The position numbers and the translations under genes were made by a program. The notes beneath the pieces were generated by a model. The model saw nothing but the letters and a program-made list of their open reading frames with translations, made no database searches and was not told where the DNA came from. Of a stretch of 57,289 nucleotides of DNA, positions 1-57,289 are shown piece by piece. Every line of letters starts with the position of its first letter. Position 1 is the first letter of the stretch. Location: positions 1 through 57,289 of the forward strand of contig CAVSPA010000011.1 of the NCBI GenBank assembly GCA_963729715.1, read 5' to 3'. Origin of the DNA: an uncultured delta proteobacterium. Lineage in GTDB: Bacteria; Desulfobacterota; Syntrophia; Syntrophales; UBA2185.

Positions 1-852
1 GGGCGCAAGCGGGCCGAGGATGAGCTGCGCGATTCAGAGGAAAAATATCGGTCGCTGGCCTCTAGCGCAGATTTGATGTTTCTCGTGGACAGGGATTGTA
101 AATACCTGTTCATGAATGGGGTGTACGCAGAGCGGTTTGATCTTCCAATGGAGAAATTGATCGGCAGACCTTATGGTGATTTCCATTCAGAGGAACCCAC
201 AAGAGTGTTTTCTCAGATTGTAGGAACAGTTATAAGCACCGGAGAATCATCACAGCATGACTATAAGAGTGAAATAGACGGAAGGTTCTTTCTCCAGACA
301 TTCAGTCCCGTTAAAGATCGAGAAGGAAAAGCGATAATAGCCGTGACAGTATTTTCTAAAGACATCACCGAGCGCAAGCAAGCGGAGGAGGCGTTGGAAA
401 AAAGAGAAGAAGAGTTGGTCAAAAAAGCCGGTGAGCTTGAGGATGTCAATGCTGCCTTGAGAGTCCTGTTGGAACGCCGGCAACAGGATAAATATGAACT
501 TGAAGAAATGGTGTTACATAACGTTAAAACAAACGTGATGCCTTATGTGGAAACATTAAAAAAGAATCTTTTAGCTTCAAAAGAAATTACATATGTCGAT
601 ATTATAGAATCAAATATTGAAAAAATTATATCACCCTTCTCGCAAAGACTATCCTCGAAATATCAAGATCTGACTCCCAAAGAAATTCAGGTTGCCAATC
701 TTATTCGAGAGGGTAAGAGCACCAAGGATATAGCTGAAATCCTGAATTTGTCATACAGGGCAATTGATACCCGCAGGCATAATATCAGAAGCAAGCTCGG
801 ATTGAAAAACAAGAAAACGAATCTGCATGCATACCTGTCAACGCTTTCTTGA
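1..852 (+). CDS. PAS-domain / LuxR-type HTH transcriptional regulator (5'-truncated by window edge)
   Basis: Frame is open from base 1 (GRKRAEDELRDSEEKYRSL...). PAS/PAC ends in DITERKQAEE; C-terminal LuxR HTH is LTPKEIQVANLIREGKSTKDIAEILNLS...HNIRSKLG. Confidence 0.85.
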   Translation, partial: GRKRAEDELRDSEEKYRSLASSADLMFLVDRDCKYLFMNGVYAERFDLPMEKLIGRPYGDFHSEEPTRVFSQIVGTVISTGESSQHDYKSEIDGRFFLQTFSPVKDREGKAIIAVTVFSKDITERKQAEEALEKREEELVKKAGELEDVNAALRVLLERRQQDKYELEEMVLHNVKTNVMPYVETLKKNLLASKEITYVDIIESNIEKIISPFSQRLSSKYQDLTPKEIQVANLIREGKSTKDIAEILNLSYRAIDTRRHNIRSKLGLKNKKTNLHAYLSTLS

Positions 853-1560
853 TGCCGGGCTCTGCTCGACTACTAATCGCGCATTCTATATATACCGATG
901 GATCGCCGTTATTTCGGTGAGCCGGAATCCCGTGCGAGGGAAGCGAGAAATTTTCATAAATAATGTTCCATATGCGAAAATTTCCCTGCGGCGCAAAGCG
1001 GAACCCTTTATCATATTGAAATAATCACTTCACAACATGCTGATTTCACAATATAACCAAGCGTAATACTGTTTTTGCCCAGTATTTTCAGTGTATTTTT
1101 TCAGTATGGCATTCTTCACATCATATCTTTATAACATTCCACAGATTATTCTATTTTGCCGGATGGTGATCTGGATTTCATGTTCAGATGACGGAAAGAG
1201 GAAGTAATATATAAACAATATATCCGCGAGGAGCTTAGTCACTTGAGAAGGTAACACATCACCCTTTGCCATCGGAGGGCATTCATGGCAAACAATGATA
1301 ATAAAAGTCTTCTAAAGTATATAAGGATAAACATACAACGGTATATCCACCTCGACCTTGCCCCATCGACTGCGTTTCACAAATCATCTTACAATCCAAG
1401 AACAGAAGCAATCAGTAACCATCCCGCCGTCCAAAAAACCATCATCGACATATACAGTCTCACGGAGCTTCTTAAGAAACTCAACGTTAGGGCATCCACA
1501 AGTCAGCGTTGATATAAAAAAACTAATTTCATCGTTTCTCAAGGCGAAAGGAGAAGAATT

Positions 1561-2191
1561 ATGTGTTGCGGATCTGAAAGTTTAACCACCTCAAGCGGCT
1601 CACCCGTCTCCGCGAGCAAATCGGAAAAAGAAGCCGCCGAATTGACGAGCCCCGAAAATCTTACTTGCCATATCAATCATGATAAAGCGCCGCATGTATT
1701 TCTTGCGCCAGAGAACTTGAGTGATTCCTCTGGCCCGCCTGGCTCGCCCAATACTCACTTATCAGTCCTGCAGCTCGAGAACTCATCGTCGCAATCCGAC
1801 ACTGAGATTAATTCATCAACGAGCCAACATGAAGACCAGATGGCAGCGATGCTCAAGAATGAAATCTATGAAGCGTTCATAAAGTATAAAAGGGTCATTG
1901 GAAAAGCCTTTCAGCCGTTTATCCGTCTTGACCCTGCCAGGTCCTGCGAGGATTTCATGCAGGAAGCATTTATTCCTTTTTGCAAAGGATACTACTACTG
2001 CAGTTCGGAGAAAGTGGAAAAATCCAAGGCAACAAACCTCATTTACAATTGTGTGCGGCATCTACTTCGTTGACCAATATGAAAATTGGAGCGTTTTCAG
2101 GAAAGTGCATCGAATCACAATCGGAAACAGTTTGTGGAAGGAAAGCAATAACCTTCCCGGCCATTGCAGAAGAATAAGTGCGGAGACATAA
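1561..2191 (+). pseudogene. Fragmented hypothetical protein with weak sigma-70 region 2-like segment
   Basis: EDFMQEAFIPFCKGYYYCSSEK...TNLIYNCVRHLL resembles the DLxQEAF...FSTYAY..IRN pattern. The frame appears to shift near 2060. Confidence 0.3.
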
Positions 2192-2355
2192 CGCCGATAA
2201 TATTATGGATCGCGAACTGAAACACCCAAATCACTCAGATGCTTTACAAGGTTCTAATAATCCCGTGAAGCGCGCATGAATGCATCGATACCTCGGGCAA
2301 CCCATTTAACAACCTTGACGAACCGTTTTACTGCACCATCAATGAAGTTATAAAG

Positions 2356-2631
2356 GTGTGTCCCAGCCTTCGGCGCAGCACAATTACACGCCACACCAAA
2401 CAAGAGATAATAGAAGCGCGCCGCGTAATAAGTCCGCATGGTCGCGGTTACAGATACGAGATCGCTATTTACAATTCTATTGTTAAGGAAAAAGTTCTGA
2501 AACTACGACAAGAAAAAGAAAAGATAATAGAAGAAAAAAGACGAATTGTTAAATTAAAAAAGATTATCAAAAATCTCCATATGGACATTGATGAAAATAA
2601 CATAAAAGAACACATAATTTCACTTCTTTAA
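2356..2631 (+). CDS. Hypothetical protein or fragment, basic coiled-coil
   Basis: ORF track only; K/E-rich C-terminus; start uncertain. Confidence 0.3.
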   Translation: MCPSLRRSTITRHTKQEIIEARRVISPHGRGYRYEIAIYNSIVKEKVLKLRQEKEKIIEEKRRIVKLKKIIKNLHMDIDENNIKEHIISLL

Positions 2632-2658
2632 GAAAAACCAGGTAAATATTCAATAGTC

Positions 2659-2804
2659 ATATGTTCACTACCGAGCTGACCGGAGGATCAGTCATCGACT
2701 AACTGGGTATATGGGAAATAAGGCATATACTCAGTGGGTATATGGGGAATAAGGCATATGCTCACTGAGCATATAGAAATCAGTCATCGGCTCACTGAGC
2801 TGAT
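2659..2804. repeat. Array of 4-5 degenerate ~31-bp repeats, each with a 19-bp palindromic core
   Basis: Cores at 2694 ATCGACTAACTGGGTATAT, 2725 ATATACTCAGTGGGTATAT, 2756 ATATGCTCACTGAGCATAT (perfect palindrome) and 2786 ATCGGCTCACTGAGCTGAT; degenerate copy at 2659. Confidence 0.85.
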
Positions 2805-2848
2805 AGGAGAAAAAGATTCCATTGCTTTGACAGAAAAGGAGAGCAACT

Positions 2849-3900
2849 ATGTATTATAAAGAAATTCCCATGGACCAGATAAAGTTATTACCTCAATCTA
2901 AATTACCGCCCTTGCCTTCCATGTCGTCAGATGAATTAAATGAGTTAAAAAAAAGCATTCTAGAATTTGGAATTCTCCAGCCGCTTATAGTTACTGTAGC
3001 TAGCGATGATACATATCTACTACAGGCCGGCCATAATAGGCTACGAATTGCCCAGGAATTAGGTTTAAGCACTATTCCCTGCTTTGTCGCATTAAAGACA
3101 TGATGATATTACCGATATACTGATGGGATCTCACACAGACGGATTTCGACGACACTTAACGCCTTCTCAAAGAAAAGAGTTGTTGATCTGGCAAATCGGC
3201 GTAAAAAAAATTAAAAAACGCACGTCAAAAAAACCAAATACCTCCGTATCTTCTTCATCAGAAGATGAATCAGCATTGTTAAAAAAAATTATTAGTCAAA
3301 AAGAGGACAATGATTGAAAATCTTCAGAATTGAGTTAGACAGCAAGAATAAGGCCTTTACAGAGAAAGAGGCTGAATTACAAAAAAGAAATCGCAGAAAA
3401 GAAAAACAAGATAAAAGAATTGAAGGAAGAATATAAGAAAGCGATAGTGGATGCTGAGGACATAAGGTATCAAAGCAATCAAACGGAACCATCCGATAAT
3501 GAAAGGATTACAAAACTGCAAGAAGACTTAGATGACGCTAATAAGCGTGCTAACAGGATATCAGAAGAGCTGGAGACTGCAAAAAAAAAGCGAGCGGAAC
3601 TGGAGGAAAGTCTACGCAAAGAGAAAAATAAAAATATAAGTATCACGGCCGGCATTAATGCAACATTGTACCATCTCAGACGGGAAACTATTGCTCAAGG
3701 CAAATTGCGAGCTGCCACGAGAACTCTTGGAGGATACTCAAAAAATAATTATAGACGTAGCTGATATTGTCAAACGTGACGAAGTAAGCATAGACACGAA
3801 ACCATTTCTCACCTTGTTGAAAAAACTGGGCGAGACAGTGTCAGCCATCCCGTTCTATTCAAGCAAACAAGAATCTGTTGACGCTGTTGCCGGTCAGTGA
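2849..3900 (+). pseudogene. ParB/Srx N-terminal domain protein with coiled-coil C-terminus, split over several frames
   Basis: LKKSILEFGILQPLIV...LQAGHNRLRIAQELG is a ParB-like N-domain; RRHLTPSQR follows in the next frame. Consecutive fragments at 3123, 3420 and 3658; RBS AAGGAG upstream. Confidence 0.65.
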
Positions 3901-4214
3901 ATTTCTTGCACATGGAAAGCAAACTTGACGGAACTCCCGGCCAATGATTTTTTAAATTATATCTGATTTTTCTCCAGAGACTCACTTCTTCAAAAAGTAA
4001 TATTCATTCAAGGCGGGGGACATATCCAATGCCAGGATAGCCCTCCACCCTCCTCCCGGTGACGATTCTTAGCTGTCTCCCACTACTCATGCCCATCAAG
4101 GAGCGCCACTAAATATTTCACGAGGTATACCGTGAAGATCAGAAAAGAAGGTTTCCTGTTCTGATGTTGACAGCGTCCTTGAAAAGTAGTATTCCCCCAA
4201 GCGGGGAGTTATGT

Positions 4215-5282
4215 ATGAAAGGTGGTATCTATTCGGACCAACGCTGTCCAGTTTGCGGTTCTGTCTTCGAAGATGATCATAAATCGTCCCTCGCCTGTCC
4301 TGATCATCCACAATGCCATGCCTCGAGGTTCAAGGTTCTCTTCGGAACAATCACGAAACGCACCAGGTCATACGATGCTGCCTTCCGCTTTCTCACAGGC
4401 CTCCGTTTTAAGACAGACGAGAGGACCTTTGACGAAAGGGATTATCGGCGTGACAATCCCCTTGGGTTTACGAACTTCTCCCGGAAGTATCTTCAATACC
4501 GACAAGGCGAGGTCCGGCCTGGCTCATACAGGAATATTCGCCGCCATATCCAGATTGCCCAGGAGTTCTTCAAACAAATGAACGTCAAGGATATCCGGTA
4601 TGGCCACCTCGAGGACCTTCTGCAATCTATCGAGCTATCCGATAAATCAAAGCATAACATCCTGTCAACAATTCATGCTTTCTTCGTATGGCTTCACCGT
4701 CGCCAGGAGATAAAGGAAATGCCGATATTCCCGACCGTAAGCTATGAGCTCGGGCGTAGGATGACCGTATCGAAGGACCGCCAGATGAAGATCCTCGAAG
4801 AAGTCAAGCGAATCGCACCGCTCAAGGTGTGGCTCGGCATTAAATTACTGTGCACCTACATCAGTATCCGTCCTGGTGAATTGATTAAATTGAAGGAAGG
4901 AGATATTGACATTGAAAACGGATATCTTTATTTCCCTCATCCCAAAGAGAAAAGGTTTAAGTCTGTTCCCATCTTGCCGGACGATATCGAGGCCCTTTCC
5001 AGCTTTCCAAGGAGTCTTCCATCTATGTCTTTTTTCCGACACGGCGGGGGCATATCAGGCGTGGCGGAAGGAGAATCATACGGCCTTAAATACTTTTACA
5101 AATGGTGGGTCAAGGCATGTGCAAATTTAGATATCGAGGGTGTTGACCTCTATGGCGGTACCCGCCACTCATCGGCCAGGGCAGCAAGAGCCTACCGCAC
5201 ACCGGAAGAAATAAAACGGGCCATGATGACGCGGACGAACAAGGCCTTTGAAAGATACTTTGAATCGAGGACCAGGACGTGA
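4215..5282 (+). CDS. Tyrosine recombinase/integrase with N-terminal Cys/His (Zn-ribbon-like) motif; probable frameshift at extreme C-terminus
   Basis: IRPGELIKL, PKE, LYGGTRHS and FERYF catalytic-type motifs; N-terminal CPVC...CPDH; GGGGAG RBS before ATG 4215. Confidence 0.85.
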   Translation: MKGGIYSDQRCPVCGSVFEDDHKSSLACPDHPQCHASRFKVLFGTITKRTRSYDAAFRFLTGLRFKTDERTFDERDYRRDNPLGFTNFSRKYLQYRQGEVRPGSYRNIRRHIQIAQEFFKQMNVKDIRYGHLEDLLQSIELSDKSKHNILSTIHAFFVWLHRRQEIKEMPIFPTVSYELGRRMTVSKDRQMKILEEVKRIAPLKVWLGIKLLCTYISIRPGELIKLKEGDIDIENGYLYFPHPKEKRFKSVPILPDDIEALSSFPRSLPSMSFFRHGGGISGVAEGESYGLKYFYKWWVKACANLDIEGVDLYGGTRHSSARAARAYRTPEEIKRAMMTRTNKAFERYFESRTRT

Positions 5283-5366
5283 GGGATATTTACCGCGATG
5301 TTGGTACGGTAATACGTCCTGACTGGCCACTGACAGGGAAAAATAAGCCGTAAGTTATTGAAATCA

Positions 5367-5720
5367 TGGTGGAGGCGGCGGGAATCGAACCCGCGTCCGA
5401 AAATATTCCACTGCAGCTTCTACATACTTGTCCTCTGTTTTAATCTCACTCTCGACAACTCCCGGAGGCAGGATTTATTGAGAGCCATCCCTTTTGGTTT
5501 TCGCCCTTTTCACTTCGGGAAAATGAAATCAGCTATCCTGCCTTTATGACGCCCTGATCTGATCCGACAGGCGGGATCAGTAAGACGTAGCCGTCTATGC
5601 GGCTAAAGCGTAATCGAAGTTCTTTGCGCTTAGATGTTTCCTACCTGTTTTACGAGGCCTGGTAGGAACCTCGGTATGCGACTACAGCTTCCATATCCCC
5701 GTCGAAACCTTTGCGCCCCC
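5367..5720 (-). ncRNA. ssrA: tmRNA
   Basis: 5' GGGGGCGCAAAGGTTTCGACGGGG; 3' GGTTCGATTCCCGCCGCCTCCACCA; tag frame AKNFDYALAA-stop at 5627-5595; lies downstream of smpB. Confidence 0.97.
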
Positions 5721-5848
5721 ATAATGGAGTGGATATAGACTGCGCGTTAATATAGGTCGTGATGGAGTTTTAGTCAAGTCAATTCGACGTTGAAAAGGTG
5801 TTGCGGAGGAGTATACAATAAGGCACTTTTGTAATTTGTTGAAGATAT

Positions 5849-5900
5849 GTAGCGCAGGACTTTAGTCCTGCTAATTGGCAGACCTGAAGGTCTGCACTAC
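5849..5900. repeat. REP/REPIN-like inverted doublet of GTAG-tipped palindromes
   Basis: GTAGC-GCAGGACT-TT-AGTCCTGC-taattg-GCAGACCT-GA-AGGTCTGC-ACTAC. Confidence 0.65.
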
Positions 5901-5948
5901 GTTCCCCCATGTGAGCAGAGATTCCCGAGTTGGAAATGACAAATACGC

Positions 5949-6419
5949 TTATTCTTTTCGCCGCATTCCCCGTTCCATTTCTCTGCGGTCGTCCTTGTCT
6001 CTCAGGCTCTCCCGTTTGTCATAAAGTTTCTTGCCCCGTCCGACCCCGATTTCCATCTTCACCTTTCCGCTCTTAAAGTACAATTTCAGTGGAATGAGGG
6101 TCAGTCCTTTTTCCCGGGATTTTCCGTAAAGCCTCTTGATCTCCCCTTTGTGGAGGAGAAGTTTCCGCACCCTCAAGGGATCATGATTCTCCCTGTTGCC
6201 GAAGGTGTAAGGACTGATGTGCATTTCATGAACGAAGACCTCACCGTCCTTAACCAGGGCATAGCTGTCCTTGAGATTAGCCTTCCCCTCCCGGAGCGCC
6301 TTCACCTCCGTACCTACGAGCGCGATCCCCGCCTCATATGTGTCGTCTATGAAGTAATTCAGACGCGCCGTCTTATTCTGGGCGATTATTTTTTGTCCTG
6401 CTGGTTTCTTTTTCGCCAT
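5949..6419 (-). CDS. smpB: SsrA-binding protein SmpB
   Basis: [39 protein letters not shown]; adjacent to ssrA. Confidence 0.97.
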
Positions 6420-6500
6420 GTTCTCTCAACTATAAATGATACGAATAGCTCAGATAAGACTTCTTGTCGCTTCGCTCCTAAGGAATGACATCGGAAAATG

Positions 6501-7259
6501 TCACTTCATATCTTTCATGTCTTGCGGCAGGTAGTCGCTCTTGATGTGCCTCAACGCCTTATAGATATTATTGCGGACGTTCTTGTTATCGCGCTCCATC
6601 TTTTTTAACAGTTTCTTGATGTATATCCGCCGGGAAGTATTGCTCGTTAGGCATCTATTCTTCGCGGAGGGCAGCCGCTGCTCCTTCGCATATTTTTTTA
6701 TCAGGTCCTCCCCGATATAAGCGAAAGGACGGATGATATGCAGCCTTCCCTGAAAGATCGTCTGCTTCGGCATCATGGTGCTGATCTCCCTCCCGTAGAA
6801 GAGATTGATGAGCAACGTCTCTATAATATCATCTTTGTGATGGGCGAAGGCGATTTTGGTGCAGCCCAACTCCTCTGCTATTTCGAAAATCCTCTTCCTC
6901 CTCAACCGCGAACAGAGGAAGCAGGGGTTTTTCTTATTGTAATCACTGTGCGAAAGGGGCCCGATGTCCGTCTTTTCCATGTAGTGGCCGATGTTATCTT
7001 CTCTCAGGTATTTCCCAAGTTTATCATAGTCAGTATACGTCGGATCGAACCCCGGGTCAATGTTTACGGCGACGATGGAAAAAGGCGGCACGTACACCAT
7101 GGGTGTATTAAGAAGATCAAGGAGGGCAAGACTGTCTGCGCCGCCGGACACACCGACCAGAACCCTGTCCCCCTCTTCTATCATGTTATAATCGAGGATG
7201 GCCTCTTCCAGCCATTTTTTCAGATGGAGAAAAAGTTTCGTCTGTTTTATCCCTGACAC
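6501..7259 (-). CDS. ttcA: tRNA 2-thiocytidine biosynthesis TtcA-family PP-loop ATPase
   Basis: PP-loop VSGGADSLALL; PCFLCSRLRR; AHHKDDIIETLL; IIRP. Confidence 0.85.
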   Translation of the reverse strand: MSGIKQTKLFLHLKKWLEEAILDYNMIEEGDRVLVGVSGGADSLALLDLLNTPMVYVPPFSIVAVNIDPGFDPTYTDYDKLGKYLREDNIGHYMEKTDIGPLSHSDYNKKNPCFLCSRLRRKRIFEIAEELGCTKIAFAHHKDDIIETLLINLFYGREISTMMPKQTIFQGRLHIIRPFAYIGEDLIKKYAKEQRLPSAKNRCLTSNTSRRIYIKKLLKKMERDNKNVRNNIYKALRHIKSDYLPQDMKDMK

Positions 7260-7394
7260 AACCGGCGCATCTCCTCTGTCAATTTATTTCTGATGTACAC
7301 AAGTTTCCGTATTTAATCAAGGTCGTTCACATTTGTGACAACATCCTTGAATTCTCGTCCGGATTGGTATATGGAAAAGAACATATCTACATAA

Positions 7395-8702
<1,308 letters not shown>

Positions 8703-8748
8703 CAGTAGGATCCGGCCCGTATCGGCACTGCGCGGGCTGAGAAAAATT

Positions 8749-8797
8749 AAAAGCCGTTGTCGGCGACCTCGGATAGTTCATGACAACGGCTTTTTTT
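8749..8797. terminator. Intrinsic terminator between convergent eno and ppdK
   Basis: AAAAGCCGTTGTC...GACAACGGCTTTTTTT. Confidence 0.75.
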
Positions 8798-8829
8798 GTG
8801 ATTGAATATCTACGGCGTCTCTACGTATC

Positions 8830-11538
8830 TCACTTGTTTATGAGGGCCGCATGGGCAGCCGCCAGTCTCGCAATGGGCACGCGGAACGGTGAGCAGGAAA
8901 CATAGTCCATGCCCACGCGGTGGCAGAGATCGATGGATTTGGGATCGCCGCCGTGCTCGCCGCAGATACCGACCTCCAGCTTGGGACGCGTCGCGCGGCC
9001 TTTCTTGGTGCCCATCTCGACCAGTTGGCCGACGCCTCTCTCATCGAGGCTCTGGAAGGGATCTTCGGGCAGGATCCTCTGCTGAAGATAAATGGGCAGG
9101 AATCCGCCGATGTCGTCACGCGAAAAACCAAAAGTAGTCTGTGTAAGGTCATTTGTGCCAAAGGAGAAAAATTCTGCGGTCTTGGCAATATCATCCGCCG
9201 TCAGCGCCGCCCTCGGCACCTCGATCATCGTCCCGACCATGTATTCGAAGGTCACGCCCTTTTCCTTCATGACATCCGCCGCCATACGGCGAATGATGGC
9301 TTCCTGATGATTGTATTCAGAAGCAGTACCCACCAGCGGTACCATTACCTCAGGAAAGACCTTGATGCCTTTCAGGGTCAATTCCGCGGCAGCCTCGAAG
9401 ATTGCCCGAGCCTGCATTTCCGTGATTTCCGGATAAGCTATGCCAAGACGACAGCCGCGATGACCGAGCATGGGGTTGATCTCGTGCAGGGACTCCACAC
9501 GAGCTTTGAGTTTCTTCACGGAAACACCGAGATCTTTGGAGAGCTCTTTTAACTGCTCACTATTGAGGGTCACGAATTCATGCAAAGGGGGATCGAGGAG
9601 GCGAATTGTGACAGGCAGACCCTGCATGACTTCGAGGAGGCCCATAAAATCCTGCCGCTGAAACGGCAAGAGCTTCATTACCGCCTTGCGGCGATCCTCT
9701 TCCTTCTCCGCAAGGATCATCTCACGCATAGGCATGATACGCTCCGGGCCGAAGAACATATGCTCCGTACGGGTAAGCCCGATCCCTTCGGCGCCGAAGG
9801 CGCGCGCCTGAGCGGCATCCTGGGGACGGTCGGCATTAGTGCGTACACCGAGTTTGCGGAATTTATCGGCCCATCCCATGAGCTCCGTATAATCCTTATT
9901 CGCCGCAAGGTCTGGCCTTACTGAAGGGACCTTCCCTTCGTAGACCCGACCTATCGAACCGTTGAGGGAAATCCAGTCGCCCTCCTTTATTGTCCTGCCA
10001 CCCACCATCATCACCTTCTTATTCGCGTCGATGTCAAGGGCGGAGCAGCCGACGATGCAGCACTTGCCCCATCCGCGAGCGACCAGCGCGGCATGGCTCG
10101 TCATGCCTCCTTTTGCAGTCAATACGGCTTCAGCGACGTGCATTCCATGCACGTCCTCCGGCGACGTCTCATGACGCACAAGAATAATCTTCTTGCCTTC
10201 CTTCGTCCATTTCGCCGCATCATCGGCGGTGAAGACGACCTGGCCTGTGGCACCGCCGGGACCGGCGGGCAAACCCCTCGCAAGCACGCGGGCCTTTTGC
10301 TCTTCCACCGGATCAAGCATGTCATGCAGCAGTTCATCGAGCTGAGCCGGCCTCACGCGGAGGACAGCAGTGGCTTCATCGATGAGACCTTCGCGCACCA
10401 TTTCCACGGCAGCTTTCACCGCTGCGGGTCCGTTGCGCTTGCCGGTGCGTGTCTGGAGCATCCACAGGCGTCCCTCCTGGACGGTGAACTCGATATCCTG
10501 CATGTCTGTGAAATGTTTTTCCAGCCTGTCTCGTATATCTGCCAGTTCTTTATACAACGGCGGCATAGCTTCTTCGAGGCTCTCAATGTCTTTTGTATCC
10601 TCCGTCTTGTTTTTCATGTTAAGTGGATTAGGCGTACGTATGCCAGCCACGACGTCCTCGCCCTGAGCGTTCACGAGCCATTCCCCATAGAATACATTTT
10701 CGCCCGTCGCGGGGTTTCTTGTGAAGGCTACACCCGTTGCACTCTTCTCGCCCATGTTTCCGAAGACCATGGACTGGACGGTTACGGCAGTGCCCCATTC
10801 ATCCGGTATACCCTCGATGCGCCTATAGGAAATGGCGCGTTTTCCATTCCAGCTCTGGAAGACGGCGCCGATTCCGCCCCAGATCTGTTCGTAGGGATCA
10901 TCGGGAAATTCTTTCCCGAGAATGTTTTTGACTTTGGTCTTGAATATTTTAATCAGCTTCTTCAGGTCTGCCGCGGTAAGGTCGGTGTCATGAACGACGT
11001 GCAGCTTTTTTTTCATTTTCTCCATCGCATGCTCGAGCTGTATGCGGACCCCCCTGCCCTCTTCCGGCTCGATTCCTGCCGCCTTTTCCATGACTACATC
11101 GGAGTACATCATGATTAAGCGACGATATGCATCATAGGCGAAACGCCCATTGCCCGTTTTTGCAACCAGCCCTTTCAGCGTCTTTTCGTTAAGGCCGACA
11201 TTCAGAACAGTTTCCATCATGCCGGGCATGGAGGAGCGAGCGCCGGAGCGAATGGAAAGCAACAGGGGATTTCCGGGGTCGCCGAATTTCGCCTGCATAA
11301 TTGCTTCCACGTTTGCCAAGGCCTGCTTCACTTGAGCTTCAAGCTCGGGCGGATAAGATTTATTGTGCTGATAGTAGTAATTGCAAACTTCGGTCGTGAT
11401 AGTGAAACCGGGAGGCACGGGTATGCCGAGACTGGCCATTTCCGCCAGATTGGCCCCTTTACCGCCGAGTAGTTCTTTCATTTCCGCCTTGCCGTCTGCC
11501 TTGCCGCCTCCAAATTCAAATACATACTTTTTAGACAT
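8830..11538 (-). CDS. ppdK: Pyruvate, phosphate dikinase
   Basis: LLGGKGANLAEM, SIRSGARSSMPGMM, GGMTSHAALVARG (phospho-His), FSFGTNDLTQ, GICGEHGG; start placed at MSKKYV after an AGGAG RBS. Confidence 0.97.
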   Translation of the reverse strand: MSKKYVFEFGGGKADGKAEMKELLGGKGANLAEMASLGIPVPPGFTITTEVCNYYYQHNKSYPPELEAQVKQALANVEAIMQAKFGDPGNPLLLSIRSGARSSMPGMMETVLNVGLNEKTLKGLVAKTGNGRFAYDAYRRLIMMYSDVVMEKAAGIEPEEGRGVRIQLEHAMEKMKKKLHVVHDTDLTAADLKKLIKIFKTKVKNILGKEFPDDPYEQIWGGIGAVFQSWNGKRAISYRRIEGIPDEWGTAVTVQSMVFGNMGEKSATGVAFTRNPATGENVFYGEWLVNAQGEDVVAGIRTPNPLNMKNKTEDTKDIESLEEAMPPLYKELADIRDRLEKHFTDMQDIEFTVQEGRLWMLQTRTGKRNGPAAVKAAVEMVREGLIDEATAVLRVRPAQLDELLHDMLDPVEEQKARVLARGLPAGPGGATGQVVFTADDAAKWTKEGKKIILVRHETSPEDVHGMHVAEAVLTAKGGMTSHAALVARGWGKCCIVGCSALDIDANKKVMMVGGRTIKEGDWISLNGSIGRVYEGKVPSVRPDLAANKDYTELMGWADKFRKLGVRTNADRPQDAAQARAFGAEGIGLTRTEHMFFGPERIMPMREMILAEKEEDRRKAVMKLLPFQRQDFMGLLEVMQGLPVTIRLLDPPLHEFVTLNSEQLKELSKDLGVSVKKLKARVESLHEINPMLGHRGCRLGIAYPEITEMQARAIFEAAAELTLKGIKVFPEVMVPLVGTASEYNHQEAIIRRMAADVMKEKGVTFEYMVGTMIEVPRAALTADDIAKTAEFFSFGTNDLTQTTFGFSRDDIGGFLPIYLQQRILPEDPFQSLDERGVGQLVEMGTKKGRATRPKLEVGICGEHGGDPKSIDLCHRVGMDYVSCSPFRVPIARLAAAHAALINK

Positions 11539-12039
11539 TTTTTCTCTCCTGAATCTCTCCATTTCTTGATTTTAGAGTCTTCTTCCTTATTCCATGTAAG
11601 ATTAATGATGCAATAATGCGTAGCAACAATCATCCATGATATCATGGTTATCTATCAGTCTTGTCTTGTAATGTCAAATAGAAATGTGAGCAGAGTTGAC
11701 ATGGAAGGTAAAATGCGAAGAAATCCGGATGCTGAGAATGATCCATGTGTCTCTCCGGCACAGGTTTCCGCGTGAATCTCTCCAAACATGCCCGTTTTTG
11801 TGCAATATCCGTGAGGAAACTTTTCTTGTAAACGGCCAAATAACTCTTGACAGGATTATTTTTCATGTAGAATATTACGCCTATAAGTCATTGAGAAGGC
11901 GAAATGACAAGCTTGCCTTGCGGGAAACTGATCCGTGGGCAAGACGCGGCATATCAATTAAGAAAGGAGGTGAGTCCCGGATATTTGGAGAGACGTGCCA
12001 CACGTCTCGAGAAACCAACCAAGTAAATAGGAGGAAAAA

Positions 12040-12417
12040 ATGAGAAGGACTTTAAGTTGTGTTGTTCTTAGTTTGATCTTTGTTATGATGTTCGCCCCGT
12101 TAGCGATTGCAGCCGCTGCGCCAGCTGCTGCTGCGCCTGGTGCTCCCGTTGATTATACAAAGGCAATCGTGATTGCATGCAGTCTCTTGGCGGTGGGTAT
12201 TGCCATGGGATTAGGTACAATCGGTACTGGCATCGGCATGGGAAACGGATTGAGCGGCGCTACAAACGCCGTCGGCAGAAATCCCGAAGCACAGGGAAAG
12301 ATCCTGCTGACCATGATGGTTGGTCTGGCTATGATCGAATCACTCGCGATCTATGCTCTGGTTATTGCATTGATCGTACTCTACGCCAATCCTCTGATTA
12401 AGTTAGTTGGCATGTAG
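12040..12417 (+). CDS. atpE: F0 ATP synthase subunit c (copy 1) with signal-peptide-like N-terminal extension
   Basis: GxGxGxGxG helix, loop AVGRNPEAQGKI, conserved carboxylate in AMIESLAIYAL; AGGAGG RBS. Confidence 0.93.
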   Translation: MRRTLSCVVLSLIFVMMFAPLAIAAAAPAAAAPGAPVDYTKAIVIACSLLAVGIAMGLGTIGTGIGMGNGLSGATNAVGRNPEAQGKILLTMMVGLAMIESLAIYALVIALIVLYANPLIKLVGM

Positions 12418-12439
12418 AAAACCGGTATTATAAGAAATC

Positions 12440-12481
12440 AGGGAGGGGGAGCGCTACCACGACTTCAACTCCCTCTTTTTT
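12440..12481 (+). terminator. Probable intrinsic terminator of atpE copy 1
   Basis: AGGGAG...CTCCCT stem followed by CTTTTTT. Confidence 0.55.
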
Positions 12482-12657
12482 GCCCGATACAATTTAATCC
12501 CCGACCCCTTGTACCCTTCTTTTCGTTTACAAGCACTTCATTTGAATCATGGAATCATCAACATGCTACGATTTTGTTCGGAGACACACTGGAAAAGATG
12601 AGAGATTAACAGCGACGCGCACAGAGGCGGAGGCGAGAGCAGTCTGTTATAAGAGTG

Positions 12658-12694
12658 AAAAAAAAGGCCGGGAGTGTGCACCTCCCGGCCTTTT
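12658..12694 (-). terminator. Intrinsic terminator after the Cache-domain gene
   Basis: A-run, then GGCCGGGAG-tgtgcac-CTCCCGGCC-TTTT; gives a U-tract on the minus strand. Confidence 0.75.
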
Positions 12695-12697
12695 GCA

Positions 12698-14014
12698 CTA
12701 TTTATCCTCTTTGTCCTCTTCATCCTCTTCTTCGAGTGCGGCTTCCTGCGAACCTGCGGGAACTTCCGCTTCGATCGAACGCCCGATACCTCGCGAGAGG
12801 AGCGCTGATATGAAGAACAGAAGAATGACGGAAATGATGATGATAAGGACGATTGTCGTGGTCCATGCCTTCACTTCTTTTTCTACGTCCTGAGAAGCTT
12901 TAGTGGCCATCTCATTGAACTTTTCCACGTTCACTCCCATTCCGATCCACCCGAAGCCACCGGGTTTAGGGTAGTCAATGGAGTAGAATTTAATGGGCGC
13001 ATACGCTACGAATTTCGTCTGCCCGGCAAATTTGTACGTTTTGATGCCTGTATTTCCGGCAGCCGCATCCTTTGCGACTTCCGGCAGGCCCGGATCCATA
13101 AAACCGAGAAGGCTGATGTTCAGTACTTCTTCTCCCTTCTTAGTCATTGCCTCTACAGTCTTATCGGTAAGAGGAGGAACCGGCGTTCCGTCGGGATACA
13201 GACCTTCTATGTGATAATCATTGGGGTGCGCGATGACGAGCCCTCGGTTGTCCACCATATAGGCGTAATTTCCTGTAGCTGCATCCGCCCTGAATACATA
13301 CCCGGACTGGGTCGGTATGATATGATCGGTGTACCCGGCAACATGCTGAAAATCAAGGGCAAGACTGATAACGCCTGCAAATCCTTCCTTCCCGAAGATC
13401 GGCGTAGCCATGCGAATGATTCCCTGAAAACGTTTGCCCTTTTCAAAATCGAGCTTATTCACATACCAGCCTGTGACATGGCCTATATATACTTCGCCTT
13501 TATTAAGTTTCGACGCCTTGCTGAAGTAGTCCTCTGATTTGTATTTCGTATTGGCGGGATTACTCACATTCACCAGGCCCGATTTAGCGGCCCCGCCATT
13601 CACAATTTTTATCACCTCATTGCCATTCCTGTCGATGAGGGCCATCTCTGTATAGAGAGGGGCAAAGACCTGCTGGATTTTATTATCCTCTTTTACCCAG
13701 ACGGCTTTCTTGTTTTCGTTCATAAATTGCTTGTAGCTTGCTTCGGTCGCGGGGATGATAGTTGCAATCAACAGATCCTTTTTTCTCTCCGTGAGAAAAT
13801 TGGCAACCTCGTCCGCCGTATTAATGGCACGTATCTTGATTTCTTCCTGAGATTTCTGATCGAGAACGTTGATTGCCCGTTCTTTCGCTGTAATCCCTAA
13901 TTTGAGAATGCCGTTGGCAATCAGAATAGCCATCAGTGAAAAGGGGATTACGATAAGCAGGAAGAATACTCTCGCTACCGTAAAAAGCTGCTTATCTTTT
14001 TTATTTTCTGGCAT
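12698..14014 (-). CDS. Membrane-anchored extracytoplasmic Cache-domain protein without cytoplasmic output domain
   Basis: N-terminal TM; YAYMVDNRGLVIAHP and KFVAYAPI...GWIG Cache motifs; second TM followed by only about 30 aa of acidic tail. Confidence 0.75.
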   Translation of the reverse strand: MPENKKDKQLFTVARVFFLLIVIPFSLMAILIANGILKLGITAKERAINVLDQKSQEEIKIRAINTADEVANFLTERKKDLLIATIIPATEASYKQFMNENKKAVWVKEDNKIQQVFAPLYTEMALIDRNGNEVIKIVNGGAAKSGLVNVSNPANTKYKSEDYFSKASKLNKGEVYIGHVTGWYVNKLDFEKGKRFQGIIRMATPIFGKEGFAGVISLALDFQHVAGYTDHIIPTQSGYVFRADAATGNYAYMVDNRGLVIAHPNDYHIEGLYPDGTPVPPLTDKTVEAMTKKGEEVLNISLLGFMDPGLPEVAKDAAAGNTGIKTYKFAGQTKFVAYAPIKFYSIDYPKPGGFGWIGMGVNVEKFNEMATKASQDVEKEVKAWTTTIVLIIIISVILLFFISALLSRGIGRSIEAEVPAGSQEAALEEEDEEDKEDK

Positions 14015-14067
14015 TGCCTTCTCCCCCTAACTTTTGTCAGATTTAAAGTTAATTTTCTTTAAATGAA

Positions 14068-14442
14068 TTAACCTAAAAAATAACGCATGAAGGGGTTTGC
14101 AAACAGAAGTACAAGCGCAACAACCAGGGCATAAATGGCGATCGATTCCGCCATAGCCATACCGATTAGCATGGTCATCATGATCTTACCCTGAACGCCG
14201 GGGTTTCTTCCCACGGCCTGACATGCACCGTTAGTGGCAGTCCCGATTCCTAACCCGGCTCCTACGGCGCCTATACCCATAGCCAGGCCTGCCCCCAACA
14301 TGGCGCCTACTGCGAAGAGGACTTTTGTGTACGATTCACCCGCCGGAATCGCTTCTGCAGCGTATACAAGCTGTGAGGACGATAACAGAGCAGCCATTGT
14401 TGAAAATAGAGTTAATAAAGTTTTTCCGAATTTCCGTAACAT
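14068..14442 (-). CDS. atpE: F0 ATP synthase subunit c (copy 2) with signal-peptide-like N-terminal extension
   Basis: GIGAVGAGLGIG, AVGRNPGVQGKI, AMAESIAIYAL. Confidence 0.93.
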   Translation of the reverse strand: MLRKFGKTLLTLFSTMAALLSSSQLVYAAEAIPAGESYTKVLFAVGAMLGAGLAMGIGAVGAGLGIGTATNGACQAVGRNPGVQGKIMMTMLIGMAMAESIAIYALVVALVLLFANPFMRYFLG

Positions 14443-14546
14443 TTTTTTTCTCCTTTCCTGTTAAAAGTTAATCCAGAATTCCCTATCCCCATAACATGAA
14501 AACACATCGGGGGAAATAGGAAATATTATAAAACTGCGTAACCAGC

Positions 14547-14562
14547 TGCAACAGGCATGCCA
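14547..14562 (-). promoter_or_regulatory. Sigma-54 -24/-12 promoter upstream of atpE copy 2
   Basis: Minus strand TGGCATGCCTGTTGCA versus consensus TGGCACG-N4-TTGCW; correct spacing; about 105 bp upstream of the start. Confidence 0.75.
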
Positions 14563-14719
14563 TTGATGCGCCTGCAAGGCTTATCGGCTCTAACATCACG
14601 CAACGACAATGTTATTCTTATTTATTTACTGAACGAAATGTCCGTTGCGAACGCATAATGTTTTAACGTTTTGTTCAATTGACTCTGCCGCTTGAACGAA
14701 AAGTGCAATGCAGTCCGAA

Positions 14720-14905
14720 GTAAACTACCACCGACCTTGTCGGTGGCCTTCAAAATGCGGCAAGCCTACGGACAATGTCCTTCGCCTTGCCTGATAAGGG
14801 TTGAAACGGCTATTCTAAAATATTGTTCACCAACATTGTTGGTTCACTTAAGGTGTGGGGCCTCCGCCCCCACACCCCACCACTGACAATGTCAGTGGTT
14901 TTGAC
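14720..14905. mobile_element. Small non-coding multi-hairpin element, possibly a non-autonomous IS200/IS605-like or MITE remnant
   Basis: Related subterminal hairpins CCACCGAC-ctt-GTCGGTGG (14728-14746) and CCACTGAC-aat-GTCAGTGG (14880-14898); two internal hairpins; imperfectly inverted ends. Confidence 0.45.
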
Positions 14906-15087
14906 AGATAAATGAATCGAGATTAAATCGCCTGCGCTTTTTTTTGTTTTCACATCTTTTTCCTTTTAATAATAAATCGGCTTCGAAGATACTGAGAGCC
15001 CTCTCCGGAATAATCCGTATATTTCTATTGAAAATTTGCAGTTTGACCGGTATATCATATGAAAACTAAGACTTTAAGAGGTCTATT

Positions 15088-15267
15088 ATGCAGGAGATCT
15101 TAACGGCAGCAACGTATCTCGTTGTGTGGCTGATATGTGCGCGGGTAATCGAAATTGAGAGTGGATTGACTAAACTTCTTATCTCACTCGGAGCAGCCAT
15201 TGGCGTATATATCGTGATAGGCGTCAAGGAATATAGAGACAGGAAAGCCAAAGGAGCGGATGATTGA
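15088..15267 (+). CDS. Small two-TM membrane protein (59 aa; not in the ORF track)
   Basis: MQEILTAATYLVVWLICARVIEIESGLTKLLISLGAAIGVYIVIGVKEYRDRKAKGADD; AAGAGG RBS; stop overlaps the TTG start of the kinase. Confidence 0.65.
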   Translation: MQEILTAATYLVVWLICARVIEIESGLTKLLISLGAAIGVYIVIGVKEYRDRKAKGADD

Positions 15268-18200
15268 CAGCTTCTCTTTCAGATTTCATAAAGAAAAACC
15301 TTAGGGTGCCCGTCTGGCTCACCACGCTGATAGTCATTATCATGATTATCATGTTCTCTCTGATGATCAATCAGGCGAGAGTGAAGGAGTCGGCAGAGCA
15401 ATACGGGAAACAATATATGACCATCGCCAAAGGCACAGCCACGGGGATAGATGATCTTTTTGACAGTGTGGAGAAAAGCCTGATTATACTTTCCCGGCAT
15501 CATAGCGGAACGATGCGCTCAAACATGCGCGAGACTTACGACGACCTGGAAGGAAAGATAGATTTTTTGGCTATAAGCGACCGCGAAGGCAAGACCATCG
15601 AGGCATATCCGGGAACTTTTCATGACGACATCCTGAAGAGCACTTCAAACAACTCCGCTTTTCTCAAACTGATACAGGACATTAGGAAAACCGGCAAACC
15701 CAGGGTGAGCAGCCTTATTTCCGTGGATATTAAAGCTGCTAACGGCGAGGGGAAAAAATACAGGATGGTTGTCATCGGTGTTCCGGATTTCGATTTGGAC
15801 AGGAGACACGGGGGCATCGTATATGCCGCGCTATCCCCGGCCTCAGTTGTCGAGCGTTACATAAAAGATACTAAGACCGACTTGCCATGCGATGCAATGA
15901 TTGCCGATGACACGGGAACCGTCTTGTTCCATCCGCGGAATGAATACGTTGGCGCGGATCTTACTGCTGTTGTACGCGGCAAAATGGAACAGCCCATGTC
16001 TCCAAAAGACGGCATCATGAGGGACAGGGCAGGTTATGATGACTATGAACTGCTTCAGACAGGAGGAAGCTTTGAAAGAAGTATCGTGGGATACGCTCCG
16101 GCGGATTTGAACGGCCGAAAGTGGTATATCGCTGTCAGCACTCCTTATCATGTCGCCATTTCACATATCAGAAAAACATTCTTCATTATCATGCTCGAGG
16201 CATTCGTACTCATTGTCACGGTGATTGTCGGGAGCATGCTGGTCGTATATTCGGGCAAGAAACGTCTCTTACTCGAGGAAGAGTTGAAACACTTGAGGGA
16301 CAGGGACAGCTGGAGAGAGCAGCTCGCAAGAGAGAAGAAAACTTTAGAGGGGATTATTGAGGGCTCTCCGATACCGACCTTTGTGATTGACAGGGAACAC
16401 AAGATCATTTTCTGGAACAAGGCATGTTCGGACCTGATGGGCTATAACAGCAAAGATATGGTCGGCACTGATAAGCAGTACAGGCCCTTTTACCGCGAGA
16501 AAAGGCCGGTTATCGCAGACCTTATTGTCGATAACGATATACTCGAACTCGACAAGTACTACGGGGAAAAGAGCCTGCATAAGTCGACTGTTATTGAAGG
16601 CGCCTACGAAGCGCGGGATTATTTTGAAAATATGGGAGGCAAGAACAGACATCTTTATTTTCTTGCCGCCCCCATTTACGACGAGAGGGGAGAGATTATC
16701 GCTGCCATCGAAACGCTTCAAGACGTGACTAAGGAAGAAGAGATGGCCACGGATATGAAAGAATATGCGGAATCCCTGTCCAAAGAGAAAAAGACCATCG
16801 GAGGCATCATAGAAGGTTCTCCCATACCGACGTTTGTCATTGACGGACAGCACAAGATTATTTTTTGGAACCATGCCTGCACGGAGTTAACCGGATACGA
16901 CAGCAAAGACATGATCGGCACTGATAAACAGTTTATGCCATTTTACCATGATGAAAGGCCGGTTATTGCAGACCTCATTGTGGACAATAATATCGAGGAA
17001 CTCGACAAGTATTACGGGAAAAAGAGTGTGCATAAGTCAACCGTAGTGGAAGGCGCTTACGAGGCAAGCGATTATTTTGAGGATCTGGGCGGCAGGAACA
17101 GATACCTCTATTTTCTGGCTGCCCCTATTTATGACGAAAAGGGAGAGATTATTGCCGCCATTGAGACGCTCCAGGATGTGACGAAGGAAGAAGAACTGAC
17201 CAAAAATATGAAAGAGTATGCGGAAAGCCTTTCCAACGAGATATATGAACTGATCAGGCTGCGAAGCGACATACAAGAGCTTTACAATTACCTTCAATCT
17301 ATGATGGACAGCTCTCCGGACCGGATATTCGCCCTCAGCGCCGATGGCATTATAAACTACGTGAGCCGCAGGTCGGAGATAGATGACGGCTCGATGCCTC
17401 AGCAGATGGAGGGCAAATATTTCGCTGAATTTGTAGTTCCGGAGTACAGGGAATTTATGCTCAAGAAGTGGGAAGAGGTCAAAAGGGGAATACACAGGCC
17501 CTTCGAAATTGAGGTGACGACGAGGGGCGGCTTTAAGAGGAATCTCCTTATCACCACCGCTCCCATAAAGGGAACCGACAAATATCTCCTCGTGCAGCGT
17601 GATATAACGGAATTTAAAAATCTCGAGAAAAAATTTTATGACAGCCAGAAGCTCGCCGCTGTCGGTCAGCTCTCAGCTGGCATTGCCCACGAAGTGAGAA
17701 ATCCGCTTTCATCCATCAAGATGAGCCTCCAGATTCTTGAAAAAAGATTAAATCCCGCGGGGAATGATTTGAAACGGTTCAAGATAGCGGAGAAAGAGGT
17801 TGAGCATCTCGAGAAGATAGTAAATGATATCCTGATTTATGCAAAGCCTGCAGAACCCGAAATGAAGCCTGCAGATATCAGCGCTTTCATTGAAAGTTCG
17901 TTATCGATGGTAGAAAAAGAACTGTACGACAAAAAGATAGATGTGCAGTTTCATAACGATCAAGGCATCCCCCCGATAAATCTTGATTCAGCGATGCTGA
18001 AGCAGGCATTCTTGAATATATATCTCAATGCCATAGACGCAATGGAAGAGGGAGGCAGGCTGCGGATAAGCACGAAGTTTGTCACAAACGAGCACAAGCA
18101 TATCTCAATTGAAATAGACGATAGCGGTTACGGCATCAAGGAAGAAGATATGCCTCACCTGTTCAATCCGTTCTTTACAAGGAAAAGATACGGGACAGGC

Positions 18201-18368
18201 CTGGGCTTGACGCAGGTCAAGAAATTTATCGATTTACATCACGGTTCCATAGAAATATTCAGCAGGAAGGGCGAAGGAACGAAAGTTGTAGTTACTCTGC
18301 CTTTTGAAGAAAGCAAAAATAATTCTAAAACACCTGTTAACGATACCGGGGGACAAGCGCATGGCTAA
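15264..18368 (+). CDS. Cache / multi-PAS sensor histidine kinase
   Basis: Two TMs flank a Cache-like region; three PAS domains; H-box GIAHEVRNPL; N-box NIYLNAIDAM; DSGYGI; FNPFFT; GTGLGL. Confidence 0.93.
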   Translation: MTASLSDFIKKNLRVPVWLTTLIVIIMIIMFSLMINQARVKESAEQYGKQYMTIAKGTATGIDDLFDSVEKSLIILSRHHSGTMRSNMRETYDDLEGKIDFLAISDREGKTIEAYPGTFHDDILKSTSNNSAFLKLIQDIRKTGKPRVSSLISVDIKAANGEGKKYRMVVIGVPDFDLDRRHGGIVYAALSPASVVERYIKDTKTDLPCDAMIADDTGTVLFHPRNEYVGADLTAVVRGKMEQPMSPKDGIMRDRAGYDDYELLQTGGSFERSIVGYAPADLNGRKWYIAVSTPYHVAISHIRKTFFIIMLEAFVLIVTVIVGSMLVVYSGKKRLLLEEELKHLRDRDSWREQLAREKKTLEGIIEGSPIPTFVIDREHKIIFWNKACSDLMGYNSKDMVGTDKQYRPFYREKRPVIADLIVDNDILELDKYYGEKSLHKSTVIEGAYEARDYFENMGGKNRHLYFLAAPIYDERGEIIAAIETLQDVTKEEEMATDMKEYAESLSKEKKTIGGIIEGSPIPTFVIDGQHKIIFWNHACTELTGYDSKDMIGTDKQFMPFYHDERPVIADLIVDNNIEELDKYYGKKSVHKSTVVEGAYEASDYFEDLGGRNRYLYFLAAPIYDEKGEIIAAIETLQDVTKEEELTKNMKEYAESLSNEIYELIRLRSDIQELYNYLQSMMDSSPDRIFALSADGIINYVSRRSEIDDGSMPQQMEGKYFAEFVVPEYREFMLKKWEEVKRGIHRPFEIEVTTRGGFKRNLLITTAPIKGTDKYLLVQRDITEFKNLEKKFYDSQKLAAVGQLSAGIAHEVRNPLSSIKMSLQILEKRLNPAGNDLKRFKIAEKEVEHLEKIVNDILIYAKPAEPEMKPADISAFIESSLSMVEKELYDKKIDVQFHNDQGIPPINLDSAMLKQAFLNIYLNAIDAMEEGGRLRISTKFVTNEHKHISIEIDDSGYGIKEEDMPHLFNPFFTRKRYGTGLGLTQVKKFIDLHHGSIEIFSRKGEGTKVVVTLPFEESKNNSKTPVNDTGGQAHG
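16329..17234 (+). repeat. Intragenic tandem duplication of a 453-bp (151-aa) PAS/PAC module
   Basis: EKKT..GIIEGSPIPTFVID...ETLQDVTKEEE...MKEYAESLS occurs twice, starting at 16329 and 16782. Confidence 0.9.
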
Positions 18369-19746
18369 GATTCTCATAATAGACGACGACAGCTCTATCT
18401 GCGAAACTATCGACCTTTATCTTACCGAAGAGGGACACGAGGTGCACACGGCCATGACCGGCACGGACGGGTTGAATAAATTTGTGCAAACCTCGCCGGA
18501 CGTCGTTATCCTCGACATAAGGCTTCCGGATGTTGACGGATTCACTGTTCTTGAAGATTTGCGCGAGGATGACGAAGACGCCAAGGTAATCATGATAACC
18601 GCCCATCACGACATGGACACCACGATTAACGCCATGAAGGCTGGCGCATTTGATTATATCCGCAAGCCCATCAACGTTGACGAGCTGGATATAGCTATCC
18701 GCAAGGCCCTCAAATCCATAGAAATGGAAAAGAAGATAAATGGCCTCCTCATGGAACCTTCCCGGCAGTTCAAGGTCGGCGATATCATCGGCACGGGCAA
18801 GGAAATGAGCGAGATATTCAAGACCATCGGCATAGTCTCCCAGAGCAAGACGACCGTATTAATACAGGGTGAGAGCGGAACGGGAAAGGAGTTAATCGCC
18901 AAGGTCATACACAACAACACGTCGCCTAATGAGCCTTATATAGGGGTTAACTGCTCCGCCATTGTGGAAACCCTCCTCGAATCTGAACTCTTCGGACATG
19001 AAAAGGGCTCCTTTACGGGCGCCTTCGCCCGTAAATTGGGAAAGTTCGAGCTCGCCCGCTACGGCACGGTATTCCTCGACGAGATCAGTGAAATGTCCAT
19101 CAACCTTCAGGCAAAACTCTTGAGGGTGCTTCAGGAGATGGAGTTCGAAAGAGTCGGCGGCAAGGACCGTGTCAAGGTAAACGCAAGGATCATCACTGCC
19201 ACGAATAAAGACCTCAAGACCCTCGTGAAGGAGGGGAAATTCCGGGATGATCTTTTTTATCGCCTCAATATCGTATCCATAAATATTCCACCTCTAAGGG
19301 AGCGGAGGGAAGACATTGCGCCCCTCGTCGATTATCTGATCACCAAGATTAACCGTGATCTTCATAAGCGCATCCTGGGCGTGTCCGACGAGCTGATGGA
19401 TACATTTCTTAAATACAGCTGGCCCGGAAATGTTAGAGAATTAGAGAATCTCCTTGTCAGGGCCGTTGTCGTCGCCAAGGGACAGATACTCGGGAGAGGA
19501 GACATCCCGGAGCTTCTCGATGACGTTGAAACAAAATGCGCGCCTGAAGAAACCGGCGGAATGGGCTTAATGGAAACGGGGAAGTTAGCGACACTCGATG
19601 ATATTGAAGAGAGATACATCCGGCAAGTCATCAAGGCAAGCGGCAATAAGACGAAGGGAGAGATATGCGAAATACTCGGCATCTCCCGGCCGACCTTCGA
19701 ACGGAAGCTGGAAAAATACGGGATTACTCTCGAACTCGACGGATGA
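18361..19746 (+). CDS. Sigma-54-dependent response regulator (NtrC/AtoC family)
   Basis: REC domain (ILIIDDD, LDIRLP); GESGTGKE; ESELFGHEKGSFTGA; WPGNVRELEN; Fis-type HTH. Confidence 0.95.
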   Translation: MAKILIIDDDSSICETIDLYLTEEGHEVHTAMTGTDGLNKFVQTSPDVVILDIRLPDVDGFTVLEDLREDDEDAKVIMITAHHDMDTTINAMKAGAFDYIRKPINVDELDIAIRKALKSIEMEKKINGLLMEPSRQFKVGDIIGTGKEMSEIFKTIGIVSQSKTTVLIQGESGTGKELIAKVIHNNTSPNEPYIGVNCSAIVETLLESELFGHEKGSFTGAFARKLGKFELARYGTVFLDEISEMSINLQAKLLRVLQEMEFERVGGKDRVKVNARIITATNKDLKTLVKEGKFRDDLFYRLNIVSINIPPLRERREDIAPLVDYLITKINRDLHKRILGVSDELMDTFLKYSWPGNVRELENLLVRAVVVAKGQILGRGDIPELLDDVETKCAPEETGGMGLMETGKLATLDDIEERYIRQVIKASGNKTKGEICEILGISRPTFERKLEKYGITLELDG

Positions 19747-19799
19747 AAGCACATTCCGCGAAATATTGTCTCGAATCAGCGTGCTGGTAGAACAGGATT

Positions 19800-20393
19800 A
19801 TGAAAATTGTATCGGCGGAATTCGTCAAATCTGCAACCGAACCATCCCAATATCCCGAAGGGATACTTCCCGAGATTGCCTTTGCCGGCAGATCCAACGT
19901 AGGAAAATCTTCCCTCATCAATGCCATTACCAGGAAGAAAAATCTCGCCCGAACAAGCAGCACACCCGGTTGCACACGCCTCATTAATTTCTTTATAGTG
20001 AACAATCAGATCTCACTCGTAGACCTGCCCGGTTATGGTTATGCAAAGGCGCCGATTGCCTCAAGAAAAGAATGGGGCCCGATGATCGAAACGTACCTCA
20101 TGCACAGGGAATCCTTAGAGTCGGTCATCGTAATCCTCGATGTGAGAAGAGAGCCTTCGGAGCAGGATCTCACGCTCATCGACTGGCTACGCCATTATGA
20201 GATAATTCCCACAATCGTCCTTACGAAGATAGACAAGGTTTCCCGAAGTCAGGCAAAAGTCTGCCAGCGAAAAATAAAAGAACAGCTGAGACTGAACACA
20301 GATCCCATCCTTTTCTCGGCGCGGACCGGCGAAGGAAAAGATGCCATCTGGAGGACAATAAGGGATCTGTCCGCCGGTGATATACACACCTGA
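19800..20393 (+). CDS. engB: Ribosome biogenesis GTP-binding protein YihA/YsxC
   Basis: EIAFAGRSNVGKSSLIN, VDLPGYGYAK, TKIDK. Confidence 0.95.
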   Translation: MKIVSAEFVKSATEPSQYPEGILPEIAFAGRSNVGKSSLINAITRKKNLARTSSTPGCTRLINFFIVNNQISLVDLPGYGYAKAPIASRKEWGPMIETYLMHRESLESVIVILDVRREPSEQDLTLIDWLRHYEIIPTIVLTKIDKVSRSQAKVCQRKIKEQLRLNTDPILFSARTGEGKDAIWRTIRDLSAGDIHT

Positions 20394-20731
20394 ACCTCCA
20401 TCCGCTCATATATTCACCTGAGTTCAAGCGAACACATCTCAGCAAAACCCGCTGCGAGAGTTGAAGCGAGAGCTTCCTGAGCAGGCGGAATATCGGCCCT
20501 GCTATGGCGCCATGCGGCGGCGATAATTTCTCATTTCATTAAAGACGATTGAATGTTTCTTTAAATATCGAGCCCAATGCAGGGCGTTAAAAGCGGGGGC
20601 TGCAATTGATTCAATGGTAAACGTCGCACATTATCAATATGTTACAAGTATCGCAGGCGGATCATGAAAACTGGCATGAATATTTCATTACTACATGTCA
20701 AAAGGAAGGAAGAAATACAGGAGGATATTAT

Positions 20732-21007
20732 ATGAAAAAGATATTAGAGATATTGGCTCTCTCAGTATTTGTAGTGCTGGTTACAGCGACCTTCGGGACC
20801 GCCGAGTATGCGGCATCGACTGCGAGCGACTTCCCTTACTTCCAGTTTGGTTGTCTGATTGTCGGCGGGGTGACAATTATATCTCTGAGGCACAAATACC
20901 AGAAGATGTACACCCGTGAACTGGTGGCCGTTTTTTGCCTGTATACTATGCTCATCGCCCTCTTCACCGTGCCGGTAATTACCGCCATCAAGACCGTAGT
21001 GAGCTGA
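20732..21007 (+). CDS. Small hypothetical membrane protein
   Basis: AGGAGG RBS; three hydrophobic segments; followed by a strong hairpin at 21030-21062. Confidence 0.65.
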   Translation: MKKILEILALSVFVVLVTATFGTAEYAASTASDFPYFQFGCLIVGGVTIISLRHKYQKMYTRELVAVFCLYTMLIALFTVPVITAIKTVVS

Positions 21008-21288
21008 GGCTATTATCTATAGTACCCTTAGGCCCCGTAATGCACGAGCGTTACGGGGCTTATTTATTGGCGCAGGCTTTCTGTTTTTCTCACGTACCTA
21101 CCCCATCTGTGGATGGTCTCTCTCCCTGCTGTTCGGTGCCCATCCGTCACGTCAGCCATTCCCCGGAAGATATATTGACTTGACATGCAGTATGCAAATC
21201 CATATACTTTGCCAAACAAAAAATCCATAACATCATTGGCCCTGATATTGAAAAAGTTGATGTTATGAAACAGGAGAGAGAATAGATA

Positions 21289-21519
21289 ATGTGCCTCGGA
21301 TTTCCCGGAAAAATAATTTCTATAGATGAAAATAAGCTCGCTATTATCGATATCAGCGGTACGCGTAGGGAAGCACGCCTTGACCTGGTAGATGACGATA
21401 CGGTCGTCGGTGACTATGTAATCTGCCACGCGGGTTATGCCATTCACAAGATAGATGAGGAACTGGCGCAGGAGATGCTGGATTGCCTGAGAGTGATCGT
21501 TGAAAGTGAATCAAATTGA
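21289..21519 (+). CDS. hypC: Hydrogenase maturation chaperone HypC
   Basis: MCLGFPGKI...VGDYVICHAGYAI. Confidence 0.93.
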   Translation: MCLGFPGKIISIDENKLAIIDISGTRREARLDLVDDDTVVGDYVICHAGYAIHKIDEELAQEMLDCLRVIVESESN

Positions 21520-21679
21520 CGATCCTTCCAAATAGAAGTTAACGGCTCATTAGAATGCCCCTTCCCGCCGCACAATCCCCCCAAGGCTTTTGACGGAGGC
21601 ATATTATACAAAGCTATCTTTTTTGTCCAATTCTTGAACTCTTAGAAAATCAATCATAGTCTCAGAAAGGTATTCGACA

Positions 21680-22690
21680 ATGCAATATGATAAGATTCTG
21701 CTGGATCATGGCGGTGGCGGTTTATTGATGAATGAGCTGATTGCCCATACGTTCCTCCCCAAATTTAAGAATACATATCTCGAGCGTATGGAAGACGGCG
21801 CCGTCTTTGATATAGGCAATATTAAGCTCTGCTTCTCCACTGATTCTTATGTAGTGAGTCCTATTTTTTTCCCCGGCGGCGATATCGGTTCCCTGTCTGT
21901 ACACGGAACAGTCAATGACATTGCCGTGTGTGGAGGAATTCCCCTTTTTCTCAGCGCCGGATTCATTCTCGAAGAAGGTTTCGGCATGAATGATCTAGAA
22001 AAGATCATTGTATCCATGGCGCAGGCAGCATCGAACGCCGGTGTACAGATTGTTACAGGAGATACCAAGGTCGTGGCAAGGGGGGCAGCCGACGGAGTTT
22101 TCATCAATGTTTCCGGCATTGGCGTTATCAAGTATAAAGGGGTAATCTCTCCCCGAAGTGTGATGCCCGGAGATAAAGTGATCATTAATGGGACGATTGG
22201 AGATCATGGAGCAGCAATATTATGCAAGCGGCAGGACCTGGGCTTTAAGTCCGAGATTTTATCGGACTCGGCCCCGCTGAATACGCTCGTGGAAAGCATA
22301 CTCTCCACCAGTCCCAATATTCACTGCATGAGAGATGCAACAAGAGGCGGTCTCGGTGCAATCATGTGCGAAATTGCAGATCAGTCCGCATGCCAAATCG
22401 TAATCAACGAAATAAATATCCCGGTGCGGGAAGAGGTAAGGGGCGTGTGTGAGATTCTTGGCGTTGATCCGCTCTTTCTCGCCAATGAGGGAAAGATGGT
22501 AGTATTCTGCCCGCCCGAAGATACTGAGAAAGTCCTGCAGGTGATGGCGGCACACAAGTATGGCAGGGCCGCCGCCGTCATAGGAGAAGTGGGCGAAAAG
22601 GGCCGCGGACGTCTCCTGCTGAATACCGTCATCGGCGGGGCAAGGGAAATTGACCTGCCGACTGGTGAACTCGTTCCTCGCATCTGTTAA
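21680..22690 (+). CDS. hypE: Hydrogenase maturation protein HypE
   Basis: HGGGG, STDSYVVSPIFFPGGDIG, GDTKVV, MRDATRGG, ANEGK, C-terminal PRIC. Confidence 0.96.
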   Translation: MQYDKILLDHGGGGLLMNELIAHTFLPKFKNTYLERMEDGAVFDIGNIKLCFSTDSYVVSPIFFPGGDIGSLSVHGTVNDIAVCGGIPLFLSAGFILEEGFGMNDLEKIIVSMAQAASNAGVQIVTGDTKVVARGAADGVFINVSGIGVIKYKGVISPRSVMPGDKVIINGTIGDHGAAILCKRQDLGFKSEILSDSAPLNTLVESILSTSPNIHCMRDATRGGLGAIMCEIADQSACQIVINEINIPVREEVRGVCEILGVDPLFLANEGKMVVFCPPEDTEKVLQVMAAHKYGRAAAVIGEVGEKGRGRLLLNTVIGGAREIDLPTGELVPRIC

Positions 22691-22709
22691 GCTGCACGTA
22701 CACGGCCGC

Positions 22710-22749
22710 AAAAAAAGCAGGCAAGACGCCGAGTACGTCTTGCCTGCTT
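22710..22749. terminator. Terminator between convergent hypE and echF
   Basis: A-run, then GCAGGCAAGACG-ccgagta-CGTCTTGCCTGC-TT. Confidence 0.75.
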
Positions 22750-22776
22750 CATTATTCCGCACAGAGAAGTTGACCT

Positions 22777-23172
22777 TCAGTCTTTCGTTTTTTCCGTACC
22801 TTCCTTGGCTTTGTCCGCGCTTTCACGCAGATGCGACAAGCGCGTAGACTGATGCAACTCAACCGGCTTGTCATAGAGGGAGGGGCGCCATTTATAAATC
22901 AATTCTATGGCATCAGAGGGGCATGCCTGCACGCAGGCTTCACAGACTATGCACCTTAGCGGATAGAATGCAAGCTCATTTTTTGCCTTATCTGTTGTAA
23001 TGGCAACTGACGGACAGCGAAGGGCGCATACCCCGCACATAGTACACTTGTCGTCCAAGAATACTACGTGGCCCCGGGCGTTTTCAAAAGGCTCCCTTAT
23101 CTGAACCGGATACATCCGGGTGGCATATCCGGTGAACAGGTTTTTCAAAATGGTCGGTAACATGAAGGGCAT
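22777..23172 (-). CDS. echF: Ech hydrogenase 2[4Fe-4S] subunit (NuoI-like)
   Basis: ATRMYP...RG; CTMCGVCALRCP; CIVCEACVQACP; last gene of the operon. Confidence 0.88.
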   Translation of the reverse strand: MPFMLPTILKNLFTGYATRMYPVQIREPFENARGHVVFLDDKCTMCGVCALRCPSVAITTDKAKNELAFYPLRCIVCEACVQACPSDAIELIYKWRPSLYDKPVELHQSTRLSHLRESADKAKEGTEKTKD

Positions 23173-23195
23173 CTATTCACACACTCCTTTCGCCT

Positions 23196-24278
23196 TTACC
23201 TCTCCATGCAGCAGATGCATGGATCAATAGAGAGAACAATCACCGGCACATCGGGCAATTGACTTCCGGGTAACATGACTAACAACGAGGGAAGATTGTT
23301 AAAGGTCGGCGTTCTGATTTTCATACGCTCCAGATTGCGCGTACCGTTTCCTTTTGCATAATAGAAGAGTTCTCCTCGCGGAGCTTCCGTACGCATGATC
23401 GCCTCATTGGCAGGGGGGTTGCCCTTTACTTTCGTTGCTATTTCGCCTTCGGGTAATTTATTCAGCGCTTCTATCTGCAAATCGATAGACTGGAGGAGTT
23501 CCCTCGCCCTCACCAGCGCGCGGGCATAACAGTCACCAGCAGTCTCTACTATGGGCTCGAAACTGAGCTCACCATAGGCATCGTACTTGGTCAAGCGAAC
23601 ATCTTCGCCGACTCCGCTCGCTCTCAGCACAGGGCCGACGCATCCTAACAGGAAGGCCTGCTCCTTTGTTACAACGCCGACACCGACCGTTCTGGACTTC
23701 ACTGTATAGTCATTGACCACGACCTTTATCAGGTCCTCGCTCTCCTTGCGGATTATGGGCAACGCCTCCAAGACCGTTTTTTTCTGTTCCTCATTTATAT
23801 CCCGCCGCACACCGCCGACTATATTGACTGAGGGGATGACTCTGTGCCCCGCTGTCATCTCTATGAGATCCAGAACCCGCTCCCGTATGCGCCAGAACTG
23901 GAGGAACATACTTTCAAAACCGAAGGCGTCCGCCAACAGCCCTAACCATAGAAGGTGGCTATGGGCGCGCGCCATCTCCGCCCAGATTGTACGCAGGTAT
24001 TTTATCCGGGGAGACAGTTCGACTGGCCACAACCTCTCCATCGCTTCGACCACAGACACGCTGTGGATGTAGCTGCAGATCCCTCAAACACGCTCACAGA
24101 GGTAAATATTCTTGGCGTATTCGTTAAGTTCACATGCTTTTTCTATTCCCCGATGGGCGTAGCCTATTACCGGAACCACTTCTACAACTGTTTCATCTTC
24201 ATAAGAGATTCTCAATTGTACAGGCTCGGGCAGTACCGGGTGTTGCGGCCCAAAGGGTACTGTTGTACGTGTAACCAT
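23196..24278 (-). CDS. echE: Ech (group 4) hydrogenase large subunit, 360 aa, with in-frame TGA at codon 65 (probable selenocysteine)
   Basis: The two track ORFs are in the same frame: PFGPQHP...GYAHRGIEK...ERV-TGA-GICSYIH...EAPRGEL...RTPT...DPCICCMER. There is no C-terminal extension. A SECIS-like hairpin follows the TGA. Confidence 0.9.
24040..24083 (-). promoter_or_regulatory. Candidate bacterial SECIS element
   Basis: After UGA: stem CCACAG/CUGUGG (+18 to +34) with loop CGUGU; possible lower pairings GCU/AGC and AUC/GAU. Confidence 0.7.
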
Positions 24279-24661
24279 TAACTATCTCCTTTCGCAGTAG
24301 TCGACGTAACCTTGTACGTTTTCAAAAGAGGCGTAACAGGACTATCCTGAGCCAAAAGCAAGTGTCCGCCGTAGTCAATGGCGAGATCCGTCACTTTTAA
24401 TCCGAACAATTCCTTCATTTCATTTTCAATAAGCACGGTGGCAAGGGTAACGCCGGAGAAACTCGGGACCGCTTCATCTTTTGTCACCTTATAACGCAGA
24501 CCGTGCATAACCGTCCCGGCGTCATGGCTGAAGAAGTACGTCACCTCCAGATGTTGGTCAAGGTCGCTGCAGACAGCCGTCACGAATTTTCCGCCTGCAT
24601 CCAAAAATTTCCTGCCTTCCGTTAATAACTCTTCTTTCTTAATCTCCCTTATATTTTCCAT
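24278..24661 (-). CDS. echD: Ech hydrogenase subunit D (NuoC-like)
   Basis: VPSFSGVTLATVLIENEMKELFGLKV; lies between echC and echE. Confidence 0.85.
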   Translation of the reverse strand: MENIREIKKEELLTEGRKFLDAGGKFVTAVCSDLDQHLEVTYFFSHDAGTVMHGLRYKVTKDEAVPSFSGVTLATVLIENEMKELFGLKVTDLAIDYGGHLLLAQDSPVTPLLKTYKVTSTTAKGDS

Positions 24662-24672
24662 TCCCTACTTCC

Positions 24673-25095
24673 TCAGAGTTTCGATAGCTTTTGCAGGGCC
24701 ATTACGACGCCGTCTATGATGGCCTCCGGACGCACGGAGCAGCCGGGAACATATACGTCAACCGGAATAACCTTGTCTACACCGCCCAGAACATTATAAC
24801 AATTGTGAAATACACCGCCGGTAGAGGCGCATGTTCCAACACAGACGACCACTTTAGGGTCGGGAACCTGCTCATACAGATTCTTCAAGACCCGGGCAGT
24901 GCGCCTGTTAACGGGCCCCGTAATAAGAAGTATGTCAGCATGTTTCGGATTTCCCATATTAACCATACCGAATCGTTCTACATCATAAAGAGGAGTCAGA
25001 CAGGCGAGTATCTCTATGTCACAGCCATTGCAGGAACTGTTATCAAAGTGTAGAATCCATGGCGACTTAACGCGAGACCTTTGTATCAATCCCAT
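24673..25095 (-). CDS. echC: Ech hydrogenase small subunit (NuoB-like)
   Basis: SPW...SCNGCDIE...DVERFG...NPKHADIL...GTCASTGG...YVPGC. Confidence 0.93.
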   Translation of the reverse strand: MGLIQRSRVKSPWILHFDNSSCNGCDIEILACLTPLYDVERFGMVNMGNPKHADILLITGPVNRRTARVLKNLYEQVPDPKVVVCVGTCASTGGVFHNCYNVLGGVDKVIPVDVYVPGCSVRPEAIIDGVVMALQKLSKL

Positions 25096-25100
25096 AGTTC

Positions 25101-25967
25101 TTAAGATACCCCCTTAGTGTAATAGATATAGGCTATATTGATTATTCCCAGGATCAATCCCACTGACCAGCTCAGGCGTACCATCCAGCCGACAGTCATT
25201 CTCGCAGTAATATTGTCAATGAAGAGCTCCAGTAAGAATGCAGCCGAAGCAATCAAGATTCCCACCCATAGCGGGTTCGTCCAAAAGAGAGAGATGATCC
25301 CGAGAAGCAGGATGATCTCGTACCACTCCGCCAGATGATAGAGGGCCAAATAAGGACCTGAGTATTCGGTAGTCACCCCTTTCACAATCTCCTGATGGCC
25401 GTGGTGACATGTCGAAATGTCAAACGGCGATTTGCGCATCTTTATAGTTAATACATAAAGAACTGCGAGGAACAACGGCCAGAGCGTGAAGAGCAAAGGT
25501 TTATCCTGTCTGAAAATCTCACTGATGAGAAAGCTTCCGTTCTGGGCGTAAATCGCGATCGCCAGAAGAAGCAGCACGGGTTCATACGCCAGAATCTGCA
25601 TCAGCTCCCGGTTCGCGCCGAAATGGGCATATGGAGATTTCGTGCTGAAGCCGCCCAAAACCAGGCAGACGCCGGCAAACCCGAGGAGAAACACGAGGAG
25701 GAGAAAATCCGATTTCATGACGAGAAAAATCAGACTCGCTATCATAAAGACCAGGTATCCGTAGATCCAGACGAATTGCAACCTGCTTACGGCAATACGT
25801 TCTTTCCCCAAGAGCTTAATGAAATCATAAAATGGCTGAATGATGGGAGGACCATACCGACCCTGCATGCGCGCCGTTATCCTGCGGTCTATGCCGAAAA
25901 GCAAACCGCCGACAATGGGAGCACCTACCAAAATTAAAAGGACAAAAAGGAACTGTTTAATCATCAT
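25101..25967 (-). CDS. echB: Ech hydrogenase membrane subunit B (NuoH-like)
   Basis: GIDRRITARMQGRYGPPIIQPFYDFIKL; KSPFDIS..HQEIVKG.TTEYSG; ATGA overlap with the echA stop. Confidence 0.92.
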   Translation of the reverse strand: MMIKQFLFVLLILVGAPIVGGLLFGIDRRITARMQGRYGPPIIQPFYDFIKLLGKERIAVSRLQFVWIYGYLVFMIASLIFLVMKSDFLLLVFLLGFAGVCLVLGGFSTKSPYAHFGANRELMQILAYEPVLLLLAIAIYAQNGSFLISEIFRQDKPLLFTLWPLFLAVLYVLTIKMRKSPFDISTCHHGHQEIVKGVTTEYSGPYLALYHLAEWYEIILLLGIISLFWTNPLWVGILIASAAFLLELFIDNITARMTVGWMVRLSWSVGLILGIINIAYIYYTKGVS

Positions 25968-27919
25968 ATAGCGATCACCCCGCATCCGAGCATAATGACC
26001 AAGAGTAAGATGGCTATTGCGTTTGCCCAGGGATTCACCCTTTCTTCGCCCAACGTACTCCGGTAATAATAGCCACCCAGTTGGAATTTAGTTTTGCGAT
26101 CCGCTTCAGCCAGCCATTCATCAGTATCAGTACCGCCGGTCTGCTCGCCGCACATGTAAACCGGCCTCAGCTCCTTAGGCTTCACCCCGATCAGCATGAG
26201 CGGCAGGAGCAAGGCAACAATCAGAATCAGGTAGAGGGGCCACACGGGGAAAAAGCCCAAAATTTCCCTCTGCATAAAAGAGGGCGTTATCAGTATTAGG
26301 TTGTTCAGACCGAGGGCGATGACCTGATTCCCGGAAACGACGTCGTTCGTCGCAGCACGAAGGAAATTCTGATAAATCGGACCGATCCCCATACCGACGA
26401 CGAATATGCCGATCAGCAAAGTCCACAAGGGAACAGAATAGCTCAGTGATAATTTTTCAAAAGGCCTCTCTATCTTCGGCAGAACCTGCAGCAGCCGCCC
26501 GAGCCATTTTGTCCAGAAAACTATCGTCAGGGTACTCGCGAGGGCGAAAAAGACTGCCGCGAGTGGAACCATGTAGGCGGCTTCCAGGGCGATCCATTTA
26601 CCGAGGAGCATGCCGAAGGGTGGAAGGAACATGGATAGTATGCCTACTCCCGTAATAAGTGTGGTGAGAGGAGCCTTGGCGGCAAGGCCTTCCATGTCTT
26701 CGATATCGCGGCTCCAGATCTGATGCTCAATCGTACCGGCGCAGAGAAAGAGCAGTCCTTTCGATATGGCGTGGAAAATGATGAGCAGAATTGCTGCGGC
26801 GATGGAAAGGGGCGTATTAATCCCCGCGCACGCAATGATCAAACCGAGGTTGGCGATTGTGGAGTATGCCAAGACCCTCTTCCCAGTGGACTGGCTCACT
26901 GCCAGCGCGGACGCGGCAAAGAAAGTGAACGCTCCGGCAATGGCAATGATGACACTCAAATATGTCCCCGCATAAACAGGGGCAAGCCTGAGAACAAGGT
27001 AGACCCCTGCTTTGACCATCGTACTGGAATGCAGCAAGGCTGATACGGGCGTAGGCGCCACCATTGCTCCCAAAAGCCAGCTCTGAAATGGCATCTGGGC
27101 TGCCTTGGTAAAACCGGTATAGCAGAGGAGCGCGATCGGCAGCACGGCAAGAGAAGACTGAATGCCTCCTCCTATAATGCTCTGCATGGAAAGGGCGGAT
27201 GAAGCTCCCTGCGTGGCGTAAAGATAAATTATGGCCAGAATAAAGGCAGTTCCTCCCGTGGAATTCATCCATACGGCACGCGCCGCGTTGTGTATAGCCT
27301 CTTTCGTTCTATCGTGCGAGATCAGCTGGAAGCTACATAATGTGGTCACTTCCCAGAAGAAGTAAAGCCAGACTAAATTATTCGCAAACACAAGGCCGTT
27401 CATGGCGCCCAAAAACAGAACGAGCCAGAAAAGGAATCTCGGCTGTCTGGATTTCTCAATCCCGGCATGGTGCTCATGGTCATACATGTATCGCAGGGCA
27501 AAAATACAGATGAGTGACCCTATGATGGAAATGACCATGGTCATGACAAGGGCCAAATGATCAATGACAAAAGCAGGCGCCACTTCAATATGGGCCTTCA
27601 TGACGAACTCAAAGTATGCAAGCGGGAGAATCTGCGTGAGGGCGAAGATGAGAACCAGCCAGTTCCGCAACGATATGCCCACGTAAAGATAAAAGATAAG
27701 AATAGCATAGTCCAGGATTGTGATAAGTAAGCCCCAGTCAAACCCGCCTGGTGTATATGTGAAGGGTCCTCTTATAGAGAGCAGGATACTGTTAGCAATT
27801 AAAACTATCGCGGTTGCAATAACAATGACGTTTCGCGCATAGTAATTGCGGACAGCCAGTACGAGAAATCCTGCCGCAACAGGTAGCAAGATGGCGATTG
27901 CCATCATTTGATCAGCCAA
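25964..27919 (-). CDS. echA: Ech hydrogenase antiporter-like subunit A (NuoL/MrpA-like)
   Basis: FWEVTTLCSF; KAAQMPFQSWLLGAMVAPTPVSALLHSSTMVKAGVY; LAYSTIANLG; FHAISKGLLFL. Confidence 0.92.
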   Translation of the reverse strand: MADQMMAIAILLPVAAGFLVLAVRNYYARNVIVIATAIVLIANSILLSIRGPFTYTPGGFDWGLLITILDYAILIFYLYVGISLRNWLVLIFALTQILPLAYFEFVMKAHIEVAPAFVIDHLALVMTMVISIIGSLICIFALRYMYDHEHHAGIEKSRQPRFLFWLVLFLGAMNGLVFANNLVWLYFFWEVTTLCSFQLISHDRTKEAIHNAARAVWMNSTGGTAFILAIIYLYATQGASSALSMQSIIGGGIQSSLAVLPIALLCYTGFTKAAQMPFQSWLLGAMVAPTPVSALLHSSTMVKAGVYLVLRLAPVYAGTYLSVIIAIAGAFTFFAASALAVSQSTGKRVLAYSTIANLGLIIACAGINTPLSIAAAILLIIFHAISKGLLFLCAGTIEHQIWSRDIEDMEGLAAKAPLTTLITGVGILSMFLPPFGMLLGKWIALEAAYMVPLAAVFFALASTLTIVFWTKWLGRLLQVLPKIERPFEKLSLSYSVPLWTLLIGIFVVGMGIGPIYQNFLRAATNDVVSGNQVIALGLNNLILITPSFMQREILGFFPVWPLYLILIVALLLPLMLIGVKPKELRPVYMCGEQTGGTDTDEWLAEADRKTKFQLGGYYYRSTLGEERVNPWANAIAILLLVIMLGCGVIAI

Positions 27920-28497
27920 TTTTCCGCCTCCTTAAGTTCGTCTCTATATTTTCCATGTAAACGTCTGTGACTTGCCGCTATTGCCTTTAAAATGCCGCCA
28001 TATGGGCGCAATTCATCCGATCGCACATTGAGAAAACCATCTGGGCATCTTGAACAAGAAAACGAACGGCTATGGGCAGTCATTTTTCTGGTGTCGTACT
28101 TTATATGTTTTTGGAAGTCAAGGAAAAAACGCCATCCGTAAATGTCACTGAAATGCAATACGCCAATATCATTTGATTTTCGGTTATGAACATAGTTGAC
28201 AACGAATTAAGTCTCTTTATTTTTGATTCCTGCACGATTCTTTCCAAGGCTCCACTTTTCCAACGGGAAATTGCCTCTTATGACAAGACATTTTTTGCGT
28301 TCGGAAAAAAATGACGCTTCTGCGCAAGAAATATTGGGCGACCGTAGATTGGGCCTATTGTAAGCATTCACGTATTGTTTTCCGCTTCATGCTACGCCTT
28401 GCGCCGTCATCTATTGCAGTCTTGCGTATTTCTGACCCACTTTCGGCTTGACTTCACTAGCGAATTCGTATACGGAGTTTCTCGTTTTGAGTGACAG

Positions 28498-28971
28498 ATG
28501 AAGGAGGCCTATTCTAATCAAATGACAAGAGAACTACAGGATGTACTTGGGAGCTTTGCCAAGAGCCGCGACAACCTCATCCCTATTCTTCAGGCGGTGC
28601 AGGGCGAGTACGGGTATCTCACCCCGGAATCCATGGAAGGCATTGCAGACTACCTCTGCATTTCTGAAAGTAGCCTTTACGGAGTGGCTACTTTCTACAC
28701 CCAGTTCAAGTTCTCCAGACCGGGTGATCACAACGTGAGAGTATGCCTTGGCACAGCCTGCCATGTGAGAGGCGGATCGCGCATAATGGACGAGGTAAGC
28801 CGCCACCTGCATATACGGGCAGGTGAGACTACGGAGAATTATAAGTTCAGCCTGGAGCGTGTTGCCTGCTTCGGATCCTGCGCGCTCTCGCCGGTGGTGG
28901 TTGTGGATAAGAAGGTATATGGCAGAATGAACCCCAAAAAGATAAAGAATATATTAAAGGAATACGAATGA
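28498..28971 (+). CDS. NuoE/HydC-like [2Fe-2S] subunit
   Basis: LIPILQAVQ, GVATFYTQF, VCLGTACHVRG, VACFGSCALSP. Confidence 0.92.
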   Translation: MKEAYSNQMTRELQDVLGSFAKSRDNLIPILQAVQGEYGYLTPESMEGIADYLCISESSLYGVATFYTQFKFSRPGDHNVRVCLGTACHVRGGSRIMDEVSRHLHIRAGETTENYKFSLERVACFGSCALSPVVVVDKKVYGRMNPKKIKNILKEYE

Positions 28972-31900
28972 ATTTCGAAGCCATCAAGAAAAAAGCCCAG
29001 CAGGAATGGGAAGCTTTCAACACGTTTGATAAACCGCGAATCCTCGTGGGAGCCGCAACATGCGGCCGCGCGGCCGGAGCTCTGGAAGTCTGGGAAAAAT
29101 TCAAAAAGGAACTGGCCAGCCGGTCTCTTGAGGCAAACATCGTGCAAGTCGGAGACCTCGGCCTCTGTTATGCTGAGCCGTGCATCGAGATCGCCGTTCC
29201 GGACGGACGCCGCGTTCTTTACGGATCGGTGACTGAAGAGACGGTTCCGAAACTCATCGAGGACTTCATCCTGAAAGGAAATCCCAGGCCGGATCTCGCG
29301 CTTTGCACCTTCGGTCAGAAAAGAATCGAAGGCGTCCCCACCTTTGAAGAGCTGCCCATGGCGAGTAAACAGGTCCGCGTAGTCCTCAGGAACAGCGGCA
29401 TCATCGACCCCTCCAATATCTATCACTACATCGCAAGAGGCGGCTACTCCGGCCTCAATAAGGCCCTACAAATAGGGCCCGAAAAGGTCATCGAGGAGAT
29501 CAGGAACTCCGGCCTCCGCGGTAGGGGAGGAGCCGGATTCCCGACAGGGGTGAAGTGGGAACTGGCAAGAGGGAACAAAAGCGACGTCAAGTACATGATC
29601 TGCAACGCAGACGAGGGAGACCCCGGCGCATTCATGGATCGGGCCGCCCTCGAGAGCGACCCCCATGCGGTTCTCGAGGGCCTCGCCATCGGCGCGTATG
29701 CGATCGGCGCAAGCTACGCTATTGTATATGCCCGGGCCGAGTATCCTCTGGCGATAGAGCGTATCGAAGGGGCGATCCGACAGATGGAAGAGTACGGCTT
29801 CCTTGGGAAGAATATCCTCGGGTCCGGTTTTGACCTGACCGTCAAGATCAAGGAAGGCGCGGGCGCTTTTGTATGCGGTGAAGAGACGGCGCTCATGGCG
29901 TCCATTGAGGGACAGCGAGGGATGCCCAAACCCAGGCCCCCGTTCCCCGCTCAGGCCGGTCTGCATGGCCAGCCGACCAACATCAACAACGTGGAGACCC
30001 TGGCGAATGTGTCGGAGATCATGAACAGGGGCGCAGCCTGGTTCTCCTCCTACGGCACGGAAAAGAGCAAGGGGACGAAGACATTTGCCCTCGCCGGAAA
30101 GATCAATCGCACCGGCCTCATAGAAGTTCCCATGGGCATCAAACTCGGGGACATTATCTTCGATATCGGCGGCGGCATCCTGGAAGACAAACAGTTCAAG
30201 GCCGTTCAGACCGGTGGACCTTCCGGCGGCTGCATCCCTGTGAAGTACCTCGACATGCCTGTGGACTATGAAGAGCTGGCAAAGGTGGGCTCCATCATGG
30301 GTTCCGGCGGAATGATCGTCATGGATGAAGACTCCTGCATGGTGGACATCACGCGGTACTTCCTCAGTTTCACGGAGAAAGAATCATGCGGCAAGTGCAC
30401 CCCCTGCAGGATGGGGACGCAGCACCTGCTCCATATCTTGACGGAGATCACGCAGGGAAGAGGCAAGCTTGAGTATCTGACCCTTCTTGAAAAAATAGGC
30501 ATGACGTTGAAGAACACGTCCCTGTGCGCTCTGGGACAGACGGTTCCGAATCCGATCCTCAGCACTCTCCGCTATTTCAGGGAAGAATATGTGGAACATA
30601 TTGTCGACAAGAAATGCAGAGCCGTCGTATGTGCGGCGCTCTTCAAGTCGCCGTGCCAGCACACGTGTCCCGCCGGAATGGACGTGCCCAAGTATATTGC
30701 CCTCATCCGGGCGGAACGCTTCGGTGACGCGTATAAGATCATGTTGAAAACAAACCCCTTCCCTTCCGTTTGCGGAAGGGTGTGCGACCATAAATGCCAG
30801 GCAAAATGCCGCAGGGGCAATCTCGACGAACCGCTCGCCATCAAATTCCTAAAGAGGTTCATCACCGACAATGCACCCAGGCCACAGACGGCCCTGGTGC
30901 CAGTCACCAGAAAGGAAAAGATTGCCGTGATCGGCGCGGGTCCCGCGGGGCTGACGGCGGCGCGCGACCTAGCCATCAGAGGATATAAAGTGACTGTGTT
31001 TGAAGAACTCTCCGAACCCGGCGGAATGCTCCGCTGGGCTATCCCCGCTTACAGACTCCCGAGGAAGATCCTGGCCGATGAGATCAACGACAACATAAAA
31101 TCCCTCGGCGTGGAAATTAAATGCAATACGCGCGTAGGCAAAGACATCTCCCTTGAGCAAGTAAGCAAGAATTTCGATTATATCTTCATGGCTCCTGGAG
31201 CTCATAAGAGCCAGCCGATGGGCGTCGAGGGAGAAAATCTTAAAAGTGTCTACGGCGGCGTCGAATTTCTAAGAGACTTCCATACCGATGAAAAGGCTTG
31301 GTTAAGCGGCAAAAAGACACTCGGCTCAAAAGTAGCCGTTATCGGTGGCGGCAATTCCGCCATTGATGCCGCCCGCGTGGCTCAGCGGCTCGGCGCTGAT
31401 GTGACCATTCTATACAGACGTGAGAAGAAGGATATGCCCGCGGCGGAAGAAGAACTTCTTGCTGCTGAAGACGAAGGGATCAAGATTAAATTTCTTGTTA
31501 TCCCTCTGAATATCTCCGGAAAAGACGGCAAGGTAAGCGCCATTACCTGTCAGCGAACGAGACTGACTGAATTTGACAGGAGCGGACGTAGGAGGCCGGT
31601 AGCAATCGAGAAATCTGAATTCACTCTGAATATAGACACCGTTATTGCGGCCATCGGGCAAGTGTCTGATATGACCTTCGTGCCTGCGGAAAGCGGCGTG
31701 AGCGTCAACAAGTGGTCGACCTTCGACCTCGCAGACGGAAGTAAGTCCCAGACGTCGAATCCGAAGTTTTTCACCGGCGGCGATGCCCTGACAGGACCGG
31801 ATACGGTGATCGGTGCTATCGCTCAAGGACACCAGGCGGCGCGGGACATGGACGCGTATATCAGGAAGATCAACAACGAACCGGCATACGTGGAACCTAG

Positions 31901-32087
31901 GGATGAATTTATCGACGTGCCGCTGGTCATCGATGAAGACTCCGAAGAGGAGCCGCAGGCGCGGATGCCTGAGCTGCACGTTGGCGACAGGAAGAAGAAC
32001 TTCAAAGAAGTCGAACTTGGCTACGAGAAGAAGATCGCCGTCCTGGAGGCGTGCCGCTGCCTCAGGTGCGATGCGGAAATTGTTTAG
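28968..32087 (+). CDS. NuoF/HydB-like FMN-NADH subunit fused to a GltD-like FAD/NAD(P)H oxidoreductase
   Basis: GLRGRGGAGFPTG, CNADEGDPGA, FVCGEETAL, SCGKCTPCR. From about 30650: PCQHTCP, CGRVCDHKCQAKC, IGAGPAGL, GGGNSAID, EACRCLRC. Confidence 0.9.
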   Translation: MNFEAIKKKAQQEWEAFNTFDKPRILVGAATCGRAAGALEVWEKFKKELASRSLEANIVQVGDLGLCYAEPCIEIAVPDGRRVLYGSVTEETVPKLIEDFILKGNPRPDLALCTFGQKRIEGVPTFEELPMASKQVRVVLRNSGIIDPSNIYHYIARGGYSGLNKALQIGPEKVIEEIRNSGLRGRGGAGFPTGVKWELARGNKSDVKYMICNADEGDPGAFMDRAALESDPHAVLEGLAIGAYAIGASYAIVYARAEYPLAIERIEGAIRQMEEYGFLGKNILGSGFDLTVKIKEGAGAFVCGEETALMASIEGQRGMPKPRPPFPAQAGLHGQPTNINNVETLANVSEIMNRGAAWFSSYGTEKSKGTKTFALAGKINRTGLIEVPMGIKLGDIIFDIGGGILEDKQFKAVQTGGPSGGCIPVKYLDMPVDYEELAKVGSIMGSGGMIVMDEDSCMVDITRYFLSFTEKESCGKCTPCRMGTQHLLHILTEITQGRGKLEYLTLLEKIGMTLKNTSLCALGQTVPNPILSTLRYFREEYVEHIVDKKCRAVVCAALFKSPCQHTCPAGMDVPKYIALIRAERFGDAYKIMLKTNPFPSVCGRVCDHKCQAKCRRGNLDEPLAIKFLKRFITDNAPRPQTALVPVTRKEKIAVIGAGPAGLTAARDLAIRGYKVTVFEELSEPGGMLRWAIPAYRLPRKILADEINDNIKSLGVEIKCNTRVGKDISLEQVSKNFDYIFMAPGAHKSQPMGVEGENLKSVYGGVEFLRDFHTDEKAWLSGKKTLGSKVAVIGGGNSAIDAARVAQRLGADVTILYRREKKDMPAAEEELLAAEDEGIKIKFLVIPLNISGKDGKVSAITCQRTRLTEFDRSGRRRPVAIEKSEFTLNIDTVIAAIGQVSDMTFVPAESGVSVNKWSTFDLADGSKSQTSNPKFFTGGDALTGPDTVIGAIAQGHQAARDMDAYIRKINNEPAYVEPRDEFIDVPLVIDEDSEEEPQARMPELHVGDRKKNFKEVELGYEKKIAVLEACRCLRCDAEIV

Positions 32088-32200
32088 TGGGAGGGATCTC
32101 ATCTGACGGGAAGAATTCTCCCACACTTTGCTTACCACGCCCATGGTAACGGGAAAATAACGGGCGGCAGAACGCCTATAAAGCAGGAGAAAATTTGAGA

Positions 32201-34699
32201 ATGAGTGAAATAACCCTTACGATTAACGGGAATCTGGTTAAAGCGGAACAAGGAGACACGGTCCTTACGGCAGCGCGGAAGGCCGGGATCGAAGTCCCCA
32301 CTCTCTGCGACCACCCGGCGCTGGAGCCCTACGGCGCCTGCCGGCTCTGTATAGTCGAGATTGAAGGCATGAGGGGATACCCGCCATCCTGCACCACGCC
32401 TGCCGCTCAAGGCATGGTGGTCAAGACATCTTCCCCGGTCATCATCGATCTCCGCAAGGAAGTTATCAAGCTCTTGCTGAGCGGTCATACCAGCCCGTGC
32501 CTCGTCTGCCTCCATCGCGAGCCATGCGAAAAGTACCGGCCCCGCCCGTTCAAGAGCGGCAGAGCGACGCGATGCGCTTTCTGCAGCAACCGTGACCAGT
32601 GTGAACTTCGGAAACTTACCGAGGAATACAAGATTGACGATCTGGAAGTGCCCATCATCTACAAGCATCTGCCTGTCGAACACATGGACCCTTTCATGGA
32701 CAGGGATTATAACCTGTGTGTTCTTTGCGGACGATGCGCCCGGATATGCGAAAAGATCCATACCACCGGGACCATTGCTTTCGTGGAGCGCGGCAAAGAA
32801 GCCCGGATTTCAACGGCCTTTGACCAGCCGCATGCCAAGACCGACTGCCGTTTCTGCGGCGCGTGCGTAGACATCTGTCCTACGGGTGCGATGAGCGACC
32901 GGTATGCCAAGTGGTACGGCGCACCGGACAGTGTCGTGGATTCCACCTGCATACTCTGCCCTGTGGGCTGCTCGGTTCGCCTTAAGACCAAGGACGGAAA
33001 AGTGATCAGCTCCGGGATGACGGCCTTCACGCGGGACGCCCGCATCTGCGCCGTGGGCCGGTTTGTGTTACCCCAGCTTCTCGACAGCCGTTACAGACTC
33101 ACGTCACACCAGATACGTGTGGCCGATGGTCTTATCAAGACCGGCTATGAGGATGCCCTTGATCTCGCGGCAAGTAGTCTCAAGGCATATTCCGGCGGTC
33201 AGTTTGCCATGATCGCCCCCTCTTCGGCAACGCGTGAAGAACTCTACGTACTCCGGAAATTCACGAAAGATGTGATGAAATCGGATAATTTTATAGTGGA
33301 GCCGGCCTCTGTTCCGGATGCAGTAGCCAACGGAAGCGTCAAGGCGCTTTATGCTCTCGGTGATTACCTCCAAAGTACGAGACCCAAAGGACTCGACGTC
33401 CTGATCGTCTCCGACATGTTCCCGTCGAGGACAGAGAAATCCGCGGACGTCATTTTTGCTGTGGCCGGGCTTGTGGAAACCGACGGCACTTTCCTCAATG
33501 CTTCGGGTCAGATCAAGACTATGGCTGCTCAAGCCAAGGCGCCGACGGCCCTGCTGCCTGACTGGAAGGTCGTGTGCGATACAGCCAAGAAAATGGGCGC
33601 AAGTGGATTTGATTTTCAAGCATCCGAAGACATAGCCGAGGAAATGACGACCTCAAAGGGCAAGAAGATTCCACCCGTCGCTCCGGAGCCGTCCCCGCTC
33701 GACAAAGTGTCTGCTATCCCCCGGATGTACAGAGGCCATGCGATGAGCGACATAGTAACCGCCATGCGCATCTTCTTTACCGCTCAAGAAAAGGAAGAAA
33801 AGAAAGCTGCTCCCGTTCCCGTGGAAGAAGGAAAACGTTTCCGGATCTTGGAAAAAATCGAGATCGTACCGAACACGCACATGGTGACGGTTCATGCCCC
33901 GGTGATTGCAGAAAAGTGTCAGCCGGGTCAATTTGTGATCGCCATGGTGGAGGAGACCTCCGAGCGTATCCCCTACACAATATCAGACTTCGACCGTGAA
34001 AAAGGAACAATTACCATGGTGACCCTCGAAATGGGACGCTCAAGCCGGGAACTTGCGAACACTACTGCGGGCGAATATCTCGCCCATTTTGCAGGTCCCC
34101 TGGGGCGTCCGGTAGAAGTGAAAAAATTCGGGACGGTCCTCCTGGGCGGCGGCTGTTTTGGTGTGGGAGCCATTCTGCCTATCGCCAGGGTAATGAAAGA
34201 AGCCGGAAACAGGGTGATCTGTATTGAAGAGGCATCGAGCCACTACCTGCTCCACTGGCAGGATAGACTCTCTGCCGCCTGCGATGAACTGGTCGTCGTC
34301 ACCAAGGACGGCTCCGCAGGCATTAAGGGCGGCGTACAGGAAGCGATCTCCATGCTCGTGGATCGGGGAGAGAAGATTGACCAGGCATACATCGTAGGCT
34401 GTACCTTCATGATGATGCTTGTCTGTGACGTGACCAGGAAACTGGGCATACCGACCATGACAGCGATGAACCCTCTGATGGTGGATGGGACAGGCATGTG
34501 CGGCTGCTGCCGCGTGAGTGTGGGAGGGGTTACGAAGTTCTCTTGCGTAGACGGACCGTTCCTCGATGGGCTGCAAATCGACTGGATCGAGTTAATGCAG
34601 AGGCAGGCGGCCTTCAAGCTGGAAGAAGTGCAAGCGATACCGCAGGAACCGCGTCCTGTGCACGACCATGGAGGAGACCATGTGTGCATGCGTGCGTGA
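32201..34699 (+). CDS. NuoG/FdhA-like Fe-S subunit (truncated molybdopterin fold) fused to an NfnA-like FAD/[2Fe-2S] domain
   Basis: PTLC, GACRLC, CTTP, CVLCGRCARIC, CRFCGACVDICP, CILCPVGC...C. From about 33839: QPGQFVI, ERIPYTI, GPLGRP, MVDGTGMCGCCR, CVDGP. Confidence 0.88.
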   Translation: MSEITLTINGNLVKAEQGDTVLTAARKAGIEVPTLCDHPALEPYGACRLCIVEIEGMRGYPPSCTTPAAQGMVVKTSSPVIIDLRKEVIKLLLSGHTSPCLVCLHREPCEKYRPRPFKSGRATRCAFCSNRDQCELRKLTEEYKIDDLEVPIIYKHLPVEHMDPFMDRDYNLCVLCGRCARICEKIHTTGTIAFVERGKEARISTAFDQPHAKTDCRFCGACVDICPTGAMSDRYAKWYGAPDSVVDSTCILCPVGCSVRLKTKDGKVISSGMTAFTRDARICAVGRFVLPQLLDSRYRLTSHQIRVADGLIKTGYEDALDLAASSLKAYSGGQFAMIAPSSATREELYVLRKFTKDVMKSDNFIVEPASVPDAVANGSVKALYALGDYLQSTRPKGLDVLIVSDMFPSRTEKSADVIFAVAGLVETDGTFLNASGQIKTMAAQAKAPTALLPDWKVVCDTAKKMGASGFDFQASEDIAEEMTTSKGKKIPPVAPEPSPLDKVSAIPRMYRGHAMSDIVTAMRIFFTAQEKEEKKAAPVPVEEGKRFRILEKIEIVPNTHMVTVHAPVIAEKCQPGQFVIAMVEETSERIPYTISDFDREKGTITMVTLEMGRSSRELANTTAGEYLAHFAGPLGRPVEVKKFGTVLLGGGCFGVGAILPIARVMKEAGNRVICIEEASSHYLLHWQDRLSAACDELVVVTKDGSAGIKGGVQEAISMLVDRGEKIDQAYIVGCTFMMMLVCDVTRKLGIPTMTAMNPLMVDGTGMCGCCRVSVGGVTKFSCVDGPFLDGLQIDWIELMQRQAAFKLEEVQAIPQEPRPVHDHGGDHVCMRA

Positions 34700-34760
34700 T
34701 CCCGCCATTATTTGCTATTGAACTTGTTATTCTTGGATTAACCTGAGATTGGAAAAAAAT

Positions 34761-36224
34761 ATGGAACCAAAAGAGAAAGAAAAAAAGCCGAAGGTCCCCA
34801 GGCAGAAAATGCCGGAGCAGGACCCGAGACGACGAAGGAGCAACTTCGAAGAAGTGCCTTACGGTTACACAGAGGAGCTTGCGCTGGCAGAGGCCAGCCG
34901 TTGCCTCAAATGCAAGAAGCCTCTCTGTATTACAGGTTGTCCGGTAAATATCCGGATACCGGATTTCATCAAGCTTATCGAAGAAGGCAAATTCATCGAA
35001 GCGGCTTGGAAGCTAAAGGAGCAAAATACCCTGCCTGCCGTGACGGGCCGCGTCTGCCCACAGGAGACGCAATGCGAGATCCTATGCATCCTGGGAAAGA
35101 AAGGCGATCCCGTGGCAATCGGACGCCTGGAGCGATTTGCAGCAGACTATGAGAGAAAATTCGGAACAGCTCAACTGCCGGAGTTGCCTTCACCTACGGG
35201 AAAGAAGGTTGCCATCATCGGCGCCGGACCTGCAGGCCTCACCGTGGCGGGAGATCTCGTGATGCTCGGGCACAAGGTCACCATTTTTGAAGCTCTCCAG
35301 GTGACCGGAGGTGTACTTGTGTACGGCATCCCCGAATTCCGTCTTCCTAAAGCAATCGTGAAATACGAGGTTGATTACCTGAGAAGGCTCGGAGTCGAAA
35401 TCCTCACGGATTATGTTGTGGGCAAGGCCCGGACAGTGGAAGAGCTCTTCAAAGAAGGCTTTGATGCCATCTTCATCGGCACGGGTGCAGGACTTCCCAT
35501 GTTTATGGACATACCGGGTGAAAATTTTGTTGGCGTCTACTCTGCAAACGAGTATCTTACAAGATCCAATCTCATGAAATCTTTCCGATTTCCTGAGTAC
35601 GGGACAGCACCCATCCGGAGCAAAAAGGTCATTACCGTAGGAGGTGGAAACGTCGCCATGGATTCGGCGCGGACTGCCTTGAGGCTCGGAGCGGAGTCCA
35701 TTATTGTGTATAGGCGCAGCCGTGATGAAATGCCCGCTCGTGCAGAAGAGATCCACCATGCCGAGGAAGAAGGCGTCCAGCTTATGATTCTGACAAACCC
35801 TGTGCGTGTAATCGGCGACGAACAAGGGAGGGTGAAAGCCGTTGAGTGTATCAAAATGGAGCTTGGCGAACCGGATGCGTCGGGAAGAAAAAGACCGATC
35901 CCCGTCAAGGGAAGCGAATTCATCATCGAATGCGATACGGTAATTCCAGCGCTCGGCAACAAGCCCAATCCGCTCATTGCCATGACGACACCCGGGCTTA
36001 AGACGACCCGCTGGGGCACGTTGGAAGCGGATCCCGACACTATGGAAACGTCCATGAAGGGCGTATTTGCCGGAGGCGACATCGTCACCGGTGCAGCGAC
36101 CGTCATTTCGGCCATGGGCGCCGGGAAAAAAGCCGCTGCCAGCATGCATGAATACCTGATGACAGGAAAAGTGACAAAGCCTGTGAAGGAAGAAAAAGAG
36201 GGAGCGAAAGAAAAGAAGGAATAA
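34761..36224 (+). CDS. nfnB: NfnB/SudA-like (GltD-family) NADPH-binding large subunit
   Basis: EASRCLKCKKPLCITGCPV, GRVCPQETQCE, YGIPEFRLPK, SANEYLTR, GGGNVAMD, GGDIVTGAATVI; directly follows the NfnA domain. Confidence 0.85.
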   Translation: MEPKEKEKKPKVPRQKMPEQDPRRRRSNFEEVPYGYTEELALAEASRCLKCKKPLCITGCPVNIRIPDFIKLIEEGKFIEAAWKLKEQNTLPAVTGRVCPQETQCEILCILGKKGDPVAIGRLERFAADYERKFGTAQLPELPSPTGKKVAIIGAGPAGLTVAGDLVMLGHKVTIFEALQVTGGVLVYGIPEFRLPKAIVKYEVDYLRRLGVEILTDYVVGKARTVEELFKEGFDAIFIGTGAGLPMFMDIPGENFVGVYSANEYLTRSNLMKSFRFPEYGTAPIRSKKVITVGGGNVAMDSARTALRLGAESIIVYRRSRDEMPARAEEIHHAEEEGVQLMILTNPVRVIGDEQGRVKAVECIKMELGEPDASGRKRPIPVKGSEFIIECDTVIPALGNKPNPLIAMTTPGLKTTRWGTLEADPDTMETSMKGVFAGGDIVTGAATVISAMGAGKKAAASMHEYLMTGKVTKPVKEEKEGAKEKKE

Positions 36225-36242
36225 AGCATCTCTTAGAATCAG

Positions 36243-36279
36243 AAAGCCCGCCGCAGAATTCACATTCCGGCGGGTTTTT
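36243..36279 (+). terminator. Intrinsic terminator
   Basis: GCCCGCCG...CGGCGGGT followed by TTTT. Confidence 0.7.
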
Positions 36280-36462
36280 CATTTAAGCCCGCCAAGTGCA
36301 ATCTCCTCCAGTAACAAAGCCGTCTTCCCGGCCTTTTCCTTGACATAACAGCCACGTTCTCCTATAGTTTTTTTCATTCAGGCATTGTTCTTTCAGACTC
36401 GCGGCTCCATGACAATTGCACTTAGTAAGATTTATAGATTCTGATGCGAAGAGACTGCAGAG

Positions 36463-37401
36463 ATGACCAAACCAAAAATAGCTTTCATGGGAACACCGGA
36501 ATTCGCCGTTCCCTCCCTTGATATCTTAATAAGTAATGATTACCCGATCGTCACTGTCGTGACCCAGCCGGATAGACCGAAGGGCAGAGGCAGGATCCCC
36601 GCTCCGCCGCCGATAAAGGTCATCGCCGGAAAATACGGCCTGCCTGTCGTCCAACCCGAACATTTGAAAAACAAGGAATTTGTGGATTACTTAAACGGCA
36701 TCCATCCGGATCTGACTGTTGTCGCGGCCTTCGGCCAAATACTGCCCCATGCGATTCTTGAAATCCCGAAGATGGGCTGCATAAATGTGCATCCATCCCT
36801 ACTTCCGAGATATAGAGGCGCAGCTCCGATCAACTGGGCTATCATCAAAGGTGAAGTGAAGACCGGTGTAACCATCATGCAGATGGATGAAGGGATGGAT
36901 ACGGGCGATATTCTCACACAGGAAGAGACCATGATCGAACCTATGGAAACGTTCGGGAAGCTCCATGACAGGCTGGCAGTTATGGGAGCGAGACTCCTCG
37001 TGGCGACAATTGATATGGTAATGAGCGGTCGCTCCACGCACAGGCCCCAGGATGCATCGCTCGCCACATATGCCCCGCGGCTCGCGAAGGAAGATGGCCT
37101 GATACGGTGGGACGCCGATGTCCGCCAAACGATAAACCTCATCAGAGGCCTCTCGCCGGCACCCTGTGCTTATACCTTCTGCAAAGGAAAGATGCTGAAG
37201 ATATTTTCCGCTGTGGGAGAAGAAATTCCCTCTCCGGAATCGCCGGGTAGAATCGGCCCGGTGACGGAAAAAGGTCTTCCCGTTGTGGCAGGAAACGGAT
37301 ATGTGTATTTGCAGGAGGTTCAACTCGAAAATAAAAAGCGAATGTCCATCCTGGATTTTCTGAGAGGCTTTCGCATGGCGCCAGGGGATAATCTGGGTTG
37401 A
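36463..37401 (+). CDS. fmt: Methionyl-tRNA formyltransferase
   Basis: FMGTPEFA, VTQPDRPKGRG, INVHPSLLPRYRGAAPI, MDTGDI. Confidence 0.97.
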   Translation: MTKPKIAFMGTPEFAVPSLDILISNDYPIVTVVTQPDRPKGRGRIPAPPPIKVIAGKYGLPVVQPEHLKNKEFVDYLNGIHPDLTVVAAFGQILPHAILEIPKMGCINVHPSLLPRYRGAAPINWAIIKGEVKTGVTIMQMDEGMDTGDILTQEETMIEPMETFGKLHDRLAVMGARLLVATIDMVMSGRSTHRPQDASLATYAPRLAKEDGLIRWDADVRQTINLIRGLSPAPCAYTFCKGKMLKIFSAVGEEIPSPESPGRIGPVTEKGLPVVAGNGYVYLQEVQLENKKRMSILDFLRGFRMAPGDNLG

Positions 37402-37409
37402 GACCTATC

Positions 37410-38768
37410 ATGATAAAAACGCCTCGCCATATGGCCGTGGAAATTTTAGATCGCATGGAGGAAGAAGGCGCATACGCAGAACCACTGCTCGATGCATCTC
37501 TTTCGGTGCACCCTCAGATGAAAATCGAGGACAGAAGGTTAATCACCGAGATCGTATATGGCACGCTGAGGATGAGGGGCAACCTCGATTGGGTTATCGA
37601 ACGCTTCTATAAGGGAAAACTCGACGCCATGGAAGTGAGCATAAAGAACATCTTGAGGACAGGCTTATACCAATTGCTCTTCACCGATAGGATACCGGAT
37701 TTCGCCATCGTAAATGAGGCGGTTGGGATAACAAAGAGAATTGGCCGGAGAGGGTCAGGACTGGTCAATGCCATCCTGAGAAATTTTATCCGGAAGAAAG
37801 ATCAGATCCCATATCCCGCAATGGGAAAGGATCCGGCACATCATATCTCCATTGTCCATTCACATCCCTTGTGGCTGGTAAGACAATGGATCGAAATGTT
37901 CGGCATAGAAGAAACTGCGGCGCTCTGCAGAGCGAACAATCAAGTGCCCCCTGTAACAGTGCGTGTGAACACACTCAAGACAGTACGCAAAAGGACAAAG
38001 GAGGAACTGTCGCAGCGTGGATTTGCGGTAAGGGAAACCGCCTTTTCTCCCGATGGTCTTAGTATATCCAATCGGACTACGTCCGTGAGAGAAACGGACT
38101 GTTATACCTCAGGGGGGATTCAGGTTCAGGACGAGGCCTCTCAGTTGATTGCCCGCCTCGTCTCTCCGAGACCGGGGGAAAACGTCCTTGATCTCTGCGC
38201 TGGCATGGGAGGAAAAACGGTTCATCTGGCGGCGGTCATGGAGAATCGCGGGAGCATTCTGGCCCTCGACATCAGCAAGAAAAAAATCGACGCCCTGTAT
38301 CAAAACGCGAGCCGGCTCGATGTTGCCATTGTGGACGCACAGGTGGGAGACGCCAGAGAAAGACCAGGGAAGTCCTTCTTCGAGAGTTTTGACAGAATCC
38401 TCATCGACGCGCCGTGTACGGGTCTCGGCACATTAAGGAGAAATCCCGAGATAAAATGGCGAACCCTCCCCGGGGATGCCAAGAAATCTTCCTTTCTGCA
38501 GAAAGCCATATTGGAGAACGCCGCAAAGTACCTGAAGCGAGGCGGCACTCTCATTTACAGTACCTGCACAATTACAAAAGAGGAAAACGAAGAGGTGATT
38601 GAGGATTTTACTGACCGCCATCCTGATTTCATTTGTAATCGTCCGCCGGATGAGATAAATTCCGTTCTGGTCGACGACCATGGATATTTCAGGAGCTATC
38701 CCCATCACCATGGCACGGACGGCTTCTTCGGCGCCGTGCTTGTGAAAGGCATGGAGATGGAGAAATAG
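37410..38768 (+). CDS. rsmB: 16S rRNA m5C967 methyltransferase RsmB
   Basis: NusB-like N-domain; VQDEASQ, LDLCAGMGGKT, DAPCTGLG, YSTCT, DGFF; follows fmt. Confidence 0.93.
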   Translation: MIKTPRHMAVEILDRMEEEGAYAEPLLDASLSVHPQMKIEDRRLITEIVYGTLRMRGNLDWVIERFYKGKLDAMEVSIKNILRTGLYQLLFTDRIPDFAIVNEAVGITKRIGRRGSGLVNAILRNFIRKKDQIPYPAMGKDPAHHISIVHSHPLWLVRQWIEMFGIEETAALCRANNQVPPVTVRVNTLKTVRKRTKEELSQRGFAVRETAFSPDGLSISNRTTSVRETDCYTSGGIQVQDEASQLIARLVSPRPGENVLDLCAGMGGKTVHLAAVMENRGSILALDISKKKIDALYQNASRLDVAIVDAQVGDARERPGKSFFESFDRILIDAPCTGLGTLRRNPEIKWRTLPGDAKKSSFLQKAILENAAKYLKRGGTLIYSTCTITKEENEEVIEDFTDRHPDFICNRPPDEINSVLVDDHGYFRSYPHHHGTDGFFGAVLVKGMEMEK

Positions 38769-38802
38769 AATATCTGATGAAAGACTTCCATGGAGGCCTA
38801 CA

Positions 38803-39207
38803 ATGAAAACGTTTTTTGTTTTAGCCGCCATTTTGATAGCATCAGGCTGTGCATCACACGGCCCGGTTCTTTACCCTAACCAACACTTCAAAACCGTCGG
38901 GGAAGATCAAGCACACCGGGATATTGCAGACTGCGACCGCTTGGCGGCTGAATATGTTAAGTCAGAAGCAGGCAACACCGTGGCAAAGAATACGGCGGTA
39001 GGTGGAGCAACCGGTACCGTTGTCGGAGGTGCTGCGGGCGCAGTTACGGGACATCTCGGAAGAGGGGCGGCAGTGGGAGCGGCTGCAGGCACTGCAGCCG
39101 GCCTCGTGAGGGGAGTATCCAAAACGTCCGAACCAAGCCCGATCCACAAAAGGTTTGTGGAAAAATGCCTGAGAGACCGTGGATATGAGCCTTTGGGATG
39201 GGAATAG
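38803..39207 (+). CDS. Glycine-zipper lipoprotein
   Basis: Lipobox ASGC; GGAxG repeats; CLRDRGY. Confidence 0.75.
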   Translation: MKTFFVLAAILIASGCASHGPVLYPNQHFKTVGEDQAHRDIADCDRLAAEYVKSEAGNTVAKNTAVGGATGTVVGGAAGAVTGHLGRGAAVGAAAGTAAGLVRGVSKTSEPSPIHKRFVEKCLRDRGYEPLGWE

Positions 39208-39272
39208 AAGCAACTGCAGATAGTGACTGTCATTTAATCTGAGGATATGAACTGTTACTAGCGTGGGAGGGA

Positions 39273-39908
39273 ATGTACATGTTTCTAAAGCAGATGCAGG
39301 TCGGCCACATGGCGATATTCGCCTACGTTCTGGGTGATCCGGAAAGCGGCGAAGGGTTGGTCATCGATCCGGCGGCAAATTGCGGCGGCATCATCAAAGT
39401 GGCCCAAGAAAATAAATTGAACATCAAGTACATTGTTAATACCCACGGCCATGTGGATCACATATCAGGCAATACGGAGATGAAAAAAAAGACGGGGGCA
39501 AAGATCATTATCCACAAAGATGATGCCGAGATGTTCGTGTCGACGCCACCCATGGTCTTCAAGATGTTCGGGGCCGAACAATCCCCGCCTGCCGACATCA
39601 CCGTCAATGACGGCGATCTTATAACCGTGGGCGGCATTTCACTAACGGTTATCCATACCCCCGGTCATTCCCCCGGCGGCATGTCCTTATACACAGAAGG
39701 GTATGTCTTCACCGGAGATACCCTCTTTGTTGAGGCCGTGGGAAGAACCGACCTCCCCGGAGGTTCATGGCCGGTGATGCACCGCTCTATCACGGAAAAG
39801 CTCTGGACACTGCCTGATGACACGAAGGTGCTGCCCGGACATAACTATGGAAGGATGCCGACTTCCACGATAGGCCACGAAAAGATGTACAACCCTTATA
39901 TAAGATAG
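39273..39908 (+). CDS. MBL-fold metallo-hydrolase (glyoxalase II-like)
   Basis: THGHVDH, HTPGHSPG, FTGDTLF, GRTDLPGG, PGH. Confidence 0.92.
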   Translation: MYMFLKQMQVGHMAIFAYVLGDPESGEGLVIDPAANCGGIIKVAQENKLNIKYIVNTHGHVDHISGNTEMKKKTGAKIIIHKDDAEMFVSTPPMVFKMFGAEQSPPADITVNDGDLITVGGISLTVIHTPGHSPGGMSLYTEGYVFTGDTLFVEAVGRTDLPGGSWPVMHRSITEKLWTLPDDTKVLPGHNYGRMPTSTIGHEKMYNPYIR

Positions 39909-39925
39909 ACACAGGAAGATTCAAG

Positions 39926-40810
39926 ATGGACGTAAGAGAAATGATCTCGACTGATTTCAAAGGATTAAAACTGCAAAACAGGGGAAAGGTCCGCGACATC
40001 TATGAAGTTGCCAATTCCCTCCTTGTCGTCGCCACAGACAGGATATCCGCCTTCGACGTCATCATGCCCAGTCCCATTCCGGGTAAAGGAGAGATACTCA
40101 CAAGAATGTCTGTCTTCTGGTTTAACATGATGACCGATATTGTCGAGAACCATCTCTTATCGACAGATCCCTTCGATTTCCCCGATCAGTGCCTACCATA
40201 CAGAAAGGAACTCGCAGGAAGATCAATGCTTGTAAAAAAGGCAAAGCCTTTTCCCGTCGAATGCGTTGTCCGTGGATACTTAAGCGGCTCAGGCTGGAAT
40301 GATTATCTGGAGAGCAGGACTGTTTCAGGCATCAAGCTTCCAGCCGGATTAAGAGAATCCGCAAGACTGTCGGAACCCCTCTTTACACCTTCCACCAAGG
40401 CCCCGGAAGGAAAGCATGACATGCCGATAACAAGAAGAGAGATGGAAGATACTATAGGTTCCGAAGAAACGGAAAATATCATTGAAAAAAGCCTTGCGAT
40501 TTACACGAAGGCGTCAAGGCGTGCCGAAGAGGCGGGTATTATTATCGCTGACACCAAGATGGAATTTGGTATCACTGAAGATAGGCTGATCCTGATTGAT
40601 GAGCTGCTGACGCCGGATTCTTCGAGATTCTGGCCAAGAGAGGATTACGAAGAGGGAAGACCGCAGAAGAGTTTTGATAAACAGTTCTTGAGGGATTATC
40701 TCCTCTCTATCAAATGGAACCAAAAACCGCCGGCCCCGAACCTTCCTGATGAGATTATCGAACAAACAAGGAAAAAGTATGAGGAAGCTTTAAATAGACT
40801 TGTCAGATAA
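39926..40810 (+). CDS. purC: SAICAR synthetase
   Basis: RGKVRDIY, TDRISAFD, ECVVRGYLSGS, ADTKMEFG, DELLTPDSSRFW, SFDKQFLRD. Confidence 0.97.
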   Translation: MDVREMISTDFKGLKLQNRGKVRDIYEVANSLLVVATDRISAFDVIMPSPIPGKGEILTRMSVFWFNMMTDIVENHLLSTDPFDFPDQCLPYRKELAGRSMLVKKAKPFPVECVVRGYLSGSGWNDYLESRTVSGIKLPAGLRESARLSEPLFTPSTKAPEGKHDMPITRREMEDTIGSEETENIIEKSLAIYTKASRRAEEAGIIIADTKMEFGITEDRLILIDELLTPDSSRFWPREDYEEGRPQKSFDKQFLRDYLLSIKWNQKPPAPNLPDEIIEQTRKKYEEALNRLVR

Positions 40811-40891
40811 GCATAGCTTGTGTCTCTTGACATATCCAAAAAGGTTATTAAATTAAAGCGTGCTTTATACAAGCGCAATAGTAATTGAAAA

Positions 40892-41284
40892 ATGTCGACG
40901 AAGTTGCCCAACTATCAAGAAAAACAGCATATCCTCTACGTAAAACGCCCCTCCGAGAAGGATCTCATTGCATACGGTGATGCGTTTCTTGAGGAGGGAA
41001 AAATCTCCGATGCCATTGATTTTTACCAGAAGGCAAATTACGTTCACGGCCTGGAAACAATCAAGGATATGGCTGAACAATCGGGGGATATCATGCTTCT
41101 TCAACAGGTCTTGAAGCCTTTGAGACAAACAATCCCGGAGGCAACCTGGAACGAAATAGGCGAGCGCGCCCTAAAAGTCAAGAAGTACTTATTCGCCCTT
41201 TATGCCTTTGAAAAAGGCAACAATGATGCTATGGTCGGACGCATAAAGGAAATAATCAAATCGGAGGACGACGGTAAGCACTGA
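40892..41284 (+). CDS. Hypothetical helical (TPR-like) protein coupled to dnaJ
   Basis: 130-aa ORF; TGATG overlap with the dnaJ start. Confidence 0.65.
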
Positions 41285-42345
41285 TGTCCAAGCGCTGCTA
41301 TTATGTTTGTCTCGGAGTCGATCGACAAGCTACAGACGAGGAAATAAAGAAAAATTATAGAAAACTGGCTATGCAGTATCATCCGGACAGAAACCCGGGC
41401 GATAAAGAGGCAGAGGAAAAATTCAGAGAAGCGGCTGAGGCTTACGAGGTATTAAGCGATAAGGAGAAGAGGGATATCTATGACCGCTACGGCCATGAAG
41501 GACTCAACGGCATAGGATTCAGAGGCTTCTCAGGTTTTGAAGACATATTTTCAAGTTTTGGTGATATCTTCGAGGACATCTTTGGATTTGGCACCGGACG
41601 CGTGGGGTCTCGGACATCACAGCGTGCCGGGGCCGATCTCCGTTATGATCTCAAAATATCGTTTATGGACGCCGCCTTCGGCACCTCCAGGGATATCGAA
41701 GTGAAAAAGACCCAGAGATGTTCCGCATGCCGTGGCACGGGCGCAGCACCGGGAAGTACGCCGGAGACATGCCGCCAATGCGCAGGTAGAGGCCAAGTCA
41801 CGCAGTCAAGCGGCTTCTTCACAATCAGTACTACATGCCCTCAGTGCAGGGGACAGGGCAGGGTCATAACAAAATTGTGCCCGGAATGCATGGGTGCAGG
41901 CAGGGAAAGAGTCACGAAGACTGTCCATCTGAAGATACCAGCCGGCGTCGAAACAGGTTCGCGGTTGAGACTCCGCGGAGAAGGGGAAGATGGAGAATAC
42001 GGCGGATCTCAAGGAGATCTCTATGTGTTCATCCATGCTGAGGCCCATGAATTTTTCGAGAGAAGAGATAACGATATATACTGCCAGATCCCCATTTCAT
42101 TTGTCCAGGCCGCTCTGGGAGCGACGATTGACGTGCCAACCCTCAACGGCACAGAGAAGCTCAAGATTACACGGGGAACCCAGAATGGCTCCACCTTCCG
42201 TCTGAAAGGAAAGGGCATTCCAAACCTGAGGGGATACCGACGCGGGGACCAGATTATTGAAACCGCAGTTAAGATACCCGTCAACCTCAATAAAAAACAG
42301 GAAGAGCTTCTGAGAGAATTTGCAAAATTGAGCGGCGAATCATGA
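41284..42345 (+). CDS. dnaJ: Chaperone DnaJ
   Basis: J-domain HPD, G/F-rich region, four CxxCxGxG repeats. Confidence 0.96.
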
Positions 42346-42663
42346 TCCCCTTTAACCTGCAAATCATCCCTTCTAGGATATGCCGCAGAAAGTCTTCTAA
42401 TGCCAACCATCAGCACGGCCCGCCTGTAAGAAGTTCGTAATAAGAAAAAATGGACAATTGGTAAAACATCATTTATAAGGATACTGGTTGTTGTTTCTGC
42501 ATCTCGTCATACGGACCGAGACATGATGATGCGGAGATAGAATCCCTGCGCCGTTATTCGCGCTACTGTTATGCTGGGATCAGTCCATATTCGTGTTGCG
42601 GAAAAAATCAACTGCGAAAAAGCAAAAAACACAATAACCGATTTTTCTTGGAAAGGAGGTTCT

Positions 42664-43068
42664 ATGATTATACTAAAAAACTGGTTAGCATTATTAATCA
42701 TGATAATTTTCTTCACTTCCGGCTGCGCCGTAGCTGTAGTAGGAGGCGCTGCCGCGGGGGCAGGTTCAGGGACATACTTCTACATCAACGGCGATCTCAA
42801 AACGGACTACTATTATTCCTTTGATAGGGTATGGTCAGCCTGCGAAAAAACCGTGGCAGACATGCGCGGTTTGGACGTCGAACCACTCAAGGAAATCGGT
42901 TCGGGAAAGATTACCGCGATGATTGAAAATGAAAAGGTTCAGATCACCGCAGATTATAAGGCAAAAAATGTCACCACCGTTTCCGTTCGGGTGGGCGTCA
43001 TGGGTGACAAACTTGCATCACAGCTCCTGCATGATAAAATCGCTGACAATCTCACGAGAAAGAAGTGA
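42664..43068 (+). CDS. Lipoprotein, DUF3568-like
   Basis: AAGGAGG RBS; lipobox TSGC then AVAVVGGAAAGAG; VSVRVG..GD...S. Confidence 0.7.
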   Translation: MIILKNWLALLIMIIFFTSGCAVAVVGGAAAGAGSGTYFYINGDLKTDYYYSFDRVWSACEKTVADMRGLDVEPLKEIGSGKITAMIENEKVQITADYKAKNVTTVSVRVGVMGDKLASQLLHDKIADNLTRKK

Positions 43069-43108
43069 CCGTAGAATCCATACCGTCTCTATTCAGTAAC
43101 AGGAATAT

Positions 43109-44083
43109 GTGATGAAAAAGAAACTGGCGGTAGGAATAACTCTCGGCGCTATTCTCGTCTATCTATCCATCAGAGGGATCAATTTCCAAGACGTCGTTCA
43201 AGGCTTCAAAACCATCAGGTATGAATATGTGCTGCTCGTATTGATCATCATGTTTATCATACAGGTCTTGAAGTCCTTGAGATGGGGACTCATCCTCAGT
43301 CCCATAGTCAAGGTCGATCAGCTTTCTCTTTTCTCCGTCACAAGCGTGGGCTTCTTAGCCATTATCGCCGTCCCGGCACGTCTCGGTGAACTGGCGCGTC
43401 CCTATCTGATCACCAAGAAATGTCATATCCGGATGTCAGCCGCCGTCGGTACTATTCTTGTGGAACGCGTCTTTGATTGCCTGACGGTACTATTGATATT
43501 CCTTCTTGCTTTATTCTTCACACCATTTCCGCCGTGGCTGATCAGATCAGGTATTGTTTTTTTCCTTATCACTCTGGTCATATTGATCGGCATGATATTT
43601 ATGATATTAAAAAGGGAGGTGTCTCTTAAGGCTCTAAATTCGACTTGCAGGAAGCTCCCCGAAAGATACATATTGAAACTGAACCATTTGTTCCATCAAT
43701 TCATCGACGGATTCAAGATCATAACTGAGCCCAAACTCCTCTTATACGTGATCTCTTTATCTATCGGGACATGGCTGCTGGACGTCGCTGCGATATATTT
43801 TATGTTTTTAGCCTTTGGCCTTTCCGTGCCGCCTGCCGCTCCCTTTGTCGTGATGATTATCCTTATGATCGGAATTAGCATACCTGCGGCGCCCGGTTTC
43901 GTAGGGAATTGGCATTATTCCTGTATCCTGGGACTTTCGCTATTCGGTATTCCCAAGGCAGAGGCTTTAACCTTCTCTGTTGTGTTTCATGTCATATGCG
44001 TGGGAATTATAATCATCCTCGGATTGATGTTTCTTCCCTCAAACAAATTTTCTCTCTCCGATTTGAGCCGGCAGGAAAATTAG
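43109..44083 (+). CDS. Lysylphosphatidylglycerol synthase TM / UPF0104 flippase-like membrane protein
   Basis: RW, PARLGELARP, ERVFD, PAAPGFVG; multiple TMs. Confidence 0.85.
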   Translation: MMKKKLAVGITLGAILVYLSIRGINFQDVVQGFKTIRYEYVLLVLIIMFIIQVLKSLRWGLILSPIVKVDQLSLFSVTSVGFLAIIAVPARLGELARPYLITKKCHIRMSAAVGTILVERVFDCLTVLLIFLLALFFTPFPPWLIRSGIVFFLITLVILIGMIFMILKREVSLKALNSTCRKLPERYILKLNHLFHQFIDGFKIITEPKLLLYVISLSIGTWLLDVAAIYFMFLAFGLSVPPAAPFVVMIILMIGISIPAAPGFVGNWHYSCILGLSLFGIPKAEALTFSVVFHVICVGIIIILGLMFLPSNKFSLSDLSRQEN

Positions 44084-44087
44084 TCTT

Positions 44088-45458
44088 CTATTGTTTCAAT
44101 GTATCGTCAAGACCGTATCTTTTGATTTTCCTGTGAAGGTTGCTCCGCTCTATACCAATGGCCTCCGCAGTTTTTGAGATATTTCCATCAAACTCCTTCA
44201 GCTTCTTTATGATATATTCTTTCTCAAAATCCATTTTTGCCGTTCTGAAAGAGTCTGACGCAAATAAAGGAAGTGCTTCTTCCGGAATTTCATGGCTTCC
44301 TTCCGTCAGCAGAGGAATGTCTCTAGCCGCAATCACGTCTTGCGGAACCATAATCACGAGCCGTTCGATGAAATTTTTCAACTCTCTCACGTTGCCCGGC
44401 CAATCATGCTCCATAAGCTTGGCCAAGGCGTCATCGGCGATTGTCTTTCCCTCCTCATGTTCTTTTAGGCTGAATTCCTTTAGAAACCAGTTTGTCAATA
44501 CGGGAATATCCTCTTTCCGTTCTCTCAATGGGGGAACTCTGAGAGGTATGACGTTCAGCCTGTAGTAGAGATCCTGCCTGAATCTACCCGCTTCCATCTC
44601 CAGTTCAAGGTCCTTGTTAGTCGCAGCAAGCACTCTGACATCCGTGGGTATGAAAGTGTTTCCTCCCACCCGTTCAAATTTCTTCTCCTGAAGAATTCTG
44701 AGAATCTTCGCCTGAGCCTTCAGGCTCATGTCCGCCACTTCATCGAGGAAGATAGTCCCTTCATGAGCAAGATCAAATTTCCCCCTCTTTTTCTCAGTTG
44801 CACCTGTAAACGCGCCCTTTTCATGGCCGAATAGTTCACTTTCTATCAGGTCCTCCGGAATGGCTGCGCAGTTTACTTCAACAAACGGCTTGTACGCCCT
44901 CTTGCTCAACCTGTGTATCGATCGGGCAACGAGTTCCTTTCCCGTCCCATTTTCCCCCATGATCAGGATCCACGCGTTCGTAGGCGCTACGATGCCGATC
45001 ATCTCTTTCAATTCGAGTATCGGCGCACTGTTACCCGTCAGCTCATAGTCCTGACTGATCTTCTGCTTTAATAATTTATTTTCCTCTTCCAAATTAATCA
45101 ACTCAAACACGTGATTGACAATGAGTATCACCTTTTCCATGGAAAGCGGCTTTTCAAAAAAATCAAAAGCCCCGAGCTTCGTAGCCTTAACCGCCGTTTC
45201 AATAGTTCCATGGCCGGATATCATTATAACCCTTATCTGCGGGTATTGTGATTTGATCGTCTTCAGGGTCTCGATGCCGTCGATGCCCGGAAGCCATATA
45301 TCCAAGATCACAAGGCTCGGCAGCTCGTCCTTGACAATTTTAAGGGCTTCTTCGCCCGAGGCCGCCGACAGGACTTCATATCCCTCGTCTGTCAGGATGG
45401 ACCCCAAGGATTGGCATATACTCTTTTCATCATCTACAATCAGTACTGTTCTTTGCAT
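44088..45458 (-). CDS. ntrX: Sigma-54-dependent response regulator, NtrX-like
   Basis: LDIWLP, MISGHGTIETAV, GENGTGKE, GAFTGA, WPGNVREL, ERSNLHRKIK. Confidence 0.88.
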   Translation of the reverse strand: MQRTVLIVDDEKSICQSLGSILTDEGYEVLSAASGEEALKIVKDELPSLVILDIWLPGIDGIETLKTIKSQYPQIRVIMISGHGTIETAVKATKLGAFDFFEKPLSMEKVILIVNHVFELINLEEENKLLKQKISQDYELTGNSAPILELKEMIGIVAPTNAWILIMGENGTGKELVARSIHRLSKRAYKPFVEVNCAAIPEDLIESELFGHEKGAFTGATEKKRGKFDLAHEGTIFLDEVADMSLKAQAKILRILQEKKFERVGGNTFIPTDVRVLAATNKDLELEMEAGRFRQDLYYRLNVIPLRVPPLRERKEDIPVLTNWFLKEFSLKEHEEGKTIADDALAKLMEHDWPGNVRELKNFIERLVIMVPQDVIAARDIPLLTEGSHEIPEEALPLFASDSFRTAKMDFEKEYIIKKLKEFDGNISKTAEAIGIERSNLHRKIKRYGLDDTLKQ

Positions 45459-45512
45459 AGTTCTACAAAAACCTGTTTATTTATTTTACATCGGACAAAT
45501 TATTAATAACCT

Positions 45513-47756
45513 TTAGCCCGAATCAGTGCCCTCCGGGATCGGCAGCTCAAAAGCCACAATGGTCCCTGTGGGCACATTATCTCGGACGCTCACATGACCG
45601 TGGTGATCCGATATAATCGTGCTCACGATAGCAAGACCCAGCCCCGTACCGGTTCTTTTCGTGGAAAAGTAGGGCTCGAACATCTTCGCCTTGTAACTGT
45701 AAGGCACGCCATAACCGTCGTCTGCAACCTCGACTTTGGCCTTCCTATGGCTTTTATCAAAGGTAGTCCTGACCACAATATGACCATTGTTCTTGCTTAC
45801 GGCGGCAACTGCATTATCCAAAAGATTAACCATGACGCGCTTAATCTGCTCTGAATCGAGATTCAATTTTGGCATATCCTGATCTGTCTGAAATTCAAAA
45901 TTGATGTCTTTGTGAGCATCCTGAAAAAGAACAACGGAATCGCATATGACCTCATTGAGATCGCTGAGAACAAGGTTGGTGACGGGAAGTTGGGCATAAC
46001 GGGAAAAGGCATTGACCAGGTTCTTTAACACGTCAACCTGATCTATTATTGTCTTGGTGCACTCGTGAAAAATGGCGCCATCATCACCGAGCCTTTCAGC
46101 GTACTTCTTCTGCAATCGCTGGGCTGAGAGTTGGACAGGAGTCAATGGGTTCTTGATCTCGTGGGCCATTCTCCTGGCAACCTCCCTCCATGCCGCTGAT
46201 CTTTCGGCCTTACGGATCTGCGTGAGGTCTTCAAAGACAACCACCATGCCCATATAATTGCCGTCATCGTCGCTTATCAGCGTTATCGTCATCAACACCG
46301 TCAACACCCTGCCTTTAAGCATCAACTCCAATTGTCTTTCTATGAAATTTGTTCCGTTCTCTCTCAGTTCCTTGGACAATTCATCCACTAAAGCCAGATG
46401 TTCGCTAATTAACACATCCTGGAATCGTCTGTTGAGGATTTTTCCCGTCTTTATATCCAACATCCTTTCAGCGGCTTTGTTGATTATTGTGATGACGTCA
46501 TTACCATCAATAGAAACAACACCGGCGGAGACGTTGCCGAGAACTGTTTCCATATATTTTCTTCGCTGCTCAAGATCTATATTCGCCTGCTCCAGTCCCT
46601 CTTTACTTTTTTTTAGGTCTCTTGTCATCTTATTGAAGGAATCGACGAGAATGCCTATTTCATCGTCCGCCACGATTTCGATCTGATGGTCCAGTTCTCC
46701 GCGGGCTACCTTATTCGTTGCCAGAGCGAGATCCTGTATGGGTACTGTGATGCCCTTGGCAAGATACAGTCCAAACCATGTGGCGGAAAAGATGACTAAA
46801 AACGTCACGATGAAAAGCGTGATGATATAGGTGAACTTTATAGGGTTCTTCAGCAGCGTAATCTGTCCATACTGCTCGGACGTCTTAGAAATAATTCCCA
46901 TCCTATTTACAAGTTCTTTGGGAACGTGATAATTGACCGCGACGACACCTATAACCTCCCCCGGACTCACGTAGGAATAGATAGGTGCCACGCCGCGAAT
47001 CAAATCCCCAACATCCGATGATTCCACAACAGACACTTCCTGACCTGTAAAAACGTCTTCGAGCATCTTGGGGCTGAGCGGCTTGGGCTCGATGTTGGGA
47101 TTGTCGGGATCTCTTACGAGGAGGCTCCTTTCTTGGTTGTTAAAATAAACCTCAAGCAACCCCAGCTTATAATTCTTCTGACGCTGTTCAATTAAGGCTT
47201 TCAGATATTCTGCCCTCTCCTGATCGTAAAGGCGATTTTTTGTGATGTCGGAACTGATCTGCCTCGCATAATATTTCGCTTGATCCGCAGACTGCTGATA
47301 ATAGAGGTGGGCGACCTCAACGGTTTTATTCAAGGCGTCTCCGATTGTAATGTTAAACCAGTTCTCTATGCTGTATGAAAAAACACTGATGGCTACTAAG
47401 AATAGTGTCACAGTAGGAATCAGAGATAAGCCGACGAACGCGGCCACGAGCTTAGTCCGGAGTTTCGATCCCAAGACGCCGCGCTTGCTTTCGAAAAGCA
47501 GTTTGACGACATTTCTGACTATCAGGAAAACGAGGAGGAGTATGAGAATTACAAGGATCAGAATGATATTGATATTTAGTATCAGCCCAAAGATGAGCAC
47601 GTTGTTTGATATGGGAAGAATGACCCCTGCGCGAGAAAGTTGAATCCCCAGCAGGCTTACTATGACAATGAGAAGGATGGTGACAATAATGATTATGCGT
47701 TCTCTTCTACGCCTTCTTAATTCCCGATCATCCTTGATTAAATGATCCCTAAACAT
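45513..47756 (-). CDS. ntrY: HAMP/PAS sensor histidine kinase, NtrY-like
   Basis: GSKLRTKLV, HAMP domain, AWREVARRMAHEIKNPLTPVQLSAQRL, GTGLGL. Confidence 0.88.
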   Translation of the reverse strand: MFRDHLIKDDRELRRRRRERIIIIVTILLIVIVSLLGIQLSRAGVILPISNNVLIFGLILNINIILILVILILLLVFLIVRNVVKLLFESKRGVLGSKLRTKLVAAFVGLSLIPTVTLFLVAISVFSYSIENWFNITIGDALNKTVEVAHLYYQQSADQAKYYARQISSDITKNRLYDQERAEYLKALIEQRQKNYKLGLLEVYFNNQERSLLVRDPDNPNIEPKPLSPKMLEDVFTGQEVSVVESSDVGDLIRGVAPIYSYVSPGEVIGVVAVNYHVPKELVNRMGIISKTSEQYGQITLLKNPIKFTYIITLFIVTFLVIFSATWFGLYLAKGITVPIQDLALATNKVARGELDHQIEIVADDEIGILVDSFNKMTRDLKKSKEGLEQANIDLEQRRKYMETVLGNVSAGVVSIDGNDVITIINKAAERMLDIKTGKILNRRFQDVLISEHLALVDELSKELRENGTNFIERQLELMLKGRVLTVLMTITLISDDDGNYMGMVVVFEDLTQIRKAERSAAWREVARRMAHEIKNPLTPVQLSAQRLQKKYAERLGDDGAIFHECTKTIIDQVDVLKNLVNAFSRYAQLPVTNLVLSDLNEVICDSVVLFQDAHKDINFEFQTDQDMPKLNLDSEQIKRVMVNLLDNAVAAVSKNNGHIVVRTTFDKSHRKAKVEVADDGYGVPYSYKAKMFEPYFSTKRTGTGLGLAIVSTIISDHHGHVSVRDNVPTGTIVAFELPIPEGTDSG

Positions 47757-47758
47757 AC

Positions 47759-48325
47759 CTATTGACCAATCCTCTGTCGGTACCAATCAGTCTCAAAATC
47801 CCATAGTGAAACAAAAAATAAGACATATTCCATATGCATGGGAAGCCGTATTTTATCCAATTTGGCCTTGACCATGACGTAGTAGGATTTGTCCTTCGAC
47901 AAATCCTTCATGGAAGCCAACAAAATGCCATTCAGTTCTGACATGGCCTTTTTGGCTGCATCAAAATCTTGAAATTCCGATTGTTTATATCCTTCTATTG
48001 ACGATATATAAAAAACCTTCTTCACATTATCATACTTAATTGTTTGTTTGACAATCACACTGGATATATCGTCGTCGATCCAGTTCGGCCTCTCCTGATA
48101 AAGATCAAGCAAAAAAGTAAACGTCGTAGGAACACCTGCCAGGATGGCTGACTCCATTCTTTTCGTAAAACAGTTAGTCACTTTCGCGTAGACCATGACC
48201 TGATCATCACTGTCGGTAATGACAATATCCACTATCCTCGCGTCCCGACGATATGAGCTTAGGGGAAAAACAAGAAAAAAATAACAGGCAAAGAATGCAG
48301 CCAAGAGAAGGATTGGTTTACGCAT
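47759..48325 (-). CDS. DUF4390-like exported protein
   Basis: Signal/TM; AILAGVPTTFTF; C-terminal WDFETDW; located upstream of ntrY. Confidence 0.7.
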   Translation of the reverse strand: MRKPILLLAAFFACYFFLVFPLSSYRRDARIVDIVITDSDDQVMVYAKVTNCFTKRMESAILAGVPTTFTFLLDLYQERPNWIDDDISSVIVKQTIKYDNVKKVFYISSIEGYKQSEFQDFDAAKKAMSELNGILLASMKDLSKDKSYYVMVKAKLDKIRLPMHMEYVLFFVSLWDFETDWYRQRIGQ

Positions 48326-48563
48326 ACAAGCGCCCTGCGCCACCATGAGTCATAATACGGGCACATAAATATATTGTGAGAAATTTCCTGTTCATTACTC
48401 GAAACATATTACTGAGCAGGAAGATGCGTCTCAATGTCCCCTCTTCACCAAACTATAGATTTATTTACTGTTTTGATTATTTACACGGTATACTAAGAAA
48501 CTGCGCTATAAAAAGCAAGTGTAATTTATGGAAGGGCCAGCGGATAAAAGACGATATAAAGCT

Positions 48564-57289: not shown

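Follow-up and report, generated by a model that had tools for sequence, protein, structure and literature searches.

In-frame UGA at the first L1 nickel ligand of a Syntrophales Ech hydrogenase large subunit and its probable reading as selenocysteine

The window, that is the whole stretch of 57,289 nucleotides analysed here, carries an ech operon in which the gene of the catalytic large subunit, echE, contains a TGA codon in frame. The sequence evidence suggests, with a probability of about 0.9, that this UGA (codon 65) is read as selenocysteine (Sec) and that the operon encodes an intact six-subunit Ech complex whose large subunit is a selenoprotein. An earlier sequence-only reading of this DNA had proposed Sec at the terminal L1 ligand of an Ech-type hydrogenase, and the conserved TGA, the operon and the sel genes described below lend support to this proposal. 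The concept is already in print for this clade; the gene itself is real, well supported and biochemically interesting.

The echE frame and the ech operon

The echE gene is located on the minus strand of the window (24278-23196) and forms a single frame of 360 codons followed by TAA, in which the TGA at codon 65 (24084..24086, minus strand) is the sole internal stop. Translation thus agrees with the earlier description of a 360-codon frame broken only by TGA, and the 64-aa and 287-aa open reading frames are its two halves. Read-through gives a product of 360 aa, the catalytic subunit of a [NiFe(Se)] hydrogenase of group 4e. The TGA lies within ERV*GICSYIH, and alignment to two structural references, the P. 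furiosus MBH (6cfw_L) and E. coli HycE (7z0s_E), places codon 65 at the first Cys of RxCGxC, as had been claimed. This residue is the first L1 ligand (C1), terminal to Ni, and a Sec in this position would give a UxxC motif. The translated frame end also confirmed the all-Cys L2 motif DPCICCMER (23199..23225, minus strand), in which C354 and C357 are the ligands and an extra Cys356 and Met358 replace the usual Ser and Thr. The gene therefore has the UXXC arrangement, with UGA at C1 and Cys at C2, C3 and C4, and possesses both Ni-binding motifs of a NuoD-like large subunit, L1 only if UGA is read through. The protein ends at the L2 Arg, and a C-terminal extension is absent. The AlphaFold model of EchE based on a 62-sequence alignment (pLDDT 84) was most similar to HycE and MbhL (TM 0.86 and 0.84, respectively), with residues 9-22, 36-39 and 356-360 weakly modelled; the single-sequence prediction was poor (pLDDT 45). 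Among the matches listed, the nearest named ones were titled 'ech hydrogenase subunit E', and the nearest named relatives (92-97%) belonged to records titled Syntrophales, Syntrophaceae or uncultured delta proteobacterium.

The operon echA-B-C-D-E-F is uninterrupted (27919-22777), consists of two membrane and four soluble subunits, and its order matches that of relatives. The five other ech genes, described earlier as intact, have open frames and match the expected families. They are all encoded on the minus strand and comprise echA (25964..27919), a Mrp/NuoL-like antiporter subunit of 651 aa, echB (25101..25985, with the start at 25985 or 25964), a NuoH-like membrane subunit, echC (24673..25095), the NuoB-like small subunit with a [4Fe-4S] cluster, echD (24278..24661), a NuoC-like subunit whose stop overlaps the echE start, and echF (22777..23172), a 2x[4Fe-4S] ferredoxin-like subunit. 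The maturation genes hypC (21289..21519, plus strand; a chaperone, TIGR00074) and hypE (21680..22690, plus strand) are intact as well, both scoring above the NCBIfam cut-offs; both are convergent with the ech operon, and hypE adjoins Sec-type copies in relatives. The hypB, hypD and hypF genes are located elsewhere in the genome of the window (G000). A promoter scan stayed at chance level (10 found vs 10 expected).

A divergent cluster of four genes is present on the plus strand (28498-36224). It encodes a NuoE-like protein, a NuoF-GltD/NfnB-like fusion (1039 aa), a fusion of a NuoG N-terminus, a Mo-domain remnant and an NfnA-like part (834 aa), and an NfnB-like protein (491 aa). The cluster adjoins seven Sec-type ech loci with high identity, and none of the Cys-type loci examined. 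Judging by its domains, it looks like a Bfu/Stn-type module joined to an Nfn-type bifurcating one, which could be a supplier or acceptor of reduced ferredoxin. Elsewhere in the window (4164-5720), an integrase-like ORF (4164-5282) adjoins the tmRNA gene (5367-5720), which suggests an element integrated at ssrA.

Conservation of the TGA and its decoding

Genomes and metagenomes provided 140 loci, equal to 111 distinct CDS, of which those with an identity of at least 70% were kept as the set of relatives. The expected alternation of TGA and Cys at codon 65 was found among them: TGA was present in 41 distinct CDS, the window's own included, none of which contained any other stop, and Cys-type CDS made up the other form; the TGA-bearing sequences are kin, and their counts are not independent events. 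Within the family, TGA-type echE occurred in 15 of 22 genomes, and in all 11 genomes of the genus, G000 among them. A Cys paralog (81-82%) accompanied the TGA gene in two of these 15 genomes (G006 and G019), and in the other 13 the TGA-type copy was the only close EchE. Two TGA-type copies, on separate contigs, were found in each of the genomes G001 and G004, reflecting duplication or strain mixture. In the family of G042 further copies were not found (2/17 genomes).

A stop codon in frame at a catalytic residue might be regarded as the mark of a pseudogene, or as a sequencing or assembly error, the more so as databases contain fragments only and the contamination of the G000 assembly amounts to 6.5%. 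However, the identical lone TGA, with no second lesion, is shared by lineages that are 14-16% diverged in protein, and in 13 of 15 genomes the gene is the sole close EchE. The region 3' of the TGA (codons 80-360) is under strong purifying selection, with a median dN/dS of 0.048 and a maximum of 0.061 for 38 Sec-clade pairs, which share ancestry and have high dS. Moreover, contigs assembled from runs X1 and X2 (assemblies, not raw reads, possibly of the source sample) cross codon 65 with 0 differences. A decayed or misread gene is therefore very improbable. The prediction that annotation pipelines would miscall the gene proved accurate: 59 of the 120 protein matches listed were N-truncated fragments of 263-288 aa, and the DPCICCMER end was found in 58 of these 59 and in 0 of the 61 full-length matches. 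Gene callers evidently cut this clade at the TGA, because the DPCICCMER proteins occur as N-truncated fragments and never at full length among the matches listed. Inventories of hydrogen metabolism that include wetland Syntrophales consequently undercount this Ech, since public protein sets contain fragments without L1 whereas all 11 genomes searched in the genus have the gene.

Downstream of the UGA, a SECIS-type core hairpin is located at 24050..24066 (minus strand; positions +21 to +37 when counted from the U of the UGA), with a 6-bp stem and a 5-nt loop; a weaker lower stem reaches about 24043-24073. SECIS-like hairpins were defined by a G in one of the first two loop positions, and here it occupies the second (24059). 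The same hairpin appears in the bSECISearch column of a published table (PMC13582414). All 40 Sec-type CDS preserve the six pairs; of the 28 Cys-clade CDS none does, and five keep five pairs. Codons 71-76 showed zero synonymous differences in 39 Sec CDS, vs 0.40 gene-wide, the lowest value among 355 windows of codons along the gene; in the Cys clade the value for the same codons was 0.31. Out of 773 other TGAs of G000 that passed filtering, 173 also satisfy a similar hairpin rule (22% background), and shuffled versions of the 77-nt segment fold equally well (z -0.18). Therefore, the hairpin by itself is weak evidence, and it is the constraint that carries the evidence. Minimum free energy folding of 60-77 nt did not return the SECIS, and longer segments favour another fold. 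A genome-wide use of the hairpin rule for defining the selenoproteome was dropped as unspecific (173/773).

The same constraint bears on the idea of a truly split enzyme, composed of a 64-aa N-terminal peptide and a re-initiated C-terminal chain of 281-287 aa. GTG and ATG codons are available at positions 74-80 and are used by gene callers, but such re-initiation would lose residues 65-73 together with both L1 ligands, yet GICSYIH is conserved in frame in 41 CDS and the codons directly 3' of the TGA are under SECIS-type constraint. We consider a functional two-chain product scarcely credible.

The machinery for Sec insertion was searched for in G000, as the earlier reading had advised, and selA, selB, selC and selD were all found above cut-off; selD carries a TGA itself, and the tRNA-Sec has a UCA anticodon and a G discriminator. 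In the family, selA was present in 22 of 22 genomes and tRNA-Sec in 19 of 22, including 14 of the 15 TGA carriers. Because selA is also present in the seven genomes without the TGA gene, the co-occurrence of sel genes permits the Sec reading and does not discriminate in its favour. Other likely selenoprotein TGAs of G000 are located on contig C5 (443529, 187086 and 733661), contig C4 (566549 and 484705) and contig C10 (59753). We take these to represent a DsbA/FrnE-like UxxC, an HdrA-like CxxU, a CPTU, two identical CDPU motifs and an acylphosphatase-like match.

The UGA might instead be recoded as Cys, by a tRNA-ReC system (selC*/CysRS*) or by sulfur misloading on tRNA-Sec, in which case the Ech would be all-Cys sometimes or always. 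This limit is named in PMC13582414 for genomes with tRNA-ReC, and G000 has two extra cysS-like genes besides the ordinary cysS: a CysK-CysS fusion of 769 aa (C7:56123-58432) and a 405-aa form without the C-terminal part of the model, which has no tRNA nearby (C3:136266-137483). Nevertheless, a UCA-anticodon Cys tRNA (tRNA-ReC, with U73 and UCA/GCA) was not found in the G000 assembly by Rfam, default ARAGORN or blastn. Rfam gave one tRNA-Sec match above cut-off, with the G discriminator, default ARAGORN returned one tRNA-Cys and one tRNA-Sec, blastn with both tRNAs found no second copy, and a single selB was above cut-off. Moreover, the four UXXC genomes listed in PMC13582414 have tRNA-Sec only, as far as its table indicates. 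Low-stringency ARAGORN produced many UCA/GCA candidates, which were treated as noise. Decoding as Cys is thus improbable, and insertion of Sec remains the preferred reading of codon 65. Among the tRNAs of G000, a 73-nt one called Ser(GCT) (C16:17367-17439) is without the long variable arm, and a second tRNA-Val(CAC) is present on the same contig; these tRNAs possibly come from a mobile element or contamination.

Relation to known hydrogenases and the role of selenium

A group 4e UXXC clade was described in silico by Takano, Inoue, Aono, Ochi and Mihara (Front Microbiol, Sept 2026; PMC13582414). Among 47 group 4 Sec variants, they list four UXXC sequences, all of them group 4e Syntrophales of the family UBA2185, and their main text offers no protein-level demonstration. 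Three of the four sequences are L057, L059 and L060 of our set, which Table 1 of that paper classes as 4e and which are 92, 87 and 86% identical to the window protein, respectively; the 59-nt SECIS region of the fourth equals that of the window. By inspection, the window sequence itself is absent from the four rows. The likeness extends to the UXXC-CXXC motifs, the six-gene Ech operon, the SECIS G, which belongs to a GUG codon for Val, and the presence of paralogous Sec and Cys forms that are about 81% identical. A quick tree placed the window gene (L020) together with the three published loci L057, L059 and L060 in a Sec clade of 39 members (SH-aLRT 98). Given the three shared loci and the shared SECIS region, the window gene is a further member of the described clade. 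The earlier suggestion of an uncharacterised type does not hold as a claim of a new type, which was already defined in silico in PMC13582414; it stands with respect to biochemistry, as an experimental study of the UXXC group 4e type was not found in the literature searched, which mostly excluded subscription papers. A term search of the available text of a May 2026 selenoproteome review returned no mention of 'Ech' or 'NADH-quinone'. The present analysis adds to PMC13582414 about ten times more sequences, a second phylum (L065), a likely reversion and an L2 change that goes with Sec. The DPCICCMER motif is visible in the published sequences and is not discussed in the main text of that paper.

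The known Ech enzymes (EchABCDEF, group 4e) of Methanosarcina, Thermacetogenium phaeum and Desulfovibrio have six subunits in the same A-F order and likewise a large subunit of about 360 aa that ends at the L2 Arg; EchE of T. phaeum (P0017) is 74% identical to that of the window. They differ from it in having Cys instead of UGA/Sec at C1, and CISC instead of CICC in L2. The canonical [NiFeSe] hydrogenases (group 1a HysAB of Desulfovibrio/Desulfomicrobium and group 3 Vhu/Fru of Methanococcus) also use one UGA-coded terminal Sec, but theirs is located at C3 (L2 UxxC), near the proton-gate Glu, and the enzymes are not ion-pumping, whereas the Sec of the window protein would be at C1. Its all-Cys L2 lacks the canonical DPUxxC, and it scores far below the cut-offs of NF045518, NF033181 and NF041785. 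A canonical [NiFeSe] gene was not found in G000, whose other three NiFe large subunits have Cys in L2.

According to the established bacterial pathway, SelB bound to the hairpin (+21 to +37) would bring Sec-tRNA(Sec) to UGA65. In the mature enzyme, Ni would be coordinated by the terminal Se of U65 and the terminal S of C354, with the S of C68 and C357 in bridging positions. By analogy to its family, the complex would work in either direction, with ion translocation by EchA/B coupled to H+/H2 conversion and to reduced ferredoxin, the latter through EchF and EchC. Because the Cys sisters share the same operon, Sec is expected to mean tuning and not a new reaction. The selenium may tune the Ni site, resist irreversible oxidation of the terminal ligand, which yields sulfinate in other hydrogenases, and free the C354 sulfur for the proton path, a proposal to which we give roughly even odds. 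The invariant Glu18 presumably takes part in the proton path together with this sulfur.

C1 is described as a non-bridging ligand (PMC13582414; PMC8020662). In a [NiFeSe] enzyme the C1-equivalent Cys75 was reported as oxidised, with sulfinate at non-Sec ligands (PMC7324405), and since C1 is the ligand for which oxidation is reported, protection from oxidation is the lead idea. The engineered E. coli Hyd-1 variant C76U (Evans et al., 2021; PMC8020662) carries Sec at the same C1, matures and is active. Unlike the window enzyme, it is a group 1d hydrogenase not adapted to Se, and it is slower, with 3% of the native activity, and more O2-sensitive, keeping 5% of the current on O2 exposure and being the variant most affected by transient O2. 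Simple protection from O2 is therefore disfavoured, as Sec at this very position made Hyd-1 more O2-sensitive (PMC8020662). Wherever the cited papers name a natural [NiFeSe] hydrogenase that has been studied biochemically, its Se is at the other terminal position. An energy-converting hydrogenase with a natural Se at C1, kept under selection, would make it possible to test why this position is usually sulfur, the engineered version being worse. The natural pair L065/L064 and the genomes G006 and G019, which have both forms, would allow a direct comparison of Sec and Cys.

The L2 change and the ancestry of Sec

In Syntrophales, Sec is accompanied by Cys356 instead of Ser and Met358 instead of Thr in L2. 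Over the whole set, CICCMER was present in 38 of 39 full TGA copies, and CISCTER in 29 of 29 Cys copies. Accordingly, the 68 CDS spanning both motifs comprised 38 with TGA and DPCICCMER, 29 with Cys and DPCISCTER, and one with TGA and DPCISCTER. A Bacillota copy (L065, Firmicutes bacterium UBA4795), found together with selA and tRNA-Sec, has TGA and an identical hairpin core and retains Ser356. CICCMER is also found in a truncated protein of the Bacillota group (P0100), in favour of a link with Sec, and in the all-Cys enzymes of Acetothermia, against it. Because L065 is without this motif and the all-Cys Acetothermia enzymes have it, CICCMER may be a mere lineage marker. The association with Sec is further weakened by the shared descent of a single clade and by the poor modelling of residues 356-360.

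The name and contig prefix of L065 are absent from Table 1 of PMC13582414. Its sister L064 (92% identity in DNA, about 94% in protein) has TGT at codon 65 and an intact hairpin, whereas the Cys rows of that table all deviate from the exact hairpin core. L064 looks like a recent Sec-to-Cys reversion; it is possible that its hairpin is pre-adapted instead of a relic. The 90% protein cluster of L064 and L065 holds six full-length Cys forms and three truncated forms.

In motif-masked trees, the Bacillota group was placed outside a clade uniting the Desulfobacterota Sec and Cys groups (support 94/98, 100/99 and 97). With this topology Sec would be the original state, from which the large Cys clade reverted. 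The AU test rejected a single Sec clade when the outgroups were distant (p 0.01; 32 rows out of 78) but not when they were close (p 0.123; 33 rows, quick tree); the latter test left out the fragment P0109, whose sequence equals that of a Cys-type gene. A possible transfer of a TGA and SECIS patch into Bacillota gave no distinct signal in sliding DNA identity, codons 61-80 (+0.10) being unremarkable when compared with, e.g., codons 161-180. A broader reading may be formulated, in which Sec at C1 was ancestral to Bacillota and Desulfobacterota, reverted to Cys repeatedly, and in Syntrophales became part of a reversible, protective Se-S or S-S switch at the nickel site, formed with Cys356 of L2 as a fifth, non-canonical Cys; an ion-pumping hydrogenase would then possess a chemically distinct [NiFeSe] site. 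It is consistent with the SECIS core kept by L064 and the decayed one kept by the Syntrophobacteraceae-rich Cys clade, but taken as a whole we hold it to be unlikely. Apart from these enzymes, a distant group 4 large subunit (41%; L037, G031:C66) was observed in which both L1 Cys codons are TGA (UxxU), a type placed in group 4b in PMC13582414.
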